Below are positions 1 to 64,000 of a stretch of DNA of 64,000 nucleotides, one piece after another; positions within the stretch are counted from its first letter, which is position 1; every line of letters begins with the position of its first letter. The stretch is from an uncultured Methanomassiliicoccales archaeon (GTDB taxonomy: Archaea; Thermoplasmatota; Thermoplasmata; Methanomassiliicoccales; Methanomethylophilaceae). A program made the position numbers and the translations under genes. The notes beneath the pieces are model-generated. The model was not told the DNA's origin, did not search any database, and saw only the letters and a program-made list of their open reading frames with translations. Location: contig CAZWKY010000002.1 in the NCBI GenBank assembly GCA_964634095.1, forward strand, positions 313 through 64,312, read 5' to 3'.

Positions 1-2
1 CC

Positions 3-1832
3 ATCATATTCAACAAACTCAAACTGCCCCCTCTGATCGGTTACCTCGTGGCGGGTATCATCGTCGCCAACTTCTGGAACCTCAATGCCGAGGGGGAGAA
101 CGTCGTCAGCATACTGTCCGATATGGGATTGGTCATGCTGATGTTCTGCATCGGATTGGAGATCAATCTGAAGAAGATCAAGAAACAGGGTCTGTTCGCC
201 ATAGAGGTGGCGGCCATTCAGTTGCCGCTGATGGTCTTCGGAGGTTTCCTCGCAGGTACGTTCCTCGGATTCAACACACTCCAATGCATCACATTGGGTG
301 CCATCATCTCCGGTTCCAGTACGGCGGTCGTCATGGCCGTGCTCAAATCCCAGGGCAAACTGGACAAGGAGCACATCGAGATGCTCGTCCTGATCACCAT
401 CATGGAGGATATCGGACAGGTCATCATCCTGTCCATGCTGACCCCCATGCTGGCTGGGTCGTTCCTGGACACCAACAGCCTCATCGTGATGATAGTCAGC
501 ATCCTGGTGTTCATGCTCGCGAGCATCGCAATAGGACTCCGCATAGTGCCCAGGGTCATGAACTGGGTCTCGGACAACGTATCCTCGGAGGTCCTTGTGG
601 TGTTCTCCATCGGACTCGCGTTCGGAATGGCCCTCCTATCCACATTCGTCGGACTATCCATGGCGATCGGGGCGTTCCTAATGGGTATGATGGTCGCCTC
701 ATGCAGGAAGAGCAAGGAGATCAACCACGACATCGAGCCCATGAAGAACCTGTTCATGGCCATGTTCTTCATATCCGTGGGAATGGAGGTCAGTCTCGGC
801 TCCCTTGCCGACAACATCGGCATGATAGTCGTGTTCTACCTCATATTCGCCGGATTCAAGATCAGCACCGTGTTCCTGGCATACTGGGTCGGCAACGAGA
901 AGGCACGCACGGGATTCGTCTCCGCGGTCAGTCTCGCCGCCATGGGAGAGTTCGCGTTCATCATCGCCAAGGAGGCGTTGGACCACGGTGCCGTTGACGA
1001 GGCGTTCTACACATCCGTCATCGGTGCGGCCCTGATATCCATGATCATGCTCCCGTTCCTCACCAAGTTCGCGGACAGGATATGGGACAAGGCCGACGAG
1101 AAGTGCCCGATGAAGGTCAGGACCGTCATCGACAGGATCAACATGGCCAGGGACAACCTCTACATGAACATGTCAGCGACCTCCAGGAAGTCGCAGAAGG
1201 CCCTGCACAGGAGCATGACCCATGCGTACATGAACGTCATGTTCATCGCACTGATCGAGATCCTGTTCTACATCATGATGCCCTATGGGATCGAGTGGCT
1301 CCAGGATGCCTTCGGAGGCAATGCCACCTTGTGGGGTATCGCCCTGTTGGTGATGAACTTCCTCGTTCTGGCCGTACCGACGTACCACCTGGTCAACAAC
1401 ACGAAGTACCTCGATGAGCTGGTCATTGCCGGCGCGAGACGTGTCGCACACATGAACGGAAGGGACGGTGAACCGGGACGTCTCTACCAGAAGTACCTGG
1501 ACCTCAACACGTACATCATCGTGGCCATCATCGACTGCGTGATCCTGTTCGTCATTCCCAATCCCCTGAACCTCGTGTCCCACCTGATCGTCTTCCTGAT
1601 CGCGGGTGCACTGATCGTGCTCATCTACCGCAAGACGAACCGCACACCCCAGGATGAGGACGGAGAGGATGAGGAGGAGACCTCCGAGGGACCTGCACAG
1701 ACGGAACCCGCTGGGATCCCGGAGACGTCCTCCGGTCCCGAGAAGGTCGTCATACACAGCACATCCGACCGGACAGAGGATGACATAGAGATCTTCATAC
1801 CCGACAACGGGGACAGGAAGAACGGATTCTGA
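3..1832 (+). CDS. CPA2-family cation:proton antiporter (KefB-like), 5'-partial
   Basis: The frame is open back to the window edge (IIFNKLKLPPLIGYLVAG). It has many TM helices, SSTAVV and MEDI motifs, and GEFAFII. The C-terminal extension carries extra TM helices and an acidic tail. Confidence 0.85.
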   Translation: MIFNKLKLPPLIGYLVAGIIVANFWNLNAEGENVVSILSDMGLVMLMFCIGLEINLKKIKKQGLFAIEVAAIQLPLMVFGGFLAGTFLGFNTLQCITLGAIISGSSTAVVMAVLKSQGKLDKEHIEMLVLITIMEDIGQVIILSMLTPMLAGSFLDTNSLIVMIVSILVFMLASIAIGLRIVPRVMNWVSDNVSSEVLVVFSIGLAFGMALLSTFVGLSMAIGAFLMGMMVASCRKSKEINHDIEPMKNLFMAMFFISVGMEVSLGSLADNIGMIVVFYLIFAGFKISTVFLAYWVGNEKARTGFVSAVSLAAMGEFAFIIAKEALDHGAVDEAFYTSVIGAALISMIMLPFLTKFADRIWDKADEKCPMKVRTVIDRINMARDNLYMNMSATSRKSQKALHRSMTHAYMNVMFIALIEILFYIMMPYGIEWLQDAFGGNATLWGIALLVMNFLVLAVPTYHLVNNTKYLDELVIAGARRVAHMNGRDGEPGRLYQKYLDLNTYIIVAIIDCVILFVIPNPLNLVSHLIVFLIAGALIVLIYRKTNRTPQDEDGEDEEETSEGPAQTEPAGIPETSSGPEKVVIHSTSDRTEDDIEIFIPDNGDRKNGF

Positions 1833-1965
1833 GGTCGGATACGGGAGTCCGGTGATGTGCCGGGTACCTCCGACCGCCTCATCCATCACCGTCGGAGGAC
1901 GGCATCGTTCTGAGAAGTTACAAAGTGTTTCCGGGGCCGGACCGGACATCCGACCCCGGGATGGA

Positions 1966-3255
1966 TCATCTGAGGCAGAGTGAGCGCCAGATATCCTCGG
2001 ATCTCGAGAGCACATCCTCGGTGTCGAGGGTGGTGATACGTCCGTCCTCGACGACAACATCCCCCTGGCAGAGGACTGTCTTCACGTTGAGGCTGTTTCC
2101 GGAGTAGACGATGTTGGCGATGATGTTCTCGGGCAGCAGGGGCCTGAGGTTGGGTGCCTTCCCATCCAGGATGACGATATCGGCATACTTCCCGGGCTCG
2201 ATGGATCCGATGGAGTCCTGCATACCGACGGCCTTCGCACCGTTGATGGTGGCGAAATCCAGGAGCTCCTGGGCATTGGCCACGGTGGGGTCCCATCTGC
2301 TGGACTTCTGGAGGAGACCGAGGGTCTTCATCTCCGCGAACATGTCGAGTGTGTTGTTGGTGGTGTTACCATCAGTTCCGATGGAGACGTTGACACCGTG
2401 TTTCTGGAATTCAGGAACAGGTGCGACACCTCCGGTGGCCAACTTCATGTTGGACACGGGACAGGATGAGATGGACATACCGGCCTCGCCCATGAGCCTG
2501 ACCTCCCTCATCGTGAGCCATGCCGAATGGGCGGCCACTCCACGAGGGCCCAGGACACCAATCTCGGAGAGCCATTCCGCAGGTCTCATTCCGGTCTTCT
2601 TCTTGTGGTCGTTGACCTCGCCGCGAGTCTCGGAGAGGTGGAAGTTCATCGGTGCACCCACCTTGTCGGAGAACTCCTTCGCCCCGACACAGGTCTCCTC
2701 GTTGCACACATAAACGCCCTGGAGTCCCACTCCGGGGACGATCTTGCGCTCACCCTTGAAGCGGTCGTAGAAGTTCTTACAGTTCTGCAGGGGGTTGCCG
2801 ACCTGGGTGGTGCACTCCTGGTCGAGGACGCACCAGCAGAGGACACCCCTGATGCCCGCCTGCTGTGTGGCCTTGGCGATGACATCCTCGGAGTAGTAGA
2901 GGTCCATGAAGGTGGTGGTACCTCCGCGCATCATCTCCATGCATCCGAGCTTCGTCCCGATGTCCAGATCCGCATCGGTCCTGTCGGAATCGATCTTGAA
3001 GACCTTGTCCAGGAAATCGGGGAACGAGAGGTCGTCCACGACACCCTTCATGACGGACATGGCCACATGGGTGTGGGTGTTGACCATTCCGGGCATGACG
3101 ATGTCGCCTGTGGCGTCGATCTCCCTGTCCGCGGTACCGTTGTACGCGGGACCCACGGAGACGATCCTCTCACCATCGATGACCACGTCACCGCGTATGA
3201 TCCTTCTGGATGCATCCTGGGTGACGATCCAGGCATTGCGGATTGCTGTTATCAT
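1966..3255 (-). CDS. mtaD: Amidohydrolase, 5'-methylthioadenosine/S-adenosylhomocysteine (5'-deoxyadenosine) deaminase family
   Basis: Motifs PGMVNTHTH, FHLSET, AAHS, IGTDG, GSIEPGKYAD. Start trimmed to MITAIRNAW (3255). Confidence 0.8.
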   Translation of the reverse strand: MITAIRNAWIVTQDASRRIIRGDVVIDGERIVSVGPAYNGTADREIDATGDIVMPGMVNTHTHVAMSVMKGVVDDLSFPDFLDKVFKIDSDRTDADLDIGTKLGCMEMMRGGTTTFMDLYYSEDVIAKATQQAGIRGVLCWCVLDQECTTQVGNPLQNCKNFYDRFKGERKIVPGVGLQGVYVCNEETCVGAKEFSDKVGAPMNFHLSETRGEVNDHKKKTGMRPAEWLSEIGVLGPRGVAAHSAWLTMREVRLMGEAGMSISSCPVSNMKLATGGVAPVPEFQKHGVNVSIGTDGNTTNNTLDMFAEMKTLGLLQKSSRWDPTVANAQELLDFATINGAKAVGMQDSIGSIEPGKYADIVILDGKAPNLRPLLPENIIANIVYSGNSLNVKTVLCQGDVVVEDGRITTLDTEDVLSRSEDIWRSLCLR

Positions 3256-3339
3256 GACACCGCCATCCGTCTGCTCCCTTAAAAAGATGCCAGAGTCGTC
3301 ACGGGAAACCGTATCAAACCGCAGGTGCATCCCATCGGC

Positions 3340-4371
3340 ATGACTGACGGGAACGGGAGGGACAGGGTGCTGAACGCGTTGTCGGACGGCTGTTCCGACA
3401 GGGCGCCTGTTGCGGTGTTCACACAATCATCCACCCTGTCACAGATGGATGCCACGGGTGCATCCTGGCCCGATGCACATCACGATCCCCGGAGGATGGC
3501 TGTGTTGGGGTCCGCGCAGGCAGACATCCTCGGCTTCGATTCCGTACGTGTCCCGTTCTGCGTGACCGTGGAGGCGGAGGCGTTGGGATGTGCCGTGGAC
3601 CTCGGCACCCGCACCTCACCGCCGAGGGCCCTTCCGGGACCGTTCACCATGGACCCGTTCGGAGACAGGTCGTCGGATCCGTCGGACATCCCGTCACCGA
3701 CGGAGTTCCTGTCATCTCCGAGGGTCGGTGTGGTGTCCGATGCCCTATCCTCGTTGTCCCACAGCCACGGGGACCGCCTACCGGTGATAGCCGGGATCAC
3801 ATGCCCTCTGACCATCCTGAGTCAGATGGTGGGTGCGGAGAACATGGTCCTGAGCACGATCACCTGCCCCGACATCGTGGACAGGTGGTACGGGGAGATA
3901 ACGGAACGTCTGATGGCCTACATGCACCTCCTGGAGGATTCCGGTGCGGACGTACTCCTCATGGGGGAGGCATCCGCATCACCGGACCTCATCGACCCCG
4001 GGATGTTCCGCACATTGGCGGAACCCCATCTGAAAGGATTGTCATCGGAGGGCGACACGTACAAGGTCCTGCACATCTGCGGCCATGTCGAACCGATACT
4101 CGACAGGATGTCGGGGCTCGGGTACGACGGTCTGTCCCTGGAGGGAGCGGTGGACCCGTACATGGCGAGGGATATCGTCGGAGACAGGGTGCGCCTCGTG
4201 GGGAATGTCGGCCCCGTGGACCCTCTGCTGACCGGAACACCCGATGAGGTCCGGAGGACATGTGACGATGCCGAGGAGGCCGGATTCGACATCGTATCCC
4301 CGGGATGCGGCATACCTATACAGACACCTGACGGGAATCTCCTGGCCATGACCGCCCGCAACAGGGGATAA
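3340..4371 (+). CDS. MtaA/CmuA-family methylcobamide:coenzyme M methyltransferase (MT2, URO-D fold)
   Basis: Motifs VPFCVTVEAEALG, LHICG (His-x-Cys Zn ligands), SLEG, LVGNV.P, SPGCG (third Cys). Confidence 0.8.
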   Translation: MTDGNGRDRVLNALSDGCSDRAPVAVFTQSSTLSQMDATGASWPDAHHDPRRMAVLGSAQADILGFDSVRVPFCVTVEAEALGCAVDLGTRTSPPRALPGPFTMDPFGDRSSDPSDIPSPTEFLSSPRVGVVSDALSSLSHSHGDRLPVIAGITCPLTILSQMVGAENMVLSTITCPDIVDRWYGEITERLMAYMHLLEDSGADVLLMGEASASPDLIDPGMFRTLAEPHLKGLSSEGDTYKVLHICGHVEPILDRMSGLGYDGLSLEGAVDPYMARDIVGDRVRLVGNVGPVDPLLTGTPDEVRRTCDDAEEAGFDIVSPGCGIPIQTPDGNLLAMTARNRG

Positions 4372-4404
4372 TCTGGATATACCCGTCGGCCGATACACGG
4401 GGCG

Positions 4405-5238
4405 ATGGGATTCCGCATCACTTTTCTGGGAACGGGCGGTGGAAGGCATACCACCATGTATCAGGTGAGGTCCACAGGCGGGATGCTCATCGAACATGAT
4501 GGGAAACATCTCCACGTGGATCCGGGCCCGGGCGCACTCACCAACATGCACAGGATACACTACGACCCCACTCTGACGGACTCCGTCGTGATATCCCATT
4601 GCCATCCCGACCACTACTCCGATGCGGAGTCGGTGATCGAGGGCATGACCCATGGCGGTTGGAGGAAGAGAGGGCACATATACGGATCCCCCACGGTGAT
4701 CGAAGGGGAGGGAAACCTCGGCCCGTGCCTATCTCCGTATCATCTCGGCGTGGCGGAGGGACACACCGTGTTCAGGCCCGGTGATGTCCTGGACATAGAC
4801 GGCATGAGGGTGGACATCACCAAAGCCGTCCACAGCGACCCGACGAACGTAGGGTTCAGATTCCACACCAGCCACGGCGTGGTCTCCTATGTGAGCGACA
4901 CAGAGTACTCCGATGAGATAGCGGACCAGTATCTGGGCGACCGCGTCCTCATACTCCCTGTGACGACACCTATGGGCAACAGGATCAGATACCACCTGTG
5001 CACGGACGATGCCCTGACGTTCGTGAAGAGGGTCAGACCGGAACTGGCGATATTCATCCACCTGGGCGTGGTGATAATCAAAAGGGGGCCCGACAACGAG
5101 GCCGCACTGGTCCAGGAGGCCACCGGGATCCGCACCATCGCCGGAAGGGACCTGATGGTCCTGGATGTGGGGGAGGAACTCGGGATCTCCGACGCCGAGA
5201 GGTTCGACGACGATTGGATCCCTGGATCATCACCCTGA
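4405..5238 (+). CDS. MBL-fold metallo-hydrolase
   Basis: Motifs FLGTGGG, HVDPGPG, SHCHPDH, VSDT, HLG. Confidence 0.85.
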   Translation: MGFRITFLGTGGGRHTTMYQVRSTGGMLIEHDGKHLHVDPGPGALTNMHRIHYDPTLTDSVVISHCHPDHYSDAESVIEGMTHGGWRKRGHIYGSPTVIEGEGNLGPCLSPYHLGVAEGHTVFRPGDVLDIDGMRVDITKAVHSDPTNVGFRFHTSHGVVSYVSDTEYSDEIADQYLGDRVLILPVTTPMGNRIRYHLCTDDALTFVKRVRPELAIFIHLGVVIIKRGPDNEAALVQEATGIRTIAGRDLMVLDVGEELGISDAERFDDDWIPGSSP

Positions 5239-6336
5239 TACGGGATAGAATCCCGCGTATCCCCAGAACGTCTTCTTGTCCAGGGAATCATTGCCTGTGG
5301 CCAGATATCCCACAGGGAGCTGTCCGCGGATCGTCTCGACCGAACGGTACAGGGAATCTCCGTACACGGGCTTGCCCCCTATGTCGAATCCGATGATGCC
5401 GTATGCATAGGAGAGCTTGTAGTATGAGTAGTCCACAAGGACCCTCTCCTGGAAATCGTCTATGACGACACCTGCGAAGACATGTCCCGAATGACCTCCC
5501 ATGGCTGCATCATAGCCTGCCACAAGGTACAGGGCGCACAACAGGGCGGATGTGTCCTCACAGTCCCCTATTCCGTGATAGAGGGTCTCCAGAGGAACAC
5601 ACCAATACTCATCGGAACCCCATACATAGTAATCGAAACTCTGCTTCGATACACTGGAAGGATACTTTACCCCCAACTGGACGAAGCATGCCATGAAATC
5701 GGCGAATCCCTGTCTGTCCCCAGGATCCCCTCCGATGCGGAGGAACTCCTTCTCCAGAGAGGATTCCAATGAACGGATCACATCGTCCACCACGACCAGA
5801 CGGGGGAGCTGTTCGAACGGCATGTATGTGTGGACTGCGAGGGTCTCCCTGTTCCAGACCCTGTTGAGATCGCATGCTTCCATGAACTCCTCCATGGGGA
5901 TGGAGACGGTCACGGAGACGGATTCGGTAACATTGCCCATCCTGTACTTCCAGGAGAATGTGCGTTCCACATCACCGGCCACACGTACCTCGAACTCCTC
6001 ATCCCCGACGGTGATGACGTAACCTCCCGGAGCCAACTCCACACTGTCGGAAACGAAATCCTCCCCATGGTACTCCGTGTAACGGTCCTCCATGAAGGTG
6101 TGGTACATATCGAAGACATGCCACGACACCACACCGGTCGCCGACAGGATGTTCTTCCTCTGGTCGAAGGAGAAGCCCTCGGGGATCTGGTTGTCGAAAG
6201 GATACTCGGGCAGCACGGGATCGTCAGGGTCATCGGGGACGTCGGGACCCTCCGATGCCCATGGGCCCAACAGGGCCGCCAGGATGACCAAAATCAGGGC
6301 CAACGCCGAAGCATACATCACAGGACGGGGATTCAT
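5230..6336 (-). CDS. Membrane-anchored transglutaminase-like (papain-fold) protein
   Basis: N-terminal TM/signal segment; YWCVPLETL, GDCED, GHVFAGV (Cys-His core). Confidence 0.7.
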   Translation of the reverse strand: MNPRPVMYASALALILVILAALLGPWASEGPDVPDDPDDPVLPEYPFDNQIPEGFSFDQRKNILSATGVVSWHVFDMYHTFMEDRYTEYHGEDFVSDSVELAPGGYVITVGDEEFEVRVAGDVERTFSWKYRMGNVTESVSVTVSIPMEEFMEACDLNRVWNRETLAVHTYMPFEQLPRLVVVDDVIRSLESSLEKEFLRIGGDPGDRQGFADFMACFVQLGVKYPSSVSKQSFDYYVWGSDEYWCVPLETLYHGIGDCEDTSALLCALYLVAGYDAAMGGHSGHVFAGVVIDDFQERVLVDYSYYKLSYAYGIIGFDIGGKPVYGDSLYRSVETIRGQLPVGYLATGNDSLDKKTFWGYAGFYPVSG

Positions 6337-7553
6337 ACCGGGACCTCCCTGCTGTGATCGTAAGGGGGGATGTACGTTACCTCCTCCAGAGTGGAGATGT
6401 CCCTGCTGACGCTTGGGGACACATACCCCACGGGAACCGCGTTCTTGAACGTCGTCTCGCAGAAGTAGAGGTTGAATTCGTGATCGGGGATCCTCTTTGC
6501 GGTGAACACAAGACCGGGATTATTGGCCCTGGGCTGGAAACCCTCCAGCTCCACACCGACCAACATGTGCCCGGGAACCGTGACCATGGCGGAACCGAAC
6601 CCCGCTGCGGAATAGATGGCGCAGAGGAGGATGGTCGTGTCCTCGCAATCCCCCTGTTTGGTATGCAGCGTCTCCAAGGGGTAGGCCCAGTACTCCTCCT
6701 CCCCGTAGAGATAGATGTCACCGTTGCCTGCATCATCCCAAACATACGACCCGTTCACGGATGATACGGTGGGAGGGTAGGTGATGTAGCACTGGACGAA
6801 TGACAGGAGATAGTCCGCATACCTCTGATCGGCGAGCGACACACCCTGTCCGTACACAGATCTGTATCCATCGGCAAGGGCGTTCACAAGCCTCTGTACG
6901 GGCGCATCCACGGTGACGAACCTTGCATCGCTGAGGGACACCACCTGCCAACGGACGACATCGTCATGGGCGTATCCCAGGAACTCGTCCAAGGTATAAT
7001 CGTAGTCGACGGTGAACGATCTGACCTCCCCGTCGATGACCGCGGTCCATGAATATGTGTCGGCGATGGTTCCCCTCACGATGAGGTGACCCTCCGCCAC
7101 ATCCACTCCGTTGACATTCAGTATGACCTCGTACTCACCGGGTCCGGGGGACAGGACCTGCCCCTCCACCGAATCGTGGCCGCGGACCAGGTACACACTG
7201 CCCGCCTCCACAAGATGGGGGGCATGCAGGTCCTTGAAATGCCATACACAATCCGTTCCGTCGTACTGCAGACCATCGCCCACGATGGAGATGTCATCCC
7301 TAACCAGATCGCCACGGATCGTCACATTGCCATGGGTCCTTTCGGGCACATCCTCGCTGTACGGGACCACGATACAGGCCGCGACGATGACGATGGCCAC
7401 CACAAGACCCATTATGACCCATTTCAGGGGATCCCTGGGGCGTGCATTCCCGATCGGCTGTGATGTGGATACGGGGTCAGCCACCGGCGCTCCGCATCCG
7501 CTGCAGAATCTGGCATCCTGTGGGACCTCCTTCCCGCATATGCGACAGAACAT
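6333..7553 (-). CDS. Zinc-ribbon + TM + transglutaminase-like protein
   Basis: CRICG..CSGCG zinc ribbon, then one TM helix, then YWAYPLETL, GDCED, GHMLVGV, YFCETT. Paralog of the downstream gene; the two overlap by 4 bp. Confidence 0.7.
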   Translation of the reverse strand: MFCRICGKEVPQDARFCSGCGAPVADPVSTSQPIGNARPRDPLKWVIMGLVVAIVIVAACIVVPYSEDVPERTHGNVTIRGDLVRDDISIVGDGLQYDGTDCVWHFKDLHAPHLVEAGSVYLVRGHDSVEGQVLSPGPGEYEVILNVNGVDVAEGHLIVRGTIADTYSWTAVIDGEVRSFTVDYDYTLDEFLGYAHDDVVRWQVVSLSDARFVTVDAPVQRLVNALADGYRSVYGQGVSLADQRYADYLLSFVQCYITYPPTVSSVNGSYVWDDAGNGDIYLYGEEEYWAYPLETLHTKQGDCEDTTILLCAIYSAAGFGSAMVTVPGHMLVGVELEGFQPRANNPGLVFTAKRIPDHEFNLYFCETTFKNAVPVGYVSPSVSRDISTLEEVTYIPPYDHSREVPV

Positions 7554-7599
7554 GGGACTCCGCATTCTCCGTGCATTGATAATGTTAATGCCGGTTAAC

Positions 7600-8217
7600 T
7601 CAGAGGATCTCCCATTCCATGATGACCCCGTCGGTGAACTCGAGGTCCTCCGGCACCGTGTCGCAGGGACCGTTGGCGGACCTGCCGCACAGCATCACCG
7701 TATCTCCTCCGTTATCACCGTACCTTATCGACACGATGTCTCCGAGGCGCACACCCGCGGCAGAGGATATCTGCTCGGCCTTCGACATGGCATCGGACAC
7801 CGCAGACCTACGGGCATCTGCCTCCGCATGGCTCGGGTCGGACAGCGTGTACTCCAGCGAGAAACGGGGGCATCCTTCCCCTGAGAGTGCACCGAGGATC
7901 CTGTTGACCGTATCGGGGTCGCATCCGATCTCCATCCTGAGTGTGTGGGCATACTCGAATCCGACCAGTACCTGCCTCTGACGGTCACCGCCCTCGTACT
8001 CGTAACGGGGCCGTACCGAAACGGATACGGACCTCAGGGTCTCGGAATCGAATCCTGCCTCCATGAGCCTCATCCTCAACGGGGACACACAGGAGACCGA
8101 TCTGTCGACGGCATCATCGTAGGTCTGACAGACATCCTGTACCACACCGTTGAGCCTCACCGTATCCGGTCTTACGCGGACCTTCCCCTCTCCCCTGACA
8201 GACATCTTCCTTTCCAT
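7600..8217 (-). CDS. SIMPL domain (DUF541) protein
   Basis: SVRGEGKVRVRPD and ARRSAVSDAMSKAEQISSAAGVRLG pattern. Start trimmed to MERKMSV. Confidence 0.8.
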   Translation of the reverse strand: MERKMSVRGEGKVRVRPDTVRLNGVVQDVCQTYDDAVDRSVSCVSPLRMRLMEAGFDSETLRSVSVSVRPRYEYEGGDRQRQVLVGFEYAHTLRMEIGCDPDTVNRILGALSGEGCPRFSLEYTLSDPSHAEADARRSAVSDAMSKAEQISSAAGVRLGDIVSIRYGDNGGDTVMLCGRSANGPCDTVPEDLEFTDGVIMEWEIL

Positions 8218-8257
8218 GGGGATGTGCAGGACGCCGGTGCAGATAACACTCTCCCCG

Positions 8258-8776
8258 TCACATGCCCTTCGAGAAGGAATCGGCGAACAGGATGAGTTCG
8301 CCCTCCTCCTCAGGTTCCGCATGACGGAAACGGGATCTGTCCAGAACCTCGATGTAATACGGCCTCAGATCGGACACCGCCCTCACACGCACACCCGCAT
8401 CGGACCCGGACACCTTGGCCCAACGGAACCCGTCCGTGGCGATACCGAATCTGGACCCATCCGCGTGCATGGCGGACATCACCCTGGACAGCGAGTGGAA
8501 GATGGGACTGTTCATCGGGGAGACGGCCATCGCCATCCCGGGAACACATCCGTCAGCCACATCGTATGACGACACCCTGCCATAGCCCAGACCCTCCATC
8601 ATCGGAACAACGAGCACGCGCAGGGTGAGGTACAGCGGATCCTCCCCAGAGCGGACATCCTTGTGAACGGGGACATGTGCCCCCGATATGACACGTCCGG
8701 CCTTCCTTGGGCCGAGACTCCTCTCCAATTCGGACAGGGCACATTCAATGATGTTCCAAAGGGGCGTGGACTCCAT
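8258..8776 (-). CDS. Hypothetical protein with degenerate HsdR_N-like restriction-endonuclease fold
   Basis: TLRVLVVPMMEGLGY and RFGIATDGFRW resemble HsdR N-terminal family motifs, but no ExK is seen. Confidence 0.45.
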   Translation of the reverse strand: MESTPLWNIIECALSELERSLGPRKAGRVISGAHVPVHKDVRSGEDPLYLTLRVLVVPMMEGLGYGRVSSYDVADGCVPGMAMAVSPMNSPIFHSLSRVMSAMHADGSRFGIATDGFRWAKVSGSDAGVRVRAVSDLRPYYIEVLDRSRFRHAEPEEEGELILFADSFSKGM

Positions 8777-8870
8777 GGACGGACGACCTGCGGAACATCA
8801 TATAACGGTGATACGGACAGATCATCGAAAGTACCGAAAGTGAACAGGATACGGTGATATGAGAACGGAG

Positions 8871-8946
8871 TGGTGGGCCCGCCCAGATTTGAACTGGAGT
8901 TACGTGCACCCCAAGCACGAAGGATACCAAGCTACCCCACGGGCCC
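8871..8946 (-). tRNA. tRNA-Pro(GGG), copy 1
   Basis: Full cloverleaf; anticodon arm CGTGC-TTGGGGT-GCACG; TTCAAAT loop; CCA encoded. Confidence 0.97.
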
Positions 8947-9032
8947 AACAAGGCTGGGCAGGAGCTTATGATTTAAATAACTACGCACGAAGCTGGATAA
9001 GGATCAACGGACAACCGTCAGAAATAATGGAG

Positions 9033-9108
9033 TGGTGGGCCCGCCCAGATTTGAACTGGAGTTACGTGCACCCCAAGCACGAAGGATACCAAGCTACCCC
9101 ACGGGCCC
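9033..9108 (-). tRNA. tRNA-Pro(GGG), copy 2 (identical)
   Basis: Identical 76-nt sequence to 8871-8946. Confidence 0.97.
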
Positions 9109-9189
9109 CTGCAAAACGGGGGAACAGGTTTTCATTTAAAAGGTTAACGCTTCCGGGCGGTAACGGATACCGACCGGAAGCTCTGAGTT

Positions 9190-9381
9190 TCATCCGAGAG
9201 GCGCGATCTCCCCGATCAGGTCAGCATGGGAGACGATCATCCTGCGGCAGCAGTATCTCTCGAATCCGAGCTCATCAAGGATGGCCTTGGGATCCTCGCC
9301 CTGCTGCTTGCGTTTGACGTACTCGGGGTAGGCGGAGCCCACGACCTTTCCGCATGTGAAACATCTCACCGGAATTATCAT
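9190..9381 (-). CDS. rpoN: RNA polymerase subunit N (Rpo10)
   Basis: Motifs [12 protein letters not shown] and RYCCRRM. Confidence 0.98.
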
Positions 9382-9390
9382 GCTATCACC

Positions 9391-9792
9391 TTAACGGTAC
9401 GACTTCTGCTTCTTGGCACGGGCACCGGGTCCGAGGGGGTTCTTGGGCAGTTTCCTTCTGTCATCGTTGATGATGAGGGTCCTGTCGTATGCCCTGAAGA
9501 TTGCCTCGAGCTCCTCGTCCTTGTAGAACTCAACGAGTCCTCTGGCGATGGCGGTCCTTGCTGCAGCGGCCTGTCCCATCACTCCGCCACCGTTGACGGT
9601 GACTGCGATGTCGACCTTCTCTGCTTTCTCGGGGACCAGACCGAGGGGCTCCTCGATCTTGAGCCTTGCCAGCTCAGGTGTGAAGACGTTGATAGGGACG
9701 CTGTTGATGGTGACCTTTCCGTTACCCTCTTTGACAACAGCCCTGGCGATGGCGGTCTTCCTCTTTCCGCTTGTGTTTACGCACTCGACCAT
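9391..9792 (-). CDS. rps9: 30S ribosomal protein S9
   Basis: Motifs SGKRKTAIARA, GGGVMGQA, ARAKKQKSYR. Confidence 0.98.
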   Translation of the reverse strand: MVECVNTSGKRKTAIARAVVKEGNGKVTINSVPINVFTPELARLKIEEPLGLVPEKAEKVDIAVTVNGGGVMGQAAAARTAIARGLVEFYKDEELEAIFRAYDRTLIINDDRRKLPKNPLGPGARAKKQKSYR

Positions 9793-9796
9793 GGGA

Positions 9797-10222
9797 TCAT
9801 CTCACATTGGAACCCAGGAATTTGGAAACGGCTCCCAGGGTTGTGTATTTGCCGGTGATCTTTCTGTTTGCCTCTGCGGGCCTCTCCTTCTCACAGTCCT
9901 CGAACTGTTTGGGGGTTCCGACAAAGACGTGGAGTCTCCTGTAGGCGTCCCTTCCGCTGGTGGATGTCCAGGGGATCATTCCCCTGACGCACCTCTTGAA
10001 GAGCAGATCTGCCCTGCGGGGGTAGAAGGGTCCCTTCCTCTTGGTGGTGTCTCCGCGGTCGACCTTGGCTTTGAAGTCTGCGAAGATGTTCTCCTTGACT
10101 CCGGTGATGACGATGGCCTCTGCGTTGAGAACAACAACTTCCTCGCCGTTCATGATCTTCTCTGCGACAACGCTTGCGAGCCTGCCGTGGATGAGATTCC
10201 TTCCGTCGATAATTGTAACCAT
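9797..10222 (-). CDS. rpl13: 50S ribosomal protein L13
   Basis: Motifs IIDG..LIHGRLAS, GPFYPRR, VRGMIP. A GAGGTGA RBS precedes the ATG at 10222. Confidence 0.97.
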   Translation of the reverse strand: MVTIIDGRNLIHGRLASVVAEKIMNGEEVVVLNAEAIVITGVKENIFADFKAKVDRGDTTKRKGPFYPRRADLLFKRCVRGMIPWTSTSGRDAYRRLHVFVGTPKQFEDCEKERPAEANRKITGKYTTLGAVSKFLGSNVR

Positions 10223-10227
10223 CCAAA

Positions 10228-10584
10228 TCACCTCATGATCCTGACACCGGTTCCCTTGGGGTTGGCATCGGCCAGCTCCTCGATGGACAGTGTCTTTCCG
10301 CCTGCAGCCACGATTGCCTTTGCGGCAGCCTCGGAGAAGCTGTATGCGGCTACGGTGATCTTCTTGCTGATTTCGCCTGCTGCGAGAACTTTTCCAGGAA
10401 CGATGATTGTCTCTCCGTCCTTGGCATATCTCTCAAGTTTGCTGAGATTCGCTTCGGCCCAGTTCTTTTTGGGTTTCTCGAGCCTAAGCGCGATGTCTCG
10501 CCAGATGGCAGCGTCTGTCTCCCTTGTCTTGGCCTTGAGGTTGTCAATGGTTGCGACAAGCTGAGGGTTTGTCTTGCTGTTCAT
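10228..10584 (-). CDS. rpl18e: 50S ribosomal protein L18e
   Basis: Motifs KTNPQL, IVPGKVLAAG, AAYSFS, NPKG.GVRI. Confidence 0.97.
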   Translation of the reverse strand: MNSKTNPQLVATIDNLKAKTRETDAAIWRDIALRLEKPKKNWAEANLSKLERYAKDGETIIVPGKVLAAGEISKKITVAAYSFSEAAAKAIVAAGGKTLSIEELADANPKGTGVRIMR

Positions 10585-10783
10585 AGTTCTGACTCTCCCG
10601 ACATTGGGTGATGCTCGCTATACAGGTGTTGAATTTAAAGGTTGGCTTAAGGATGGGGACTCCGTCGCCGAAAGCCCGGCAGAGGGGTTGTTTTACGGTC
10701 GGTGGGCATCGTCCCGACCTCCCTAATACGCGCGTGCGCACCACTTTTTATAGGAGTGTGCAATCAAGCGACCCAGTGATTCC

Positions 10784-11821
10784 ATGATTAGGTTCGGTCC
10801 CGCAGGCATCCCGCTCTCTTGCAAAGGTCGCACTCTCCAGGACGGTATCGAGGACGTCCACAACCTCAGCCTCGGCGCTCTGGAGATCCAGATGGTCAGG
10901 GCCAACTCGTACACGAGGTGCCCGGACGATGAGGAGATCGGTATGACGCTCAAGGACATCCAGGAGGATTTCGTCATCGAGATCGTCAGGGACGGGGAGC
11001 CCATCAGCGACCCCGATGAGCCCATCGATGAGGACGACGACCTGATCTACATGCCCTCCGGAGTATCCAGGACCTTCGGGGAGCTCTACGGCATAGGGGA
11101 CATGGCCAAGAGGCTCGATGTCAACATGTCCATCCACACCCCCTACTACATGGACCTCGGATCCAACACCGAACTCACCGACGTCTGCCTGGACAGCATC
11201 AGGCATGCCGGGTTGATCGTCGATGCCCTGGACGGGGACATCGTCGTCACGAGCCTCGGACTCTACGACGACAAGATGGACCGCGAGGAGGTCGACAACA
11301 ACATCTTCGAGAACGTGGCCATGCTCATGGACTGGTGGCAGGGTAACGGACTGAAGCCCAGGCTCGGCGTGGAGATCACCGGCCAGCAGGATGTCTTCGG
11401 ATCCCTCGACCAGGTCCTCGACCTGTGCGATGCCATACCCGGTGTGGCCCCCGTCGTCAACTTCTCACACTATCATTCCCGTACCAACGGTTCCCTCGGG
11501 GAGACGGATGACTTCCTGAGCCTCCTGGAGCAGGTGGAGCCCTACTGCGACGGCAGGATCCACACCGCCTTCGCGGGAGTGGACTACATCGACGGCAACG
11601 AGAAGAGGCTCACCCCCATCAAGAAGGGCGACCTCAAGTTCGAATACCTGGCCGAGGCCCTCATCGAGATGAAGCCCAACGCCACCATCATCTCCACATC
11701 ACCTCTTCTGGAGCACGATGCGATGTACATGAGGGTCATCCATGAGAGGGTCCTCAGCAAGAAGGTGGCCAAGGACATCAAGGAGAGGAAGAAGGCCGAG
11801 GCAGCGGCCACCGGTGAGTGA
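10784..11821 (+). CDS. TIM-barrel protein, archaeal endonuclease IV-like family
   Basis: Motifs IRFGPAG, SIHTPYY, LGVEITG, NFSHYHSR, LEHDA. Contains an acidic insertion. Confidence 0.7.
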   Translation: MIRFGPAGIPLSCKGRTLQDGIEDVHNLSLGALEIQMVRANSYTRCPDDEEIGMTLKDIQEDFVIEIVRDGEPISDPDEPIDEDDDLIYMPSGVSRTFGELYGIGDMAKRLDVNMSIHTPYYMDLGSNTELTDVCLDSIRHAGLIVDALDGDIVVTSLGLYDDKMDREEVDNNIFENVAMLMDWWQGNGLKPRLGVEITGQQDVFGSLDQVLDLCDAIPGVAPVVNFSHYHSRTNGSLGETDDFLSLLEQVEPYCDGRIHTAFAGVDYIDGNEKRLTPIKKGDLKFEYLAEALIEMKPNATIISTSPLLEHDAMYMRVIHERVLSKKVAKDIKERKKAEAAATGE

Positions 11822-12359
11822 TTTGGACCCCCTGACCGACATCCTGGACAGATGTCGCTCCGCGGTCATGTCCGTGGAACCGTCCGCCAAGGATGCATTG
11901 ATAGATGCGATCCTCAGCAGCCGCAAGGTGTTCGTGTACGGTTCCGGCAGGTCCGGACTCGTCGGTCAGCTGTTCGCGGTCCGTCTGGTCCAACTGGGGT
12001 TGGACGTCCACTTCGTCGGTGAGATGACCACACCCATCATCGGGAAGGACGATCTCACACTGCTCATATCCAACACGGGGAAGACATCGTCGGTCGTTCA
12101 GACCGCGGTGATCGCCCGCAGGATAGGTTCCAAGATCATCTCGGTCACTGGGACGGAGAGTTGCGCCCTCTGCGATGTCACCGACGTGCCCATAATCCTG
12201 AGGACGGACCATGACGACGAGACCGCCAGGACCGCTCCGCTGGGGACGCTTTTCGAGGATTCCGCACTCCTTCTCTTCGACTGCATCGTGTGCGACATAA
12301 TGGAACGCGAAGGCATATCCGAGGAGGATATGCGCAACAGGCACGCGATATGGGTCTGA
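11814..12359 (+). CDS. hxlB: SIS-domain sugar isomerase (6-phospho-3-hexuloisomerase family)
   Basis: Motifs VYGSGRSG, ISNTGKT, APLGTLFE, RHA. GTG start overlaps the upstream stop. Confidence 0.8.
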   Translation: MSDLDPLTDILDRCRSAVMSVEPSAKDALIDAILSSRKVFVYGSGRSGLVGQLFAVRLVQLGLDVHFVGEMTTPIIGKDDLTLLISNTGKTSSVVQTAVIARRIGSKIISVTGTESCALCDVTDVPIILRTDHDDETARTAPLGTLFEDSALLLFDCIVCDIMEREGISEEDMRNRHAIWV

Positions 12360-12734
12360 TCATTCCAGGATGACCGCGTTCGCCCTGCGCACACCGTCCC
12401 CGCCCACCACGTTTATGGTGAACTGGCCCGCATAGGGGTCGACGATTATCAGGACACCTTCTCCGACCGCCTGTCTGAATGAGGAGACATCACCGTCCGA
12501 TGGTTCTATCACCTCGTCCGCCGACGTGATGGCCATGCCCACGGCACCCTCCGCGGACGGGAGGAGTCCCGTGACCTCGTAGAAACCGCCGCTGTCGTCG
12601 GATGACGTTCTGCCATCGAGGTACACCCCCACCCGGACATCATCGGACATCGATGAGTCCGCCGCATCGAGCACCATCTCTATGGCCCTGCCGTGTATCA
12701 GAACATCCGCCGAGGTCCCGTATCTCCCGTTCAT
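12360..12734 (-). CDS. Degenerate JAMM/MPN-fold protein (no HxH metal motif)
   Basis: VLIHGRAIEMVLDAA..VGVYLDG..YEV..AVGMAITS..EPSDGDV..LIIVDP follows the JAB pattern with HSH replaced by ITS. Confidence 0.5.
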   Translation of the reverse strand: MNGRYGTSADVLIHGRAIEMVLDAADSSMSDDVRVGVYLDGRTSSDDSGGFYEVTGLLPSAEGAVGMAITSADEVIEPSDGDVSSFRQAVGEGVLIIVDPYAGQFTINVVGGDGVRRANAVILE

Positions 12735-12747
12735 GGTACCCCCGATA

Positions 12748-12999
12748 TCATGACCTGTTGATAAGCCCGTCCAGGATGTTACGGGGATCGGGGATGATGT
12801 CGACCACATCGCCCTCGGATATCTCCGTCCCGACCGTGTTCCCCTCTCCGATGATCCTGTACCCGTTGGTGACCAGGAAATCCTCCGTACCCCAGCATTC
12901 CGAGACTATGTACGAGATCTCCCTGACATCATCGCGCGGATCCAGGTCGACCTTCATGCTCGACGACTTGACCAAATTCCTCAATGTGAACCTTACCAT
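12748..12999 (-). CDS. Small ubiquitin-like (beta-grasp) protein
   Basis: 83 aa; beta-beta-alpha-beta-beta pattern (MVRFTLRN, MKVDLDPRDDVREI..W, FLVTNGYRII, ISEGDVVDIIPDP); no terminal GG. Confidence 0.5.
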   Translation of the reverse strand: MVRFTLRNLVKSSSMKVDLDPRDDVREISYIVSECWGTEDFLVTNGYRIIGEGNTVGTEISEGDVVDIIPDPRNILDGLINRS

Positions 13000-13093
13000 T
13001 TTCCATCATCCCATTGCTCTGAGGATGATTAGCACGGACTGACAGATAAAGGAGAACCAGTTTTTTATTCATTATATTCTATATAGTGTAAAC

Positions 13094-13294
13094 ATGGCAG
13101 GACTGAGATTACCCGACCATTCGCACTGCATCTACTGCGGAGACCCCATACCGTTCGGAGAGGAATACTGCAACGGGGAATGCAGATCGAAGGAGGCGGC
13201 CCGTGCCGCATCCGAGAAGAGGCGGGACAACAGATTCTTCATCCTGTCCGGACTGACGGTGGTCGTCATCATCGCGCTGGGATTCATCCTCTGA
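13094..13294 (+). CDS. DUF2116-family Zn-ribbon membrane protein
   Basis: PDHSHCIYCGDPIP...YCNGEC followed by a C-terminal TM helix. Confidence 0.85.
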   Translation: MAGLRLPDHSHCIYCGDPIPFGEEYCNGECRSKEAARAASEKRRDNRFFILSGLTVVVIIALGFIL

Positions 13295-14078
13295 GTGCAG
13301 CGACCGTCCGGGCCACATTATGGACACGGACGATGTCCGATCCCGATTCCACGGAGATTCTGGCGGCCTCGGCGGATGCGTCGTCGCGGTCCATCCCCGG
13401 GAACTTCTCCGAGAGGAACCTCTTGCGGGACGAACCCATCAGGACGGGGTACCCGTCCGAGAAGAACGAACTGTTGCGGATGATCTCCAGATTCTGATCG
13501 AAGGATTTCCCGAAACCCACCCCGGGATCGAGGATTATCCTGTCCGGGGATATCCCCGCATCCAATGCGGCGGATGTACGTTCCCTGAGGAAATCCCTGA
13601 TGTCCTCCATGAAACCGTCACCCATCACCGATGTCTGCATCGTCTTCGGCATCCCGTGCATGTGCATCACCACCACGGTGACATCGGATCCCGCACAGGC
13701 CTCCAACATACCGTCGTCCCTCAGACCGTAGACGTCGTTCACGATGTCCACTCCCAGGCCGATGCACCTCTCCGCCACGGAGGCCTTCATGGTGTCCACG
13801 GACACCGGAACGTCTATGGACGGCAGGAGGTCCCTGAGAACAGGTTCCAGACGGGACAGTTCCTCCTCCGCACCCACGGAATCGGAGAACGGGCGGGTGG
13901 ATTCCGCACCGATGTCGATAATGTCCGCCCCCTGGTCCACCATGTCGAAGGCGTGACGGACCGCGGCGGAGGGGTCGGACCATGTGCCCCCGTCAGAGAA
14001 TGAATCGGGGGTCACATTGAGTATGCCCATAACGAGGGGTCCCCCCGAAAGGGTCCCCCTCCTGCATGGGACTTCCAT
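13284..14078 (-). CDS. folP: Dihydropteroate synthase (bacterial type)
   Basis: Motifs MGILNVTPDSFSDGG, IDIGAESTRP, DPGVGFGK, SRKRF, VRVHNV. Confidence 0.93.
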   Translation of the reverse strand: MEVPCRRGTLSGGPLVMGILNVTPDSFSDGGTWSDPSAAVRHAFDMVDQGADIIDIGAESTRPFSDSVGAEEELSRLEPVLRDLLPSIDVPVSVDTMKASVAERCIGLGVDIVNDVYGLRDDGMLEACAGSDVTVVVMHMHGMPKTMQTSVMGDGFMEDIRDFLRERTSAALDAGISPDRIILDPGVGFGKSFDQNLEIIRNSSFFSDGYPVLMGSSRKRFLSEKFPGMDRDDASAEAARISVESGSDIVRVHNVARTVAALRG

Positions 14079-15179
14079 TCACATCAACTCATCGATGACC
14101 TCTACGAGGTCCCTGACCTGGATCTTCCTGTCACCCTTCGCGGAATCGAGGTTGTTCACACAGAACGGACAGGTCGTGATGATGATGTCGGCGAAGGACG
14201 CCTCCTCGAGCCTGGTGGATGCGATGTCCATGGAGGTCTCGGGGTATGCGGACCTCACGCCTCCGCCGCCTCCGCAGCAGTGGCTGGTCTTGCGGTTGTA
14301 CTCCATCTCCCTGAAGTCGATACCGGGGATCTTGGAGATGACCTGTCTGGGTTCCTCGTAGATGCCGCAGTGCCTTCCCAGGTGGCAGGGGTCGTGGTAT
14401 GTGACGACCTTCCCGTCCAGAGGTTTGAGCTTCAGGTCCTGCTTGGCGAGGAACTCGGTGATGTGGAGGACCTCGAAGGGTACGTCCACGTACTTGGGGT
14501 ACTCGTGCTTGAACATCCTGTAGCATCCCGCGCATGCGAGGACCAGGGTCTCGACGCCGAGGGCCCTGATGCTCTCGACGTTCTTCCTCATGAGCTCGGT
14601 GACATCGTCCTGGGGCCATCCCACCCTCTGCATGACGGATCCGCAGCAGACCTCGTCGACGGTGGTGTAATCGGCACCGATCTTGTCCAGGATGGACATG
14701 GTGGCCTGTGCGGTCTTCTTGGACCTGTAGGTTCCGGTGCATCCGATGAAGTAACCGATCTTGGCGTTGTGGGGCTTCCTTCCGAGGACCTCCTGACGGG
14801 GGGCCTTCTCACCGAAGGGGTTGCCGGTGGCCAGGATGTTGTCGCACATGGCCTTGTGCTTGGGGAGGATGTGGCCGTTCTTCACGAGGTCGGCACGGCA
14901 CAGCTCGATGATGTCCACGATGTCGACCTTGGAGGGGCACCTCCTGACGCAGTCCGCACATGTGGTGCAGGTGTACATGTTCTCGATGACGGAGGGGTCC
15001 GCATCCAGGTCGCCGTTCAGGAGACCGTATGTGAGGATGATACGTCCCCTGGAGAGGGCGGAGTCCCATCCGACCGATTTGAAGGAGGGGCAGACACTCT
15101 TACAGAATCCGCACATCGTACATACGTTCACGGCGTTCCTTACTTTCTCAAGATTCTCTGTTCTGAAATCCGTCATCAT
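14079..15179 (-). CDS. HdrD/GlcF-like Fe-S oxidoreductase (2x[4Fe-4S] + 2 CCG domains)
   Basis: Motifs CTMCGFCKSVCP, CTTCADCVRRCP, VCCG..CAGC, HDPCHLGR..CCGGGGG..CPFC. Confidence 0.88.
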   Translation of the reverse strand: MMTDFRTENLEKVRNAVNVCTMCGFCKSVCPSFKSVGWDSALSRGRIILTYGLLNGDLDADPSVIENMYTCTTCADCVRRCPSKVDIVDIIELCRADLVKNGHILPKHKAMCDNILATGNPFGEKAPRQEVLGRKPHNAKIGYFIGCTGTYRSKKTAQATMSILDKIGADYTTVDEVCCGSVMQRVGWPQDDVTELMRKNVESIRALGVETLVLACAGCYRMFKHEYPKYVDVPFEVLHITEFLAKQDLKLKPLDGKVVTYHDPCHLGRHCGIYEEPRQVISKIPGIDFREMEYNRKTSHCCGGGGGVRSAYPETSMDIASTRLEEASFADIIITTCPFCVNNLDSAKGDRKIQVRDLVEVIDELM

Positions 15180-16417
15180 TCCACCTTCGGAATTGTCACG
15201 CTACCGTCCATGAGCACGATGACCCTCGCATCGGGCTTCTCCCTGAATGCCTCGGCCACCGCATCCGCCACTGTGGGGAACGGCGTTATGTTCGCGTTTG
15301 AGAGCAGCTCGGGGTCCAGGTCGGTGACAGCCCATATGGATGCCCATGTGGCGATCTCCGCCATCTTGGCCGCCTTGTGGTATCCGAGCTTGTACTCGGC
15401 CCTGAGGTTCTCGAGGACCTGGTTGGGGTCCTTCGAGGACGAGAGCTGTGTGAGGAAGGTCGCATGTCCGATGCCCTCCCTGCACTTGGAGACCATGATG
15501 ATCTTCCCACCCTCCTTCAGCGCCCACTTCCCGTTGTCGAGCGCCTTCTGTGACTGGTACAGGTCCACATCCATAGGGTAGGGTGCGACCGATATGACCA
15601 CATCCGCCTTCTCCGGGATCGGGACCGAGAAGACCTCGTTGGCCCACTCCACGGCCTGGTCGAATGCGGGGTTGAGGGCACCGGACGCCACCTTGTAGAT
15701 GTTCTGGTGCCTGTCCAGGACCATCTGGATGGAGAAGATTTCCTTGCCCTTCACGACAGCGAGGGCGTCCATCATGTCCTCGTGGACGGGGTTGCCCTCC
15801 AGCACGAGGGACTGGGCCTCCTTGTTCATGGCCAGCTTGTGGTTGGCCTCCACGGTCCTGAAGGATGCCACTCCGGGCAGGAAGGACTTCCTTCCGCCGG
15901 TATATCCTGCGAAGTAGTGGGGTTCCACCGATGTGATGATCACCAGACGGTCCGCGTCCACGGCGACCTTGTTGACCTCCATGGGGGTCCCGTTCTTCGA
16001 TGTGCCGAGGTTCACGCACTCGGATCTCTTGGCATCATGGCAGATGATGCGGTCCTTGAGCTCCTGGTAGTGGGATCCGAAGACGAAGTTGTACTCCTCC
16101 TCGGTCATATCCCTGTGGGTGCCGGTGGCGATGAGGTATCTGGCTGACCTGAGGTCCATCCTCTTGGACAGTGCGTCCAGAACCTTCGCCGTGGGCGTGG
16201 GGCGGGTTCCGTCGTTGACGATGAACACTATGTCCTCCCCTCCCTCCAGGAACTGCTCCATGGAGTCGTACCCTATCGGGTCGTCGATGGATGCTCCGAT
16301 GACCTCATCGGGGTCACCGCATTCCACATCCTTGGGATAGAAGGTTCCAATGTAGTTCTCATCGGGGATGTCCACTTTCTGGACCCCGTCCTTGCCGTAC
16401 TTCACATCGATGATCAT
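15176..16417 (-). CDS. larA: Nickel-pincer-dependent lactate racemase family protein
   Basis: Motifs NDGTRPTP, ATGTHR, ICHD, EPHYFAGYTGGRKS, NH, DLYQSQKA. Start trimmed to MIIDVKYG. Confidence 0.9.
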   Translation of the reverse strand: MIIDVKYGKDGVQKVDIPDENYIGTFYPKDVECGDPDEVIGASIDDPIGYDSMEQFLEGGEDIVFIVNDGTRPTPTAKVLDALSKRMDLRSARYLIATGTHRDMTEEEYNFVFGSHYQELKDRIICHDAKRSECVNLGTSKNGTPMEVNKVAVDADRLVIITSVEPHYFAGYTGGRKSFLPGVASFRTVEANHKLAMNKEAQSLVLEGNPVHEDMMDALAVVKGKEIFSIQMVLDRHQNIYKVASGALNPAFDQAVEWANEVFSVPIPEKADVVISVAPYPMDVDLYQSQKALDNGKWALKEGGKIIMVSKCREGIGHATFLTQLSSSKDPNQVLENLRAEYKLGYHKAAKMAEIATWASIWAVTDLDPELLSNANITPFPTVADAVAEAFREKPDARVIVLMDGSVTIPKVE

Positions 16418-16586
16418 GTAGACCGATTGGTCGATTGTATCCTCCCTTATAATATATGCGCGCACGAGGGCTCGGGTGCGTGAATACGAAGTCTATAAAT
16501 ACGGACCGACCCTCAACCCGATCGTGGGACGCTTAGTCCCGCGAACGGAAATGTGCCCCAGTGGTGAATCCGTAAAGGTGAGATAC

Positions 16587-17210
16587 ATGAGCGAAGAGAC
16601 TCAGGAAACACGCCCGGTCAACGGGAAGAGTATGTACAGCTACATCGCAGATGCGTGGAACACCCCCTCCAAGACCTACGTGAAGGAGCTCAACTACGAG
16701 CGCAGGATCAAATGGAGAAAGGAGGAGAACTTCGTCCGCGTCGAGAAGCCCACCCGCCTGGACAGGGCAAGGGCCCTCGGATACAAGGCAAAGCAGGGAT
16801 ACGTCATCGTCAGGGCGAGGGTCAGGAAGGGAAGCTTCCAGAAGAGGGCCATCGTCACCGGAAGGAGGGCCAAGAGGAAGGGAATCAACCAGATCACCGT
16901 CGGAAAGAGCCTCCAGAGGATGGCTGAGGAGAGGACCGCCAAGAGATACCCCAACCTTGAGGTTCTGAACTCCTACTGGGTAGGAGCCGATGGACAGCAG
17001 GAGTGGTATGAGGTCATCCTCGTCGACCCCGCACACCCCGTCATCAAGGCGGACAAGAAGATCAACTGGATCTGCGAGAACAAGCAGACCAACCGTGTCT
17101 ACCGCGGTAAGACCTCCGCCGGACAGAAGGGTCGTGGAATGAGGCACACCGGAAAGGGTGCCGAGAAGGCCAGGCCTTCCGTCAGGGCGAACCAGAGAAG
17201 GATCAAGTGA
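16587..17210 (+). CDS. rpl15e: 50S ribosomal protein L15e
   Basis: Motifs PTRLDRARALGYKAKQG, NLEVLNSYWVG, RVYRGKTSAG. Confidence 0.98.
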   Translation: MSEETQETRPVNGKSMYSYIADAWNTPSKTYVKELNYERRIKWRKEENFVRVEKPTRLDRARALGYKAKQGYVIVRARVRKGSFQKRAIVTGRRAKRKGINQITVGKSLQRMAEERTAKRYPNLEVLNSYWVGADGQQEWYEVILVDPAHPVIKADKKINWICENKQTNRVYRGKTSAGQKGRGMRHTGKGAEKARPSVRANQRRIK

Positions 17211-17339
17211 TCCCCCTCTAGGGGTTGAAACCATTTACCTGCCCCCTGTGGGCAGGGCCATCTTCTCACACATCACCGTATCATGCTCCAAGGGTCGGTT
17301 CCAAATACCAGTGAACCGGTAGGGATTGAACGAGGAACA

Positions 17340-17906
17340 ATGTCACTCAATCCCCCAACAGTGAAGGACCGCACAGCGATCATAATCGTCGACATGCTGA
17401 ACGACTTCGTGACGGGATCGCTCAGATGCGACCGCGCACAGCGCATCATCCCCCCGATGCAGAGACTGGTCGAGGAGGCCAGGAGGAAAGGGGTCTACGT
17501 CATCTACTCCAACGATGCGCACATCAAGGGAATAGACAAGGAACTTGAGCTCTGGGGCGACCATGCCATCGCGGGGACCCCCGGTGCACAGGTCATACCC
17601 GAGATCGCACCCACGGACATCGACTACATCGTACCCAAGAGGAGGTACAGCGGATTCTACGGGACCGACCTGGAGATCCTCCTGGAGGAGCTCGGGGTGA
17701 ACACCGTCATCATGACCGGACTCCACGCACACATGTGCGTCAGACACACCACCGCGGATGCGTACTACCGCGGATACAACATCATAGTGCCCACGGACGG
17801 AGTGGATTCATTCACCGAAGAGGACTACCTCAGCGGGATAAAGTATCTGAAGGAGGTCTATGGCGCAGAACTGACGACCGTGGACGAACTCGTGAAACGT
17901 TTCTGA
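17340..17906 (+). CDS. Isochorismatase-family cysteine hydrolase (nicotinamidase-like)
   Basis: Motifs IVDMLNDF, HAIAGTPGA, KRRYSGF, GLHAHMCV. Confidence 0.88.
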   Translation: MSLNPPTVKDRTAIIIVDMLNDFVTGSLRCDRAQRIIPPMQRLVEEARRKGVYVIYSNDAHIKGIDKELELWGDHAIAGTPGAQVIPEIAPTDIDYIVPKRRYSGFYGTDLEILLEELGVNTVIMTGLHAHMCVRHTTADAYYRGYNIIVPTDGVDSFTEEDYLSGIKYLKEVYGAELTTVDELVKRF

Positions 17907-17965
17907 GAAAAGGCGGGGACGGGTCCGTCCGATGGTGGGCGGACCATCCCTGCGACGACCTCCGA

Positions 17966-18802
17966 TCAGAGGCCGTTCCTTATCGTGTCGGCCAGGACCG
18001 CGACCTCATCATCCGTCATGCCCATGGTGGGGAAGTAGACGGGCAGGTCGTATGCGGACACATCGACGGTACCGACATCCTCCAGGGCCGTCCCCAGAAC
18101 ATATCCGAAGACGTTCCTTCCGCCGTCATGGCCCACGGCCCTCATTATGGGGTCGTACTGACGGAGGATCGGAAGGTACTCGTCCCCGCGGAGGAGGACC
18201 CTGCATCCGCGTTTCATCATCAGCCATGCGGACACCAGACCACGGTCGTCCCCCACATGGGCGATGACCTTGCCCTGACTGCCCACGGGGAGTCCGGCGT
18301 GGCACCTGATGTAATCCTGGAAGATGTATGCCTGGTTGTCGCGGACCTCCACATAGAACACCACATCGGGATCCGTGAGGTCCACCTCCACCCCTATGTC
18401 CTCGTTGGCGAGGAATATGGCGGAACCGACCTCGCGTCCCACATCCATGCTGCTGTAGCCCTGGGAACCCTCCCTGCGGGCCTTCACCGCGAAGGACTGC
18501 CCTGCGGATATCCTGCCCTTGGAGTACTCCGCCGCCACGGTGCACATATCCTCCATCCTGGAGGAGCATACCTCCGCCACGGAGATGGACGCCACTCCGA
18601 ACACCTTGCGGACTGACCTCACGGCGGCATCGGGATCGGTGGCCTCCACATAGTACCTGGCACCCCTCTTGGTGACGAGTGCCTCGACACCGTCCTCCAT
18701 CAGCATGGTGAGGATGTTGTCCTTCAACTGGTTCTCGAATCTCCTTCTGACGGGCGCACTCTTGAGCCCGATCTCCGCGTATCTTATCAGCAGTATGGCC
18801 AC
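17966..18802 (-). CDS. THUMP-domain ThiI-like protein with degenerate PP-loop domain
   Basis: IRYAEIGLKS, THUMP domain, GLPVGSQGKV and AWLMMKRG are present; SGGxDS is absent; only 278 aa. Confidence 0.75.
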   Translation of the reverse strand: MAILLIRYAEIGLKSAPVRRRFENQLKDNILTMLMEDGVEALVTKRGARYYVEATDPDAAVRSVRKVFGVASISVAEVCSSRMEDMCTVAAEYSKGRISAGQSFAVKARREGSQGYSSMDVGREVGSAIFLANEDIGVEVDLTDPDVVFYVEVRDNQAYIFQDYIRCHAGLPVGSQGKVIAHVGDDRGLVSAWLMMKRGCRVLLRGDEYLPILRQYDPIMRAVGHDGGRNVFGYVLGTALEDVGTVDVSAYDLPVYFPTMGMTDDEVAVLADTIRNGL

Positions 18803-18836
18803 GTCAACCCCATCCCCCTACCGGATAAAAACCTGC

Positions 18837-20156
18837 TCAGACGCATATCGCCGTCATCAGATAGTACAGGACCGCTATGACCGCGAGGATGTACATGACT
18901 GGGTTGAGTTCGGACGTCCTACGGGACCCGAACATCGCCACACAGTACACGATGACACCGAGTGCGATACCGTTGGTGATCGAATAGGTCAGCAGCATCA
19001 TCAGTATGGTGAACAGGACGGATACCACCAACGGCGTGTCCGCCCAATCCACATCCCTCAGCTCGGTGATCATCGCGACACCGACCAGGAGCATGGCGCC
19101 CACGGTGCATCTGAAGTCCACCATCTGGAACACGGGGCCGATCAGCAGGGACACGGCGAAGAACATGGCCACGAACACGGCGGTAAGACCCGTCCTGGAA
19201 CCGGCCTCTATGCCCACCGCGGACTCCGCATAGGCAGATGTGGGGGTGCTGCCCACCATACCGCTCAGGGATGCGCATGCCGCATCGGCGGTGACGGCCC
19301 TCTCGCAGACCACGTTCCCATCCTCATCCAGGAGTCCCGCACGTTTCCCGGTGGCCATCAGGGTGCCGGAACTGTCGAAGAACTCGACGAATGCGAAGGA
19401 CACGACCACCATCAGGAACCTCATGTCGAATATCTCGGGCCTGAACCCATCCAGGAACGCACCTATATCGGGCATGCTCGGAACGGCCACGAGGGAATCG
19501 GGAACGGCTATGATGCCCAGGATGATCCCGACGAGGGCGGTCAGCAGCATACCGAAGAGAACAGCGCCGTGGAACCTGCGCACGTACATGAAGACGGTGA
19601 TGAGTACACAGAACACCCCGAGGAGCACCCCCGTGTCGGCCAGGTCCCCCAGAGCCACGACGGTGCTGGGGTTGCTGACGATTATCCCCGCGTTCACGAG
19701 ACCGACGAGAGCGATGAAACAACCTATCCCGGCCGTTATCCCGTGCCTCAGGCCGGACGGTATCGAATCCAGGACCCTCTTCCTGACACCCGATATGGAC
19801 AATAGGAAGAACAGGGCACCGGAGAGGACGACCGCGACCAAGGCGGTGTCCCATTGGTATCCCAGGGTCAGGACGACCGTGTACACGAAGAAGGCGTTGA
19901 TACCCATGGCCGGTGCCTGTGCCACCGGGAAGTTCGCATACAGTCCCATGACGAGACAGCCGATGACCGACATCAGGACCGTGGCGGTGAATGTGGCCGA
20001 CGGATCCATACCGGCATCCGCCATCATCAGCGGATTCACGGCGAGAATGTAAGACATCGACAGGAACGTCAGCAGAGCGCCCCTGAACTCGGTCTTCACA
20101 TCGGTAGAACGTTCGGTGAGGTGGAAGAACCTATCCAGACGCGCAGATGTTCCCAT
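18837..20156 (-). CDS. NCS2-family (AzgA/PbuG-like) purine permease
   Basis: Motifs FLSMSYILAVNP, APAMGINAFF, ESAVGIEAGSRTG. The sequence shows the gene is on the minus strand although the ORF track labels it +. Confidence 0.92.
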   Translation of the reverse strand: MGTSARLDRFFHLTERSTDVKTEFRGALLTFLSMSYILAVNPLMMADAGMDPSATFTATVLMSVIGCLVMGLYANFPVAQAPAMGINAFFVYTVVLTLGYQWDTALVAVVLSGALFFLLSISGVRKRVLDSIPSGLRHGITAGIGCFIALVGLVNAGIIVSNPSTVVALGDLADTGVLLGVFCVLITVFMYVRRFHGAVLFGMLLTALVGIILGIIAVPDSLVAVPSMPDIGAFLDGFRPEIFDMRFLMVVVSFAFVEFFDSSGTLMATGKRAGLLDEDGNVVCERAVTADAACASLSGMVGSTPTSAYAESAVGIEAGSRTGLTAVFVAMFFAVSLLIGPVFQMVDFRCTVGAMLLVGVAMITELRDVDWADTPLVVSVLFTILMMLLTYSITNGIALGVIVYCVAMFGSRRTSELNPVMYILAVIAVLYYLMTAICV

Positions 20157-20233
20157 AGGCAATGAACCTACCACGGGATAGAAAAAGATTACAGGCTCGG
20201 CAGTGTTAAATCGCAGACGGGATACACGAGGAC

Positions 20234-21058
20234 ATGGACCCTCTGATAATGGCCGGGTTGATCGTCATGGGATGCGGAGCGGGCATCCTCGGGGCGCTGT
20301 TCGGACTCGGCGGAGGCATAATCTTCGTTCCGCTCCTGATGCTGGTCTTCGGCCTGGCGCCAACGGAGGCCGTCGCGGTCAGTCTGATCGGGATCATAGC
20401 CGGATCCGTGGGGGCATCCACGGTCTTCGTCGACAAGGGGCTGTCGAACGTCCGTCTCGGACTGCTCCTGGAGATAACTACCGCGGCGGGAGCGATACTG
20501 GGTGCCATAGTGGCGACCCTTCTGGACGACAGGCTCCTGATGGTCATCTTCTCGGCGATAGTGATCTACAGCGGCATACGCATGATCCTGAACCCGGAGA
20601 AGGTCGTCGAACCCGCAGACGAATCCGATGGCAGACTGTCCTTCGAATACAAGGACGAGGCACACGGGGACAGCATCAGATACCAGGTCCAGAACATGAA
20701 GGGGGGAATGGCCCTGTGCACCGTGGCGGGGATGATCTCGTCCATGACCGGTGTCGGCGGAGGGGCGATCAAGGTCCCCCTGATGAACATATACATGCAC
20801 GTTCCCATCAAGGCCGCCAGTGCCACCAGCAGCTACATGATCGGGATCACCGCGTTCTCCGGTGCGATCACATACTTCCTCGGCGGACAGGTGCTCCTGG
20901 GATATGCCGCAGGGGTGGCCATAGGAGCGTTCCTCGGATCCCTGGCAGGGACCACGCTTGCCAGGAGGATCAACGGCAAACACCTCAGGAAGTACTTCTC
21001 GGCGGTGCTGTTCGCAATGGCCGCACTCGTCCTGCTCCAGGCGGGAGGGATACTGTGA
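20234..21058 (+). CDS. Sulfite exporter TauE/SafE-family protein
   Basis: Motifs GLGGGIIFVP, GVGGGAIKVP, ATSSYMI; about 8 TM helices. Confidence 0.9.
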   Translation: MDPLIMAGLIVMGCGAGILGALFGLGGGIIFVPLLMLVFGLAPTEAVAVSLIGIIAGSVGASTVFVDKGLSNVRLGLLLEITTAAGAILGAIVATLLDDRLLMVIFSAIVIYSGIRMILNPEKVVEPADESDGRLSFEYKDEAHGDSIRYQVQNMKGGMALCTVAGMISSMTGVGGGAIKVPLMNIYMHVPIKAASATSSYMIGITAFSGAITYFLGGQVLLGYAAGVAIGAFLGSLAGTTLARRINGKHLRKYFSAVLFAMAALVLLQAGGIL

Positions 21059-21318
21059 ACCTGAACAGGTCCACCGCACTCACCCTGCGTGCCGGGATCG
21101 TCATCGGCATGGTGCTGATGATCATCGGCCTCATCATGGATGCAACGGGCGGAGGGGACGGGATCCTCTACATCGGGATCCTGGTGCTCATAATATCACC
21201 GTTCCTCGGTGCGATAGTGTCGTTCATCTCACTGCTGTCCGAGAATGACTGGCTGTGGGCGGCCGTCGCAGGGGTGCTCATCCTGATAACCACCGCAGGG
21301 ATCGTCATAAGTCTCTGA
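21055..21318 (+). CDS. DUF1634-like small membrane protein
   Basis: GTGA overlap with tauE; LRAGIVIG..GILVLIISPF; the usual TauE partner. Confidence 0.7.
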   Translation: MNLNRSTALTLRAGIVIGMVLMIIGLIMDATGGGDGILYIGILVLIISPFLGAIVSFISLLSENDWLWAAVAGVLILITTAGIVISL

Positions 21319-21405
21319 GGCACAAACCCTTTCACACAAACTCATTCAGACCATCCATTCTGAACGGAGATCTGCATGAGAATGGGACACAGAAAGATTA
21401 GAAAG

Positions 21406-21493
21406 TGGTGCAAGGGAAGGGATTTGAACCCTCGAACTCCTACGAGAATAGGCCCTGAACCTATCTCCTTTGGCCAGGCTCGGATACCCTTGC
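21406..21493 (-). tRNA. tRNA-Leu(CAG)
   Basis: Anticodon arm ATAGG-TTCAGGG-CCTAT; long variable arm; CCA encoded. Confidence 0.97.
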
Positions 21494-21624
21494 ATTGAGC
21501 CTGTAACCCCCCAGTGAGTCATTGTATAAAAATGCAGTGTTGACCCCGGAGCCCGGGGCCGGACCGCAGCACAGACGTCTGAGGAGAAGATGTTTGTCCG
21601 GAGTATACAGAAACGTGTTTCCCA

Positions 21625-21843
21625 TCAGGCCTTCATGATCTTCATCCATCCACCGGATTCGTAGATGGCAAGACCCCTTGCGGCCAGGATGTTCTCAAAC
21701 TCTTCCCAGGTGATGACGGTGAGCCTGTCGTTCTTCCCTTTGGTGAACTGGACCCCTTCCGTCCCCTTGACCTTGCCAGGTTTGAGACCCTTGTTCTTGG
21801 CAATCGCCTGCGCCTTCTTCAAATCGATACGTTCCATCACCAT
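21625..21843 (-). CDS. Small basic hypothetical protein
   Basis: 72 aa, Lys-rich; GGAG-type RBS and own AT-rich promoter; codon choice resembles the ribosomal genes. Confidence 0.75.
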   Translation of the reverse strand: MVMERIDLKKAQAIAKNKGLKPGKVKGTEGVQFTKGKNDRLTVITWEEFENILAARGLAIYESGGWMKIMKA

Positions 21844-22082
21844 GTGAGTTCCCTCCTTGGCATTTCTTAAAAAACCAATTCATATGCGTTTATTTAGCCC
21901 TTTGTGAAATGTTACCACGGGATGTCGGAAACGACGACCCGGACGATCGCCGGGGGACGGTTCCCTGTTGGAGGACATTCATTCCCACCAGGGGATGGAT
22001 CCAACCGCCGGAAACGGCACACTCCGCATCGTTCTGGGACAAACCGTAACCAATATCAACAACCAGAGAACTATGATGAGCC

Positions 22083-23444
22083 ATGGCAATGCCCGATAGG
22101 ATTCTCCTGAGGTCTTCCCCCTCCGAGGACACATCACCCGAGATGGGTCTGCTCCTCGGTCACGCCCTGGCGATGGACCACAAGAGGGTTGTGATCTCAA
22201 GGGACCTGATGAAGAGCAGCACCATGATGAAGGAGGCACTGGTGGCAGGTCTCACCTCGTCCGGAGTGGACGTGATAGACCTGGGTTGCACCTCCGCACC
22301 CGTGGCGGCCATGATGGCCAAACACGGGGACTGTGCGGTCTACGTCACCGAATACCGCGAATACGGACTCATCAGCGGATACATCCTGATGAACCCCAAC
22401 GGCAGCCTCTTCAGAAAGGACCAGATCCGCCATCTCGACAAGATCTTCACCGAGAAGCAGGAACTGCCTGATTACATGCACCTCGGAAAGGTCAGGACAT
22501 ATGGGTTCGCCACCGAGGAGTACAACAAGAGACTGCTCTCCGTCCTGAAGGGGCCCATCGGAAGCTCCCTCGTCCTGGATTGCGACTGCGGCATGTCCGC
22601 GGAATCCGCACCCCAGATCCTGAACGCCATGGGTGCGGACGTCACCACCATGAACGCGCACAGGGACAGGAACCACACATCCCGCCCGTCGGAGATGACC
22701 GAGACGGAGCACAGGGACATCCGCCAGTTCGTGGAGAGCGACCTCGGAACCGTGGGTGTGATCGTGAACCGCGTGGGCACGTTGGCGACGGTGTTGGACG
22801 AAAAGGGGGCGGCCATCGACATCGAGAAGGTCCTCGCCCTGATCGTCATGTTCCTCAGACCGAGATGCATCGTGGTCCCGGCGGACACATCGTCACTGGT
22901 GGAGGATGCGTTCTGGGGAAGGATCGATTCGGACATGGTGACATCCCAGGAGGGACATCCCGAGGAGGAGCGCATGTTCATCAGGGCACCCATGGATGCG
23001 GGATCGATATGCGAGTCCGTGGCGGAGAACGGTGCGGAGATCGGATTCTACGACGGGGGGATCATATTCGGTGACATCAGCATGATGTCCGACGGAATCT
23101 ACACCGCTGCGGTGATAGCACAGCTGTCGGCCGAGAACAACCTGTACAGGATGTGCGAATCCCTTCCCGAATACCACCGTGATTCGAAGCAGTTCAAGTT
23201 CGAGTGCACCAGGGACGAATTCTCCCGCATGTTGGATGATGAGCTGTCCGCACATGGGTACGACAACATCCAACGCATCGACGGATGGAGGGTCGTGATG
23301 GAGGGCGGATGGTTCATGATCACCTTCGATGACGACAACGGACAGAACGTGACGGTCCTGGCCGAATCCACCGACCGCGCCTATCTGATAGGCCTCATGG
23401 AGATCGCAGGCGACATCGTCGAAGGATGCGCCATGGGACAGTGA
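22083..23444 (+). CDS. Phosphoglucomutase/phosphomannomutase-family protein, catalytic motifs degenerate
   Basis: RVVISRD..SS.MMK.AL.AGL.SSG.DVIDLG and IDGWRV are present, but there is no TASHNP or DxDxD. Confidence 0.75.
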   Translation: MAMPDRILLRSSPSEDTSPEMGLLLGHALAMDHKRVVISRDLMKSSTMMKEALVAGLTSSGVDVIDLGCTSAPVAAMMAKHGDCAVYVTEYREYGLISGYILMNPNGSLFRKDQIRHLDKIFTEKQELPDYMHLGKVRTYGFATEEYNKRLLSVLKGPIGSSLVLDCDCGMSAESAPQILNAMGADVTTMNAHRDRNHTSRPSEMTETEHRDIRQFVESDLGTVGVIVNRVGTLATVLDEKGAAIDIEKVLALIVMFLRPRCIVVPADTSSLVEDAFWGRIDSDMVTSQEGHPEEERMFIRAPMDAGSICESVAENGAEIGFYDGGIIFGDISMMSDGIYTAAVIAQLSAENNLYRMCESLPEYHRDSKQFKFECTRDEFSRMLDDELSAHGYDNIQRIDGWRVVMEGGWFMITFDDDNGQNVTVLAESTDRAYLIGLMEIAGDIVEGCAMGQ

Positions 23445-23450
23445 GGGCAG

Positions 23451-23825
23451 TCAGAACATTATCTCCAGGTCCATGGGCTCCCCGCGGGAGTCGTAGGCCC
23501 TCCAACTGGTCCTGTCGTACGGCTGACAGGTTATGAAGTGCACCCCGCCCATGTTGGCGAAGAAATCCTTGTCGGCATCCGACGGGAGATTGCAGAAGCC
23601 GGGATGGGAGTGGGCCGAGCCCGCGATGCTGTAATCTATCGGGGCCATCCACTGACTGAGAAAGCTGTGACTGTCGCCGTACACCGTCCCCGGGATCAGG
23701 ACCATCTCGCTTATCACACCGTCTATCTCCCGGGTCATGCACAGGAACTCGTCGGGATAGGTGGACCTGGCGGCCTCGTTGAAGCCGTCGATGAAATCCA
23801 CGTCCACCCCGATGATGCGGTTCAT
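23451..23825 (-). CDS. JAMM/Mov34/MPN metalloprotease
   Basis: YPDEF plus HSHP..PSDAD, a complete E/HxH/S/D motif. Confidence 0.9.
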   Translation of the reverse strand: MNRIIGVDVDFIDGFNEAARSTYPDEFLCMTREIDGVISEMVLIPGTVYGDSHSFLSQWMAPIDYSIAGSAHSHPGFCNLPSDADKDFFANMGGVHFITCQPYDRTSWRAYDSRGEPMDLEIMF

Positions 23826-25426
23826 AGGGCGTTCACCAGCTTCTCACGGACCCTGGAGAAGAAGTCCACGTTGAACCTGATGAACCTGACCTTCTTGTTG
23901 GACATCATGAACTCAACCTTGGTCCCACCCTCCATGACGTGCTCCTCCTGTCCGTCCAGGACTATGAGGCACTCCTTGTCCAGGACGCTCTCGATGGTGA
24001 TCTTGGACGTTGCGGGTACGATGAAGGGTCTGGATGAGAAACGGTAGGCGGCCATGGGCACAACCATCAGGGCGTTCACATGGGGCTGTATGTAGGGTGC
24101 CCCCAGACTCATGGCGTAGCAGGTGGACCCCGTGGGCGTGGACACTATGACCCCGTCGGAGCGGAGCTCGCATGCCAGCTCATCATCCACATATATCCTG
24201 TAATGGCGGATCTTGGCCACGGATGCCGTGTGGACCACGGCCTCGTTGACGGAATCCGGAAGGTACTGCCCGTCATACCAGGTGCTGAGCTTGAAACGTG
24301 ATTCGATGATGTAGTCCTCGCGGAGGAGCCTGTCTATGCCCTCCCTGATGTGGTCGTGGTCGATCTCGGACAGGAAACCGACACTGCCCCCGTTGATGCC
24401 GATGACCATGGCGTCCGTGTTCTGGAGCGCCCTCAGCAACGTACCGTCACCACCGATCACTATGACGATGTCCACATCCATGTCCCTCAGGGGGATTCCC
24501 TCGCGGCCCATCATGTCGGCGATGTCCTTGTCGAGGTAGTATGTGCTGTCCCCCAGCGCATCGATGACCTCCTCGGTGTACCCGATGGCGTTCCTGATGG
24601 AGGTGTTTGTGTAGATCCCGTACCTGTGCTCCGGGGCCTTCTCCCTGTGCATGACGAAGTCGTAGACGGCCATGCTCCCGACGGCTAGGAAGTTCGAACG
24701 GTGGTCCAGGTCGAAGGGCATCTCAAGCACGTTACCCTCCAGATCGTACACCTCCCCTCCGGCCTCGCGGAGGATGAGCGTACTGGCGGCGATGTCCACG
24801 ATCCTGACCTCGCGGGTGTAGTGCTCGGCCTTCATGAAGTAGCCGTCCGCCTCCCCCTCGGCCACGATCTCCATCTCCAGGGATGCGCACCCGTAGCAAC
24901 GGGACGACTTGACGCTCTTGGTGAGTGCGAAGGCATCCGGATGGGCACCGTTGCCCATGTAGATCATCATGAACAGATCGTCCATGTCCGGTTCGCGGAC
25001 GTGCATCCTGCGACCGTTCTTGTACGCCCCCTTCCCCCTCTCGGCCCACATCTCGTCACCGGTGACGGGGTTGCGCAGGTATCCGAGCCTCAGGTCCGAC
25101 AGTGCGGATGTTCCGACGGCCAGGGATATGGTGTAGTAGGGCACGCCGGCGATGGCGTTGGACGTCCCGTCTATGGGATCCATCACGAGGGTCTCCTCCG
25201 CACCGTTGTCCACGAATCCGATCTCCTCGCTCAGGACGTTGAGGGGGATGGCGTTGCGGTCGATGTACATCAGTGCGGCGTTCTCCGCGACCTTGTCTAT
25301 CTGCGATGTGGGGGTGCCGTCCGCACCCATGCAGACCTCCTCGCCGCGGCATTTGGAATCGGGGATCTTCCTGATGGCCTCGACGACGGCATCCGCGATG
25401 GCGGAAAGGGTCTCCTTCGTGATCAT
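23822..25426 (-). CDS. ppnK: Bifunctional NADP phosphatase (IMPase/FBPase-like) / NAD kinase
   Basis: N-terminal SEE and DPIDGTSN; C-terminal GGDGT, NEAVV, STPTGSTCY. Confidence 0.92.
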   Translation of the reverse strand: MITKETLSAIADAVVEAIRKIPDSKCRGEEVCMGADGTPTSQIDKVAENAALMYIDRNAIPLNVLSEEIGFVDNGAEETLVMDPIDGTSNAIAGVPYYTISLAVGTSALSDLRLGYLRNPVTGDEMWAERGKGAYKNGRRMHVREPDMDDLFMMIYMGNGAHPDAFALTKSVKSSRCYGCASLEMEIVAEGEADGYFMKAEHYTREVRIVDIAASTLILREAGGEVYDLEGNVLEMPFDLDHRSNFLAVGSMAVYDFVMHREKAPEHRYGIYTNTSIRNAIGYTEEVIDALGDSTYYLDKDIADMMGREGIPLRDMDVDIVIVIGGDGTLLRALQNTDAMVIGINGGSVGFLSEIDHDHIREGIDRLLREDYIIESRFKLSTWYDGQYLPDSVNEAVVHTASVAKIRHYRIYVDDELACELRSDGVIVSTPTGSTCYAMSLGAPYIQPHVNALMVVPMAAYRFSSRPFIVPATSKITIESVLDKECLIVLDGQEEHVMEGGTKVEFMMSNKKVRFIRFNVDFFSRVREKLVNAL

Positions 25427-25512
25427 GACACAGTGGAACGCATCAGGGTTATAATGGGTGTGCGCGGACATGCGCGATAAGTGGAAATAACCGCACCATC
25501 TGACCGTGGACC

Positions 25513-26175
25513 ATGGAGGAACTGGGATTCACATCCGGAAGGGTCCATACGGACAGGGGACGTCTCTACACGGTCTCGCTCCACCCGGGGAAGAGGGTGT
25601 ACGGCGAGAGGCTCCTGACGGTCTCCGGAACGGAGTACAGGGAATGGGACCCGAGGAGGAGCAAGCTCTCGGCGTACATCACCAACGGCGGGAAGATGTT
25701 CCCGTTCACATCGTCCAGCAAGGTGCTCTATCTGGGGGCGTCCAGCGGCACCACCCCGTCGCATGTGGCGGATATCTGTCCCGACGGGAAGGTCTACTGC
25801 GTGGAGTTCGCCCAGAGGATGTTCAGGGACCTCGTGGGCACATGTGCGGACAGACCCAACATGATGCCGATACTCGGTGATGCCACCAAACCCGAGGAAT
25901 ACGCCGTGTTCGCCGATTCCGTCGACATCGTCTACCAGGACGTGGCCCAGAAGAGGCAGGCGGAGATCCTGTGCGACAACATGGACGCGTTCGGTGCGGA
26001 CCACGGGATGGTGGCCGTGAAGGCACGTTCCGAGGATGTGACCGCATCACCGGAATCCGTGTTCGAGATGTCCCGCAGGGTGATGGAGGACAGGGGATTC
26101 AGGGTCACCGACGTGAGGAGGTTGGACCCCCACGAGAAGGACCATGCCATGATCGTCGTGGAGAGGATGCAGTGA
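25513..26175 (+). CDS. flpA: Fibrillarin-like rRNA/tRNA 2'-O-methyltransferase
   Basis: Motifs YREWDPRRSKL, VLYLGASSGTT.SH, YQDVAQ. Confidence 0.96.
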   Translation: MEELGFTSGRVHTDRGRLYTVSLHPGKRVYGERLLTVSGTEYREWDPRRSKLSAYITNGGKMFPFTSSSKVLYLGASSGTTPSHVADICPDGKVYCVEFAQRMFRDLVGTCADRPNMMPILGDATKPEEYAVFADSVDIVYQDVAQKRQAEILCDNMDAFGADHGMVAVKARSEDVTASPESVFEMSRRVMEDRGFRVTDVRRLDPHEKDHAMIVVERMQ

Positions 26176-26561
26176 GGACGGCATATGCCGTGGCCTTCCA
26201 CAGGAACGGCGGCTTCCTCATGGTCTGGCACCCCCGTCGCAACGGATGGGAGATGCCGGGGGGACATGTGGAGGACGGCGAGACCTCCGCGGAGGCGGCT
26301 GCCAGGGAGTTCCTGGAGGAGTCAGGGTTCGCGATAGATGTCCTGGAGACCAAGGACATCGGATACTGCGATGTCTGTGCGGCGGTGATAACGGAACGGG
26401 TCACAGAGGAGTTCGAGATGGAGTCCAGGCTGTTCACCGAACTACCGGAGCCGCTGTCCTTCGACAGGGAGGAGTATGAGGACACCGTCCCATGGGCCAG
26501 GTCCGTTCTCGAATCCAAAGGGCTTCTCCGAGCGTATCACGTGGACGGTTTTACCGAGTGA
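26172..26561 (+). CDS. NUDIX hydrolase
   Basis: Nudix box PGGHVEDGETSAEAAAREFLEESG; GTG start overlaps the flpA stop. Confidence 0.88.
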   Translation: MRTAYAVAFHRNGGFLMVWHPRRNGWEMPGGHVEDGETSAEAAAREFLEESGFAIDVLETKDIGYCDVCAAVITERVTEEFEMESRLFTELPEPLSFDREEYEDTVPWARSVLESKGLLRAYHVDGFTE

Positions 26562-26701
26562 ACGTCGGACCTTTACCGGAGAAAGACCCGACCGTTAATG
26601 GACAGAGTTGCCCGGGATACGGGCCACACAATCCTTTTTATATTGTCATATAATCGCGAGATTCAGCCTCGCCGCCTAGATATGATTCGGAGGATCAGAC
26701 T

Positions 26702-27157
26702 ATGGCAAGAATGCACACAAGAAGAAAGGGAGTATCCTGCTCAAAACGCCCTATGGTTTCCGAGAATCCTGCATGGGTTCCTCTCAACGCCACCGAGATT
26801 GAGGACATTGTAGTGAAACTCGCGAAAGATGGTATCATCTCCGCCAAAATCGGGCTCATCCTCAGGGACCAGTACGGTGTCCCTGACGTCAGACTCGCAA
26901 CCGGAAAGACCATCACCAAGATCATGGAGGAGAAAGGAGTAGCACCTTCCCTTCCCGAGGATCTGTCCAACCTCATGAGGCGCGCCATCGACCTGAACGT
27001 CCACCTTAGGGACAACAGGGGAGATGTCTCCAACAAGAGGGGTCTCAACATGATCGAGGCAAAGATCAGGAGACTCGAGCGCTACTACAAGAGGAACGGT
27101 GTCCTTCCCGCAGACTGGAAGTATTCTCTCAGCAACGCGGAACTCATGCTCAAGTGA
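26702..27157 (+). CDS. rps15: 30S ribosomal protein S15 (S13e type)
   Basis: Motifs MARMHTRRKG, LRDQYGVP, LPEDL. Confidence 0.98.
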   Translation: MARMHTRRKGVSCSKRPMVSENPAWVPLNATEIEDIVVKLAKDGIISAKIGLILRDQYGVPDVRLATGKTITKIMEEKGVAPSLPEDLSNLMRRAIDLNVHLRDNRGDVSNKRGLNMIEAKIRRLERYYKRNGVLPADWKYSLSNAELMLK

Positions 27158-27163
27158 GTCTAT

Positions 27164-28513
27164 ATGGAGACCAAGGTCCCATCAAAACTTCTTTCCACTC
27201 TTTATCAGGCTGCGGACATCGTCCGTGGCCACAATTTCATCCAGGTGTTCTCCCACTATGATGCCGACGGCGTGTCCGCGGCAGCGATTGTCGCCAAAAC
27301 GCTCATGCGTGCCGGCAAGGAGTTCAGGATCACCCTGTTCACCACCCTGAACGATGTGAACATGGATGTCATCCGCAACACGAAGGCGGATTGCATGATC
27401 ATCACCGACCTGGGGGCATCGTACATCGACAAACTCGACGAGATGTCCTGCGACATCGTCGTCCTGGACCACCATACGGTGATATCCGAGGCCAAGAGGG
27501 TCTGCTATGCCAACCCCCACCTCTACGGTATCGACGGGATGGTGGCGGGATGCGGTGCAACCATGGCGTTCCTGTTCTCCGTCACGATGGACGAGAACAA
27601 CTGGGACCTGGTGCAGATCGCGTTCGCAGGGATAGCCGGTGACAGGCAGCACATCAACGGCCTGTCCGGACTCAACACATACCTCCTCGAGGAGGGTAGC
27701 CGCAGAGGGTTCATCGAGGAGATGCCCGGATCGCTCATCCCGGCAGGGGACCTCATGACCGAGCTCTTCGTAGGGACCGACCCGTACATACGCGGGGTCA
27801 GCGGGAACACCGAGGGTGTCGCCGCACTTCTGGCCGATGCAGGGATAGGTCACGGCAAGAGCTACATGGACCTGACCGAAGACGAGAGGAGGAGACTCTC
27901 CTCGTTGATCGCGGTCAGACTCACACAACAGGGGGTCCAACTCTCATCCATGAACGAGGTCGCCCGCAACAGATACTACCTCAAGGGCATGAAGATGGAT
28001 GCGGAACAGCTCTCATCCATCCTCAACAGCTGCGGCCGCGCCGGGATCGGCGGAATAGGCATCGCGGCAGGGATGGGCGACGAGAGGGCACTCACCCACG
28101 GATACGAGATCACCAAGGAGTCCGCCAGGGAACTGGTGGGGCACATGGTGGAGCTCGACTCCAGAGGACTGAACCAGATGGAGCACATCCAATGGTTCGA
28201 CAGTAGCACATCCGGGTTCACGGGCATGCTCTGCGGCATCGCGATGCAGTCCATCGGCGACCACAGGAAACCCACCATCGGAGTTAACGGGTCCAACGAT
28301 CCTATCAACCTCTCATCCAGGGGGATGTGGAACCAGCTCGACAACGGCGTGGACCTGGCAGTGGCCATGAGAGAGGCCTGCGCAGCGGTTGGCGGAGAGG
28401 GCGGTGGACACAGGATCGCCGCCGGAGGATCGGTTCCCCCGGAGAGACTGCAGGATTTCCTGAACAAACTCGACGAGATCGTCGGACAGCAGCAGGTCAG
28501 GCCCTCCAGCTGA
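27164..28513 (+). CDS. DHH-family phosphoesterase (archaeal RecJ-like)
   Basis: Motifs SHYDADG, TDLG, DHH, GGGHRIAAG; typical linkage to rps15. Confidence 0.9.
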   Translation: METKVPSKLLSTLYQAADIVRGHNFIQVFSHYDADGVSAAAIVAKTLMRAGKEFRITLFTTLNDVNMDVIRNTKADCMIITDLGASYIDKLDEMSCDIVVLDHHTVISEAKRVCYANPHLYGIDGMVAGCGATMAFLFSVTMDENNWDLVQIAFAGIAGDRQHINGLSGLNTYLLEEGSRRGFIEEMPGSLIPAGDLMTELFVGTDPYIRGVSGNTEGVAALLADAGIGHGKSYMDLTEDERRRLSSLIAVRLTQQGVQLSSMNEVARNRYYLKGMKMDAEQLSSILNSCGRAGIGGIGIAAGMGDERALTHGYEITKESARELVGHMVELDSRGLNQMEHIQWFDSSTSGFTGMLCGIAMQSIGDHRKPTIGVNGSNDPINLSSRGMWNQLDNGVDLAVAMREACAAVGGEGGGHRIAAGGSVPPERLQDFLNKLDEIVGQQQVRPSS

Positions 28514-29480
28514 CCTCGACCTCATCCGTTCTGAAACGCTGCCTCACGGCGGTCTCCGACACATCCATTCTGACACCGGATGAGTACATCTCGCTTCCGA
28601 GCCATGCGATCATGGCGCCGTTGTCCATGCAGAACCTGCGGTCAGGGACGAACATTTCCGCACCCCTGGCCTCGGCCATCTCACGGACCATCTCGCGGAG
28701 GCGCATGTTCTGTGCGACACCTCCGCCCAGGAGGACCTCGTCCTTCCCTATGTGGGCCATGGCCCTCTCGGTGACCTCCGTGAGCATCGCGAACGCCGTC
28801 TCCTGTACGGACAATGCTATGTCCTCCAACGGGACACCTTTCCTCTGGAGGGAGAGTGCGGCCGTCATCAGTCCGGAGAATGCCACATCCATCCCCTTCA
28901 CGGAGTACGGGAGTTCATGGTACTCTTTCCCATCCTTGGCCAGTTTCTCAAAGATCGGACCGGCGTAGAACCCCATGCCGAGGTCCCTCCCCAGTTTGTC
29001 CAGCATGTTCCCGATACCTATGTCCTGGGTCTCGCCGAAGATCCTGTAACGTCCCTCGGCGAAGGCTATAACCTGGGTGTTCCCCCCGGATGCATAGAGC
29101 AGTGCGGGATCATGACATCCCGTCAGGGCACGGCCGATCTCGATGTGTGCGATGCAGTGGTTGACCCCCACTATGGGCACCCCCACCGAACATGCGAAGG
29201 CACGTGCGGCGGTACCGGCCACGCGGAGGCACGGCCCGAGTCCCGGACCCATGGAGAACGATACAAGATCTATGTCCTTTGGACGGAGTCCCGCCTTGTC
29301 GAGGGCATCGCCCATGACCCTTGACACGACATCCGCATGGTGGTTGGCGGCCTCCCTGGGATGGAGACCCCCCTCGGTCGGACGGAACATGTCGAGTTCG
29401 TTGGCCATGACGTTGTGATCGGAATCGACGATTCCGACGCCCAGAGTGTGGGCGGTCCCCTCTATCCCCAGTGTTATCAT
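28497..29480 (-). CDS. kae1: tRNA N6-threonylcarbamoyltransferase Kae1 (stand-alone)
   Basis: Motifs LGIEGTAH, VNHCIAHIE, SGGNTQ, DNGAMIA, RFRTDEV; no Bud32 fusion. Confidence 0.96.
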   Translation of the reverse strand: MITLGIEGTAHTLGVGIVDSDHNVMANELDMFRPTEGGLHPREAANHHADVVSRVMGDALDKAGLRPKDIDLVSFSMGPGLGPCLRVAGTAARAFACSVGVPIVGVNHCIAHIEIGRALTGCHDPALLYASGGNTQVIAFAEGRYRIFGETQDIGIGNMLDKLGRDLGMGFYAGPIFEKLAKDGKEYHELPYSVKGMDVAFSGLMTAALSLQRKGVPLEDIALSVQETAFAMLTEVTERAMAHIGKDEVLLGGGVAQNMRLREMVREMAEARGAEMFVPDRRFCMDNGAMIAWLGSEMYSSGVRMDVSETAVRQRFRTDEVEVSWRA

Positions 29481-29582
29481 CACATACCGCATCCATGGCC
29501 CTCCAGATAAGGGTTCTGGGGAGAGGTTGCCTGGAACTTAACAGATAGTTTTATATAATATCAGGATATCATGGGTATTGCT

Positions 29583-29658
29583 GGGCTCGTGGTCTAGGGG
29601 TTATGACGTCGCCTTGACATGGCGGAGGTCGCCGGTTCAAATCCGGCCGGGCCCACCA
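29583..29658 (+). tRNA. tRNA-Val(GAC)
   Basis: Anticodon arm TCGCC-TTGACAT-GGCGG; CCA encoded; TATA box upstream. Confidence 0.97.
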
Positions 29659-29804
29659 GCTTTCCTCACTTTCGATTTCTTGTGTGTTATCACCGTTTCC
29701 CAATCTTCTGCGAATAGGGATGTTGCTTCTGATGTACGACCCTTCGGAACATGGGGTTCCCCATGACCCGAATACAAAATACAGTTCTGTATAAAACAAC
29801 CCGC

Positions 29805-29822
29805 GACTGGACAAATGTCTGG
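29805..29822. promoter_or_regulatory. Candidate operator GACTGGACAAATGTCTGG upstream of the alanine symporter
   Basis: Imperfect palindrome, near-identical to 45984-46001 upstream of glnA. Confidence 0.5.
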
Positions 29823-29966
29823 CCGTTTGCCCGTTGTATTTATAGTTTTCTTCGGTTCGTACGTCCAGAACGGATACACCTAAATACTATCCAGAACGTT
29901 GGACGCACCGCAACATCCGTGGATTCTTTAGAAGTTTGAAGCGGAAAACCATCGGAAAGGATACAA

Positions 29967-31391
29967 ATGACTATCACTGATACGATCACGAACGTATTCA
30001 CTCCGATCAACACGTACGTGTGGTACATCGCATTCGTGTTCCTGGTCGGACTCGGAATATTGTTCACAATTAAACTGAAAGGTCTTCAGATCCTGAAGAT
30101 CGGGGAGACGTCCAAACTGGCGCTCTCCGGAACCAAAGAGGGATCTGGGGAGAAGACCGTTTCATCCTTTGAAGCATTCTGTATTGGTCTCGGTGCCCGT
30201 GTGGGTGTCGGAAACATCGCAGGAGTCGCAAGCGCCATCGTCCTCGGAGGACCCGGAGCCGTCTTCTGGATGTGGATCTTCGCCATCATCGGATCCGCAA
30301 GCAGTTTCATGGAATCCACCCTCGCCCAGATCTTCAAGGAGAAGAAGAGCGACGGAGGTTACCACGGCGGACCCGCATACTATGTTCAGAAGGGTCTCAA
30401 GAACCGTCCCCTCGCCGTCCTCCTCGCAATCCTGATCGTCATCACGTTCGGAATCGGATTCGTGGGCGTCCAGGCATCCAACTCCGTTAGCGCACTCGCA
30501 ACCGCTTTCGCCTTCGACAACAACGTCTACGTCTTCTCGGCCATCATCGCCATCGCCGCCGCAGCCATCATCTTCGGCGGAGTGAAGAGGATCGCGAAGT
30601 TCTCCACCAAGATCGTTCCCGTGATGGCCTTCCTGTGGCTCATCCTCGGATTCATCATCATCGTCATCAACTACGACCACATCATCGACGCGATCTCCAT
30701 GATCTTCACCTACGCATTCCAGTGGGAGTCCGCGGCAGGAGGTCTTCTCGGAGCCGTCATTATGAACGGTCTCAAGCGCGGAGTGTTCTCCAACGAGGCC
30801 GGTCTGGGATCCATCGCCAACATCGCCGGAACCGCGGACGTCAAGCACCCCGTCAAGCAGGGTATGATCCAGTCCTTCGGAACCCTCGTCGACACACTCA
30901 TCGTCTGTTCCTTCACCGCTCTCGTCATCCTCTGTACATACGGAAGCTACGAGGCCATCATCGGAACCGGACTCACCAAGGCACCCCTCGTGCAGGATGC
31001 CATCAGCCTGACCATCGGATCCGCCGGACCCATACTCGTGTCCCTGTTCATGGTCGTGTTCGCATTCACGAGTCTCATCGGATACTACACAATGAGTGAA
31101 TCCAACATCAGATTCATCTCCGACAAGAAGTCCACGATCTTCGCCGTCCGTATCCTCGTCATCCTCGTCGCGTTCTTCGGAGCGATCGGAGGAACCGACC
31201 TCATGGAACTGGTCTGCGACACGTTCATGGCGGCCATGGGTGCCGTCAACATGCTTGCGGTGTTCCTCCTCAGCAAATTCGTATACAGAGCATACGACGA
31301 CTGGAAGGCACAGAAGGCCAACGGTGTCGAGGATCCCGTGTTCCACCGTGACATCCTGGACGACCCGTCCGGAGTCACCGAGTGGGAGTAA
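29967..31391 (+). CDS. agcS: Alanine/glycine:cation symporter (AGCS family)
   Basis: Motifs RVGVGNIAGV, GGPGAVFWMW, GGPAYY, RGVFSNEAG.GS. Confidence 0.93.
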   Translation: MTITDTITNVFTPINTYVWYIAFVFLVGLGILFTIKLKGLQILKIGETSKLALSGTKEGSGEKTVSSFEAFCIGLGARVGVGNIAGVASAIVLGGPGAVFWMWIFAIIGSASSFMESTLAQIFKEKKSDGGYHGGPAYYVQKGLKNRPLAVLLAILIVITFGIGFVGVQASNSVSALATAFAFDNNVYVFSAIIAIAAAAIIFGGVKRIAKFSTKIVPVMAFLWLILGFIIIVINYDHIIDAISMIFTYAFQWESAAGGLLGAVIMNGLKRGVFSNEAGLGSIANIAGTADVKHPVKQGMIQSFGTLVDTLIVCSFTALVILCTYGSYEAIIGTGLTKAPLVQDAISLTIGSAGPILVSLFMVVFAFTSLIGYYTMSESNIRFISDKKSTIFAVRILVILVAFFGAIGGTDLMELVCDTFMAAMGAVNMLAVFLLSKFVYRAYDDWKAQKANGVEDPVFHRDILDDPSGVTEWE

Positions 31392-31394
31392 ACA

Positions 31395-31423
31395 GGAACC
31401 CGGACGGGAGACCGTCCGGTTCC
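31395..31423 (+). terminator. GC hairpin (GAGA tetraloop) after agcS
   Basis: GGAACCCGGACGG-GAGA-CCGTCCGGTTCC directly after the stop codon. Confidence 0.5.
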
Positions 31424-31548
31424 ACCTTCACAAACGACTTCCTTTTCTCAGAACCATCTACAACACAGATACATCACGCACAATGTCGGAGCGGGCATGT
31501 GCATGGAGGATGATGTGACGATTGTATGACAGAATGATGATGGAAGAA

Positions 31549-31634
31549 TGGCGCCGAGAGAGAGATTCGAACTCCCGAGGACAGGGTCCAGCGGTTTTCG
31601 AGACCGCCGCCATACCGGGCTTGGCTATCTCGGC
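31549..31634 (-). tRNA. tRNA-Ser(CGA)
   Basis: Anticodon arm GCGGT-CTCGAAA-ACCGC; long variable arm; G73; CCA encoded. Confidence 0.96.
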
Positions 31635-31743
31635 TTGGATTCCCCGATGTGTGGGAGGTATAAAATCCCTTTCACCTGCAGGTCGCCGATACACCGACGG
31701 GGAAAGAATAAACATCATATCCGTCATGCCATCGCGATACGAA

Positions 31744-33063
31744 ATGTCCGACATTGTATCCGATATCAAAAGGGCCAAAGCGGCATCCATCCCCCTGTCC
31801 GTCCTTTCCACGGACGTGAAGAACAGGGCACTGGAGGCCATGGCGACCGCACTGGACTCGAACCGCGAGACCATTCTGAAGGCAAACGCCGAGGACATGG
31901 ATGCGGCCAAGGTCATGCTGGATGCGGGCGAGATCACCGGCCCCATGTACAAGAGACTCAGGCTCGACGATTCCAAGATCGATGGTATGATCGCAGGGAT
32001 CCGCGATGTCATCCGCCTTCCAGACCCCGTCGGGGAGCAGATGTCGGCATTGGAGCTGGATGACGGCCTCACACTCTATCAGATAAGATGCCCCCTGGGC
32101 ATGCTGGGTGTTATCTTCGAATCCCGCCCGGACGTGGTCCCCCAGATCATGTCGCTCTGCCTGAAATCCGGTAACGCGGTTGCGTTCAAGGGTGGAAGGG
32201 AGGCGGCGAACTCCATCCGCACACTCTTCGACATCCTCAGGGATGCAGCCTCCGCATCGGAGGTGCCCGGAGATGCATTCGTCCTCATGGAATCGAGATC
32301 GGACATCGACACCATACTCGGACTCCACGGATACATCGACCTGCTCATCCCCCGCGGATCCAACCAGTTCGTCCAGTATATCCAATCACACACCATGATC
32401 CCCGTCCTCGGACATGCGGCGGGGATATGCCATATCTACATCGACAGAGAGGCGGACCTCCAACAGGCGGCACAGGTGGTCCTGGACTCCAAGATACAGT
32501 ATCCTGCGGCATGCAACGCAGCGGAGACCCTCCTCGTGGATTCCGCAGTGGCACGGGACTTCCTCCCCATGATGATGAGGATGTTCGCGGAGAACGGTGT
32601 CGAGGTCAGAGGGGACGACAGGGTCAGGGACATCATACAATGTGAGGAGGCGGCAGACGGTGATTGGGACACCGAGTATGGGGACCTGGTGATCTCCGCC
32701 AAGGTGGTGGACTCCCTGGAGGAGGCCATCTCGTTCATCAACGAACACGGATCCCATCACACGGATGCCATCATGACCAGGGATATGAACCGCGCATCGG
32801 TCTTCGCCAGGATGGTGGATTCCGCGGACGTGTTCGTCAACGCCTCCACCCGCTTCGCCGACGGATTCAGGTTCGGGAAGGGTGCGGAGGTCGGCATCAG
32901 CACCAACAAGATCCACTCACGCGGACCCGTGGGGATGGAGGGGCTAATGATCTACAAGTACGTCCTCGTGGGGAACGGACAGGTCGTGAAGGACTACGTC
33001 GGACCCAGATGCAGGGGATTCACCCATGTCCCCTCGGACACCGACTATCCCTTCAGGGGATGA
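31744..33063 (+). CDS. proA: Gamma-glutamyl phosphate reductase
   Basis: Motifs PLG..GVIFESRP, LIPRGS, YPAACNAAET, GAEVGIST.K.H.RGPVG. Confidence 0.96.
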   Translation: MSDIVSDIKRAKAASIPLSVLSTDVKNRALEAMATALDSNRETILKANAEDMDAAKVMLDAGEITGPMYKRLRLDDSKIDGMIAGIRDVIRLPDPVGEQMSALELDDGLTLYQIRCPLGMLGVIFESRPDVVPQIMSLCLKSGNAVAFKGGREAANSIRTLFDILRDAASASEVPGDAFVLMESRSDIDTILGLHGYIDLLIPRGSNQFVQYIQSHTMIPVLGHAAGICHIYIDREADLQQAAQVVLDSKIQYPAACNAAETLLVDSAVARDFLPMMMRMFAENGVEVRGDDRVRDIIQCEEAADGDWDTEYGDLVISAKVVDSLEEAISFINEHGSHHTDAIMTRDMNRASVFARMVDSADVFVNASTRFADGFRFGKGAEVGISTNKIHSRGPVGMEGLMIYKYVLVGNGQVVKDYVGPRCRGFTHVPSDTDYPFRG

Positions 33064-33067
33064 TCCC

Positions 33068-34177
33068 GTGGACAGGAGGGAATGTCTGGGGGAAGCGGAC
33101 CGCGTGGTCATCAAGATCGGGTCGTCATCGATCATGCGCAACGGGTCCCGCGTATCACGTGATTTCATGGATTCCGTGGCGGAACAGGTGAAACGCCTGA
33201 GGGATCTGGGGAAGGAGGTGCTGATTGTGTCATCCGGAGCCATACCCCTCGGACTGAAGAGCATGGGCGTGACCCCGAAACCCCATGAGATGCCCATCCG
33301 TCAGGCGGCGGCATCCGTGGGCCAGGGGATCCTGATGAGGGAATGGAGCGACTGCTTCCAGAGATACGGGATGCTGGTGGGACAGATCCTGATGACCATG
33401 GACACCTACTCCGACAGGGAGAGTGCGCTGAACCTCCACAACACCGTGGATTCCCTGTTGGCACACGGAGTGGTCCCCATCTTCAACGAGAACGACGCCA
33501 TCCGCACCCAGGAGATCAGGTTCGGGGACAACGACACCCTGTCGGCCATCGTGGCCAGCAGGACGGACTCCGACCTCCTGGTGATCCTCTCCGACATAGA
33601 GGGGCTCTATGACAGCGACCCCAGGTCGAACCCCGATGCGGAGCTCATACCCGTGGTCACAGATGTGGAGTCGGTGATGGGCGTCGCAGGTGATGCGGGC
33701 TCCAGCATGGGCACCGGCGGTATGAAAACCAAGCTCAACGCCGCCAGGATATGCCGCGACTCCGGATGCAACATGATCATCGCACTGAGCGGTGCGGAGG
33801 ACATCATCTACAGGGCTGTGACCGGAGAGGATGTGGGCACCGTGTTCGTCACGGGCACCGAGATATCCAAGAAACGCAGGTGGATCAAATCCGCCCATCC
33901 CTCGGGGACGGTCACCATCGATGCCGGAGCGGAGAGGGCGGTGTTGGACCACAGGTCCCTCCTGCCGATAGGCATCAGGGATGTCGAGGGTGTCTTCGAC
34001 AAAGGCGACGTGGTGGAGATCATCTGCGACGGAAGGGTCTTCGCCAAGGGCATCGTGAGCTACAGTTCCCAGGACCTCAGGTCCATCGCGGGGAAGCACA
34101 GCTCGGACATAGAGGGCATCCTGGGCTACAGGGTCCATGACGATGCCATAATCTCCGAGAACATAGCGGTCCTCTGA
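33068..34177 (+). CDS. proB: Glutamate 5-kinase with PUA domain
   Basis: Motifs VIKIGSS, VSSGA, NEND, FGDNDTLS, GTGGMKTK; C-terminal PUA domain. Confidence 0.96.
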   Translation: MDRRECLGEADRVVIKIGSSSIMRNGSRVSRDFMDSVAEQVKRLRDLGKEVLIVSSGAIPLGLKSMGVTPKPHEMPIRQAAASVGQGILMREWSDCFQRYGMLVGQILMTMDTYSDRESALNLHNTVDSLLAHGVVPIFNENDAIRTQEIRFGDNDTLSAIVASRTDSDLLVILSDIEGLYDSDPRSNPDAELIPVVTDVESVMGVAGDAGSSMGTGGMKTKLNAARICRDSGCNMIIALSGAEDIIYRAVTGEDVGTVFVTGTEISKKRRWIKSAHPSGTVTIDAGAERAVLDHRSLLPIGIRDVEGVFDKGDVVEIICDGRVFAKGIVSYSSQDLRSIAGKHSSDIEGILGYRVHDDAIISENIAVL

Positions 34178-34278
34178 CCCTGTGCATATGACTTTCCGAA
34201 AATGGGAATATTGCCGATAACGGGATCACGGACCGGATTTTCACACAAGGCTAATATACGGAAACTTTCGGCACATCC

Positions 34279-34752
34279 ATGAGCGAAGTGGTTTTCCACG
34301 AAAGACAACGCATGCTTCAGCCATGGGCGCTTATGGTACTGACCCTGGTGTTGGTCATACTGGAGGCGGTCACCCTCATGGATTACTTCGAGATCGTCGA
34401 TGTCGATGACGTCGACACCCTGTCCGTCTGTGTGGTCACCATCATAGTGGCCCTCGTCACCATCGGAGCGGTCTTCCTGAGACTGGATGTCACCGTCGAT
34501 GGCGAGTGTGTGACCATCAAGACCGTCGGCACCAGGAGGATCCCCCTGGCGGACATCGAAGAGGCCACCGTCCGTGACAGGGCCTATGCCGTACGCATGT
34601 TCGGAGGCTGGGGCATCAGGGTCTGGATCAAGGGCGTGGGTTATATCGCACCGGGCAACGACGGTGGCGTGGAGATCAGGGTGAAGGGTGCGAAGCACTC
34701 CATCATGATCACATCGATGGACCCCGAGGCATTACTGAGGGCCATCTCCTGA
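34279..34752 (+). CDS. Membrane protein with bacterial PH-like domain
   Basis: Two TM helices followed by RRIPLADIE and FGGWGIR. Confidence 0.65.
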   Translation: MSEVVFHERQRMLQPWALMVLTLVLVILEAVTLMDYFEIVDVDDVDTLSVCVVTIIVALVTIGAVFLRLDVTVDGECVTIKTVGTRRIPLADIEEATVRDRAYAVRMFGGWGIRVWIKGVGYIAPGNDGGVEIRVKGAKHSIMITSMDPEALLRAIS

Positions 34753-35289
34753 AACATCATCCGTGGGCGGGGACACGATGAACCCCACCGAATGGAGCTT
34801 CCTCTCCCCGCCCGCATCCTTCTTCGAATAACGTTCTATGTGCTGACCGAAGTTCTGTATCAGAACCTCCAGTTCCCTGTCCGTCGCATACACAGGCGCG
34901 GTCCAGTAGCCGAAGACCCCGTTGTAGGGATCCACCTTCCCGGGATACCTCAAAGCATACTCCCTGAACTGATTGGCGAATCCCACACAGAACGACATGA
35001 ACAGCACCGCGATGTCATCGGTCGAGGTATCGTTCGGATCGGGGCCGCACACCAGAGAACCCGACGGCGAATAGGTCTTCTCGACGGTTCCCCGCTTCTG
35101 CTGATAATCCACAACCTCCACGAACCCTTCCCTTTCCATCTTGTTGAGTATGCGGTACATGGTCGACCTCGGCGTATCCGGGTTGTTCTCACACAACCTC
35201 CTCACCGTGATGCGTTTCTCGCGAACGATGTCCAGGAGGATCTTGCTTGTGCGTGGGTCGATGAAGTACTTCAGAAGGCGGTCGTCCAT
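34732..35289 (-). CDS. Winged-helix (ArsR-like) transcriptional regulator
   Basis: FIDPRTSKILL..TVRRL..PRSTMYRILNKM..G.VEVV..RGTVEKTY. Confidence 0.8.
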   Translation of the reverse strand: MDDRLLKYFIDPRTSKILLDIVREKRITVRRLCENNPDTPRSTMYRILNKMEREGFVEVVDYQQKRGTVEKTYSPSGSLVCGPDPNDTSTDDIAVLFMSFCVGFANQFREYALRYPGKVDPYNGVFGYWTAPVYATDRELEVLIQNFGQHIERYSKKDAGGERKLHSVGFIVSPPTDDVSGDGPQ

Positions 35290-35387
35290 GTTCCATCAAC
35301 AGTCCCATTCATGGTAATAATCCTATCTATGAACAATTAACGGAGAGGACAACCAAAAAAAAAGCACCTGAGGATTATCACCTCTGT

Positions 35388-36365
35388 ATGAAGGATTCCT
35401 ACAGGTTCGCGATGGGATTCGCCATGTGCATGCTCATGATCGTGATGGATGTGGCCCTTTTGATGATGGAGGTCGTTGGAACAGGGGTTTTCACGGTCAT
35501 CCTCGTCGTGGCCATGCTCATGATCGTAGTCCCCACATTCTTCTTCAAGGGAACAAGGGTGGAACTCGGAATTGATTCCATGCACATCACGGCACCGTTC
35601 GTGGACCTGGACATACCGTACTCGTCGGTGACTTCGGCATCCTGTGTCGTGTCCCTGACCGCGGGGATACGTACATTCGGATACAGCGGAATCAGATACG
35701 GTAGCGGAGAGTTCTCCAACAAGCCCCTCGGAGGCTACATGAGGTCCGTGAACACCCGCGTCCCGTTGATCATCATCCTCAAGGCGCCCAAGAAGACCGT
35801 GGCGTTCAACATGAGGACCCTGGAGGAGACCAAGGAGATACTGGAGGAACTCAGGGGCAGGATATCCTGTGACATCACGGGAACGATCCCCGAAATGGAT
35901 CCCTCCGAACGCATATCCCCGATCGGAATGAAGGGGATGATCGCCATCATCGGCTCACTCGTGGTCGTGGCCCTAGTCGCATCCTCTCTATCCTTTGTCG
36001 GCCACATCACCGTCTCCCTGGAGGATGATTCCCTGGAGATCGATGCCACCATGATGAGGGAATCCGTCGACTACGGCGACATCACCTACATCGAACTCAG
36101 AACCGACGTGAACTATGGGTCCAGGGTCGGAGGGTTGGACAACGGGAAGGTCCTGACGGGGAACTTCGAGAACGGGGAGTTCGGGAAGTACAGACTCGCC
36201 GCATGGTGTTCCGTGAACACATGCATCGTCGTCCACACGACCGGGAAGACTGTGGTCTTCAACCTCGAAGACGATGGAGCGACAGAGGAGTTCTACCATG
36301 CCCTCAACGGAAGGTTGGATGGAACCGCACCCGCCCCGACGGGGATGTTCACTCCCTCGATCTGA
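35388..36365 (+). CDS. Membrane protein with two bacterial PH (bPH_5-like) domains
   Basis: Repeated unit of IPYSSV/VDYGDI, GIRTFG/GSRVGG, G.F.N...G.Y and VAFN/VVFN, separated by TM helices. Confidence 0.7.
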   Translation: MKDSYRFAMGFAMCMLMIVMDVALLMMEVVGTGVFTVILVVAMLMIVVPTFFFKGTRVELGIDSMHITAPFVDLDIPYSSVTSASCVVSLTAGIRTFGYSGIRYGSGEFSNKPLGGYMRSVNTRVPLIIILKAPKKTVAFNMRTLEETKEILEELRGRISCDITGTIPEMDPSERISPIGMKGMIAIIGSLVVVALVASSLSFVGHITVSLEDDSLEIDATMMRESVDYGDITYIELRTDVNYGSRVGGLDNGKVLTGNFENGEFGKYRLAAWCSVNTCIVVHTTGKTVVFNLEDDGATEEFYHALNGRLDGTAPAPTGMFTPSI

Positions 36366-36375
36366 GAACACGAGC

Positions 36376-36419
36376 GGGCTTCGGCCCTTTAGATCATAAA
36401 ACCGGGCCCGGAGGCCCGG
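36376..36419. terminator. Back-to-back hairpins between convergent genes
   Basis: GGGC-TTCG-GCCC followed by TTT on +, and CCGGGCC-CGGA-GGCCCGG followed by TTTT on -. Confidence 0.55.
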
Positions 36420-36436
36420 AATTGGTTTCGGACGGC

Positions 36437-37588
36437 TCATTTGGTGATGTCGTCGATGGTGTCCTTGATCTTCTTACCGATCTTGGACTTCTTGCTGGAG
36501 GGTGCGGCCTTGATGGAGGAATCCAGCTTCATGAGCAGTTCCCTCTCCTCATCGGTGACCTTCTTGGGCACGACCACGGACACTCTGACCATCAGATCGC
36601 CTCTGGCGGACGAGTTTGTCCTAGGGAGTCCCTTGCCGGGGATCCTCAGCACGGTGCCGACCTGTGTCCCTGCGGGGACCTTGAGCAGGACCTTCTCGCC
36701 CTCCAGGGTCTCCACGGTCTCCTCCCCTCCGAGCACGAGCTTCGGATAGGATGTGGTGATACCCGTCCAGAGGTTGGATCCGTCACGGTCGAAGACCTTG
36801 TCCTGCTTCACATGGATGACCACGAACAGGTCCCCTGCGGGTCCGCCGTTGTATCCTGCGTTCCCTGCACCGGAGACCCTGAGCCTCATGCCCTCCTCCA
36901 TCCCCTTGGGGACGTTGAGGTCGATGTGTGCCTCCTTGGTCACCCTTCCGTTGCCACGGCAGTGGGGACACTTCTCCGCGGAGGTCTTACCCTTTCCGCG
37001 GCAGTCGGGACAGTCCGATACTGTGACCATGTTCCCGAACGGACCTCTGCGCACCTGCTGGACCTGGCCGGAACCACCGCATGTGGAGCATGTGGTGACC
37101 TTTCCGTCCTTGCCTCCGGTACCCTTACAGGGTTCGCAGATGACGGTGTGGGGGACATCCAGGTTGACCTTCTTACCCTCGAGGACCTCCCTCAGGGTGA
37201 TTTCCAGGTCGTACCTGAGGGATTCACCCTGTTGGGCGGAGTTGCGGGATCCACGGGAGCGTCCGCCCCCGAACATCCCACCGAACAGGTCTCCGAACAG
37301 GTCGCTGATGTCGTCCGAGCGGGTGAAGTCGCTCCACTGGAAGCCTCCGTCACCGAACTGCTGGTTCACGGCATCATGGCCGTACTGGTCGTACAGCTGC
37401 CTCTTCTCCGGATCCGAGAGGACCTCGTAGGCCTCCGAGATCTCCTTGAACTTGGCCTCTGCGACCTCCTTCGGCTCTGACGAGACATCGGGATGGTACT
37501 TCTTGGCCAGGGAGCGGTAGGCCTTCTTGATCTCCTCGGGGGTCGCGGATTTCTCGATCCCCAGGATCTCGTAGTAGTCTCTCGGCAT
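36437..37588 (-). CDS. dnaJ: Chaperone DnaJ
   Basis: J domain with HPD, G/F-rich region, four CxxCxGxG repeats. Confidence 0.98.
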
Positions 37589-37594
37589 CTCTCA

Positions 37595-39460
37595 TCACTC
37601 GTCGACGATCTTGTAATCGGCGTCCACGTAGTCGCCGTTGTTCCCGGCGTTCTCCTGGGATGCCTGTGCACCTGCGTTGGGTGCTCCCTGCTGGGCACCG
37701 GCCTGCTGCTTGGAGGCCTCCTCGTAGACCCTCTGGCTGATGGGACCCATGACCTTCATCAGGGCGTCGATCTTGGCCTTGATGTCGTCGATGTTCTCGG
37801 TCTTGTTGGCTGCCTCGAGGTCGCTGACGGCGGCCTCGACGTTGGCCCTCTCCTCCTGGGAGACCTTGTCACCGAGCTCGTCGAGGGACTTGCGGACGGT
37901 GTAGACGGCTGTCTCGGCCTGGTTGTGGACCTCGACGGACTCCATCTTCTTCTTGTCCGCATCTGCGAACTGCTCCGCCTGCTTCACGAGCTCGTCGATC
38001 TCGTCCTGACTGAGCTTGTTGGAGGATGCGATGGTGATCTTCTGCTCCTTGCCTGTTCCCTTGTCCTTTGCGGAGACATTGATGATACCGTTGGCGTCGA
38101 TGTCGAAGGTGACCTCGATCTGGGGGACTCCGCGGCGTGCAGGGGGTATTCCGTCGAGGACGAACTTTCCGAGGGAGGTGTTGTCAGCGGCCATGGGCCT
38201 CTCTCCCTGAACGACGTTGATCTCCACGGAGGGCTGGTTGTCCACTGCGGTGGAGAACACCTGTGACTTCTTGGTGGGAATCGTGGTGTTCCTCTCGATG
38301 AGCTTGGTGGCCACTCCGCCCAGGGTCTCGATACCGAGGGACAGAGGGGTGACATCGAGCAGCAGGACATCCTTGACCTCTCCGGAGAGGACGGCTCCCT
38401 GGATGGACGCTCCCATCGAGACGCACTCCATGGGGTCGATTCCGCGCTGGATCTTGGGTCCGACGATGGACTCCACGAAGTTCTGGACGATGGGCATCCT
38501 GGTGGGTCCTCCGACCATGATGATCTTGTCGATCTTGTCGTTGGAGAGGTGTGCGTCGGAGATAGCCTGTGTGATGGACTGTCTGCACCTGGCGACGATG
38601 GGCTCCACGAGCTCCTCGAGCTTGGCGCGGGTGACGGTCTGGATCAGGTGCTTGGGTCCGGATGCGTCGGATGAGATGAAGGGCAGGTTGATCTCGGTCT
38701 GCATTGTGGTGGACAGTTCGATCTTGGCCTTCTCGCATGCCTCCCTGACCCTCCAGAATGCCATGTTGTCCTTGGCGAGGTCGATTCCGGTCTCCTTCTG
38801 GAACTCACCGATGACGTACTTGGTGAGGGCCTCATCCATGTCGGATCCACCGAGCTGGGTGTCTCCGGATGTGGACAGGACCTCGAACACGCCGTCGCTG
38901 AAGTCCATGATTGTGACATCCAGGGTTCCTCCTCCGAGGTCGAAGACCATGATCTTCTGCTCCACGTCGGATTTGTCGAGTCCGTAGGCCAGTGCGGCGG
39001 CTGTGGGCTCGTTGATGATACGGACGACCTCGAGGCCTGCGATGGCCCCTGCATCCTTGGTGGCCTGCCTCTGGTTGTCGTTGAAATATGCGGGGACGGT
39101 GATGACCGCCTTGTCGACGGACTCTCCGAGGTATGACTCGGCATCCTTCTTGATCTTCTGGAGGATGAATGCGGAGATCTGCTGGGGGGTGTACTCCTTA
39201 CCGAGTGCGGTCACCTTCTCGCTGGTTCCCATCTTCCTCTTGACGTTCTTGATCGTTCCGTCGGGGTTGGTGACGGCCTGCCTCCTTGCGGGCTCTCCGA
39301 CCAGGAGCTGTCCGTCCTTTGTGAATGCAACGTATGAGGGGAATGATTTCCCTCCGACACTGGTCCCCTCTGCGCTGGGGATCATCGTGGGCCTTCCACC
39401 CTCCATAATAGAGGCGGCCGAGTTGCTTGTTCCGAGGTCGATTCCGATTATTCTTGACAT
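37595..39460 (-). CDS. dnaK: Chaperone DnaK (Hsp70)
   Basis: Motifs [36 protein letters not shown]. Confidence 0.99.
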
Positions 39461-39492
39461 TTCTGCTCACCTTCTTGTTTTTAAACCGTTTC

Positions 39493-40017
39493 TTAAGCCG
39501 TTTTCTTGGTGACCTTCACCTTGGAGTATCTGAGGACCTTGCCGTTGATGGTGTATCCCTTCTGGAACACCTCGGCGATCATGTCGTCCTCATCACCCTC
39601 CACCGTGCACAGTGCCTCGTGGAGGTTCGGGTCGAACTTCCCCTCGGAGGGGATCTCCTGCAGCCCGTTCGCCTCCAGGACCTTCATCATGTTGGCCCTG
39701 ACACCTGCGATACCCTTCACGAACTCCGTCTCCTCACCGGCATGCTCGAGTGCACGATCCAGGTCGTCCACGATGGTCAGCAGGTCTGAGACAATGGACG
39801 AACAGGCGTACTTCCTGTACTCCTCGTTCTCGCGCTGCGTCCTCTTGCGGTAGTTATCGAAATCTGCCTGCAGCCTCCTAGCCATATCCAGGTACTGCTC
39901 TGCCTTGGCCTGGGCCTCGGTGAGGGGATCGACCTTCTCTACCTTGGGTTCCTCAGGCGTCTCCGCAGCGGTCCCCTCCTCCGGGACCTCGTCCTTCTGT
40001 CTAGACTTACCAGTCAT
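39493..40017 (-). CDS. grpE: Nucleotide exchange factor GrpE
   Basis: Motifs RLQADFDNYRKR, FDPNLHEA, QKGY..LR..KV. Confidence 0.97.
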   Translation of the reverse strand: MTGKSRQKDEVPEEGTAAETPEEPKVEKVDPLTEAQAKAEQYLDMARRLQADFDNYRKRTQRENEEYRKYACSSIVSDLLTIVDDLDRALEHAGEETEFVKGIAGVRANMMKVLEANGLQEIPSEGKFDPNLHEALCTVEGDEDDMIAEVFQKGYTINGKVLRYSKVKVTKKTA

Positions 40018-40050
40018 ACGTAGAGCCTTCTTAATCATCAGATAATGGAA

Positions 40051-40072
40051 AGGGAGGTCGGACGACCTCCCT
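40051..40072 (-). terminator. Perfect hairpin between the thermosome gene and grpE
   Basis: AGGGAGGTCG-GA-CGACCTCCCT, about 20 bp past the thermosome stop. Confidence 0.55.
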
Positions 40073-40091
40073 GTTTGGATTTTTAGGGGTT

Positions 40092-41723
40092 TCAGTCGTC
40101 CATTCCGGGGGGCATTCCGCCCTCTCCGACCTGGGGCATGGGACTGGCGCGGGCCGCGATGACATCATCGATCCTGAGGATCATGACGGCTGCATCGGTT
40201 GCGGAGTTGATGGCCTGCTTTCCGATCCTGTGAGGCTCGATGACGTTGAGCTTCATCATGTCCTCGACCTTGCCGGTGAAGGGGTTCAGTCCTGCGTAGA
40301 CCTTTCCGCCCTTGTGCTGCTTCCTCATCTCGATGACGATGTCGATGGGGTCCAGTCCGGCGTTCTCTGCGAGGGTGGAGGGCAGGATCTCGAGTGCGGA
40401 GGCGTATGCCTCGATCGCGATCTGCTCCCTTCCTCCGACGGAGGCTGCGTAGTCACGGAGCTGCATTGCGATCTCCATTGCGGTGGATCCTCCTCCGGTG
40501 ACCATCATTCCGTCCTCGATTGCGACCTTGACAACGGACCAGGCATCGACCAGGGACCTCTCGACCTCGTCTGCGACGTGGTTGGTTCCTCCCCTGACGA
40601 GCACAGACACGGTCTTGGGGTCCTTGACACCGGTGATGAATGTCATCTCCTCGTCCTCGACCTTCTTGAGCTCGACGGTCTCGGCGTATCCGAGGTCGGA
40701 CTGGTCGATCTCAGCGATCTTGTTGACGATGTTTGCTCCGGTGGACCTTCCGAGCCTCTCCATGTCGGACTTCTTGACACGCCTGCAGGCATAGATTCCC
40801 TCTTTGGCGAAGAAGTGCTGGGCGAGGTCGTCGATTCCCTTCTGGCAGAAGACGACGTTGGCTCCGGAGTTCTTGACCTTCATGACCATGTCCTTCAGCA
40901 TCTTCTCCTCCTCGGCGATGAAACTGGCCAGCTGACTGGGGTCGGTGATCTGGATCTTGGCGTCGATCTCGGTCTTCTTGACCTCGAAGGCTGCGTCGAT
41001 CAGGGCGATCTTGGCGTTGCTGACGGATTTGGGCATGTTGGGCTGGACGGGCTCCTTGTCGATGATGAGTCCCTTGACGATGTAGGACTCCTCCATCTTG
41101 GCTCCGGCCTTCTTGACGGTCTGGATGTTCTTGAGGTCGACGACGTTGTTGCCCTCTTTGTCCTTGTCCACAACGGTCCTGACGGCGTCAACGACCATGT
41201 CGGAGAAGTACTCCTTGGCGTTGTTGACCTGCTTGGAGTTCATGGCTGCCTGTGCGATGAGCTTCAGGGTCTCGGTATCGTCGAGGGTGACCTTCTTGGC
41301 GACATCGTTGAGGACCTGCTGGGCCTTGTCGTTGGCGAGCCTGTATCCGCTTGCGATGATCGTGGGGTGGACGTTTGCATCGATCAGGTCGGTGGCCTTC
41401 TTGAGGAGCTCACCGGCGAGGATGACGGATGTTGTGGTTCCGTCTCCGACCTCTGCGTCCTGTGTCTTGGCGACCTCGACGAGCATCTTGGCTGCGGGGT
41501 GCTGGACATCCATCTCCTTCAGGATGGTGACTCCATCGTTGGTGATGACGACATCTCCCATGGAGTCGACGAGCATCTTGTCCATTCCGCGGGGTCCGAG
41601 GCTGCTCCTGACTGCGTCGGAGATTGCCCTTGCTGCGGCGATGTTGTTGAACTGAGCGTCCTTTCCTTTCTCCCTCTTGGTTCCTTCCCTGAGGATGATG
41701 ACGGGGGCGTTTCCCATTCCCAT
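40092..41723 (-). CDS. ths: Thermosome (group II chaperonin) subunit
   Basis: Motifs SLGPRGMDKM, TNDGVTIL, GDGTTT, LRIDDVI; GGM tail. Confidence 0.98.
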   Translation of the reverse strand: MGMGNAPVIILREGTKREKGKDAQFNNIAAARAISDAVRSSLGPRGMDKMLVDSMGDVVITNDGVTILKEMDVQHPAAKMLVEVAKTQDAEVGDGTTTSVILAGELLKKATDLIDANVHPTIIASGYRLANDKAQQVLNDVAKKVTLDDTETLKLIAQAAMNSKQVNNAKEYFSDMVVDAVRTVVDKDKEGNNVVDLKNIQTVKKAGAKMEESYIVKGLIIDKEPVQPNMPKSVSNAKIALIDAAFEVKKTEIDAKIQITDPSQLASFIAEEEKMLKDMVMKVKNSGANVVFCQKGIDDLAQHFFAKEGIYACRRVKKSDMERLGRSTGANIVNKIAEIDQSDLGYAETVELKKVEDEEMTFITGVKDPKTVSVLVRGGTNHVADEVERSLVDAWSVVKVAIEDGMMVTGGGSTAMEIAMQLRDYAASVGGREQIAIEAYASALEILPSTLAENAGLDPIDIVIEMRKQHKGGKVYAGLNPFTGKVEDMMKLNVIEPHRIGKQAINSATDAAVMILRIDDVIAARASPMPQVGEGGMPPGMDD

Positions 41724-41893
41724 TTCTAATTCCTCCAATATTTTCCTTACTAGGAATACTGATTTCAGTGAAGTTTGTTCTTCTATATAAATCTGATTTA
41801 TCAGAGCACCGAGACCCCGACGGATATCACGGAGACGTGGGAAGGTCTGCCCGGATACGACCTGGGAAATACCCCCGAGGACATCCCGTGACC

Positions 41894-42211
41894 ATGTCCA
41901 GTGAAAAGGGACGTCTGGAACAGGTTGTGGGGATGCTGTCCCCGCTCGGGGAGATCACATGGAAGCAGATGATGGGGGAGTATCTCCTGTATCTGGACGG
42001 ATTCGGGTTCGGGGGCATCTACGACGACAGGCTGATGCTCAAGGTCACGCCGTCCGTGGACAGGATGCTTCCCGATGCACCCCGCGAACCCCCGTATCCC
42101 GGAGCGGGGGAGATGGCCGTGGCGGACGATGTACCCACGGATGTCCTGATGGAGGTCCTGCCGCAGATGTGCTTCGAACTGCCGAGGAAGAAGGCGTGCA
42201 GACCGTTCTGA
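41894..42211 (+). CDS. TfoX/Sxy N-terminal domain protein
   Basis: Motifs KQMMGEYLLY.DG..FGGIYDDRL and PPYPGA. Confidence 0.85.
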   Translation: MSSEKGRLEQVVGMLSPLGEITWKQMMGEYLLYLDGFGFGGIYDDRLMLKVTPSVDRMLPDAPREPPYPGAGEMAVADDVPTDVLMEVLPQMCFELPRKKACRPF

Positions 42212-42224
42212 CCGAGGAGATGAC

Positions 42225-42316
42225 CTTGAAAGTTATGGAAAAATTTTCTTACAAGTTCTGGAAAAATATGCTTGAAAGTTATGGAAAAATTTCCTTGCAA
42301 ATTATGGAAAATATTT
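42225..42316 (+). repeat. 4 x 23-bp tandem direct repeat, consensus CTTGAAAGTTATGGAAAAATWTY
   Basis: Units at 42225, 42248, 42271 and 42294; AT-rich; ends 13 bp before the ATPase ATG. Confidence 0.9.
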
Positions 42317-42329
42317 AAACAAATAAATA

Positions 42330-43679
42330 ATGGATAACTCCGTGTCATACGACCTCGAACACTACAGAAAACGTCTGGCGGAGAAGGACCTGGAGCGCGC
42401 CCTGCGTTCCTTCGGAGCCGTGTGCATCGTCGGACCCAAATACTGCGGAAAGACCTGGATGGGACTCCACGGGTCCGGAAGCCACTTCATCATGGGCGAC
42501 GAGAACGCATACGGCGTCAGCAACAAGGAGCTCGCCCGGTCCGATATCCGTATAGCCATGGAGGGAAAAAGGCCCCATCTCATAGATGAATGGCAGGAGG
42601 CCCCCAGGATCTGGGATGCCGTGAGGTCGGACATAGACCGCCACGGGGAGAAGGGCGCATACATCCTCACGGGATCCGCGACACCGAAGGTCGGACCGGA
42701 TGACAGACCGGTCCACAGCGGCACCGGCCGTATAGTCCGCGTCCACATGCACACCATGTCACTCTACGAGTCGGGGGACTCGACAGGTTCCGTCTCCCTG
42801 AAATCATTGATGGCGTCCGAACCTATGGGGCCGATCGACGAGGGCACGGACCTGGACCACCTTGTGGACCTCGTGATCTCCGGAGGATGGCCTGGGAACC
42901 TCGACCTGGACCTGGAGGACCGTGCCTTCGCGGTCAGAGGTTACCTGGAGTCGGTCATCAAGGATGCGTGCCATCTCGACAATGTACGCAGGAAGGAATC
43001 CTCGTTCTGGCTGGTGGTCAGATCACTGGCGAGGAACGAGAGCACACTTGCATCCATGTCGAAGGTCCATAAGGACACGGGCATACCATTGGAGAGGGAC
43101 GTCCCCCTGATCCTGGACGGCATGGAATCCGATACCGAGCCGGGATTGTCATATGATACGGTCACAGACTACGTGGATGTACTGAACAGACTGCATCTGT
43201 TGGAGGATCAGCCTGCATTCGACCCCAATCTGAGGTCCAGTGTCAGAGTCGGGAAGGTCCCCAAGAGGCATTTCACCGACCCGTCACTGGCAGTTGCCGC
43301 CCTGAGAGTGGGGAGGGAGAGGCTGATGAACGACCCGAACACGTTCGATTTCCTCTTCGAAGCCATGTGCGAGAGGGATCTGAGGATCTATGCGCAGAGC
43401 ATCGGCGCCAACCTGTTCCATTACCGCGATTCGTCCGGGATGGAGGTGGACGCCATAGTGGAACTGGAGAACGGCGCATGGGGTGCGTTCGAGATAAAAC
43501 TGGGTGCCAACAGGATAGACGAAGGGGCGGAGAACCTGTTGAGGTTCAGGAAATCACTGATAAGACGTGGTGCGGCGAGACTCCCCTCCGTCCTCTGCGT
43601 CATATGCGGTCTGACACAGTATGCGTACCGCCGCGAGGACGGAGTCTATGTCGTCCCCATAACATCCCTGGGACCCTGA
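42330..43679 (+). CDS. ATP-binding protein (AAA_14 + DUF4143)
   Basis: Motifs GPKYCGKT, LIDEWQ, ILTGS, KRHFTDPS, HYRD..EVD..FEIK. Confidence 0.92.
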   Translation: MDNSVSYDLEHYRKRLAEKDLERALRSFGAVCIVGPKYCGKTWMGLHGSGSHFIMGDENAYGVSNKELARSDIRIAMEGKRPHLIDEWQEAPRIWDAVRSDIDRHGEKGAYILTGSATPKVGPDDRPVHSGTGRIVRVHMHTMSLYESGDSTGSVSLKSLMASEPMGPIDEGTDLDHLVDLVISGGWPGNLDLDLEDRAFAVRGYLESVIKDACHLDNVRRKESSFWLVVRSLARNESTLASMSKVHKDTGIPLERDVPLILDGMESDTEPGLSYDTVTDYVDVLNRLHLLEDQPAFDPNLRSSVRVGKVPKRHFTDPSLAVAALRVGRERLMNDPNTFDFLFEAMCERDLRIYAQSIGANLFHYRDSSGMEVDAIVELENGAWGAFEIKLGANRIDEGAENLLRFRKSLIRRGAARLPSVLCVICGLTQYAYRREDGVYVVPITSLGP

Positions 43680-43723
43680 CCGCGGGCATGTTCCCGCGGA
43701 AAGGGCCGTTTCAGACATCCACA

Positions 43724-45907
43724 TCAGCGGATGAAGAGCAGTTCGCGGTACTTGGGCAGGGGCCACATGTCGTCGTCCACGATCATCTCGAGGGCGTCCA
43801 CATGCTCCCTTATCCTGGACAGGTACGGGACCACCCTGTCGTGGAACCCGATGGCCTTCGTACGCTCGCATCCGCACTCGAGGAGCTCGTCGCAGACCCC
43901 CTCCATCTCTATGGCCAGGGAACGCGCCTCGCTTGTGTGCACGGCGATGTCCTTGATTATCTGGATCTCACCGGTCGCGACCTGCCTGTACTCCTCAGGG
44001 GAGAAGATCTCCTTCATCTTGGCCACGTTGTCCAACAGGATGGACTGATACCTCGTCGCCACGGGCAGGATGTGGTTGGCGGTCAGGTCGGCCAGGACCC
44101 TGACCTCGATCTCGATCTTCTTGCAGTAGATCTCCCATTTGATCTCGTTCCTGGCCCTGAGCTCGGTCTCGGTCATGACGTTGGTGTCCTGGTAGATCGC
44201 GATGGTCTCGGGTGATGTGCAGACATCGAACACCAGGGGTGCACTGGTCTCGCAGTCCAGACCGCGCTCGGCGGCCTCGGCCTTCCACTCGTCGGAGTAC
44301 CCGTTACCGTCGAAGCAGACCTTCTGGCATGCCCTGTACGTCTCGCGGGTCTCGTCCAGGACGGCCTGCATGACAGGTGTGCCCGATTCTATCCTCTTGT
44401 CCACGGCCGCCTTGAACTTCTTCAGCTGATGGGCGGTGATGGTGTTGAGGACGGTGATGGCCGAGGCACAGTTGGCCGATGAGCCCACGGCCCTGAACTC
44501 GAACCTGTTGCCGGTGAACGCGAAGGGGGACGTCCTGTTCCTGTCGGTGTTGTCGATCAGGAGCTGGGGCACCTGGGGGATCCCGAGGCTGTATCCGCTC
44601 TTGCCGCTGATCTTGACCATGTCCTTGGAGTTCAGGAGCTCGTTGAAGGCGGCGGTGACCTGTGTCCCCAGGAACGATGATATGATCGCAGGGGGCGCCT
44701 CGTTGGCACCGAGCCTGTGTGCGTTGGTGGCGGTCAGGACGCAGGCCTTGAGCAGGGCGTTGTTGTCGTAGACGGCCTTGAGCACGTTTGCCATGAACGT
44801 CAGGAACCTGAGGTTCTCCTCGTCGGTCTTCCCGGGGGAGAGCAGGCCTATGCCGGAACCGGTGCCCAGGGACCAGTTGCAGTGCTTCCCGGACCCGTTG
44901 ACGCCCTCGAAGGGCTTCTCGTGGAAGAGGACCTTGAACCCGTGCTTCTCCGCGGTGCTCTTCATGAGGGCCATCAGGAGGAGGTTGTGGTCGTTGGCCA
45001 GGTTGGACTGTTCGAAGACCGGTGCGATCTCGAACTGATTGGGTGCGACCTCGTTGTGCCTGGTCTTGATGGGGATCGCCAGCTTGTAGCACTCGAACTC
45101 CAGGTCCTTCATGAACTCGATGACCCTTCCCGGGATCGACCCGAAGTAGTGGTCCTCCAGCTGCTGGTTCCTGGCGGAGTTGTGTCCAACGAGTGTCCTC
45201 TCGGCCATGATGAGATCGGGACGCTGGGCGTAGAGGGCGGCGTCCACCAGGAAGTACTCCTGCTCCCATCCCAGATAGGAGTAGACGAAGTCCTCCTCGA
45301 TGCCGAAGAACTTCAGGACCTCCGCGGCGGCCTTGGTGACGGCGGTCTCGGATTTGAGGAGGGGTGCCTTGAAATCCAGGGCCTCCCCTGTATATGATAT
45401 GAACACCGTGGGGATGCAGAGGCAGTCCCCCATGATGAATGCGGGCGATGACGGATCCCATGCCGTGTACCCCCTGGCCTCGAAGGTGTTCCTGAGGCCT
45501 CCGCTGGGGAACGATGATGCATCGGGCTCCTGCTGGCACAGCAGTTTGCCGGTGAACTTCTCGATGGATTCGCCCTTCCCGTAGGGTTCGGCAAAGGAGT
45601 CGTGCTTCTCCGCGGTCCCGCCGGTGAGGGGTTGGAACCAATGGGTGTAGTGGGTGGCGCCCATGTCCATGGCCCAGCGTTTCATCCCTGCGGCCACGTG
45701 CTCCGCGACCTCCCTGCTGAGCGTCACACCCTGCTCGATGGATTCATACACCTTCTGCCTGGTGTCGGATGAGAGGTACTTCCTCATATTCTTCCTGTTG
45801 AACACGTTGCAGCCGTAATATTCGGAAGTAGCACGAGCGGGAGGTACAGCGACCACCGTCTCCCTGACGAAGGCCTCCTCGACCGCTCTGAACCTGCTGT
45901 TGGACAT
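43724..45907 (-). CDS. glnA: Glutamine synthetase type III
   Basis: 727 aa; motifs HYTHWFQPLT, EPDASSFP.GG.R.TFEARGYT, RHNEVAP, DRNRTSPFAFTGNRFEFR. Confidence 0.95.
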   Translation of the reverse strand: MSNSRFRAVEEAFVRETVVAVPPARATSEYYGCNVFNRKNMRKYLSSDTRQKVYESIEQGVTLSREVAEHVAAGMKRWAMDMGATHYTHWFQPLTGGTAEKHDSFAEPYGKGESIEKFTGKLLCQQEPDASSFPSGGLRNTFEARGYTAWDPSSPAFIMGDCLCIPTVFISYTGEALDFKAPLLKSETAVTKAAAEVLKFFGIEEDFVYSYLGWEQEYFLVDAALYAQRPDLIMAERTLVGHNSARNQQLEDHYFGSIPGRVIEFMKDLEFECYKLAIPIKTRHNEVAPNQFEIAPVFEQSNLANDHNLLLMALMKSTAEKHGFKVLFHEKPFEGVNGSGKHCNWSLGTGSGIGLLSPGKTDEENLRFLTFMANVLKAVYDNNALLKACVLTATNAHRLGANEAPPAIISSFLGTQVTAAFNELLNSKDMVKISGKSGYSLGIPQVPQLLIDNTDRNRTSPFAFTGNRFEFRAVGSSANCASAITVLNTITAHQLKKFKAAVDKRIESGTPVMQAVLDETRETYRACQKVCFDGNGYSDEWKAEAAERGLDCETSAPLVFDVCTSPETIAIYQDTNVMTETELRARNEIKWEIYCKKIEIEVRVLADLTANHILPVATRYQSILLDNVAKMKEIFSPEEYRQVATGEIQIIKDIAVHTSEARSLAIEMEGVCDELLECGCERTKAIGFHDRVVPYLSRIREHVDALEMIVDDDMWPLPKYRELLFIR

Positions 45908-45983
45908 GTTTTTCCCGATTACACGTGCCCTACTTATACATTATCAGGGATAAATGAGATGAAAAATCAATGATTTCCAGATT

Positions 45984-46001
45984 GACTAGACAAATGTCTA
46001 A
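45984..46001. promoter_or_regulatory. Candidate operator GACTAGACAAATGTCTAA upstream of glnA
   Basis: TAGACA-AA-TGTCTA palindrome; matches 29805-29822. Confidence 0.5.
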
Positions 46002-46253
46002 TGATTCCCGCCCATCACCGTGAATGGACGGTGATATCCCCTGCAACGGACCCCGTTTCTACGGACATCGGCACTGTGTCCGGGACATCACCGTCTCTGT
46101 CTGAGACAAGCCGGAAAACGGCCATAACGGCAATCACACACCAGAAACAGCCGTCGGACATACCTTAGGTAAACGGCGTTACCACGAAAAACCCGCGGAA
46201 TGTTCAATCGCTCTCAAATACTGAGAATGTGGATTAGACTGTTAGGGAAAGAG

Positions 46254-47186
46254 ATGGCATTCAAGCTCTTCAAGAACGGAGATGACCTGTACACCCAGGG
46301 AGACGAGCTGATCAAACGGGGGGAGTACGCCAAAGCGCGCGACATCCTCCAGAAATCGATAGACAAGGAAGGTGGCATCGACGATGTGGCCGCGGTCAAG
46401 GTCGCACTCATCGACCTCTCATCGCACCTCACGCATCCGGGGGCCTACAGGAACCTCAGGTCCAAACTGAAGGAGGTCTCCCAGAAGGACCTGGAGTTCG
46501 GACTCACATCCTTCGACCGTGACGAACTCATCACGGAATGCGAACTCACGGAGGAGAAGCTGGAGATCATCGGCGATGTGGAGGACGACAGCGAGAAGGC
46601 GGATGCCGCCGAGGCACTGCAGAACCTCGCACTGAGGTACCAGTCCGAGATCGGCGACAGGCACCTGATCGTCCTGGAGATCTTCAAGAACGACACCACC
46701 GTCACCGGTATGACCGAGTTCTACAACCTCATGGCCGTGTCCTACGAATACAAGTCGGACGCCGTCGTATGGGACAACCCCTCCCAGGCGGCGGAATACC
46801 AGCAGATCGCCATGGGATACAGGCAGCAGAACGGACAGTCCGGTGAATCCAACCTGGCCAAGATCAGGTCCTACTCCTGCACGAGCAAATGCTGGCTCTG
46901 CGGAAGGGTCGCCACAGGGGAGGGGATACACTTCTTCAGCGCACCCGCGGACGTGTCCCCCGCCCTGGACAAGGGCGACACCGGGATCGCCAGATCCAAG
47001 CCCGAGGGCGACCACCAGATCTACATCTGCCGCGCCTGCTACTCCGCGGTCTCCAACCGTTCGGACGAGATCGCCCAGAGGTACTACGACAGGGCCATGG
47101 CGGAGATGGCGGAGATGGAGGCCAGGATCCAGGCGGAGATCGCCGCGCTTCAGACACAGATATCCTTCGCAAGGATGAACAGATAA
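46254..47186 (+). CDS. Helical (TPR-like) protein with C-terminal Zn finger and coiled coil
   Basis: Helical repeats, CWLCG...ICRAC, heptad-rich C-terminus. Start trimmed to MAFKLF. Confidence 0.7.
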   Translation: MAFKLFKNGDDLYTQGDELIKRGEYAKARDILQKSIDKEGGIDDVAAVKVALIDLSSHLTHPGAYRNLRSKLKEVSQKDLEFGLTSFDRDELITECELTEEKLEIIGDVEDDSEKADAAEALQNLALRYQSEIGDRHLIVLEIFKNDTTVTGMTEFYNLMAVSYEYKSDAVVWDNPSQAAEYQQIAMGYRQQNGQSGESNLAKIRSYSCTSKCWLCGRVATGEGIHFFSAPADVSPALDKGDTGIARSKPEGDHQIYICRACYSAVSNRSDEIAQRYYDRAMAEMAEMEARIQAEIAALQTQISFARMNR

Positions 47187-47187
47187 A

Positions 47188-48732
47188 ATGGACCAACTGG
47201 TAGAGCTCAGATGCAAATACTGCGGGGCCCCGCTGGACAGGAAGGATGTGGAGTCCGATTCGCCGTACGTGACCTGTCAGTGCTGCGGGACCAGCCAGCA
47301 GAGGGTCGATGCCAAGGCGTACATGGAGCAGATGATGGGCCAGATCCAGTCATGGATCAGCAAGGCCATCCCCGGGGGCTTCTCCCTGTCGCAGCAGGAG
47401 AACGTGGACCCCATCGCCAGGCACAACATCTACATCAACAACGTCAAGCCGTCCATCGAACTGGAGATCAGGGACTTCCGTTTCGCCCTAAACTCCGTGA
47501 TATCGTCACCGTTGGTGGTCCTGCCGTTCACCAAGGGCAGCCCCGTGAAATCCAAACACTCGTCATCCAGCGTGTTCGAGTTCAATGCCAAGCTGAAGAG
47601 CATCGAACCGCTGGCGGTGGACACCGGTGACAGGGCCTCGATCAAGGAGGCGGAGGACATGTCCATGGCCTACGCACTCATAGTGAACAACTCCCAGCTC
47701 CTGACGGACACCACGCCCGGACGTTTCGCCCTGATGTCCAAGAACTTCAGGGAATCGGCGGAGGCCATCGGGAAGTGCAAGGGGTACGAACCCCTGGTCG
47801 GAAGGCTGAACGCCCTCTCCGAGGTGTGCACAGCATCGGACATGGTGCTCAACGGGGACCACCTGGGATGCGTCACCAAGGCGGAGACCGCCATAGACAT
47901 GCTCCAGAAGGCCAAGGGGGAGATCCTGAGGAACCCCAAGCTGGCCATGATGATCCGTGCCGTTGACCTGGAGATCGGGCAGTCCAAGGCGCTGAAGAAC
48001 GTGGCGGAGATGTCCGTCAGCGGTACGAACGGTGATGCCCTGGGCACACTGGAGGTCATGAACAAGCTCGGAAGCCTGAGCTACCCCTCCGAACAGTCCT
48101 GGAACCCGCTCCTCCGCAAGAAGGACCGCAACTACGAGCTGTTCAGCTATGTGGAGGGGATCGTCACCGCACGCAGCGAGGGCACCCTCCCGATCTGCCC
48201 CGGGGACGGGGACATACTGTACCCGTTCTGGGATGTGGACCTGAAGTACAACTTCACAACGGGGTCGTTATTCTCCAAGAAGGTCGTGGAGGTGACCGAG
48301 GACATCCTCATACCCGCCACGTTCACGCTCAGTGCGGAGGCCCTGAGGAATCCGCGCAGGGGACTGACCGACATATTCTCCGTGGTCCCCGAGAGCTCGA
48401 TATTCGAGAGGATGAAGGGCGAACAGGACAGCATCAGCGGTGGCGAGGGCATAGGCAGGCTCGCGGACTCCGCATCCGAGAACCGCCCCGGCACCAGGGC
48501 GGTCGTCCTGCCACTGTCCACCAAGACGGAGGCGACCAGACTCGTCGAGGAGTACCTCAGACAGAGCTGCTCCACCAACTCCAAACTGAAACTCAGCAAG
48601 CCGTACGTCAAGAGGCTCATCTACATCCCCTGCCGCACAGGGGTGAACGGCATCTCGCTTCCGAGTGCCTTCGACAGGCTCACGCCTGCGATCCTCTCCG
48701 ACCCGGCCCTTGACAGCATCATAAAGATATGA
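47188..48732 (+). CDS. Zinc-ribbon-containing hypothetical protein
   Basis: N-terminal CKYCGAPL..CQCCGT; 514 aa; starts 1 bp after the upstream stop. Confidence 0.75.
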   Translation: MDQLVELRCKYCGAPLDRKDVESDSPYVTCQCCGTSQQRVDAKAYMEQMMGQIQSWISKAIPGGFSLSQQENVDPIARHNIYINNVKPSIELEIRDFRFALNSVISSPLVVLPFTKGSPVKSKHSSSSVFEFNAKLKSIEPLAVDTGDRASIKEAEDMSMAYALIVNNSQLLTDTTPGRFALMSKNFRESAEAIGKCKGYEPLVGRLNALSEVCTASDMVLNGDHLGCVTKAETAIDMLQKAKGEILRNPKLAMMIRAVDLEIGQSKALKNVAEMSVSGTNGDALGTLEVMNKLGSLSYPSEQSWNPLLRKKDRNYELFSYVEGIVTARSEGTLPICPGDGDILYPFWDVDLKYNFTTGSLFSKKVVEVTEDILIPATFTLSAEALRNPRRGLTDIFSVVPESSIFERMKGEQDSISGGEGIGRLADSASENRPGTRAVVLPLSTKTEATRLVEEYLRQSCSTNSKLKLSKPYVKRLIYIPCRTGVNGISLPSAFDRLTPAILSDPALDSIIKI

Positions 48733-48743
48733 GGGATGGAAAA

Positions 48744-49115
48744 ATGACTGAAGAAGGGAAAGGGATGTCATCCAGGACCTGGAGCGCCATCGCCGCGGGA
48801 GTGTTCCTGCTGGCGGTCGCACTGGGCATCCTGATATACATGGAGACGGGGGACGCGTTCGACGCCCTCTGGACCATTCTCATCGTGTTCGGACTGTACA
48901 TCGGACTGTCGTCCGTCTTCAAGGACAGGGGCAACGACAACTTCGGACCCTCCGAGGCCGACGTGAGCCTCGTGGGCGGTGTCATACTGGCGGGGATCGG
49001 TGTGTCCGGACTCGTCTACAGCTTCACAGACGAGGTGCTCTACACCGTCGTGACGCTCATCGTCATCGTCGCGGTGGCGGGAATCGTGATGGCCATCAAG
49101 AACAGGAACGTGTGA
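48744..49115 (+). CDS. Small 4-TM membrane protein
   Basis: Four hydrophobic segments; operonic spacing. Confidence 0.75.
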   Translation: MTEEGKGMSSRTWSAIAAGVFLLAVALGILIYMETGDAFDALWTILIVFGLYIGLSSVFKDRGNDNFGPSEADVSLVGGVILAGIGVSGLVYSFTDEVLYTVVTLIVIVAVAGIVMAIKNRNV

Positions 49116-49117
49116 TC

Positions 49118-49651
49118 ATGGGATTGGACAACACTGTCAAAGACAAGATGAAGGGGGACATGTCCCTCACCGAGAGGATCGCACTCTACATCCCCGGATA
49201 CAGGGGATACAGGGAGAAGAACCTCCGCCGCGAGCAGGACAGGGCCGTGAGGAACGAGCTGTCCCGTGCGATACAGGGAACGAAATCGGACCTGGCCGAG
49301 ATCCAGAGGGAGCTCGTGACCAAACCCAAGCTGATGCTCGATGTCGAGAGGATCAGGACCAAGGTCGACAGGTACGATGTGGACATCAGAAAGGCCGTGA
49401 ACGGGTACTCCGGGTTCCACGACACCGTGAAGATCCTCGAGGACGACCTGGACAGACTCTGCGCATGGGATGCACAGATGCTCGAGGACATCCAGCTCAT
49501 GAGGACGGCCACAGAGGACCTCCTGAGGAGCGTGGACAACGAGGATGAGGTCAAGGCCGAGATCCGCAACCTGGAGAGGGGCGTGGACGACCTGATCGAG
49601 ATCTATCAGAAGAGGGAGTCCGTGATGAAGGGCTTCGAGACCAAGGAGTGA
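49118..49651 (+). CDS. Conserved alpha-helical/coiled-coil protein
   Basis: IPGYRGYREK..RE.DRAVR and NGYSGF motifs; amphipathic helices throughout. Confidence 0.75.
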   Translation: MGLDNTVKDKMKGDMSLTERIALYIPGYRGYREKNLRREQDRAVRNELSRAIQGTKSDLAEIQRELVTKPKLMLDVERIRTKVDRYDVDIRKAVNGYSGFHDTVKILEDDLDRLCAWDAQMLEDIQLMRTATEDLLRSVDNEDEVKAEIRNLERGVDDLIEIYQKRESVMKGFETKE

Positions 49652-49657
49652 TGAAGG

Positions 49658-50761
49658 ATGGGCAAAACCAATGTGGTCTCCTGGGACTCCCAGGGGCCCG
49701 ATGACATTATCTACGCATACGAACACGACGACCTCAGGACCCTCACGTCCGTGACGGTCCCCGAGCATGCCGTGGCGATCTTCACCAGGGACGGACAGCT
49801 CACCGGCGTCCTGGAGCCCGGAAGGCACATGATCACCAGCAGCAACATCCCCTGGCTGACCAAGCTGTACAACCTCGCCATGGGGTTCAAGGAGACACCC
49901 TTCAAGGTGCAGATCATCTTCGTGTCCCTGAAGATCTTCAACGGGAGATGGGGCATCCGCGGGATGGTCAAGGCCGCCAAGGGATACGAGGTCCCCATCA
50001 CCCTGATGGCCAACGGTGACTTCCAGTTCAGGGTCTCCGACGTGCCTGTGTTCTTCACCCAGGTGCTCGGAGGGATCAGATCCTACACCACCGGCGATGT
50101 GAACTCGTTCATGAAGGCATTCATCAACGAGCAGATCACCCAGCAGCTCTCCCAGCAGTACTACATGGAGATGCTCAACAACCTGGAGGTGGCATCCACA
50201 TCCACCAAGGTGCTGATCGAGCAGTACTTCGCCCAGAGGGGTATCGAGCTCCTCTCCCTGAAGATCGCCGAGGCCAGGACCACCGAGGAGGACCAGAAGA
50301 AGGTGTTCGAGTACCTCCAGTTCAGCAGTGCCAACGGAGAGGCGTTCAAGAGGTACGAGGTCATGGACAGGATGGCGGACGCCATCGGCAACTCCGAGGG
50401 AGGTGCGGCCATGGGTACGGGCATGCTCCTGTTCCCACAGATGTACCAACAGCTCCAGCAGCAGCCCCTGATGGGCGTACAGGGACAGCAGCAGGCGCAG
50501 CAGCAGCCGAAGGTCCTCTGCCCCTACTGCGGCGGACCCAACGACTATCCCTACAAGTTCTGCGGGAACTGCGGAAAGCCCTCGCCCCAGATGCAGGCGC
50601 AGCAGCCCCCGGCACCCCAGCCTGCCCCCGCACCGCAACCCGCCGCATCCGGCGCAGGTGCGGGCATGAGGTTCAACAACTGCCCCTACTGCGGACAGGA
50701 CATCAGCGGTCTCCCCAAGACCCCCAAGTTCTGCCCCTACTGTGCGGAACAGCTGTTCTGA
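49658..50761 (+). CDS. SPFH/Band-7 domain protein with double zinc ribbon
   Basis: V.VPEHAVAIF.RDG..LEPGRH SPFH start; Q/P-rich linker; CPYCG..CGNCG and CPYCG..CPYC. Confidence 0.85.
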   Translation: MGKTNVVSWDSQGPDDIIYAYEHDDLRTLTSVTVPEHAVAIFTRDGQLTGVLEPGRHMITSSNIPWLTKLYNLAMGFKETPFKVQIIFVSLKIFNGRWGIRGMVKAAKGYEVPITLMANGDFQFRVSDVPVFFTQVLGGIRSYTTGDVNSFMKAFINEQITQQLSQQYYMEMLNNLEVASTSTKVLIEQYFAQRGIELLSLKIAEARTTEEDQKKVFEYLQFSSANGEAFKRYEVMDRMADAIGNSEGGAAMGTGMLLFPQMYQQLQQQPLMGVQGQQQAQQQPKVLCPYCGGPNDYPYKFCGNCGKPSPQMQAQQPPAPQPAPAPQPAASGAGAGMRFNNCPYCGQDISGLPKTPKFCPYCAEQLF

Positions 50762-51184
50762 CGATCCTTACCCGGCCACGGCCGGGGCAAACCCCTTACT
50801 TCTCCACTGTTCTACGATTTCCGTAATATTACCGTCTTCTGATTACGGATTTCGTAGAATCAATCCGTAAATCATCCATACATCGACTATAAATAGTAGG
50901 AATTCGTAACATCATACAGGAGGCAAGTAAGAATCGCTAAACGACAAGTGACATGGATCTGCGGCGAGAACGGTCTGATGAACTCGGATGCGAAAGGGAA
51001 AGACTGGTCGATCGACACTTGCCCCTTGTTTGCATGAGATCACCCGATCGTTCGCAAGACCCGACCGATGACCGCAACAAACAGGCAACCGCCGCCTTAC
51101 CCCCTTTTTCCGGGGAGGTTTCACCGACCCCCACGTGCCGATGGCCACGTTCCCCTTTTTTAACATCAATGATATCCTGGGGCC

Positions 51185-51709
51185 ATGAGCGATTTGAAGG
51201 ACTTCGTCACGACCATCCCCGACTTCCCCGAGCCGGGGATCATGTTCAGGGACATCACGACCATAGTCAACAGCGGAGAGGGTCTGAAACTGGCCATCGA
51301 CCAGCTCCTGGATGCCATCAAGGACCTGGACTTCGACCTCGTCGTCGGTTCCGAATCCAGAGGATTCGTCTTCGGCACCCCCCTCGCATACGAGCGCGGG
51401 AAGGGATTCGTCCTGGTCCGCAAGAAGGGCAAGCTCCCCAGGGAGACCATCTCCGAGAGCTACGAGCTGGAGTACGGCTCCGCCACACTCGAGATGCACA
51501 AGGACGCCATAAAGCCCGGACAGAAGGTCGTCATCGTGGACGACCTCATCGCCACCGGCGGAACCACCGAGGCCATCGTCAAGATGGTGGAGAAGGAGGG
51601 AGGGGAGATCGTGAAGATCCTCTTCGTCATGGAACTCGCCGGACTCAAGGGCAGGGAGAAACTGAAGGGATACGACGTCACATCCCTGATCACGTACGAG
51701 GGTGCGTGA
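51185..51709 (+). CDS. apt: Adenine phosphoribosyltransferase (bacterial type)
   Basis: Motifs PDFPEPGIMFRDITT, ESRGF, VRKKGKLP, IVDDLIATGGT. Confidence 0.96.
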   Translation: MSDLKDFVTTIPDFPEPGIMFRDITTIVNSGEGLKLAIDQLLDAIKDLDFDLVVGSESRGFVFGTPLAYERGKGFVLVRKKGKLPRETISESYELEYGSATLEMHKDAIKPGQKVVIVDDLIATGGTTEAIVKMVEKEGGEIVKILFVMELAGLKGREKLKGYDVTSLITYEGA

Positions 51710-51710
51710 G

Positions 51711-52211
51711 ATGAGGATCACCAGCACCGGGATCGTGGACGGTTTCCTCCTGGACAAGTACGGTGTCAAGGGCAACATGTTCGTCAACGGCATGCCCGGA
51801 CTGTCCATGCCCTTCGAGATCGAGGACGCCCCCGAGGGCACCAAGAGCTTCGCGGTGGTCTTCGATGATTACGACGCGATCCCCGTCAGCGGATTCTGCT
51901 GGATCCATTGGATCCTGTGCGACCTGAAGAGGACGTCCGTGAAGGAGGGAGAATCCCACAACAACCCCGACTTCACCGAGGGCTGCAACAGCTGGCACGG
52001 CATCGCGGACCGTCTCACCAGGGAGCAGGCCGTCGGATACGGCGGTCCCGCACCCCCCAACTGCACCCACAGGTACACCCTGAAGGTGTACGCCCTGGAC
52101 ACGGAGCTCGGACTGGAGAAGGGATTCTTCCTCAACGAACTCCACTTCGCGATGGAGGGGCACATCCTGGACCACGCGACGTTGATGGGACAGTACTCCC
52201 CCAAGGAATGA
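51711..52211 (+). CDS. YbhB/YbcL-family PEBP/RKIP-like protein
   Basis: Motifs DDYDA, WIHW, YGGPAPP..HRY...YALD. Confidence 0.9.
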   Translation: MRITSTGIVDGFLLDKYGVKGNMFVNGMPGLSMPFEIEDAPEGTKSFAVVFDDYDAIPVSGFCWIHWILCDLKRTSVKEGESHNNPDFTEGCNSWHGIADRLTREQAVGYGGPAPPNCTHRYTLKVYALDTELGLEKGFFLNELHFAMEGHILDHATLMGQYSPKE

Positions 52212-52269
52212 ACGGTGACCGCACAGGGGGCATGTCCCCCTGCCATCACCGGAACTCGGAAAACGATCA

Positions 52270-52346
52270 TGGCGGCCCCGCCGGGATTCGAACCCGGGTT
52301 GTTGGTTCCGAAGGCCAACAGGATAAATCCACTACCCCACGGGGCC
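52270..52346 (-). tRNA. tRNA-Arg(UCG)
   Basis: Anticodon arm TTGGC-CTTCGGA-ACCAA (C31:A39 mismatch); CCA encoded. Confidence 0.93.
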
Positions 52347-52439
52347 ACTGGGTCGGATTAGACAACACCACGATAAAACACTGCCTATCATTTTCCATGG
52401 ATGGCAATTCCTATATCCGACGGCGGAGATTCGGCGGTC

Positions 52440-53486
52440 ATGCCGAAGGTGATTATGAATCATGGTGCCGGCGGAGAGCTCATGCAGGAGTTCCTCTCCA
52501 AGCACATCACTAGCCATTTCCCCAAGATGAACGCGGACGTCCCCCTGGATTCCATGGATGATTCCGCAGTCGTCGACGATGTCGTCTTCACCATAGACGG
52601 ACACACCGTCAAACCCCTGTTCTTCCCCGGAGGGGACATCGGTAAGATCTCCGTCGCGGGGACCGTCAACGACATCTCCGTCATGGGTGCGACCCCCATC
52701 GCCCTCGGCTGCTCCGTCATCATGGAGGAGGGTCTGGACATAGAGGTCGTGGACAGGGTAATGGACAGCATGGGCAGGACCGCACAGGGATGCGGGGTGC
52801 CCATCGCCACCGGCGACACCAAGGTCGTGGAGGCGGGTGCCGTGGACCAGATGGTCATGTCCACATCGGCCGTCGGCAAGAGGTCCCAGTACCTGGACTC
52901 CGATCTGGCCAAGGCCGCCGAGTACAGGAAGGTGGAGAACAGATGGTGCACCGACTCCAGCGTCAGACCCGGTGATGCGATCATAGTGTCCGGTCATGTC
53001 GGGGACCACGGTGTGGCCCTGCTGTCCTTCCGCGAGGGATACGGGTTCGAGAGCGAGGTCCAGAGCGATGTGGCCCCCCTCAACAACATGATCGCCGAGG
53101 GACTGAAGGTCGGAGGCATAGTGGCCATGAAGGACCCCACCCGCGGAGGACTCGCCAACACACTGAACGAGTGGTGCTCCAAATCCCATATCGGTATGGA
53201 GATCGACTACGCGTCCATCCCCCTGAGGGACGGTGTGGTCAACGCATGCGACCTCCTCGGCATCGACCCCCTGAGCATCGGCAACGAGGGTAAGGCGGTC
53301 ATCGGGGTCGTCCCCGAGATGGCCGAGGATGTCGTCAAAGCTCTCAGGAGGACACCGGAGGGCAAGGACGCCGCCATCATCGGATACGCCACGGAAGGTG
53401 TGGAGAGGGTCATCCTCAGGACCGAGATCGGCGGAAGGAGGATCCTGGAGGCCCCCGCAGGGGACCCCGTTCCCAGGATCTGCTGA
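52440..53486 (+). CDS. hypE: Hydrogenase maturation carbamoyl dehydratase HypE
   Basis: Motifs HGAGG, FFPGGDIG, TGDTKVV, KDPTRGGLA, NEG, C-terminal PRIC. Confidence 0.96.
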   Translation: MPKVIMNHGAGGELMQEFLSKHITSHFPKMNADVPLDSMDDSAVVDDVVFTIDGHTVKPLFFPGGDIGKISVAGTVNDISVMGATPIALGCSVIMEEGLDIEVVDRVMDSMGRTAQGCGVPIATGDTKVVEAGAVDQMVMSTSAVGKRSQYLDSDLAKAAEYRKVENRWCTDSSVRPGDAIIVSGHVGDHGVALLSFREGYGFESEVQSDVAPLNNMIAEGLKVGGIVAMKDPTRGGLANTLNEWCSKSHIGMEIDYASIPLRDGVVNACDLLGIDPLSIGNEGKAVIGVVPEMAEDVVKALRRTPEGKDAAIIGYATEGVERVILRTEIGGRRILEAPAGDPVPRIC

Positions 53487-53605
53487 TATCCCGTATCACC
53501 CGGGAGGGGTCGGTCCCCTCCCCGCAAACCCCATATCATCCCCCGCTCCCGCAACCCTGCAGGATTCTTATACTGGCACCCCATCGCACGGACAGGTGCA
53601 CAGAA

Positions 53606-54793
53606 ATGGTCACATTCCTTCCATTCAAAGGCTACAGGCCGAACCTGAGGGCGGGCGAACACGTCAGCGACCGCATCTCCCCTCCCTACGATGTCATCGG
53701 GGACGATTATCTCAAGGACCTCCAGTCCCGTCCGTTCAACGTCACCAACCTCACCCTGAAACCCGACACCGACAAGAGGTACCATGGGGCCAGAGAGGAA
53801 CTGGACTCCTGGATAGAGTCGGGTGCACTGAAACAGGATGACGATTCATTCTACATCTACGAGCAGACCTTCGACGACAACGGGACCGAGAGGGTCCGCA
53901 CCGGGATCGTCGGTATCCTGAAGACCGAGAGCTATGAGGAGGGGCACATCATCCCCCACGAGGAGACCTTCTCCAAGGTCAAGGCGGACCGCCTCAACCT
54001 CCTCAGGGACATGGAGGCCCACCTGGAGTCCATCTTCGGAATCTACGAGGGCTTCACCCCCGAGCTCAACAGGAGGATCACCGACAGCGCATCCCTGGTG
54101 TACAGGTACGTGGACGACGCCAAGGTCGAGCACAAGTACTACAGGCTCTCCGATCCGGAGGTCACCGCGGAGGTCACCGAGCAGCTGAAGGACCAGAGGA
54201 TGCTCATCGCCGACGGTCACCACAGGTACGAGACCGCCCTGAACTACTCCCTGGAGAACCCCGACGATGAGAGGAAGGGGTACGTGCTGGCCACATTGGT
54301 CGCCGCGGATGACTCCGGGCTCGTGATCTGGCCCACCCACCGTCTGGTGGACTCCGAGAACATCTCCGAGAAGAACGCCATCAAGGGGATCTCCAAGGAG
54401 ATGACCCTGACCGAGGTCACCCAGGAGGAAATGGAGGCTGGACTGAAGGACCACCTCATGGGACTGATGTTCAGGTCCGGGAAGTGCTTCCTCGCGGATT
54501 ACGAGGGTGACGGATCGGCCATGTGGGGACTGGACACCTATGTCGCACAGGAGAAGGTCCTCAAAGGCGTGTACAAATCCGACGAGGGTAAGGGCATCGT
54601 GTCATATGATGCGGAACTGACCTCGGTGAAACAGAAGATGGCCGACAAGAAACACGACCTGGCCATCGTCCTGAACGATCCGAGCCTCCAGACCATCTGG
54701 GACCTGTCCATGGACGGGAAGCGCATGCCCAAGAAGACCACATTCTTCTTCCCGAAGATCTGGTCGGGATTCGTCTTCTACCTGATGAGATGA
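53606..54793 (+). CDS. DUF1015-family protein
   Basis: Motifs SPPYDVI, IPHEET, IADGHHRYETA, MPKKTT.F.PK. Confidence 0.9.
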   Translation: MVTFLPFKGYRPNLRAGEHVSDRISPPYDVIGDDYLKDLQSRPFNVTNLTLKPDTDKRYHGAREELDSWIESGALKQDDDSFYIYEQTFDDNGTERVRTGIVGILKTESYEEGHIIPHEETFSKVKADRLNLLRDMEAHLESIFGIYEGFTPELNRRITDSASLVYRYVDDAKVEHKYYRLSDPEVTAEVTEQLKDQRMLIADGHHRYETALNYSLENPDDERKGYVLATLVAADDSGLVIWPTHRLVDSENISEKNAIKGISKEMTLTEVTQEEMEAGLKDHLMGLMFRSGKCFLADYEGDGSAMWGLDTYVAQEKVLKGVYKSDEGKGIVSYDAELTSVKQKMADKKHDLAIVLNDPSLQTIWDLSMDGKRMPKKTTFFFPKIWSGFVFYLMR

Positions 54794-54926
54794 ACATCGG
54801 GTGACATCACCCGGAAACCGCTTCCCAACCCCTTTCCCTTTTTTCCCCGGAATATCACCGTACGATGTAACGACAGAGACGGTGATGGATAACAGAATCA
54901 GATGATAACGGGGTGGAAAAGTTAGA

Positions 54927-55001
54927 TGGAGCCGCCGATGGGAATCGAACCCACGACCTACGCCTTACCAAGGCGTCGCTATACCCCTTAGCCACGGCGG
55001 C
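54927..55001 (-). tRNA. tRNA-Thr(GGU)
   Basis: Anticodon arm ACGCC-TTGGTAA-GGCGT; CCA encoded. Confidence 0.96.
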
Positions 55002-55098
55002 AGTTGTAAGTGGTCGTATCCAGCTATCGTATATAACGGTTATTATTAACGGGTTTAAGACCGCCCCCTGAGAAGGAGACGGTCTAAAGGGTTTAGAG

Positions 55099-57585
55099 TC
55101 ATTCCTCGGTATTCTGCTCCGATCCGGTCCTGTCCAGGAACCTCGGACCGACCCAGCTCCATCTGCCCATGAGGTGCATAAGCGCCGGGACCACATAGGG
55201 GACGACCAGCAGCGAATCCACCAGGATAGCGAATCCGAGTGCGAATCCGACCTCCTGGAGCATGGTGGATCCTGACAGCAGGAGTGTTAGGAATGTACCG
55301 CCCATGATCAATCCGCAGAGGGAGATGATGGAGCCGGACCTGACGAGGGCCTCCTGTATGGCCTCGTCGTCGGAGAGTCCCTTGAGCTTTCCCTCCCTGA
55401 TACGAGTGGTCAGCAGGATGTCGTAATCCATACCGAGTCCGAGACAGATCACGAACAGCACGATGGGTACGATCCAGACCACATCGGTGGACAGGACATG
55501 CACGAACAGGAGCTGCACCATGCCGAGTGTCCAGACCACACTCATCAGAATGGTCGCCAGGGACCTGACAGGCGTGAGGTACGATCCGAGCACGAAGAAC
55601 AGGAGCACGTAGATCAGCAGGATGACACCGAGCTCGATCCAGTTGAACTCCCCGTTCACGACATCGGAGATGTCCGAGAGCTTCGCAACCGTTCCCAGCA
55701 CCCAGGAGTCCACGATCCAGGAGTATTCCCCGTCGGCCCTCAGATCGGAGATGGTGTCCCTTATGGCACCGACGGACCCCATCGATGTTGTGGACATGGG
55801 CTCGTCCCTGACGATCACCATCAGCTGGACATAGGTACCGTCATCGGAGACCAGTCCGGCACCGACATTGATCGCGTAATCGATCAGAGATGCCATGGGC
55901 ACCTGCATCTCGGCGCTCAGGGGGAGCATTGTGTCGGGGGAGAGGTTCCACCCGTATGTTCCGAAGAAGGCCTCGAGCTGCAGCGCCACCATGTCGGGGA
56001 GTGCGGAGAGTGCCGCCCTGTTGACCATCTCGGGGGTAATGGCCGCCTCGGGGACACCCTGTGTGACGATTGCCTGGCGAGCCATACCGTACACGGAGGA
56101 CCATGCCGTGGGTCCGAGGGCATAGCTCACGTTGTCGTCACCGTCCACTATGCTCTGGGACACGGTGGCCAATCCGACAAGATAAGCTGGGTCCCTCCAC
56201 GTCAGCACGCCCACACCATCCGACACCTTCGTGACATCGGCGATGGGCGACTCCAGTTGGAGCAGTGCATATGTGGGCATGATCAATCCGCCATCGGTGT
56301 TGGATGTCACCGCATCCACACCCTCGCGGGCATCGCTGTCGGGCATGACGCTGACCATGTCGAAGGAATCCTCCGAGGTCATGGCCACATATCCCAGGGG
56401 GACGGTCAGCAGGAGTGCGACCACCAAGATGGGTGCTGCGTGCCTGGTGGAGAACCTCCCGGCACGGGTGAAATACCTCTTGCTGAAATCCACGAGCTTT
56501 CCGTAGGCCCCGTTGCGCTCTTCGCTTCCGGACCTGTAGGAATCGATGGTCCTGGGCCAGAAGACCCTGTCCCCGAAGACCGCGATGATCGCGGGGATGA
56601 GGGTCAGTGCGGCCAGCATGGCCATGACTATTCCGATGGCGAGGACGATCGCCATGGTGGACACGAGACTGTAGGAGCAGAGGGACATGACCGCGAATCC
56701 GATGATGACCGCCAAACCGGATGTCATGACGGACTCCCCGGCCCACTTAACGGCCTCTGTGACGGCTTCGGACTTCCCCCTACCGGCCTTGCGCTCCTCT
56801 CTGTACCTGGAGATGATGAAGATGGAGTAATCACAGCCCGCTCCGAGCATGGAGACGAGCACGATGGTCTTCGTGATGTAGAAGATGTCGAACATCTGAC
56901 CGAGAGCGAACATGAGCGCCAGGACCAGACCGTATGCCCCTCCGACCACCAGCGGGGGTGCGAATGCCGTCACGAGTGTCCAGAAGAACAATCCCAGCAG
57001 CAGGAGGATCAGGAGGATCGACAGGGGATCTATCTTCGCCACATCGGCGTTGGCACCCTCCATCGTATCGTACGTGATGGCCGAAGCGCCGGTGACGTAG
57101 TGCGCCATGTCGGACAAACCCGCCACACCCATCGCGGATGTGATGACATCCCTGATGTTGCCGATCTCGTCCATGACATCCAGCTCACCGAAGTCGATGA
57201 GCACCATGAAGACACCGTTCTCAGCATCATCGCTGCTGAACGCACCCATGACGCTGTATGTCACGGCATCACCGTACCTGTCCGATATGCCTGTGCCCAG
57301 GACACCAGAACCTATCAGTCCCGTCTCCAGGTCGGAGAGTTGGGACCCATCCTCATACGGGACCACCAGGACAGTGTCCACATTGAGTCCGCCTTCGAAG
57401 TTATCCGCGACGATGTCGGCCCCCTCCGTTGCCTCGGAGGTGAAACCGCCCATGCTTGTCATATCGTAACTGAGGACATCCTCAGCCTGTGCCGCGAAGG
57501 GCAACGCCACCAGTATGGCGACGATCCAGACCGCGATCATGGCCTTGGGATGTTTCAGAACGAATTTCGAGTAGTTCTCAAACAT
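55099..57585 (-). CDS. MMPL/RND-family membrane transporter
   Basis: Two TM modules with extracellular loops; GAGCDYSIF..RYREE and GLGMDYDIL..R.RE. Confidence 0.9.
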   Translation of the reverse strand: MFENYSKFVLKHPKAMIAVWIVAILVALPFAAQAEDVLSYDMTSMGGFTSEATEGADIVADNFEGGLNVDTVLVVPYEDGSQLSDLETGLIGSGVLGTGISDRYGDAVTYSVMGAFSSDDAENGVFMVLIDFGELDVMDEIGNIRDVITSAMGVAGLSDMAHYVTGASAITYDTMEGANADVAKIDPLSILLILLLLGLFFWTLVTAFAPPLVVGGAYGLVLALMFALGQMFDIFYITKTIVLVSMLGAGCDYSIFIISRYREERKAGRGKSEAVTEAVKWAGESVMTSGLAVIIGFAVMSLCSYSLVSTMAIVLAIGIVMAMLAALTLIPAIIAVFGDRVFWPRTIDSYRSGSEERNGAYGKLVDFSKRYFTRAGRFSTRHAAPILVVALLLTVPLGYVAMTSEDSFDMVSVMPDSDAREGVDAVTSNTDGGLIMPTYALLQLESPIADVTKVSDGVGVLTWRDPAYLVGLATVSQSIVDGDDNVSYALGPTAWSSVYGMARQAIVTQGVPEAAITPEMVNRAALSALPDMVALQLEAFFGTYGWNLSPDTMLPLSAEMQVPMASLIDYAINVGAGLVSDDGTYVQLMVIVRDEPMSTTSMGSVGAIRDTISDLRADGEYSWIVDSWVLGTVAKLSDISDVVNGEFNWIELGVILLIYVLLFFVLGSYLTPVRSLATILMSVVWTLGMVQLLFVHVLSTDVVWIVPIVLFVICLGLGMDYDILLTTRIREGKLKGLSDDEAIQEALVRSGSIISLCGLIMGGTFLTLLLSGSTMLQEVGFALGFAILVDSLLVVPYVVPALMHLMGRWSWVGPRFLDRTGSEQNTEE

Positions 57586-57593
57586 GATTTCAC

Positions 57594-57644
57594 TTGAACG
57601 CGCTCAAAAAAAGTATCCTATTTAATGATTTTGAACATGCTCAA
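57594..57644. promoter_or_regulatory. Two palindromic operators (TTGAACGCGCTCAA 57594-57607; TTGAACATGCTCAA 57631-57644) flanking the MMPL TATA box
   Basis: Lie in the divergent mmpL/tetR intergenic region; a third exact copy is at 60430-60443. Confidence 0.7.
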
Positions 57645-57726
57645 AAATGATTGCGAAGTTTCGACAGGACACGAAAGGACAGGTTTATATCGTGAGACGA
57701 CCGCTTCATGACCATAGTACGGTGAT

Positions 57727-58398
57727 GTGACCATGACTGAGAGACGTGTCAGAGGGAAGGCCGAGAAGACGGCGGAACTGAGACGTCGCATCATGGACGT
57801 GTCCGTGGAGCTCTTCTTCGAGAACGGATACGAGAAGACCACCACGCGCCAGATCCTCCAGAGGGCGGGCATCCTCAACGGCAGCCTGTACAACATCTAT
57901 CACGGCAAGGAGGAGATCTTCGCCGACATCGTCGAGGGGGCATTGGACGATTCCATCAGGGCATCGGAGAGGTTCATGAAGGACCCCACGTTCCTGGACA
58001 GGATCGGATTCCCCATAATCCTGGAGATATACGCATCGTTCAGATCACCCCGCATAGCCGAGTTCCTGTCCATCGCCCACCGCAAATGGGACATCATGCA
58101 GAGGGTCTGCGACCTGATGAAGAGATGGATCGAGGACAAGGACACGGAACACCTCATCGACACGGGGTCCGACGAGTTCAGGGTCCGCATGTACATGTGC
58201 CTTGGAGCCATGGGGAACATCATCGAGGCCATATACCGTGACCCGGAGTCCATATCGGAGAAGGATGCCATCATCGTCCTGGTGACGATGCTCCTGGAGG
58301 TGTTCGGCCTGCCGTCCGACGGGGTGGAGGCCAAGACAGGGGAGATCTTCAGGGCCATAGACGGCAACGACATCGTGATCTGCGGCATCCATCTGTGA
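57727..58398 (+). CDS. TetR/AcrR-family transcriptional regulator
   Basis: ELFFENGYEKTTTRQI..AGI.NGSLYNIY..KEEIF. Confidence 0.92.
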   Translation: MTMTERRVRGKAEKTAELRRRIMDVSVELFFENGYEKTTTRQILQRAGILNGSLYNIYHGKEEIFADIVEGALDDSIRASERFMKDPTFLDRIGFPIILEIYASFRSPRIAEFLSIAHRKWDIMQRVCDLMKRWIEDKDTEHLIDTGSDEFRVRMYMCLGAMGNIIEAIYRDPESISEKDAIIVLVTMLLEVFGLPSDGVEAKTGEIFRAIDGNDIVICGIHL

Positions 58399-58451
58399 TC
58401 CCGACAGGCCGTTGCCAATGTTTATCTTACATATCGTTCTAGACCGGGACC

Positions 58452-60389
58452 ATGAAGAAAGAGATGAGTTCCTTCGATGTACGTTCCGTCGTCACCGAGC
58501 TCTCGGTCCTCGAGGGCGCGCACATGGACAAGATCTTCCACTGGGGCGCGGGCAATGTCCTGTTCCGTCTGAACGTCCAGGGCGAAGGTAAGAGGGAGCT
58601 CTTCTTCAAGGACAAGAAGTGGCTGTACTCGCCGGATGTCAAACCCGAAACCCCCACCATGCCCACATCCTTCGCATCGTTCCTCAGGAAGTACATAGAC
58701 AACGCCCGTGTCGGAAGGATACAGCAGGTCGGATTCGACAGGGTCGTGGACATGGAGCTCTTCAAGGCCGATGGGGAGTACCACCTGATCTTCGAGATGT
58801 TCGGCGGAGGGAACGTCCTCCTGGTGAAGGACGGCATCATCCAGAACTGTCTCATCCAGAAGACCTGGAGGGACCGTGCCACCCGTCCCGGGGAACAGTA
58901 CCTGTCACCCAAATCCAGGTTCGACCCCACCGTCTCCTCCGAAGAGGATTTCATAACATCCTTCCGCTCGTCAGACGCTGACTGCGTCAGGACACTCGCC
59001 ACATCGGTGAACCTCGGAGGACAGTATGCGGAGGAGATCTGCAAACGCGTGGGCATCGACAAGAACACCCCCTCGTCCGAGGTGGATGACACCACACTCT
59101 CGCAGATGTACGCCGCCATGAGGTCCATCGTGGAGAAGGTCCTCGATGTCCCCGAACCCACCGCATACATCAGGGATGGGAGGATAGAGGACTTCGCACC
59201 CATCCAGATGGCCTCCCACGACGACATGGAGTCGAAACGCTACGAGACCACATCCAAACTCATCCACGCGTACATGGAGGAGATCTCCGATGCGGAGGAG
59301 GAGGCCTTCGTCGACCCCGAGATCGAGAAGCTCAACAGGAGGATCTCCAAGCAGGAGGAGACCCTGGACGAGTACAGGGTGCAGTGCGAGGAGCTCCGCA
59401 GGAAGGCGGACTCCCTCTACACCGATTATCAGAACGCCAACGACCTCCTGAACGTGCTCATGGAGCAGTCATCGAAGCTCACCTGGGAGAAGCTCAGAGA
59501 GGGTGCGATGAAGATCCCCTTCGTGAAGGACATCGACCCCTCCAGGAACCTGGTCACCGGGATGTTCGCAGGGGAGACCATCACACTGGACTACACCAAG
59601 GGCATCGACGCCAACGCATCCGACATCTACCAGAAGGGGAAGGATGTGGGGGAGAAGGCCAAACGTGCCGAGGAAGCCCTGGAGGAGAGCCGTGCCGAGC
59701 TGGCGAAGAAGCAGAAGGGCATAGATAAGGCGAAGGCGTTGGCCGCAGGCAAGGCACAGCCCACCAAGCAGTTCTGGTTCGAGAGGTACAAGTGGTTCAT
59801 ATCCTCCAGAGGGAAGCTAATCATCGCCGGAAAGGATGCCCACAGCAACGACAACATCGTCAAGAAACATCTGAAGGACGGGGACCTCTACGCCCATGCG
59901 GATGTCCACGGTGCCCCGTCGGTGGTGATAAAGGAGGGCGCCAAGGCGGACAACGACGAGCTCAGGCAGGGATGCCAGTTCGCATTGGCCCAGTCCAAGG
60001 CCTGGATAGCCGCACTCTCCGAGGGGAGCGCGTTCTGGGTGTACCCCGACCAGGTGAGCAAGACGCCGAATCCCGGGGAGTTCGTTCCGAGAGGAGCGTT
60101 CATCATCCGCGGTAAGAGGAACTACGAGTACCATCTCCAGATCGAACTGGTGGTCGGAGAGGTCTACTACCAGGGCGCCAGGAAGGTCATGTGCGGACCC
60201 GCGGAGTGCTTCAAGGACTGCGACAGATACTTCGTGATCCGTCCCGGACGCGGAAAGGGCGGACGCAAATCCAGCGAGATGGCCAAGAGGTTCCAGGTCC
60301 CCGAGGAGGAGATCTCCAGGATCCTACCCCCGGGCGACGTGGAGATCGTCCGCGAGGTCTGGCCCGTTGATTCCGCTACGGATGAGTGA
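58452..60389 (+). CDS. rqcH: Archaeal Rqc2/NFACT ribosome quality-control protein
   Basis: Motifs MSSFD, F..FLRKY, FDRV, WFERYKWF, HADVHGAP, GAF.IRGKRNY. Confidence 0.92.
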   Translation: MKKEMSSFDVRSVVTELSVLEGAHMDKIFHWGAGNVLFRLNVQGEGKRELFFKDKKWLYSPDVKPETPTMPTSFASFLRKYIDNARVGRIQQVGFDRVVDMELFKADGEYHLIFEMFGGGNVLLVKDGIIQNCLIQKTWRDRATRPGEQYLSPKSRFDPTVSSEEDFITSFRSSDADCVRTLATSVNLGGQYAEEICKRVGIDKNTPSSEVDDTTLSQMYAAMRSIVEKVLDVPEPTAYIRDGRIEDFAPIQMASHDDMESKRYETTSKLIHAYMEEISDAEEEAFVDPEIEKLNRRISKQEETLDEYRVQCEELRRKADSLYTDYQNANDLLNVLMEQSSKLTWEKLREGAMKIPFVKDIDPSRNLVTGMFAGETITLDYTKGIDANASDIYQKGKDVGEKAKRAEEALEESRAELAKKQKGIDKAKALAAGKAQPTKQFWFERYKWFISSRGKLIIAGKDAHSNDNIVKKHLKDGDLYAHADVHGAPSVVIKEGAKADNDELRQGCQFALAQSKAWIAALSEGSAFWVYPDQVSKTPNPGEFVPRGAFIIRGKRNYEYHLQIELVVGEVYYQGARKVMCGPAECFKDCDRYFVIRPGRGKGGRKSSEMAKRFQVPEEEISRILPPGDVEIVREVWPVDSATDE

Positions 60390-60429
60390 GAAGTCTTAAG
60401 TAATGGAAAACGGCGTACGGGCGGTTTTA

Positions 60430-60443
60430 TTGAACATGCTCAA
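60430..60443. promoter_or_regulatory. Third TTGAACATGCTCAA operator copy, abutting a TATA-like ATATAAA
   Basis: Exact match to 57631-57644. Confidence 0.65.
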
Positions 60444-60572
60444 ATATAAACCCCTGACCGGGGGAAGACCGCCTGAACGCCGTTAATCCACCCACGGAAT
60501 CCGACAACTACGACAAATGTATTTATCTAAGGTTCATCGGGAGGGATGCAGTAAGCACTGCATGTGATGAAC

Positions 60573-61052
60573 ATGTCGGAGACAACAAGCAAGATCAATC
60601 TGTTCGGGCTGATCGGTTTCATCGGAACCATCATCCTGATCGTTGGTGTCTTCCTGAACTGGACAACATTCGAGTTCTCCTCATTCCTTGGATCCTCGAG
60701 TGACTCCATCACAGGATGGGACATCTTCAGCAATGAGGACTACAAGGACGTATTCGAGTACTCCTACGCCCCCGTTATCGCACTGGTCTGTGGAATCATC
60801 AGCCTGATCACCACAATCCTGCCCGTAGTCCACAAGGACGAGAAGGTCACCAAGCTCCTCGGAATCGTGACCCTGATCCTCGCAGTCATCGCTATCGTCA
60901 TCGGATTCCTGTTCTACGGAAACGTCAGCGACAGCGTGACCATCGCCGGAATGAGCGCAACCACCTCTGTCGCAGTCGGATTCTGGCTGTGCATGGTCGG
61001 AGCGATCATCACCGCTGTCGGCGGAATCGTCGACATCCTGAAGAACCAGTAA
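60573..61052 (+). CDS. 4-TM membrane protein of unknown function
   Basis: FLNW..ITGWD..GFWL pattern; four hydrophobic helices; UUCG hairpin at 61066-61079 after the stop. Confidence 0.8.
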   Translation: MSETTSKINLFGLIGFIGTIILIVGVFLNWTTFEFSSFLGSSSDSITGWDIFSNEDYKDVFEYSYAPVIALVCGIISLITTILPVVHKDEKVTKLLGIVTLILAVIAIVIGFLFYGNVSDSVTIAGMSATTSVAVGFWLCMVGAIITAVGGIVDILKNQ

Positions 61053-61185
61053 ACCTGATCCAAACGGGCCTTCGGGCCCAACCTTCCGTTTTTATCAGAA
61101 TACCCACAGAGACATATCCGTGGACAATGACCATGGTGATTGGACAGCAATGACTGTCCGTGATAGGAACCATCAAAAAAAGAGA

Positions 61186-61262
61186 TGGTGCCCGCGCCGG
61201 GATTCGAACCCGGGTCAAGAGATCCGCAATCTCACAGGATATCCAAGCTACCCCACGCGGGC
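61186..61262 (-). tRNA. tRNA-Arg(GCG)
   Basis: Anticodon loop TTGCGGA; CCA encoded; oligo-T downstream. Confidence 0.95.
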
Positions 61263-61298
61263 AAAAGCTGCGGAAACCGGTTAAGGTTTAAGGCGTTT

Positions 61299-61490
61299 TC
61301 ATGCCTCAGGGTGAGACAGGTAGCGGGTGATGTATCCTGCGATCCTGTTCCTCATTGTCACCGATGAGACATCTGTGAGAGTGCTGACCATTTCCTTGTT
61401 GCCCTCAAAATCCTTGCTGAATGCCTGGGGATATTTGTTGATCAACTCAATGGATACTCTCTTGATGTAGGTGGGTCTTATTCTTCCCAT
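61299..61490 (-). CDS. rps17e: 30S ribosomal protein S17e
   Basis: Motifs MGRIRPTYIKR and RNRIAGYIT. Confidence 0.97.
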   Translation of the reverse strand: MGRIRPTYIKRVSIELINKYPQAFSKDFEGNKEMVSTLTDVSSVTMRNRIAGYITRYLSHPEA

Positions 61491-61714
61491 ATCTTTCACC
61501 GAGTAAACCCGATTAAGGAGATGCCCTATTTATAGGTACCCCTCGGAGGCCATACCAACTGGCCCGCCATTTTCCAGACAAATGATCCAAACCTCGATTC
61601 TGCCACCCATGATGCGGTCAAAGTTGGCAGGAACGAAGCACGACCATCCGACGATACGGCCTGAAGAACGGTCCGTTCGTTTCAATACGGAACACAACCT
61701 GTCCCGTCCGAACA

Positions 61715-62368
61715 TCATCTACGGGGTTTCCCACAGGACTTCTTCCCCTCGGGACATGACCCACGGATGCACGGAGGTCCCGCATCCCTGAAGATCACCG
61801 GGGACTCCTCCCTGCAGATCTCCAACATCCTGTCGGCCATCTCGCGTATCTCCCACTGGGCACGGTTGCAGCACCTGAGTGAGAAGAAATGCAGGAGCTC
61901 ACGTGCGTTCATCGTGACGGTGATGTTCGTGGTACACCCGTTGGGGAGTAAATACCTCGCATCCTCCGGAGGGATCCCCAGCTCCTCGAGCCTCCTGTAC
62001 GCATCCCATATTGCGTCCATGGTCTCGTCGAACACCTTCGATGCCTCTGCATCACCCTCGACCGTGTGCGGAGTGACATAGGATGCGGAATCCATGGACA
62101 CATACCTCTGACTCTGCTGGGAGAAGGACGCCACACGGTGCCTGACCAGCTGATGGGTCAGGGCCCTCGAGACCCCCTCCACGGAGAATGTGAACACCGC
62201 ATGCTCGATCACCGAATGATGACCCATCCCCACGATCCTCGACAGTACCTTCTCCGATTCTATATCGTCGACGATGTCCGCGGAGGACCTCTCGGAATAA
62301 CATGAGTTCCCCGCCGCGGCACATATGGCGTCGGCGTTCTGTGTGCATGCGAGCAATGTTACCTTCAT
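61715..62368 (-). CDS. thyX: FAD-dependent thymidylate synthase
   Basis: Motifs GH.SV.EH, RHRVASFSQQSQRY, NAREL.HF.LR. Confidence 0.96.
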   Translation of the reverse strand: MKVTLLACTQNADAICAAAGNSCYSERSSADIVDDIESEKVLSRIVGMGHHSVIEHAVFTFSVEGVSRALTHQLVRHRVASFSQQSQRYVSMDSASYVTPHTVEGDAEASKVFDETMDAIWDAYRRLEELGIPPEDARYLLPNGCTTNITVTMNARELLHFFSLRCCNRAQWEIREMADRMLEICREESPVIFRDAGPPCIRGSCPEGKKSCGKPRR

Positions 62369-63084
62369 CTCCCCTCATCTCCGTTCCATACCATGTCGCG
62401 GACCTTGTCCATACGTCCCTTGTCCATCAGGTCCGCCAACCTGATCTTCCTGATCACCGGATCCCTCAGCATGGGGCAGATCCCCTCCACATGCGCATCC
62501 CCCACGACCACCACCATGTTGGAGTGTGTCTCGGATGCCCTGTTGATCTGCTCCGCCATGTGGACGTTCCTCTCGTCGATGAGCTTCCTGACGAGTGTGG
62601 GGTATCTCCTCCTCATACCCTCGATGTAGCTCTGCTCATCCTGGGCGAAGCTGTCCTGGACACGCTTCACCTTCTTCTTCCCACCGATGTTGTCGGATAT
62701 CCCCGAGAGCCTGTAACGGATCCTCTCGCCGGTGGACATCTCCTCCCACATCTCGTTCATGACGCGCATCGCATCGGTGTCGATCGGAATGATCTCAGCT
62801 CCGACGAGTTTGCCGGTGTTGACGGCGGCCAGGAACTCCCCTCCCAGCTGTGCACCGTGCTCCTCGGACATCCTCTGCTGATACTTGGCGGTCTGACGGT
62901 AGATGGCGGACATCTCCTGTGTCCCCTCGGACTGCTTGGCATCATCCTTCTGGGAGTTCATCAGGGAGTTGTAACGGGACATGTCCAGCTCGATGAGCAC
63001 GGCATCGGGCCAGGTGTTCTTGACGATGAAGGAGACAGGCTCCGCCAGGTTGAAGACGTGACCCGTGCCGATGATCGTGATCAT
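62365..63084 (-). CDS. TraB/GumN (Tiki)-family protein
   Basis: Motifs IGTGHV, IELD..R, GGEF..A, LIDERN.HMA, VVGDAH..GI. Confidence 0.82.
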   Translation of the reverse strand: MITIIGTGHVFNLAEPVSFIVKNTWPDAVLIELDMSRYNSLMNSQKDDAKQSEGTQEMSAIYRQTAKYQQRMSEEHGAQLGGEFLAAVNTGKLVGAEIIPIDTDAMRVMNEMWEEMSTGERIRYRLSGISDNIGGKKKVKRVQDSFAQDEQSYIEGMRRRYPTLVRKLIDERNVHMAEQINRASETHSNMVVVVGDAHVEGICPMLRDPVIRKIRLADLMDKGRMDKVRDMVWNGDEGR

Positions 63085-63119
63085 AGGGGGTGTGAAGGAG
63101 GGGAGTCTAATTAAGGTGA

Positions 63120-64000
63120 CTACTGGACAACGGGGATGTCCGTACTCGGCCTGTGTCTCCTCATGAACACCTCATCGGGGTCCACCCATCCTGTGGACTC
63201 CAATGCCGCACGGACATAGTCCTTCACCCGCCACATCATGTACAGAGGAATGTGTGTGACACGTCCTATCGAGGTCTCAGGGTCCATCGAGGCCTTCACC
63301 GCCACCCTGGGATCGTATTTCTCGCGATACACCTTCAAACTCTTTGAGGACTTGGCCTGACCAGCTTTGACTTCGATTGGAACAGGCTCATAAAACATGG
63401 GAACGAGGAAATCCACCTCTGCCTCTCCACCTGAACGCCAATAGAACCGATCATTACCGAGATGTGTGTTCAACTCCTGGAAGACAATACTTTCAGCCAT
63501 GGCCCCTTTGAAATCCTTATAGTAAGAAGGATCAGAATTGAGAAAATCTGAAGGAACACCTGATCTTAGGGAGAACAGACCTACGTCGGTCATGTACAAC
63601 TTATAGAACGTCTTGGCATACATCGCCAAAGGGATCGATGGTTTCTCCACCTGAACCACCTTCCCTACCATGCCTGCATTCTTCAACCATTGAACCGCGG
63701 ACTCCAGATCCGCTGCCCTGGCCCCCTTTACAGACTGTCCGAAGATGAAACGGCTATTGTCCTTCGTCAACTGCATGGGAATGCTCTCCCACACAGACTC
63801 CAAAGACCCCTTGTAATCTACAGGATGCTTCGCCAAATCATCATGGTATGTGTCCAATATCCAACTCTGGATAGCCCTCACATCGGGAAGACTATGGGTC
63901 TCAATCCATGCGGACACCGCGGCCGGCATCCCTCCAACGACCTGATACTCCCTCAGACGGTCCTCCAACATGGGGATCATGAAACGGGGAATCTGCTCAT
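63120..64000 (-). CDS. ATP-binding protein (AAA_14 + DUF4143), 5'-partial
   Basis: The frame stays open to the window edge; motifs YQVVGGMP, KLYMTDVGL, GAMAE, YWR..EVDFL..PIEVK. Confidence 0.9.
   Translation of the reverse strand, partial: EQIPRFMIPMLEDRLREYQVVGGMPAAVSAWIETHSLPDVRAIQSWILDTYHDDLAKHPVDYKGSLESVWESIPMQLTKDNSRFIFGQSVKGARAADLESAVQWLKNAGMVGKVVQVEKPSIPLAMYAKTFYKLYMTDVGLFSLRSGVPSDFLNSDPSYYKDFKGAMAESIVFQELNTHLGNDRFYWRSGGEAEVDFLVPMFYEPVPIEVKAGQAKSSKSLKVYREKYDPRVAVKASMDPETSIGRVTHIPLYMMWRVKDYVRAALESTGWVDPDEVFMRRHRPSTDIPVVQ

Follow-up and report, generated by a model that had tools for sequence, protein, structure and literature searches.

The window, a stretch of 64,000 nucleotides from a methanogen of the Methanomethylophilaceae, carries on its minus strand a larA homologue, an Fe-S gene and folP in direct succession. 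The features of this locus are listed below.

16418-16475, no strand assigned: larA/rpl15e intergenic region, divergent, short and AT-rich, containing TTATAATATAT (sequence read)
15176-16417, minus strand: larA homologue, 413 aa (P0001), Pfam Lar_N and LarA_C
15176-15179, minus strand: ATGA, larA stop overlapping the Fe-S start (translational coupling), read from sequence
14079-15179, minus strand: Fe-S gene of the HdrD2 type, 366 aa (P0002), Pfam Fer4 dicluster (Fer4_8) and two CCG
13284-14078, minus strand: folP, dihydropteroate synthase, 264 aa (P0003), Pfam Pterin_bind, TIGR01496

The plus strand reads TCAT at positions 15176-15179, which is ATGA on the minus strand, and the Fe-S start codon (ATG, 15179-15177) overlaps the larA stop codon (TGA, 15178-15176). 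At 14076-14081 the plus strand reads CATTCA, corresponding to TGAATG on the minus strand, where the Fe-S stop codon is followed without a gap by the folP ATG (14078). Both junctions had been proposed in a preliminary description of this DNA and are borne out by the sequence. The upstream neighbour across 16418-16475 was identified as the L15e gene (rpl15e), and this larA/rpl15e interval is likely the promoter region.

The distance between larA and the Fe-S gene was compared across 33 loci of the order and of two sister families of the class, f10 and f30, in which McrA was not found (0/30 and 0/3 genomes, respectively). Spacing ranged from an 8-nt overlap to a gap of about 15 nt in members of the order, and from a 14-nt to a 43-nt gap in f10/f30. 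Because the short distance recurs across these loci, the tight spacing is not due to chance. RNA-library contigs from a strain approximately 95% identical bridged both the larA/FeS and the FeS/folP junctions; these are Logan contigs from one animal-gut study, which inform on bridging and not on transcript ends, strand or level, and they give a weak hint of larA-FeS-folP expression.

The preliminary description had treated the three genes as one tightly coupled unit, and comparative analysis agreed with this view, revealing a LarA-FeS link conserved across the order and beyond and fused in several genera. Each of the seven families of the order has the larA-FeS-folP triad, as do f10 and f30, whose LarA-FeS pairs are 46-53% identical to that of the window with gene order unchanged. 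The pair was adjacent in 44/44 loci examined, drawn from 7/7 families of the order; LarA was identified in 117 of 121 genomes of the order and the Fe-S protein in all 121. Family f9 differs in that about 80 kb separates its LarA and HdrD2 orthologues, neither of which is near folP. LarA and the Fe-S protein are fused in one ORF in at least three genera (g4, g5 and g9 named), and fused ORFs were located at the following positions.

L034:1489-3840, L035:403-2781 and L041:403-2748: fused LarA-FeS ORFs of about 780 aa, larA stop lost

Public data contain 16 fused LarA-FeS/CCG proteins, and AIZ55939.1 of Ca. Methanoplasma termitum is a LarA-FeS fusion of 780 aa labelled 'HdrD1'. The fused state requires two to three changes on the LarA tree. 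FolP scored over its TIGR01496 cut-off (277.5 bits versus 162.6), and folP lies directly after the Fe-S gene in 44/44 loci of the order examined and also in f10/f30. The conserved block around the pair comprises thiL, an AmmeMemoRadiSam radical SAM gene, folP and a PHI-like SIS gene; folP is probably a co-transcribed, functionally unrelated passenger in this mixed-function synteny block.

LarA matched Pfam Lar_N (174.6 bits) and LarA_C (61.6 bits), both above their cut-offs and with the full length covered. Its best NCBIfam match was the malate racemase LarAH6 (NF052593; 376 bits, below the cut-off of 500) and its best PDB match the malate racemase Mar2 (6D6Z; 252 bits, full-length alignment), compared with 287 bits for the lactate racemase equivalog NF033504 (below the cut-off of 460) and 202 bits for the lactate racemase structure 2YJG (full-length alignment). 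Residues were placed by alignment to 2YJG and 6D6Z; H101, H167, K177 and H193 of the window protein correspond to His108, His174, Lys184 and His200 of 2YJG, and R72, Y287, Q288 and K291 to Arg75, Tyr294, Gln295 and Lys298. In LarA structures Lys184 is the cofactor tether, His200 the nickel ligand and His108/His174 the acid/base residues, and Arg75, Gln295 and Lys298 bind the carboxylate. All catalytic and cofactor residues are present, as the preliminary description had noted for the NPN-binding residues, and they are invariant across 29 orthologues; the histidine it had picked in a 'CHD' motif (H127) is also conserved, but it is not the equivalent of His108, which lies in GTHRD. A further candidate for the nickel-ligand histidine, H212 (NPVHED), was ruled out by the 2YJG alignment, which places the ligand at H193 (ANH). 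H212 is missing in some relatives and H193 is invariant. As judged by these profiles and alignments, the homologue is a predicted member of the NPN-dependent 2-hydroxyacid racemase/epimerase family nearest to the malate racemases, and by best match its substrate may be malate-like, with lactate and 2-hydroxyglutarate also compatible. The earlier choice of lactate as substrate is not indicated, as both malate racemase matches outrank the lactate racemase.

LarB (289.7 bits versus a cut-off of 175) and LarC (also over its cut-off) were both identified in the genome. Of the three larBCE products named in the preliminary description, only LarE was not found in the assembled contigs of this 88-contig draft. 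The best matches to the LarE search were GuaA and an NcsA-type tRNA thiolase, the latter occupying the position where a genome of the same genus carries LarE. LarE was also not found in the near-complete genome G042, and it exceeded its cut-off in 58 of 61 genomes of the order. Since LarB and LarC are present here and LarE occurs in these 58 genomes, a working NPN cofactor route in this lineage is plausible.

Analysis of the Fe-S protein revealed two [4Fe-4S] ferredoxin motifs and two complete CCG domains (Pfam CCG x2, 116 bits, plus Fer4_8). Its 18 Fe-S/CCG cysteines (C20/23/26/30 and C71/74/77/81; C147/178/179/216/219 and C265/301/302/337/340) are conserved without exception in 29 orthologues, and both CCG domains are intact. 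The proposal that this protein is the HdrD used without HdrE was not supported. Tables of hdrD1 and hdrD2 are available for the Methanomassiliicoccales (PMC4153887, PMC7374477), and by exact look-up the LarA-adjacent orthologue of Ca. M. intestinalis (AGN25649.1) is listed as hdrD2 and its other HdrD (AGN25510.1) as hdrD1. The HdrE-less Fpo-like:HdrD energy model uses hdrD1, represented by the M. luminyensis row WP_019178460 (PMC4153887, PMC7374477), an equivalence taken from that published table row. The window Fe-S protein is the hdrD2 paralogue and not the hdrD1 of this model; it is 38% identical to the hdrD1-type protein of the same genome, the second full HdrD paralogue, encoded on contig C28.

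The kinship of HdrD2 was examined by placing 166 HdrD-like sequences in one tree (quick search, LG+G4), which has no experimentally characterised HdrD among its rows and in which HdrD1 is represented by the Ca. M. intestinalis row, the genome's own C28 HdrD1 row being disregarded. The LarA-linked HdrD2 clade nests in a starred (99) clade of 26 rows, and GlcD is fused or adjacent in 8/11 of its non-orthologous members, as GlcD-FeS-CCG fusions (P0227, P0263 and P0302) or with the HdrD-like gene immediately downstream of GlcD (L078, L104, L105, L109 and L111). P0178 is a tandem CCG fusion with an uncharacterised gene upstream, and the contig of P0311 ends before any neighbour gene. In this tree, a phylogeny having been suggested in the preliminary description, the Fe-S protein falls with GlcD-linked relatives. 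At L105, LarA, GlcD and the HdrD-like gene follow one another in one overlapping operon, and at L103 a LarA 58% identical to that of the window immediately precedes a GlcD::FeS::CCG fusion. The GlcD portion of this fusion shares 49% identity with the GlcD of the genome studied here. At L074 (family f23) LarA is divergent from GlcD followed by an HdrD-like gene, and at L078 (family f14) two LarA genes are found 4 kb away from such a pair. G005, a genome of the same order, has a GlcD paralogue followed by an HdrD2-like paralogue.

The preliminary description had pointed to an FAD D-lactate dehydrogenase, and the genome does encode a GlcD-type FAD D-2-hydroxyacid dehydrogenase orthologue (contig C59:2787-4295). 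Its neighbours, a Schlafen/AlbA regulator, an M50 peptidase and DUF5131, gave no clue to the substrate, and no transporter was seen in this neighbourhood. At a threshold of 50% identity or more, a GlcD orthologue was present in 34/34 genomes sampled from the order, 29/30 of f10, 5/5 of f9 and 2/3 of f30, counts that overstate the support because related genomes are not independent samples. GlcD is not beside the LarA-FeS pair in this genome or anywhere in its order, the distance being about 53 kb in Ca. M. intestinalis and, outside the order, about 40-50 kb in f10; we therefore infer the three-way LarA/GlcD/HdrD2 partnership from relatives.

The reading we favour, with modest confidence, is that LarA, GlcD and HdrD2 constitute a racemase-assisted D-2-hydroxyacid dehydrogenase that oxidises both enantiomers, with folP as an unrelated passenger. 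LarA, with its nickel-pincer cofactor, would interconvert the L and D forms of a 2-hydroxy acid, and the GlcD-type FAD dehydrogenase (C59) would oxidise the D form, yielding the 2-oxo acid. HdrD2 would then carry the flavin electrons through its two [4Fe-4S] clusters to the CCG site, which would pass them to an acceptor, maybe a disulfide. CoM-S-S-CoB is a possible acceptor in the methanogen, and the module also occurs in non-methanogens. Electrons would most likely enter via the flavoprotein and not LarA, because the Fe-S protein is closest to subunits or domains of GlcD-type dehydrogenases. The HdrD2-type protein most likely serves the GlcD-type enzyme encoded elsewhere as its electron-output subunit, and it is most likely not the organism's energy-conserving heterodisulfide reductase. 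Orthologues with unchanged gene order occur in families that yielded no McrA, and heterodisulfide reduction is therefore not the general function of the module. From the earlier proposal that 2-hydroxy-acid electrons feed heterodisulfide reduction, the LarA-FeS link, LarB/LarC and GlcD were retained, but a general heterodisulfide function and lactate were not. Against a three-part enzyme stand the ability of GlcD-type enzymes to work without an Fe-S subunit, the C28 HdrD paralogue, which could be GlcD's partner instead, and the failure to find LarE in this genome or in G042. In addition LarA, and not GlcD, is fused to the Fe-S protein, so that a direct LarA-to-Fe-S reaction would be the simpler account of the fusion.

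Such a reaction would make the pair a flavin-free dehydrogenase, in which LarA keeps the hydride on its nickel-pincer cofactor and the electrons pass directly to the Fe-S/CCG protein. The result would be a 2-hydroxyacid:disulfide oxidoreductase, and in the methanogen its acceptor would be CoM-S-S-CoB; this is in essence the idea of the preliminary description. We regard it as quite unlikely, and it is very unlikely that LarA acts here as the catalytic head of a flavin-free dehydrogenase instead of as a racemase, with its fused Fe-S/CCG module reducing a disulfide. The translational coupling and repeated fusion of LarA rather than GlcD, the complete hydride-transfer active site and the near-universal presence of the pair in the order speak for direct transfer, and electron flow from lactate/pyruvate (about -190 mV) to CoM-S-S-CoB (about -140 mV) is thermodynamically feasible. 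However, to our knowledge every characterised LarA-family member gives the hydride back as a racemase or epimerase, and we know of no net-redox LarA. A literature search covering LarA with HdrD, lactate racemase with Methanomassiliicoccales and related terms likewise found no net-redox LarA, and no paper linking LarA with HdrD. Moreover, one-electron clusters fed by a hydride carrier normally require a flavin, the nearest relatives of the Fe-S protein partner GlcD flavoproteins, and orthologous pairs occur in genomes without McrA.

That the two genes have no functional link is unlikely: LarA would then be a stand-alone racemase, HdrD2 a second heterodisulfide reductase for methanogenesis and their adjacency inherited synteny in compact genomes. 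The recurrent fusion, the order-wide overlap or near-abutment of stop and start codons, the repeated association of LarA/HdrD-like genes with GlcD on unrelated contigs and the orthologues where McrA was not found all argue otherwise, although the larger conserved block around the pair does consist of unrelated housekeeping genes, the two genes are separated in f9 and the Fe-S protein is publicly annotated as HdrD. The constant position of folP, together with the lack of a DHFR_1 profile match in this genome, could instead point to a unit for making or reducing a pterin cofactor, for instance in place of an absent dihydrofolate reductase. This is extremely unlikely given that the LarA residues binding the 2-hydroxy-acid carboxylate are all kept, that outside these lineages LarA/HdrD-like genes pair with GlcD and not folP, that thiL and other unrelated genes share the block, and that folP in f9 is near neither gene. 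It is scarcely credible that the role of the CCG protein is to protect LarA's thiocarboxylate/thioamide nickel cofactor, which is sensitive to oxidation, by holding it in the reduced state, or to aid its assembly, perhaps offsetting the missing LarE. CCG sites carry out thiol/disulfide chemistry, the Fe-S protein is fused to LarA, and LarA, LarB and LarC are present here and in G042 where LarE was not found, but LarE and the LarA-FeS pair co-exist in 58/61 genomes of the order, the Fe-S protein is related to dehydrogenase subunits, and no precedent was found.

Much of the methane formed in guts and the rumen comes from Methanomassiliicoccales, which are seen as methyl reducers strictly dependent on H2. 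Because nearly all genomes of the order carry the predicted hydroxyacid-oxidising module, the idea of another electron input can be put to the test. Should the CCG site of the module reduce CoM-S-S-CoB, gut-abundant lactate- or malate-type acids could be donors; alternatively the module may serve as housekeeping clean-up of D-2-hydroxy acids. A common annotation is also corrected, in that energy models should not treat the 'HdrD2' of these methanogens, or the 'HdrD1' (780 aa) of Ca. Methanoplasma termitum, as a heterodisulfide reductase acting alone. Research on LarA gains a natural racemase-FeS fusion with which to test net redox chemistry of the nickel-pincer cofactor. If flavin-free transfer were true, this would be the first net-redox LarA-superfamily enzyme and a direct organic electron donor for 'obligately H2-dependent' gut methanogens.

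Among known systems, the window LarA shares the two-domain fold family of Mar2/LarAH6 (6D6Z) and the lactate racemase LarA (2YJG, 5HUQ), as well as their NPN-tether Lys, Ni-ligand His, both catalytic His and carboxylate-binding Arg/Tyr/Gln/Lys. In contrast, it scores under the equivalog cut-offs of every characterised LarA subfamily, and its coupling or fusion to an Fe-S/CCG protein is absent from the LarA literature examined (including PMC11770544). HdrD2 has the two ferredoxin-type clusters and two complete CCG domains of the HdrD of HdrDE (Methanosarcina) and of Fpo-like:HdrD, and public records annotate proteins of its type as HdrD too; it differs from the HdrD of the Methanomassiliicoccales energy model in being the other paralogue, in a GlcD-linked clade, with orthologues also in families where McrA, taken as the sign of CoM-S-S-CoB production, was not found. 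The best NCBIfam match of the Fe-S protein was TfrB of thiol:fumarate reductase (233.6 bits, below the cut-off of 385), covering the HdrD-like C-terminal 360 residues; the match begins at profile position 125, and the N-terminal [2Fe-2S] part (positions 1-124) is missing. This match is non-discriminating because the TfrB model was the top sub-threshold match for every HdrD-like protein tested, including HdrD1 and the GlcD-linked relatives, and a TfrAB identity was rejected, as no TfrA/FrdA-type flavoprotein and no full FAD_binding_2 protein was found in this genome. The same Fe-S/CCG architecture is found in GlcDEF, in E. coli YdiJ-type fusions and in the GlcD/HdrD pairs of other archaea (Methanomethylicia), whose co-location has been proposed to form a heterodisulfide-reducing unit (PMC6421429). 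Systems combining GlcD with HdrD/GlcF-like proteins include the nearest relatives of the window HdrD2, and a GlcD orthologue is also present in the genome. Unlike in GlcDEF-type systems, the Fe-S protein scores below the GlcF equivalog cut-off (97.6 bits versus 333), and the flavoprotein gene is unlinked here, with a racemase adjoining or fused to the Fe-S subunit instead.

The larA-FeS-folP cluster of the window comprises three genes:

15176-16417, minus strand: LarA homologue, 413 aa (Pfam Lar_N and LarA_C)
14079-15179, minus strand: HdrD-like Fe-S protein, 366 aa (Pfam 4Fe-4S dicluster and two CCG domains)
13284-14078, minus strand: FolP, 264 aa (Pfam Pterin_bind)

Reading the sequence confirmed the coupled operon reported in the preliminary description: the larA stop is overlapped by the Fe-S gene start (ATGA, minus-strand 15179-15176), and folP begins at the base that comes right after the Fe-S stop (TGAATG, minus-strand 14081-14076). 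Alignment to solved LarA structures placed LarA H101, H167, K177 and H193 at His108, His174, Lys184 and His200, and R72 and Y287/Q288/K291 at Arg75 and Tyr294/Gln295/Lys298. This catalytic, cofactor and substrate set was invariant across 29 orthologues, as were all 8 ferredoxin and all 10 CCG cysteines of the Fe-S protein. FolP scored above the DHPS equivalog cut-off. Metatranscriptome contigs from one animal-gut study (strain ~95% identical) span the three genes, running over both junctions, a weak hint of expression. Some FolP proteins have an N-terminal extension without a Pfam match (L062:8680-10176; L058:8863-9756), ~35 aa long in family f7 and reaching ~120 aa in f3 and other families; the window's FolP does not carry it.

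Named relatives belong to Candidatus Methanomethylophilaceae. Of 121 genomes sampled from the order, 117 yielded a LarA orthologue and all 121 an Fe-S orthologue, and the two were neighbours in every checked case. The larA-FeS-folP order was found in 44 loci representing all seven families. In a comparison of 33 loci, the spacing of larA stop and Fe-S start in those belonging to the order ranged from an 8-nt overlap to a gap of ~15 nt. In genera g4, g5 and g9 larA and the Fe-S gene form a single ORF of 781-792 aa, a state that corresponds to two to three changes on the LarA tree. Public protein data contain 16 LarA-FeS fusions, including AIZ55939.1 of Ca. Methanoplasma termitum, labelled HdrD or 'HdrD1 protein' by its sources.

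The genome carries two full HdrD-like genes, the window copy and C28:13118-14254 (38% identity), together with HdrBC. By exact-sequence look-up, genome G006 proved to be Ca. Methanomassiliicoccus intestinalis Mx1, with AGN25649.1 as the gene next to larA and AGN25510.1 as the stand-alone gene; these are hdrD2 and hdrD1, respectively, in Borrel et al. 2014 (PMC4153887). The hdrD1 row of that study also holds M. luminyensis WP_019178460, which Kurth et al. 2020 (PMC7374477) name as the HdrD of the Fpo-like:HdrD model. It follows that the window encodes the second paralogue, HdrD2, and the preliminary link to the HdrE-less HdrD of Methanomassiliicoccales is not supported. In Ca. M. intestinalis, hdrD1 and genes for NuoL- and NuoH-like membrane subunits are divergently oriented (L082:6993-10966); in the window's genome the hdrD1 paralogue adjoins an Lhr helicase gene instead (L081).

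When the Fe-S protein was used as query in an exhaustive search, 150 cluster representatives were returned, and an HdrD-like tree was built with them. The LarA-linked clade was nested in a well-supported (99) 26-row clade with GlcD-linked relatives, and M. intestinalis HdrD1 was placed elsewhere. These relatives include GlcD::FeS::CCG fusions (P0227, P0263 and P0302) and proteins encoded directly downstream of GlcD (L078, L104, L105, L109 and L111). The genome has a GlcD-type FAD dehydrogenase gene on contig C59 (TIGR00387 at 432 bits, short of the cut-off of 568), of the kind that the preliminary description proposed to look for, and two further, more distant ones. With an identity limit of at least 50%, orthologues of the protein from C59 were present in 34/34 genomes of the order, in 29/30, 5/5 and 2/3 genomes of families f10, f9 and f30. 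LarA is divergent from a GlcD and HdrD-like gene pair in family f23 (L074), lies as two genes 4 kb from such a pair in f14 (L078), and is followed by a GlcD-like gene in f21. Locus L105 has overlapping LarA, GlcD, HdrD-like and SucCD-like genes in that order, and at L103 a LarA with 58% identity to that of the window immediately precedes a GlcD::FeS::CCG fusion; the GlcD part of this fusion shares 49% identity with the GlcD of the window's genome. A GlcE+GlcD-like fusion of 945 aa, in which FAD_binding_4 occurs twice, was noted on a contig that also carries mcrA (G000:C20:14663-17500; L100:3663-6500). Taken together, the LarA-HdrD2 fusions of some lineages, the GlcD-HdrD2-like fusions of others and the shared operons point to LarA, GlcD and HdrD2 as one system. 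LarA would equilibrate the enantiomers, GlcD would oxidise the D form, and HdrD2 would pass electrons on to its CCG site. The gene for the flavoprotein would have moved away in the lineage of the window, leaving the racemase beside or fused to the Fe-S subunit.

A class-wide search of 251 genomes with a natural LarA-FeS fusion revealed the adjacent pair, at 46-53% identity, also in f10 (30/30 genomes) and f30; in f9 the LarA and HdrD2 orthologues were unlinked. McrA was present in the window's genome and in 34/34 genomes of its order, and was not found in the 217 genomes outside it, including f10 (0/30) and f30 (0/3). Heterodisulfide reduction therefore cannot be the general function of the module, and the McrA-less relatives must use an acceptor other than CoM-S-S-CoB. 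What survives of the proposed flow of 2-hydroxy-acid electrons to heterodisulfide is CoM-S-S-CoB as a possible acceptor in the methanogen, by analogy with GlcD/HdrD pairs proposed as heterodisulfide reducers in other archaea (PMC6421429).

The closest matches of LarA were malate racemases (Mar2, 252 bits; LarAH6, 376, below the cut-off of 500), the largest LarA group, found in archaea (PMC11770544). The lactate racemase match was weaker (287, below the cut-off of 460); lactate, the substrate first suggested, is not indicated. The SucCD pair on the metagenome contig L105 (succinyl-CoA-synthetase-like; L105:3743-5742), right behind the LarA, GlcD and HdrD-like genes of the operon, may point to a C4/C5 dicarboxylate as substrate. 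P0140, from one JGI contig of 4081 nt, is a fusion of a LarA (47% identity to that of the window) with a citrate synthase domain, which may indicate a dicarboxylic or tricarboxylic hydroxy acid or be a gene-calling artefact.

The expectation of larBCE was borne out in part: LarB and LarC are present in the genome, but LarE was not found in its 88-contig draft. Within the order, 58/61 genomes have a LarE that exceeds the cut-off, and the site of LarE in a same-genus genome is occupied here by an NcsA-type tRNA thiolase (C9:20611-21552; L020:1078-2019). LarE was also not found in the near-complete genome G042, though LarA, LarB and LarC are present. Two genes from larA, the window encodes an isochorismatase-family hydrolase (17283-17906, plus strand) that matches nicotinamidase/pyrazinamidase weakly (52 bits); nicotinate is used to make NaAD, from which the LarA cofactor derives.

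The f10/f30 neighbourhood is that of many Methanomassiliicoccales: larA-FeS-folP is divergent from thiL and an AmmeMemoRadiSam radical SAM gene, and AP_endonuc_2 and a PHI-like SIS gene lie further along. As this whole neighbourhood is shared, the fixed position of folP may reflect slow rearrangement of a mixed housekeeping gene block. The divergent thiL and radical SAM genes, present in most Methanomassiliicoccales and in f10/f30, were seen at L058:4308-6294, L067:4555-6523 and L068:9474-11436, and rpl15e takes their place in the window's genus; downstream, AP_endonuc_2 and PHI-like SIS genes are again encountered, at 10784-12359 in the window. A folate role for larA-FeS-folP, for which no DHFR_1 (FolA) match being found in the genome despite the presence of folP could be cited, is very improbable, and we give hardly any credence to the Fe-S protein serving LarA cofactor maintenance. 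That LarA and the Fe-S protein are unrelated neighbours is unlikely alongside their repeated fusion. A flavin-free dehydrogenase, in which LarA passes electrons directly to the Fe-S protein, would most simply account for LarA being the partner in the fusions; it is without precedent and does not match the GlcD kinship of the Fe-S protein, and we consider it improbable. A TfrB reading of the Fe-S protein was rejected.

Public annotation of the Fe-S protein reads HdrD or '(Fe-S)-binding protein', and no paper linking LarA with HdrD was found in the literature searched. The LarA/GlcD/HdrD2 system would be a racemase-assisted GlcD/Fe-S hydroxyacid dehydrogenase of known type, new in that the Fe-S subunit is joined to the racemase instead of the flavoprotein.

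Follow-up and report, generated by a model that had tools for sequence, protein, structure and literature searches.

A conserved palindrome distinct from the NrpR box as probable operator of a nitrogen-assimilation regulon in Methanomethylophilaceae

In Methanococcus maripaludis and Methanosarcina mazei, the regulator NrpR reportedly uses the operator GGAA-N6-TTCC. TrmBL1/Tgr of Thermococcales is said to recognize the TGM motif TATCAC-N5-GTGATA, and TrmBL1 activates from sites upstream of the BRE/TATA and represses from downstream or overlapping ones. The Lrp/AsnC regulators include Ptr2 (M. jannaschii) and, in Halobacterium salinarum, an Lrp that reportedly activates glnA, and archaeal activation of the Lrp/AsnC type proceeds by recruitment of TBP/TFB. 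In bacteria, AmtR of Corynebacterium glutamicum, a TetR family member, is a pure repressor with the box CTAT-N6-ATAG. Methanomethylophilaceae, methyl-reducing methanogens of the human gut and rumen, harbor a bacterial-type glutamine synthetase (GSIII), whereas model methanogens possess an NrpR-controlled GSI. A search of a paper library returned no paper containing the motif string described below, and none on the regulation of nitrogen metabolism in Methanomethylophilaceae.

The promoters compared here displayed no NrpR, AmtR, TnrA/GlnR or NtcA box at a conserved position. The NrpR box was absent from all 81 GSIII promoters, all 56 agcS promoters and the window (i.e., the whole 64-kb stretch of DNA that was analysed), in line with the original prediction of an operator other than that of NrpR. 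The AmtR box and the TnrA/GlnR (MerR-type) box TGTNA-N7-TNACA were likewise found in none of the 81 GSIII promoters. The NtcA (CRP family) box was obtained at background level and with no conserved position (GTA-N8-TAC in 4 and TGTA-N8-TACA in 1 of the 81).

Instead, the window harbored two copies of another palindrome, one upstream of the alanine symporter gene agcS and one upstream of the GSIII gene (Table 1). Both 18-mers of the original prediction, GACTGGACAAATGTCTGG (29805-29822, agcS side) and GACTAGACAAATGTCTAA (45984-46001, GSIII side), were recovered exactly at these coordinates, and recomputation gave the same identity of 15/16 over their first 16 positions. They lie 145-162 nt 5' of the agcS ATG (29967, + strand) and 77-94 nt 5' of the GSIII ATG (45907, - strand), respectively. 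GSIII is encoded on the minus strand, a point that the prediction had left unstated, and the two copies are oppositely oriented relative to their own genes; the GACT flank that they have in common therefore falls outside the motif, at a place where the family consensus is AAT/ATT. The pattern RGACAWWTGTCY occurred exactly twice in the window for 0.04 expected, and none of 100 shuffles reached two, the pattern having been picked post hoc and conservation being the real test. Two places in 64 kb that agree at 15/16 positions are by themselves unremarkable; the significance here comes from conservation. TATA-like boxes were present downstream of both copies as predicted (TATTTATA for agcS, TGTATAAG for GSIII). 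The second palindromes, proposed as a paired feature of the two promoters, were not conserved and proved limited to the window or to a subclade: ATACAG-TT-CTGTAT (29779-29792) occurred in the window only, the homologous promoter of locus L089 having none, and AAATCA-N-TGATTT (45964-45976) recurred only in a small subclade (L029, L030), where it belongs to a T-rich box.

Table 1. Location of the operator copies and associated features in the window (coordinates) and in related loci (L-numbers).
Feature	Position	Strand	Sequence or score	Remarks
GSIII gene, type III glutamine synthetase, 727 aa	43724..45907	-		Pfam GSIII_N, Gln-synt_C, Gln-synt_C-ter; 80 orthologous loci
Proximal BRE/TATA of GSIII	45929..45945	-	window GATAATGTATAAGTAGG, relatives cGAAAnnTTTATA	conserved block
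T-rich box	45956..45969	-	TGATTTTTCATCTC (gene orientation)	second conserved block, profile +28 to +36
Main operator, GSIII promoter	45986..46001	-	TTAGACATTTGTCTAG (gene orientation)	best PWM match and footprint
Degenerate operator copy, agcS promoter	29807..29822	+	CTGGACAAATGTCTGG	core GGACAAATGTCT at 29809-29820
agcS TATA box	29838..29845	+	TATTTATA	read from sequence; kept in L089
agcS 5' leader	29870..29966	+		nearly identical in L089
agcS, sodium:alanine symporter gene, 474 aa	29967..31391	+		Pfam Na_Ala_symp, E = 9e-136
gdhA site after gltB	L151/L153		18.9-19.0 bits	
gdhA site after UbiA gene	L158/L159		26.5 bits	
gdhA site after TtuA	L160/L161		14.3 bits	
gdhA site after carB	L162/L163		11.4 bits	

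Conservation was assessed over 166 related loci (about 1.2 Mb; L-numbers designate loci of this sample). GSIII was represented by one genome per species (80 loci, all from Methanomethylophilaceae/Methanomassiliicoccales MAGs, 65-99% protein identity), and 66 of these 80 loci displayed TTAGACANNTGTCTAA with at most 2 mismatches, starting mostly 77-94 nt 5' of the ATG (119-126 nt in one clade). The consensus motif is TTAGACA-WW-TGTCTAA (16 bases). In a 20-nt weight matrix (PWM) built from 53 unique GSIII sites, TAGA and TCTA were invariant around a W-W centre and minor variation was symmetric; both central orientations (AAAT and ATTT) occurred relative to the gene, and the PWM was itself symmetric. 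The GSIII site was the top match in the window with this PWM (25.2 bits) and also ranked first (23.4 bits) with a PWM derived only from non-GSIII sites of other genomes. It contains a perfect 14-bp palindrome, TAGACAAATGTCTA (45987-46000), centred 86 nt 5' of the ATG.

The canonical motif was absent at GSIII in lineages L018, L042, L045, L047, L052, L056, L150 and L154. The lineage of L150 has carA, pyrG, GSIII, gltB and amt in one cluster. In L150, the spacer between carA and pyrG (850-1010) and the promoter of GSIII (2610-2810) have TGTCTGAAATCCGACAA in common. This string, which was not seen in the spacers of L154, may represent an operator in rearranged form (TGTC-N8-GACA) or be bound by another factor.

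An information profile anchored on the palindrome was near its maximum from -9 to +9 (18 columns), while the flanking columns were mostly near zero, except for a T-rich box centred at +31 and a BRE/TATA element (cGAAAnnTTTATA) at about +57. The T-rich box, whose centre lies 31 bp downstream of the GSIII palindrome centre and where PWM similarity peaked at +27/+31, could serve as an auxiliary half-site or else be a weak TATA box. At the same position, L028/L074, L058-L061 and L155 hold a recognisable second operator copy 30-31 bp away from the first. In most loci, the spacing between the BRE/TATA block and the ATG is fixed; in the window, TGTATAAG (~45932-45939) lies ~57 bp downstream of the palindrome centre (45993.5). 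With a TATA centre only about 27-28 nt from the ATG, the mRNA should be leaderless or nearly so. In metatranscriptomes, GSIII contigs (from a strain ~96% identical) stop at 45888/45893, just within the ORF, the promoter region is mostly uncovered, and the palindrome interval is essentially uncovered by RNA contigs. This coverage fits promoter DNA upstream of a transcript start near the GSIII ATG.

In the sample analysed, strong copies of the motif were associated with nitrogen genes and with one non-coding RNA (ncRNA). Among the first loci, covering 795 kb, 82 matches reached at least 9 bits, and all fell in four places: in the GSIII promoter, as second copies at a greater distance 5' of GSIII, 5' of agcS (L086, L090), and 5' of a GC-rich non-coding stretch next to agcS (the ncRNA; L099-L102). 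Over 1.17 Mb of related DNA, all 107 matches of at least 9 bits were upstream of GSIII, gdhA, agcS or the ncRNA and none elsewhere, in a non-random sample gathered via GSIII, agcS, gltB and gdhA and biased to these genes. Roughly 1000 other genes of this biased sample had no strong match, and flanks of 21-24 kb had strong sites only upstream of the same four targets. These figures stand against the background frequency that would be expected of a chance motif, and the enrichment at nitrogen genes anticipated in the original prediction was recovered at GSIII (followed by gltB in most relatives), at gdhA, at other agcS genes and at amtB-glnK. None of the three refuting outcomes named in that prediction (lack of conservation in orthologous promoters, lack of enrichment at nitrogen genes, background frequency) was obtained in this sample.

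Sites of 11-26 bits were found at gdhA in 4 of 5 genomic contexts (Table 1), starting 150-193 nt before the ATG, and most were followed by a weaker copy 32-44 bp further on; gdhA of L156 had no copy. The amtB-glnK operon of Methanomethylophilus alvi (P0307) carried GATTAGACATTCGTCTAATT (26.2 bits), a match found after the 1.17-Mb sample, which predates the amt loci. We consider it probable that the palindrome is the operator of a symmetric factor controlling a nitrogen-assimilation regulon in Methanomethylophilaceae. This regulon would comprise GSIII(-gltB), gdhA, amtB-glnK and agcS, plus the ncRNA in one rumen lineage, and nitrogen status would be its signal. In the window, an AAA_14/DUF4143 ATPase gene (42330-43679) was observed at the place of the gltB (glutamate synthase large subunit) that directly follows GSIII in most relatives, and GSIII is therefore not part of a GS-GOGAT operon here.

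The centres of the half-sites TTAGACA and TGTCTAA are separated by 9 bp, about one helical turn. This spacing, the dyad symmetry and the lack of a fixed orientation indicate a homodimeric DNA-binding protein. Second sites lie 30-32 bp away in L160 as well as in L028/L074, L058-L061 and L155, and 41-44 bp away in L009-type loci, L151/L153, L158 and L162; averaged PWM similarity displayed weak peaks at +27/+31 and -41. Such phasing points to cooperative binding along a single helix face, and the factor is most likely homodimeric and cooperatively binding as judged from these sites. At GSIII in the window, its high-affinity target would be the copy lying 57 bp 5' of the proximal TATA; a weak auxiliary element abuts the BRE, three helical turns downstream of the palindrome. 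At agcS it would bind a low-affinity copy, and both window sites lie at positions typical of archaeal activators.

Whether bound protein would activate or repress probably depends on position, and a site placed over the core promoter should lead to repression. In M. alvi amtB-glnK, the TATA-like GCTATATTGATATAT lies directly upstream of the site and TAATTAAAAT directly downstream, followed by a strong Shine-Dalgarno sequence, and the site overlaps the core promoter under either TATA reading, a placement at odds with a purely activating factor. For the two window sites, activation or cooperative recruitment is an evenly balanced proposition in our judgment. A TrmBL1/Tgr-like position-dependent regulator would, by analogy, reconcile upstream sites with core-overlapping ones. 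TATA assignments are backed by transcript ends at GSIII and the ncRNA only.

The main rival is a pure repressor acting on distal promoters. Following NrpR/AmtR logic at every promoter, it would be bound in nitrogen plenty and released under limitation, e.g., by 2-oxoglutarate; at GSIII, gdhA and agcS, it would either shut off a distal nitrogen-regulated promoter or wrap the promoter via phased sites. We hold this to be a serious possibility that falls somewhat short of probable, and the same grade applies to repression at the two window sites, whether via a distal promoter or by multi-site wrapping. A single repressor for all assimilation genes is physiologically the simplest arrangement, and the core-overlapping operator of M. 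alvi amtB-glnK speaks for it. At gdhA and the ncRNA, a TATA-like AT-rich stretch abuts the palindrome, so that the proximal half-site would occupy the position of the BRE, and gdhA of L160 has an additional GGACATTTGTCC at the start of its leader. Gut metatranscriptomes, from an ammonium-rich habitat, are also compatible with repression: agcS is silent and GSIII starts only at the proximal promoter.

The best-conserved sites, those of GSIII, nevertheless lie at a conserved distance of 57 bp upstream of the only TATA box that matches transcript ends, and in the window the DNA upstream of the GSIII site is GC-rich with no abutting TATA. Similarly, the centre of the agcS palindrome (29814.5) lies 27 bp upstream of the centre of the only TATA box of that promoter, with no overlap of BRE/TATA, and the 5' end of the ncRNA fits a TATA ~77 bp downstream of its operator. 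These positions speak against a universal repressor.

A second alternative concerns agcS, where the copy could be a chance likeness, leaving only the GSIII copy functional in this genome and no co-regulation here. The agcS copy violates the invariant A in each half-site (TGGACA, TGTCTG) and reached only 5.1 bits with the GSIII-derived PWM. A score like that of the agcS copy with the non-GSIII PWM was obtained somewhere in 64 kb in 32% of shuffles, roughly once per 190 kb, and the GACT flank in common with the GSIII copy would be coincidental given the opposite orientations to the genes. The nearest AgcS orthologues (L081-L085, L131, L135) had no operator copy either; there, agcS directly follows tRNA-Val after a gap of ~70 nt, for a spacer of 308 nt in the window.

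Against chance, the agcS copy was second in the window with both matrices, at a clear distance from the third match (5.1 vs -1.5 bits with the GSIII PWM, 10.7 vs 5.5 bits with the non-GSIII PWM), and its distance from the TATA is of the activator type. By proportion, the probability of such a score within the 300-nt agcS spacer is about 0.002. The TGGACA half-site is also present in gdhA sites. Locus L089 keeps the core as ATAGACATCTGTCTGG at an equal distance from the TATA, although the spacer between them has diverged. Strong copies occur in independent agcS lineages (L090, 21.6 bits; L086, 12.9 bits) and weak ones in L104-107 (6.9 bits), L087 and L113, with 4 independent matches of at least 5 bits in 15 kb of agcS upstream regions vs at most 4 in the remaining ~0.85 Mb. 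A chance likeness appears unlikely on these grounds, and the agcS copy can be taken as functional with good, if not full, confidence from its sequence context.

The promoter and leader of the window agcS (region 29583-29966) have their counterpart in L089, a member of another agcS clade; the two leaders are nearly identical, although only 64% identity was found between the AgcS proteins. The window promoter looks like an exchanged promoter module. In most agcS homologues, the leader measures 80-100 nt and has a hairpin located at the Shine-Dalgarno sequence; CTATCC...CCGCACAtGGGAG is common to some of them. The leader is a candidate cis-regulatory RNA, and neither it nor the agcS spacer matched an Rfam family. 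The gene itself was uncovered in metatranscriptomes containing the organism. In another agcS clade (L091-L095, L099-L102, L108), a different palindrome, TACGAAAtTTCGTA, is repeated 2-4 times directly upstream of the TATA, which suggests a second, unrelated regulator for agcS transporters.

It is very improbable that the palindrome serves the divergent gene pair beyond it rather than GSIII. This pair (46254-48732, + strand) encodes proteins of 310 and 514 aa, is the commonest upstream neighbour of GSIII among relatives and is transcribed, yet the distance between motif and GSIII ATG is kept and the motif persists with GSIII in at least 12 loci with other neighbours. Divergent transcripts begin at 46201-46253, over 200 bp away from it, and the motif is present at gdhA, amtB and agcS, where the pair is absent. 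That the palindrome is not bound by protein at all, as an RNA hairpin or terminator, a mobile-element end or a restriction-type palindrome, is hardly credible: it is a perfect inverted repeat, but its arms are 2 nt apart, making a hairpin loop impossible, it is not followed by a T-run, it lies in an essentially untranscribed region, and it occurs as a single copy per promoter at fixed promoter positions rather than dispersed.

Several features of this side of the locus were noted. The 310-aa/514-aa pair is transcribed more strongly than GSIII, and a small membrane protein gene follows it in many relatives. The 514-aa protein has an N-terminal zinc ribbon, and sequence comparison with Pfam, NCBIfam and PDB gave no match for either protein. 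Just past the palindrome, as seen from GSIII, an 8-bp stem-loop (ATCACCGT GAATGG ACGGTGAT, 46012-46040) was observed, with a similar sequence showing several differences in the 99% strain L001.

Candidates for the regulator itself were sought near GSIII and in the window. The 310-aa divergent neighbour was rejected, as its predicted structure (pLDDT 83) comprised TPR-like repeats, a zinc ribbon and a coiled coil with no match to a DNA-binding fold. A NikR-like gene was also set aside, adjoining GSIII in two loci only. No candidate was found among the clustered neighbours of GSIII. In the window, the wHTH gene (34732-35289) and the TetR gene (57727-58398) had no copy of the motif, and no nrpR-like gene was seen among the ORFs scanned.

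In one rumen lineage of Methanomethylophilaceae (L099-L102, L138-L147), a GC-rich non-coding RNA of ~720 nt was observed between an acetyltransferase gene and agcS. It extends from about 549-555 to an oligo-T at 1272-1282 in L101, and a strong operator copy (21-27 bits) precedes its 5' end by ~100 nt. Coverage in rumen metatranscriptomes was 390-900-fold, vs 5-7-fold for the upstream flanking gene. The RNA displayed compensatory changes between species and repeated CCGGGGATGACCCGG motifs that are K-turn-like. It had no Rfam match even at E<=1, and no homologue was found in the window or in the other loci.

The distribution of the motif supports an archaeal nitrogen regulon whose operator is new. 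More tentatively, and with less than even confidence, we propose an undescribed master regulator unrelated to NrpR that would act as position-dependent activator and repressor at TTAGACA-WW-TGTCTAA and would, besides GSIII-GOGAT, GDH, AmtB-GlnK and AgcS, also control the ~720-nt structured RNA; if true, gut and rumen methanogens would have in this RNA an RNA arm of their nitrogen control. The operator marks this extremely abundant RNA as a possible regulon member. It could be used as bait for fishing out the regulator (e.g., with ATTAGACATTTGTCTAAT), would allow the prediction of nitrogen-responsive genes in hundreds of uncultured genomes, and makes it possible to test, in archaea, activation and repression that depend on site position.

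Compared with the known systems, the likeness to NrpR lies in an archaeal palindromic operator common to glnA, amtB-glnK and alanine uptake, often with more than one operator per promoter. The two differ in the operator sequence, in the target glutamine synthetase, which is of type III here and not GSI-alpha, and in placement, most sites lying upstream of the BRE/TATA rather than over the transcription start; the NrpR-type position (overlapping or downstream of the TATA or the start) was found only at M. alvi amtB-glnK and at neither window site. AmtR has nearly the same regulon content (amtB-glnK, glnA, gltBD, gdh) under one palindromic operator, with a different box. Lrp/AsnC regulators are similar in their palindromes of 13-17 bp with an A/T centre, and their helically phased sites upstream of the BRE/TATA may have a counterpart in the auxiliary sites described above. 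No Lrp-family gene is linked to the motif here, and assignment to this family would be a guess by analogy from site geometry. TrmBL1/Tgr differs in motif, pathway (sugar metabolism) and lineage, and its position-dependent effect is only presumed for the present factor; it would nonetheless be similar in that the position of the site relative to the BRE/TATA appears to vary by promoter, being upstream at GSIII and agcS and overlapping at amtB.

What the first reader, a model, noticed from the sequence alone, without database searches (positions are those of the whole stretch)
42225..43679. Iteron-like 4 x 23-bp array attached to an AAA_14/DUF4143 ATPase
Seen: four head-to-tail 23-bp units (CTTGAAAGTTATGGAAAAATTTT / CTTACAAGTTCTGGAAAAATATG / CTTGAAAGTTATGGAAAAATTTC / CTTGCAAATTATGGAAAATATTT) form an abrupt AT-rich island that ends 13 bp before the ATPase ATG. 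Units 1 and 3 are near-identical, suggesting duplication of a two-unit block. There are no spacers, so this is not CRISPR. Known: AAA_14+DUF4143 proteins combine an ATPase, winged helix and a restriction-endonuclease-like C-terminus, are abundant in gut microbes, and have no established function. Inference: a period of about two helical turns fits a cooperative binding or loading array for the protein itself. The repeat plus gene (inserted with TfoX between ths and glnA) could be a small self-regulated selfish or defence module.
Basis: partly seen in the sequence, partly recalled or inferred. Interest (0 to 1): 0.75.

Follow-up and report, generated by a model that had tools for sequence, protein, structure and literature searches.

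The report
Private repeat array guarding an ATPase-nuclease gene
The four 23-bp repeats are real and belong to a previously undescribed, conserved feature: across archaea and bacteria most examined genes of this very common but uncharacterised ATPase-nuclease family (a candidate anti-virus gene) carry their own array of repeats at a fixed spacing against their promoter, most likely the docking site of the protein itself.

Summary
There are four head-to-tail 23-bp units at 42225-42316, in an AT-rich island directly upstream of an AAA_14/DUF4143 gene (PADLOC candidate PDC-S01). Of 84 upstream regions of homologues (42-76% identity, archaea and bacteria), 61 have their best self-similarity at a lag of exactly 23 bp, against 1 of 407 control windows. 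More distant homologues (24-39%) in isolate plasmids also show it. The unit sequence differs between loci and between paralogues in one genome, yet it is conserved far above synonymous sites (0.91 against 0.35 for the 76% orthologue). It has a fixed polarity and abuts the TATA box or the -35. No neighbouring gene is conserved. The second paralogue, cut at 64000, belongs to a subfamily with arrays of period 32-33 bp. The protein model resembles Orc1/Cdc6 and STAND ATPases plus an intact PD-(D/E)XK nuclease. The best reading is a private, iteron-like binding array for the gene's own product, giving promoter-occluding autoregulation and possibly templated assembly. Binding has not been tested. 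TfoX is not part of the module. I found no description in the searched literature.

The parts
42225..42316 (+). Array of four head-to-tail 23-bp units (unit starts 42225, 42248, 42271, 42294). The A-rich strand is the coding strand of the downstream gene.
   Evidence: Homologous arrays of the same period lie upstream of homologues.
42306..42321 (+). Putative archaeal core promoter: a purine-rich BRE-like GGAAAATA followed by a TATA-like TTTAAACA (42314-42321). The TATA box starts inside the last 3 bp of unit 4, where the next unit would begin.
   Evidence: Sequence reading. The same arrangement (array abutting TTTAAA, then about 19-22 nt to the start codon) is seen in archaeal homologues. This is inferred; no transcript data exist.
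42330..43679 (+). AAA_14/DUF4143 ATPase-nuclease gene (449 aa as an ORF; probable true start GTG 42342). Domains from the model: AAA+ about residues 18-150 (nt 42381-42779), helical lid about 175-251, winged-helix-like helix 275-287 plus beta wing 290-315 (nt 43152-43274), PD-(D/E)XK about residues 318-445 (nt 43281-43664).
   Evidence: Pfam. PADLOC PDC-S01 1.6e-51. AlphaFold2 pLDDT 90.4, pTM 0.91. Foldseek. Walker A/B and E372/D374/E388 invariant, K390 88%.
41894..42211 (+). Upstream TfoX_N-domain ORF (105 aa). It is a neighbour, not a conserved partner of the module.
   Evidence: Pfam 1.5e-8. It is retained in the 76% relative L002 but absent from the other loci.
63120..64000 (-). C-terminal 292 codons of a second, distant AAA_14/DUF4143 paralogue (full length 471 aa, P0121). 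Its own upstream array, of period 33 bp and about 2.5 units, lies beyond the window end.

Best explanation
The 4 x 23-bp array is a private, iteron-like binding array for the product of the adjacent gene. That product is an Orc1/Cdc6- or STAND-like AAA+ ATPase with a winged-helix region and a C-terminal PD-(D/E)XK nuclease. One protomer (or one dimer) is proposed to occupy each 23-bp unit, head to tail. Neighbouring protomers would touch through their AAA+ domains, so the protein-protein spacing fixes the period while the bases read by the DNA-binding surface are free to drift together with the protein. The last unit abuts or overlaps the core promoter (BRE/TATA in archaea, -35 and spacer in bacteria). 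Occupancy should therefore control the gene's own transcription, most simply by repression. The array may also serve as the platform on which the ATPase-nuclease is stored or assembled. Shown here: the array, its family-wide conservation, the fixed period, the polarity, the promoter register, selection on the sequence, and private units per paralogue. Inferred: that the binder is the encoded protein, that binding is cooperative, and that the outcome is autoregulation.
For: (1) Association: TRF finds an array within 260 bp upstream of the start in 64 of 80 homologue loci, with period 23 in 60 of them. By autocorrelation, 61 of 84 upstream regions peak at exactly lag 23, and 15 of the 22 weaker ones also peak at 23. 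Only 1 of 407 control windows does so. Extra paralogues inside L015 and L019 carry their own arrays. Isolate plasmids at 24-39% identity (Bacteroides ovatus, B. uniformis, Collinsella, Prosthecochloris, Actinomyces oris, Lentilactobacillus hilgardii, Sulfitobacter) also peak at lag 23.
(2) A second subfamily, which includes the window-end paralogue, has arrays of period 32-33. 56 of 78 loci peak there, against 0 of 238 controls.
(3) Selection: in 171 orthologue pairs the mean identity at four-fold sites is 0.36 against 0.65 for unit consensus. Window against L002 gives 0.35 against 0.91, and L031 against L059 gives 0.35 against 1.00. Unit-by-unit positional orthology is kept between the window and L002.
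(4) Specificity: unit similarity falls to the random level below about 55% protein identity. Paralogues within one genome differ at 9-14 of 23 positions, which is the null level.
(5) The gene is the only conserved partner. No neighbour family occurs in more than 9 of 80 loci.
(6) Polarity and core: GAAA is on the coding strand in 53 of 77 units, against 12 for TTTC and 17 in shuffles.
(7) Promoter register: TATA begins where the next unit would begin. In 21 of 25 bacterial loci the -35 lies inside the last unit or abuts the array.
(8) The units occur nowhere else in the window or in the roughly 13-kb loci.
(9) Fold: the top Foldseek hit is Orc1/Cdc6 bound to origin DNA (2qby_B), followed by Paby2304 and STAND NLRs. 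ATPase and nuclease motifs are conserved.
(10) Covariation between repeat and protein distance is concentrated in residues 256-320 and 346-380, not in the AAA+ domain.
Against: There is no binding, footprint, transcript-start or expression datum for any member, and no usable RNA run was found. The covariation signal is weak (partial rho up to 0.35) and the pairs are not phylogenetically independent. Part of the signal lies in the nuclease domain, so which surface reads the DNA is open. In STAND proteins the winged-helix domain usually does not bind DNA. Some family members lack a detectable array (Thioclava, Rhizobium, Brucella, L010, L101, L052). Others have a palindrome instead (L049/L060). 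Repression rather than activation is inferred from position only. Several 'bacterial' metagenome bins that hold archaeal-looking loci may be mis-binned, although isolate genomes confirm that bacterial cases exist.
Confidence: 0.6

Rival explanations
1. The array is mainly a working part of the protein's function rather than a regulator. It would be a DNA template on which the AAA+ nuclease oligomerises, so that it is parked inactive or switched on there. One example is a self-anchored sensor that is released or activated on infection; another is a nuclease whose specificity is defined by these long sites. Autoregulation would then be secondary. This overlaps with the best explanation.
For: The period is fixed within a subfamily (23 or 32-33 bp, about one helical turn apart), which suggests a constraint from oligomer geometry. 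ATPase and nuclease catalytic residues are conserved. The fold is STAND- or ORC-like, and these are families that assemble on a ligand or on DNA. Covariation also appears in the nuclease domain. The family is listed as defence candidate PDC-S01.
Against: Two to three units are the commonest number, which is few for a ring or filament. The tight register with the core promoter is most simply regulatory. No defence phenotype has been shown for PDC-S01.
Confidence: 0.2
2. The array is the cis site of a small selfish element. It could be a replication origin (true iterons or ORB-like boxes), a recombination, transposition or homing site, or a centromere-like site used by the ATPase-nuclease to propagate the gene.
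For: It has the look of an iteron array: plasmid iterons are 17-22 bp direct repeats with about 22-bp spacing (own knowledge). Archaeal Orc1/Cdc6 genes sit next to their ORB repeats (own knowledge), and Orc1/Cdc6 is the top fold match. The family is multi-copy, patchy and sits in varied contexts. It also occurs on plasmids (187 records). The copy number of units changes between relatives.
Against: No second or inverted copy of the unit lies downstream of the gene or elsewhere within about 6 kb, so there are no element ends. No replication, transposase or integrase gene is conserved nearby. Here the neighbours are chromosomal housekeeping genes (thermosome, glutamine synthetase). Several paralogues per chromosome would mean several extra origins. 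The array faces the promoter in a fixed register. No empty site was found.
Confidence: 0.1
3. The array is promoter architecture read by host machinery, not by the encoded protein. It could be phased A-tracts giving curved, UP-element-like DNA, or reiterated BRE/TATA-like or -35-like boxes that raise or buffer transcription.
For: The units are A-rich on the coding strand with a recurring TGAAA(A)T core. Unit junctions in the window resemble BRE plus TATA (GGAAAAATTT). Some bacterial units contain TTGACA-like hexamers. The array abuts the promoter.
Against: Curvature or generic boxes would not require whole-unit conservation at saturated synonymous divergence. They would not require private units per paralogue, or GC-rich palindromic units such as CCGATGAAATCATCGG. 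They would not be tied to one gene family in two domains of life with different transcription machineries. Two discrete periods that track protein subfamily also argue for a family-encoded reader.
Confidence: 0.06
4. The array has no function: it is replication-slippage debris, an assembly artefact, a spacer-less CRISPR-like array, or a structured RNA.
For: Tandem repeats can arise by slippage. Unit number differs between relatives (4 against 5 units; +2 or +3 units).
Against: The same period recurs in most of more than 160 independent loci, including complete isolate replicons. The sequence is under purifying selection. The length is stable in four other strains. There are no spacers, no Rfam match, and no folding signal on either strand (z +0.30 and -0.94).
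Confidence: 0.02

Closest known systems
Iterons and Rep initiators of theta-replicating plasmids (e.g. pPS10, R6K, RK2, F, P1). Comparison from own knowledge.
   Same: Both have tandem direct repeats of about 17-22 bp with a period of about two helical turns and a handful of copies. The repeats sit next to the gene of a winged-helix protein that binds them, and the unit sequence is private to each replicon. Rep proteins also autoregulate their own promoter.
   Different: The protein here is an AAA+ ATPase fused to a PD-(D/E)XK nuclease, not a Rep_3/RepA-type double winged-helix initiator. The locus is chromosomal and sits among housekeeping genes. There are no replicon genes, DnaA boxes or a demonstrated unwinding element. 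Several paralogues occur per genome. The array is in register with the gene's own core promoter.
Archaeal Orc1/Cdc6 with origin recognition boxes (ORB) beside its own gene
   Same: This is the best structural match to the N-terminal two thirds of the protein (2qby_B, Orc1/Cdc6 on origin DNA). It also has the AAA+, lid and winged-helix architecture, and repeated recognition boxes next to the gene (own knowledge).
   Different: There is no sequence-level membership: the Pfam hits are AAA_14 and DUF4143. The repeats here are strictly head-to-tail and abutting, not inverted boxes around an unwinding element. The protein carries an extra nuclease domain. There is no evidence of origin function.
PADLOC candidate defence system PDC-S01 (AAA_14 + DUF4143 single-gene candidate)
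   Same: Both paralogues of this window are members by HMM (1.6e-51 and 1.4e-148). The family is reported as the fourth most common defence (candidate) system across prokaryotes, is enriched in Archaea, and consists of an ATPase fused to a PD-(D/E)XK domain (PMC12988326).
   Different: The published descriptions I could search treat it as a protein only. None mentions an upstream repeat array. Its defence activity is unvalidated.
STAND-type regulator MalT and bacterial enhancer-binding AAA+ proteins that assemble on arrays of upstream sites; ParR/parC-type arrays that serve as both operator and functional site. Comparison from own knowledge.
   Same: In these systems an ATP-dependent oligomerising NTPase binds several repeated sites upstream of a promoter, or an array upstream of an operon doubles as operator and working site.
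   Different: The DNA-binding domains differ (LuxR-type or Fis-type HTH, or ribbon-helix-helix). These systems regulate other genes or partition plasmids. They have no nuclease domain and no strict 23- or 33-bp lattice.

Membership tests
AAA_14/DUF4143 (COG1373; PADLOC PDC-S01) | N-terminal AAA_14 ATPase domain and C-terminal DUF4143 domain above the Pfam gathering scores | tested here: met
   AAA_14 scores 38.7 bits (cut-off 27) and DUF4143 scores 86 bits (cut-off 28.1).
AAA_14/DUF4143 (COG1373; PADLOC PDC-S01) | Match to a PDC-S01 profile | tested here: met
   PDLC04790 at 1.6e-51 for the 42330 gene. PDLC04786 at 1.4e-148 for the window-end paralogue.
AAA_14/DUF4143 (COG1373; PADLOC PDC-S01) | Intact Walker A/B and PD-(D/E)XK catalytic residues | tested here: met
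   G35, P36, G40, K41, T42 and E87 are invariant and D86 is present in 55 of 56 sequences. E372, D374 and E388 are invariant, and K390 is present in 49 of 56 sequences.
AAA_14/DUF4143 (COG1373; PADLOC PDC-S01) | Protection against phage or other invading DNA | not testable with these tools
   The literature states that validation is pending (PMC12988326).
Plasmid iteron/Rep replication origins | Tandem direct repeats of about 17-22 bp at a period of about 22 bp | tested here: met
   4 x 23 bp.
Plasmid iteron/Rep replication origins | Adjacent initiator of a Rep (double winged-helix) family | tested here: not met
   Pfam finds only AAA_14 and DUF4143. NCBIfam finds nothing.
Plasmid iteron/Rep replication origins | Location in an autonomous replicon with origin features and replicon genes | tested here: not met
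   The flanking genes are thermosome, GrpE, DnaK and glutamine synthetase III. No conserved mobile or replication neighbour occurs across 80 loci.
Archaeal Orc1/Cdc6-ORB origins | Orc1/Cdc6 protein family membership by sequence | tested here: not met
   There is no Cdc6/Orc Pfam hit. The similarity is structural only (2qby_B, E 7e-6, TM 0.23-0.26).
Archaeal Orc1/Cdc6-ORB origins | Recognition boxes flanking an AT-rich unwinding element, with replication initiation | not testable with these tools
   Only abutting direct repeats followed by the promoter are seen. No replication data exist.
CRISPR array | Repeats separated by unique spacers of similar length | tested here: not met
   The units abut with no spacers.
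Known structured RNA families (Rfam 15) | Match at or near a family's gathering score | tested here: not met
   The best matches are at E 5.6-5.9, far below gathering scores. There is no folding signal.

The most novel reading that the evidence does not exclude
AAA_14/DUF4143 (PDC-S01) proteins would be a large class of DNA-templated AAA+ nucleases. Each would be 'addressed' by a private iteron-like lattice (23 bp in one subfamily, 32-33 bp in another) that sits on its own promoter. The lattice would nucleate an ORC- or STAND-like oligomer that both sets expression and gates the nuclease. This would be a self-contained gene-plus-cis-site module that senses or attacks invading DNA, or spreads selfishly, by a mechanism not seen in known defence systems.
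Probability: 0.2. Interest if true: 0.9.

Novelty: new variant of a known kind. Interest (0 to 1): 0.8.

Why it matters
PDC-S01 (AAA_14/DUF4143) is reported as the fourth most common defence (candidate) system in prokaryotes, with about 10,000 archaeal and 29,000 bacterial instances. It has no validated activity and no known mechanism (PMC12988326). This analysis shows that most examined members carry a conserved, selected, private repeat lattice fused to the promoter. That gives the family its first candidate ligand, and it makes the function directly testable by binding, footprinting, reporter, structural and nuclease assays using a DNA sequence that can be read off each genome. The finding also has a practical use for annotation. 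The arrays mark the true promoter and start codon; here GTG 42342 is more likely than ATG 42330. They should not be mistaken for CRISPR-like or slippage repeats. The two discrete periods, about one helical turn apart, are a concrete structural prediction for how an ORC- or STAND-like ATPase can line up on DNA.

Tried and rejected
- Structured RNA or riboregulator: rejected. There is no Rfam match and no folding signal on either strand. The array lies upstream of the predicted core promoter.
- CRISPR: rejected, because there are no spacers.
- Transposon-like ends: rejected. No further or inverted copy of the unit was found within the loci.
- Conserved partner gene, including TfoX: none found.
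- Strain-level instability of the window array: none seen in four metagenome strains. Whole-unit gains were seen in relatives of another locus.
- Transcript mapping failed. Only DNA metagenomes hold the window sequence. The 'RNA' runs holding L025 gave long contigs that look like DNA. Runs could not be searched for isolate plasmid loci.
- Solved structures by sequence: none.
- NCBIfam: no hit.
- Residue-level covariation gave only weak, broad signals, and I did not push it further.
- Common register of units across all loci: rotating units to a reference was unreliable for diverged units. Anchoring on TATA showed the conserved GAAA core shifts by a few bp between clades.
- Empty-site comparison: no informative relative. 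L002 has gltB between the ATPase gene and glnA. The L083-85 contigs break inside the 5' end of the gene.
- Literature searches for DUF4143, COG1373, PDC-S01, Pfam accessions and repeat-related phrases found nothing on the arrays. The AAA_14 term matched unrelated text.
Full report
**1. What is in the window**

Four abutting 23-bp units occupy 42225-42316. Tandem Repeats Finder reports period 23, 4.0 copies, 80% matches and score 121. This is the highest-scoring tandem array in the 64 kb; the next best scores 51. The unit pattern with up to 3 mismatches occurs only at these four places, against 0 expected in shuffles. Units 1 and 3 share 22/23 bases. The flanking 23-mers share only 3-8/23 with any unit.

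GC drops to 26-35% in the array, against 58% for the window. The array fills most of the 118-bp gap between the stop of a TfoX_N ORF (41894-42211) and the ORF 42330-43679. That ORF has Pfam AAA_14 and DUF4143 domains and matches the PADLOC candidate PDC-S01 at 1.6e-51. The surrounding genes are housekeeping genes: DnaK, GrpE and thermosome on one side, and type III glutamine synthetase on the other. Names of homologues place the organism in the Methanomethylophilaceae (Methanomassiliicoccales).

**2.

A scan of one genome per species returned 80 loci that encode homologues of 42-76% identity. They come from Methanomassiliicoccales and from many bacterial lineages. Printing the 160 bases before each start codon shows tandem repeats in nearly all of them.

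- TRF finds an array within 260 bp upstream in 64 of 80 loci, with period 23 in 60 and 22 in 4.
- An independent autocorrelation test on 84 upstream regions gives a best lag of exactly 23 in 61 regions and 22 in 1. Fifteen of the 22 weaker regions also peak at 23.
- Of 407 random 260-bp windows from the same loci, 6 reach the score threshold and only 1 of them is at lag 23.
- Second paralogues that happen to lie inside L015 and L019 have their own arrays directly upstream (8.1 and 4.7 units). A third, in L021, has only a weak one (about 2.3 units, below the score threshold).
- More distant homologues on annotated plasmids of cultured bacteria also peak at lag 23. These are B. ovatus 39%, Collinsella 38%, B. 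uniformis 36%, Prosthecochloris 32%, Actinomyces oris 29%, L. hilgardii 25% and Sulfitobacter 24%.
- Thioclava, Rhizobium and Brucella members do not.
- Unit number ranges from about 2 to 8, with a median of 3.

**3. A second period in a second subfamily**

The paralogue cut by the window end is on the minus strand, so its promoter lies outside the window. I recovered its full-length form (P0121, 471 aa) and a contig that carries it. This protein is too distant from the 42330 gene to align beyond short motifs.

Its upstream region holds about 2.5 units of a 33-bp repeat. Relatives at 42-66% identity have 32- or 33-bp arrays, and so does a member inside L065. In 80 metagenome loci of this subfamily, 33 of 78 have a best lag of 32 or 33 above the threshold, and 23 of the 42 weaker ones also peak there. 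None of 238 control windows does.

So the upstream array is a property of the wider family. Its period is set by subfamily, and the two periods differ by about one helical turn. That last point is my own reading of the numbers.

**4. The array is under selection and is private to each gene**

For 171 orthologue pairs, the mean identity at four-fold degenerate sites is 0.36 (saturated), against 0.65 for the unit consensus. The random expectation for my rotation-optimised measure is about 0.48.

| Pair | Four-fold site identity | Unit consensus identity |
|---|---|---|
| Window and 76% orthologue L002 | 0.35 | 0.91 |
| L031 and L059 | 0.35 | 1.00 |
| L017 and L018 | 0.34 | 1.00 |

Individual units of the window and of L002 keep positional correspondence (20-21/23), and L002 has one extra unit. 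Unit similarity decays with protein divergence and reaches the random level below about 55% identity. Paralogues in one genome differ at 9-14 of 23 positions, which is the null level.

Four other metagenome strains of the window organism have the same four units with a single substitution. Relatives of locus L025 differ by +46 or +69 bp, that is by whole units. Slippage therefore changes unit number over time, but the sequence and the period are held.

**5. Anatomy relative to the gene**

- *Polarity.* The arrays have a fixed polarity. GAAA occurs on the coding strand in 53 of 77 unit consensuses, against 12 for its complement and 17 in shuffles. The recurring core is TGAAA(A)T.
- *Dyad symmetry.* A subset of units contains a strong internal dyad, with arms of 7 or more in 13% against 1.1% of shuffles. 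Most units do not.
- *Archaeal promoters.* In archaeal loci the TATA-like box (TTTAAA...) begins exactly where the next unit would start, and the start codon follows about 19-22 nt after the box. This fits leaderless transcripts. By that rule, and by alignment with L002, the window gene probably starts at GTG 42342.
- *Bacterial promoters.* In 25 bacterial loci with a recognisable sigma-70-type promoter, the -35 lies inside the last unit in 12 and abuts the array in 9.
- *Other copies.* The units occur nowhere else in the window or in the loci, and no inverted copy lies downstream.
- *Neighbours.* No neighbouring gene family is shared by more than 9 of 80 loci. TfoX recurs only in the closest relative.

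**6. The protein**

An AlphaFold2 model built from 56 sequences is confident (pLDDT 90.4, pTM 0.91). It shows an AAA+ core, a helical lid, a helix followed by a beta wing (275-315), and a C-terminal alpha/beta domain. The best Foldseek matches in the PDB are Orc1/Cdc6 bound to origin DNA (2qby_B), the archaeal ATPase Paby2304, plant NLRs and other STAND proteins, then generic AAA+ proteins. There is no relative with a solved structure by sequence.

Walker A and B and the nuclease residues E372, D374 and E388 are conserved in all or all but one of the 56 sequences. K390 is present in 88%.

Exploratory partial correlations put the repeat-linked protein variation at residues 256-320 and 346-380, not in the AAA+ domain. 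The signal is weak and the pairs are not independent.

**7. Interpretation**

A fixed period with free sequence is what a protein-protein spacing constraint produces. Private units per paralogue are what a set of non-cross-reacting DNA binders produces. The register with TATA or the -35 points to control of the gene's own promoter.

I therefore favour a private iteron-like operator and assembly array (confidence 0.6 for the whole statement). My confidence is much higher that the array is a selected, family-specific cis element. It is lower for repression as the outcome.

The rivals are:
- a primarily mechanistic assembly or activation platform, which overlaps with the best explanation;
- an origin, mobility or centromere site;
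- host-read promoter architecture;
- no function at all.

The evidence for and against each is listed in the rival explanations.

**8. Comparison with what is known**

The array works like plasmid iterons, ORB boxes, or MalT- and enhancer-binding-protein sites. It is not a member of those systems. The Rep and Orc1/Cdc6 membership features were tested and not met. It is a member of AAA_14/DUF4143, that is PDC-S01.

The literature I could search describes that family only as an unvalidated but very common defence candidate made of an ATPase fused to a PD-(D/E)XK domain. Nothing I found mentions the repeats. That search covers open-access papers and bioRxiv only.

**9. Verdict**

The feature is real and non-random. 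Biochemical proof is missing. I rate it a new variant of a known kind (cognate repeat arrays for a DNA-binding protein), attached to a major uncharacterised family. Interest is 0.8.

Noticed in passing
window 63120-64000 (minus strand); L098 880-1062: A second, very distant AAA_14/DUF4143 paralogue is cut by the window end. Its full-length form (P0121) carries about 2.5 units of a 33-bp repeat (GTCCTTGCCAAAATGC...) upstream. Its whole subfamily favours 32-33-bp arrays.
   Followed up: yes
L083, L084, L085 positions 1-140: The 86%-identical orthologue in a related lineage lacks the array, the promoter and the first few codons. Homology to the window starts at 42351, after 30 unrelated bases. 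Three contigs from three samples all break at the same base, which suggests an insertion of repeated DNA (an IS?) that disrupted the 5' end of the gene.
   Followed up: partly
L025 5824-5915 and 7266-7272 (runs X20, X21, X23): Wastewater relatives of this Agathobacter-bin locus carry 2 or 3 extra 23-bp units (joints that go back 46 or 69 bp). One contig has 4,091 extra bases inserted a few bases after the stop of the ATPase gene.
   Followed up: partly
window 46200-50761 (plus strand): A five-gene same-strand cluster lies next to glnA. Four of the products (328, 514, 128 and 179 aa) have no significant Pfam or PADLOC match. The fifth (49658-50761) is an SPFH/Band_7 protein with C-terminal double zinc ribbons.
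   Followed up: no
L002 1565-6034 (minus strand): In the 76% relative, a glutamate synthase large-subunit gene (1489 aa) lies between the ATPase gene and glnA. It is absent at this position in the window, so the two lineages differ by a gltB-sized segment.
   Followed up: partly
L054 1983-2875 and L055 1983-2900: Two Verrucomicrobia-bin loci also have a type III glutamine synthetase gene directly downstream of their DUF4143 gene (55-56% identical to the window's glnA). This may be coincidence or a transferred block.
   Followed up: no
L049 about 5490-5560 and L060 about 5495-5560 (minus-strand upstream regions): Distant paralogues (about 29% identity) have a roughly 41-bp palindrome (TTTACGGAGATTT...AAATCTCCGTAAA) at the start of the gene instead of direct repeats. 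Other PDC-S01 subfamilies may therefore use a different operator layout.
   Followed up: no
L013, L014, L015, L032, L038, L041, L046, L066 (bins named Lachnospiraceae, Dialister, Eggerthellaceae, Bacteroidaceae): These 'bacterial' bins hold loci with archaeal-style TATA boxes and proteins that are 45-59% identical to the archaeal protein of the window. The contigs may be mis-binned archaeal DNA, so domain counts from MAG labels should be read with care.
   Followed up: no
window 42573-42604 and 43654-43679 (runs X2, X5, X6, X7): A second long contig of similar depth in each sample matches only these two short conserved stretches of the gene. This points to at least one more paralogue of the same subfamily in the same genome.
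   Followed up: no
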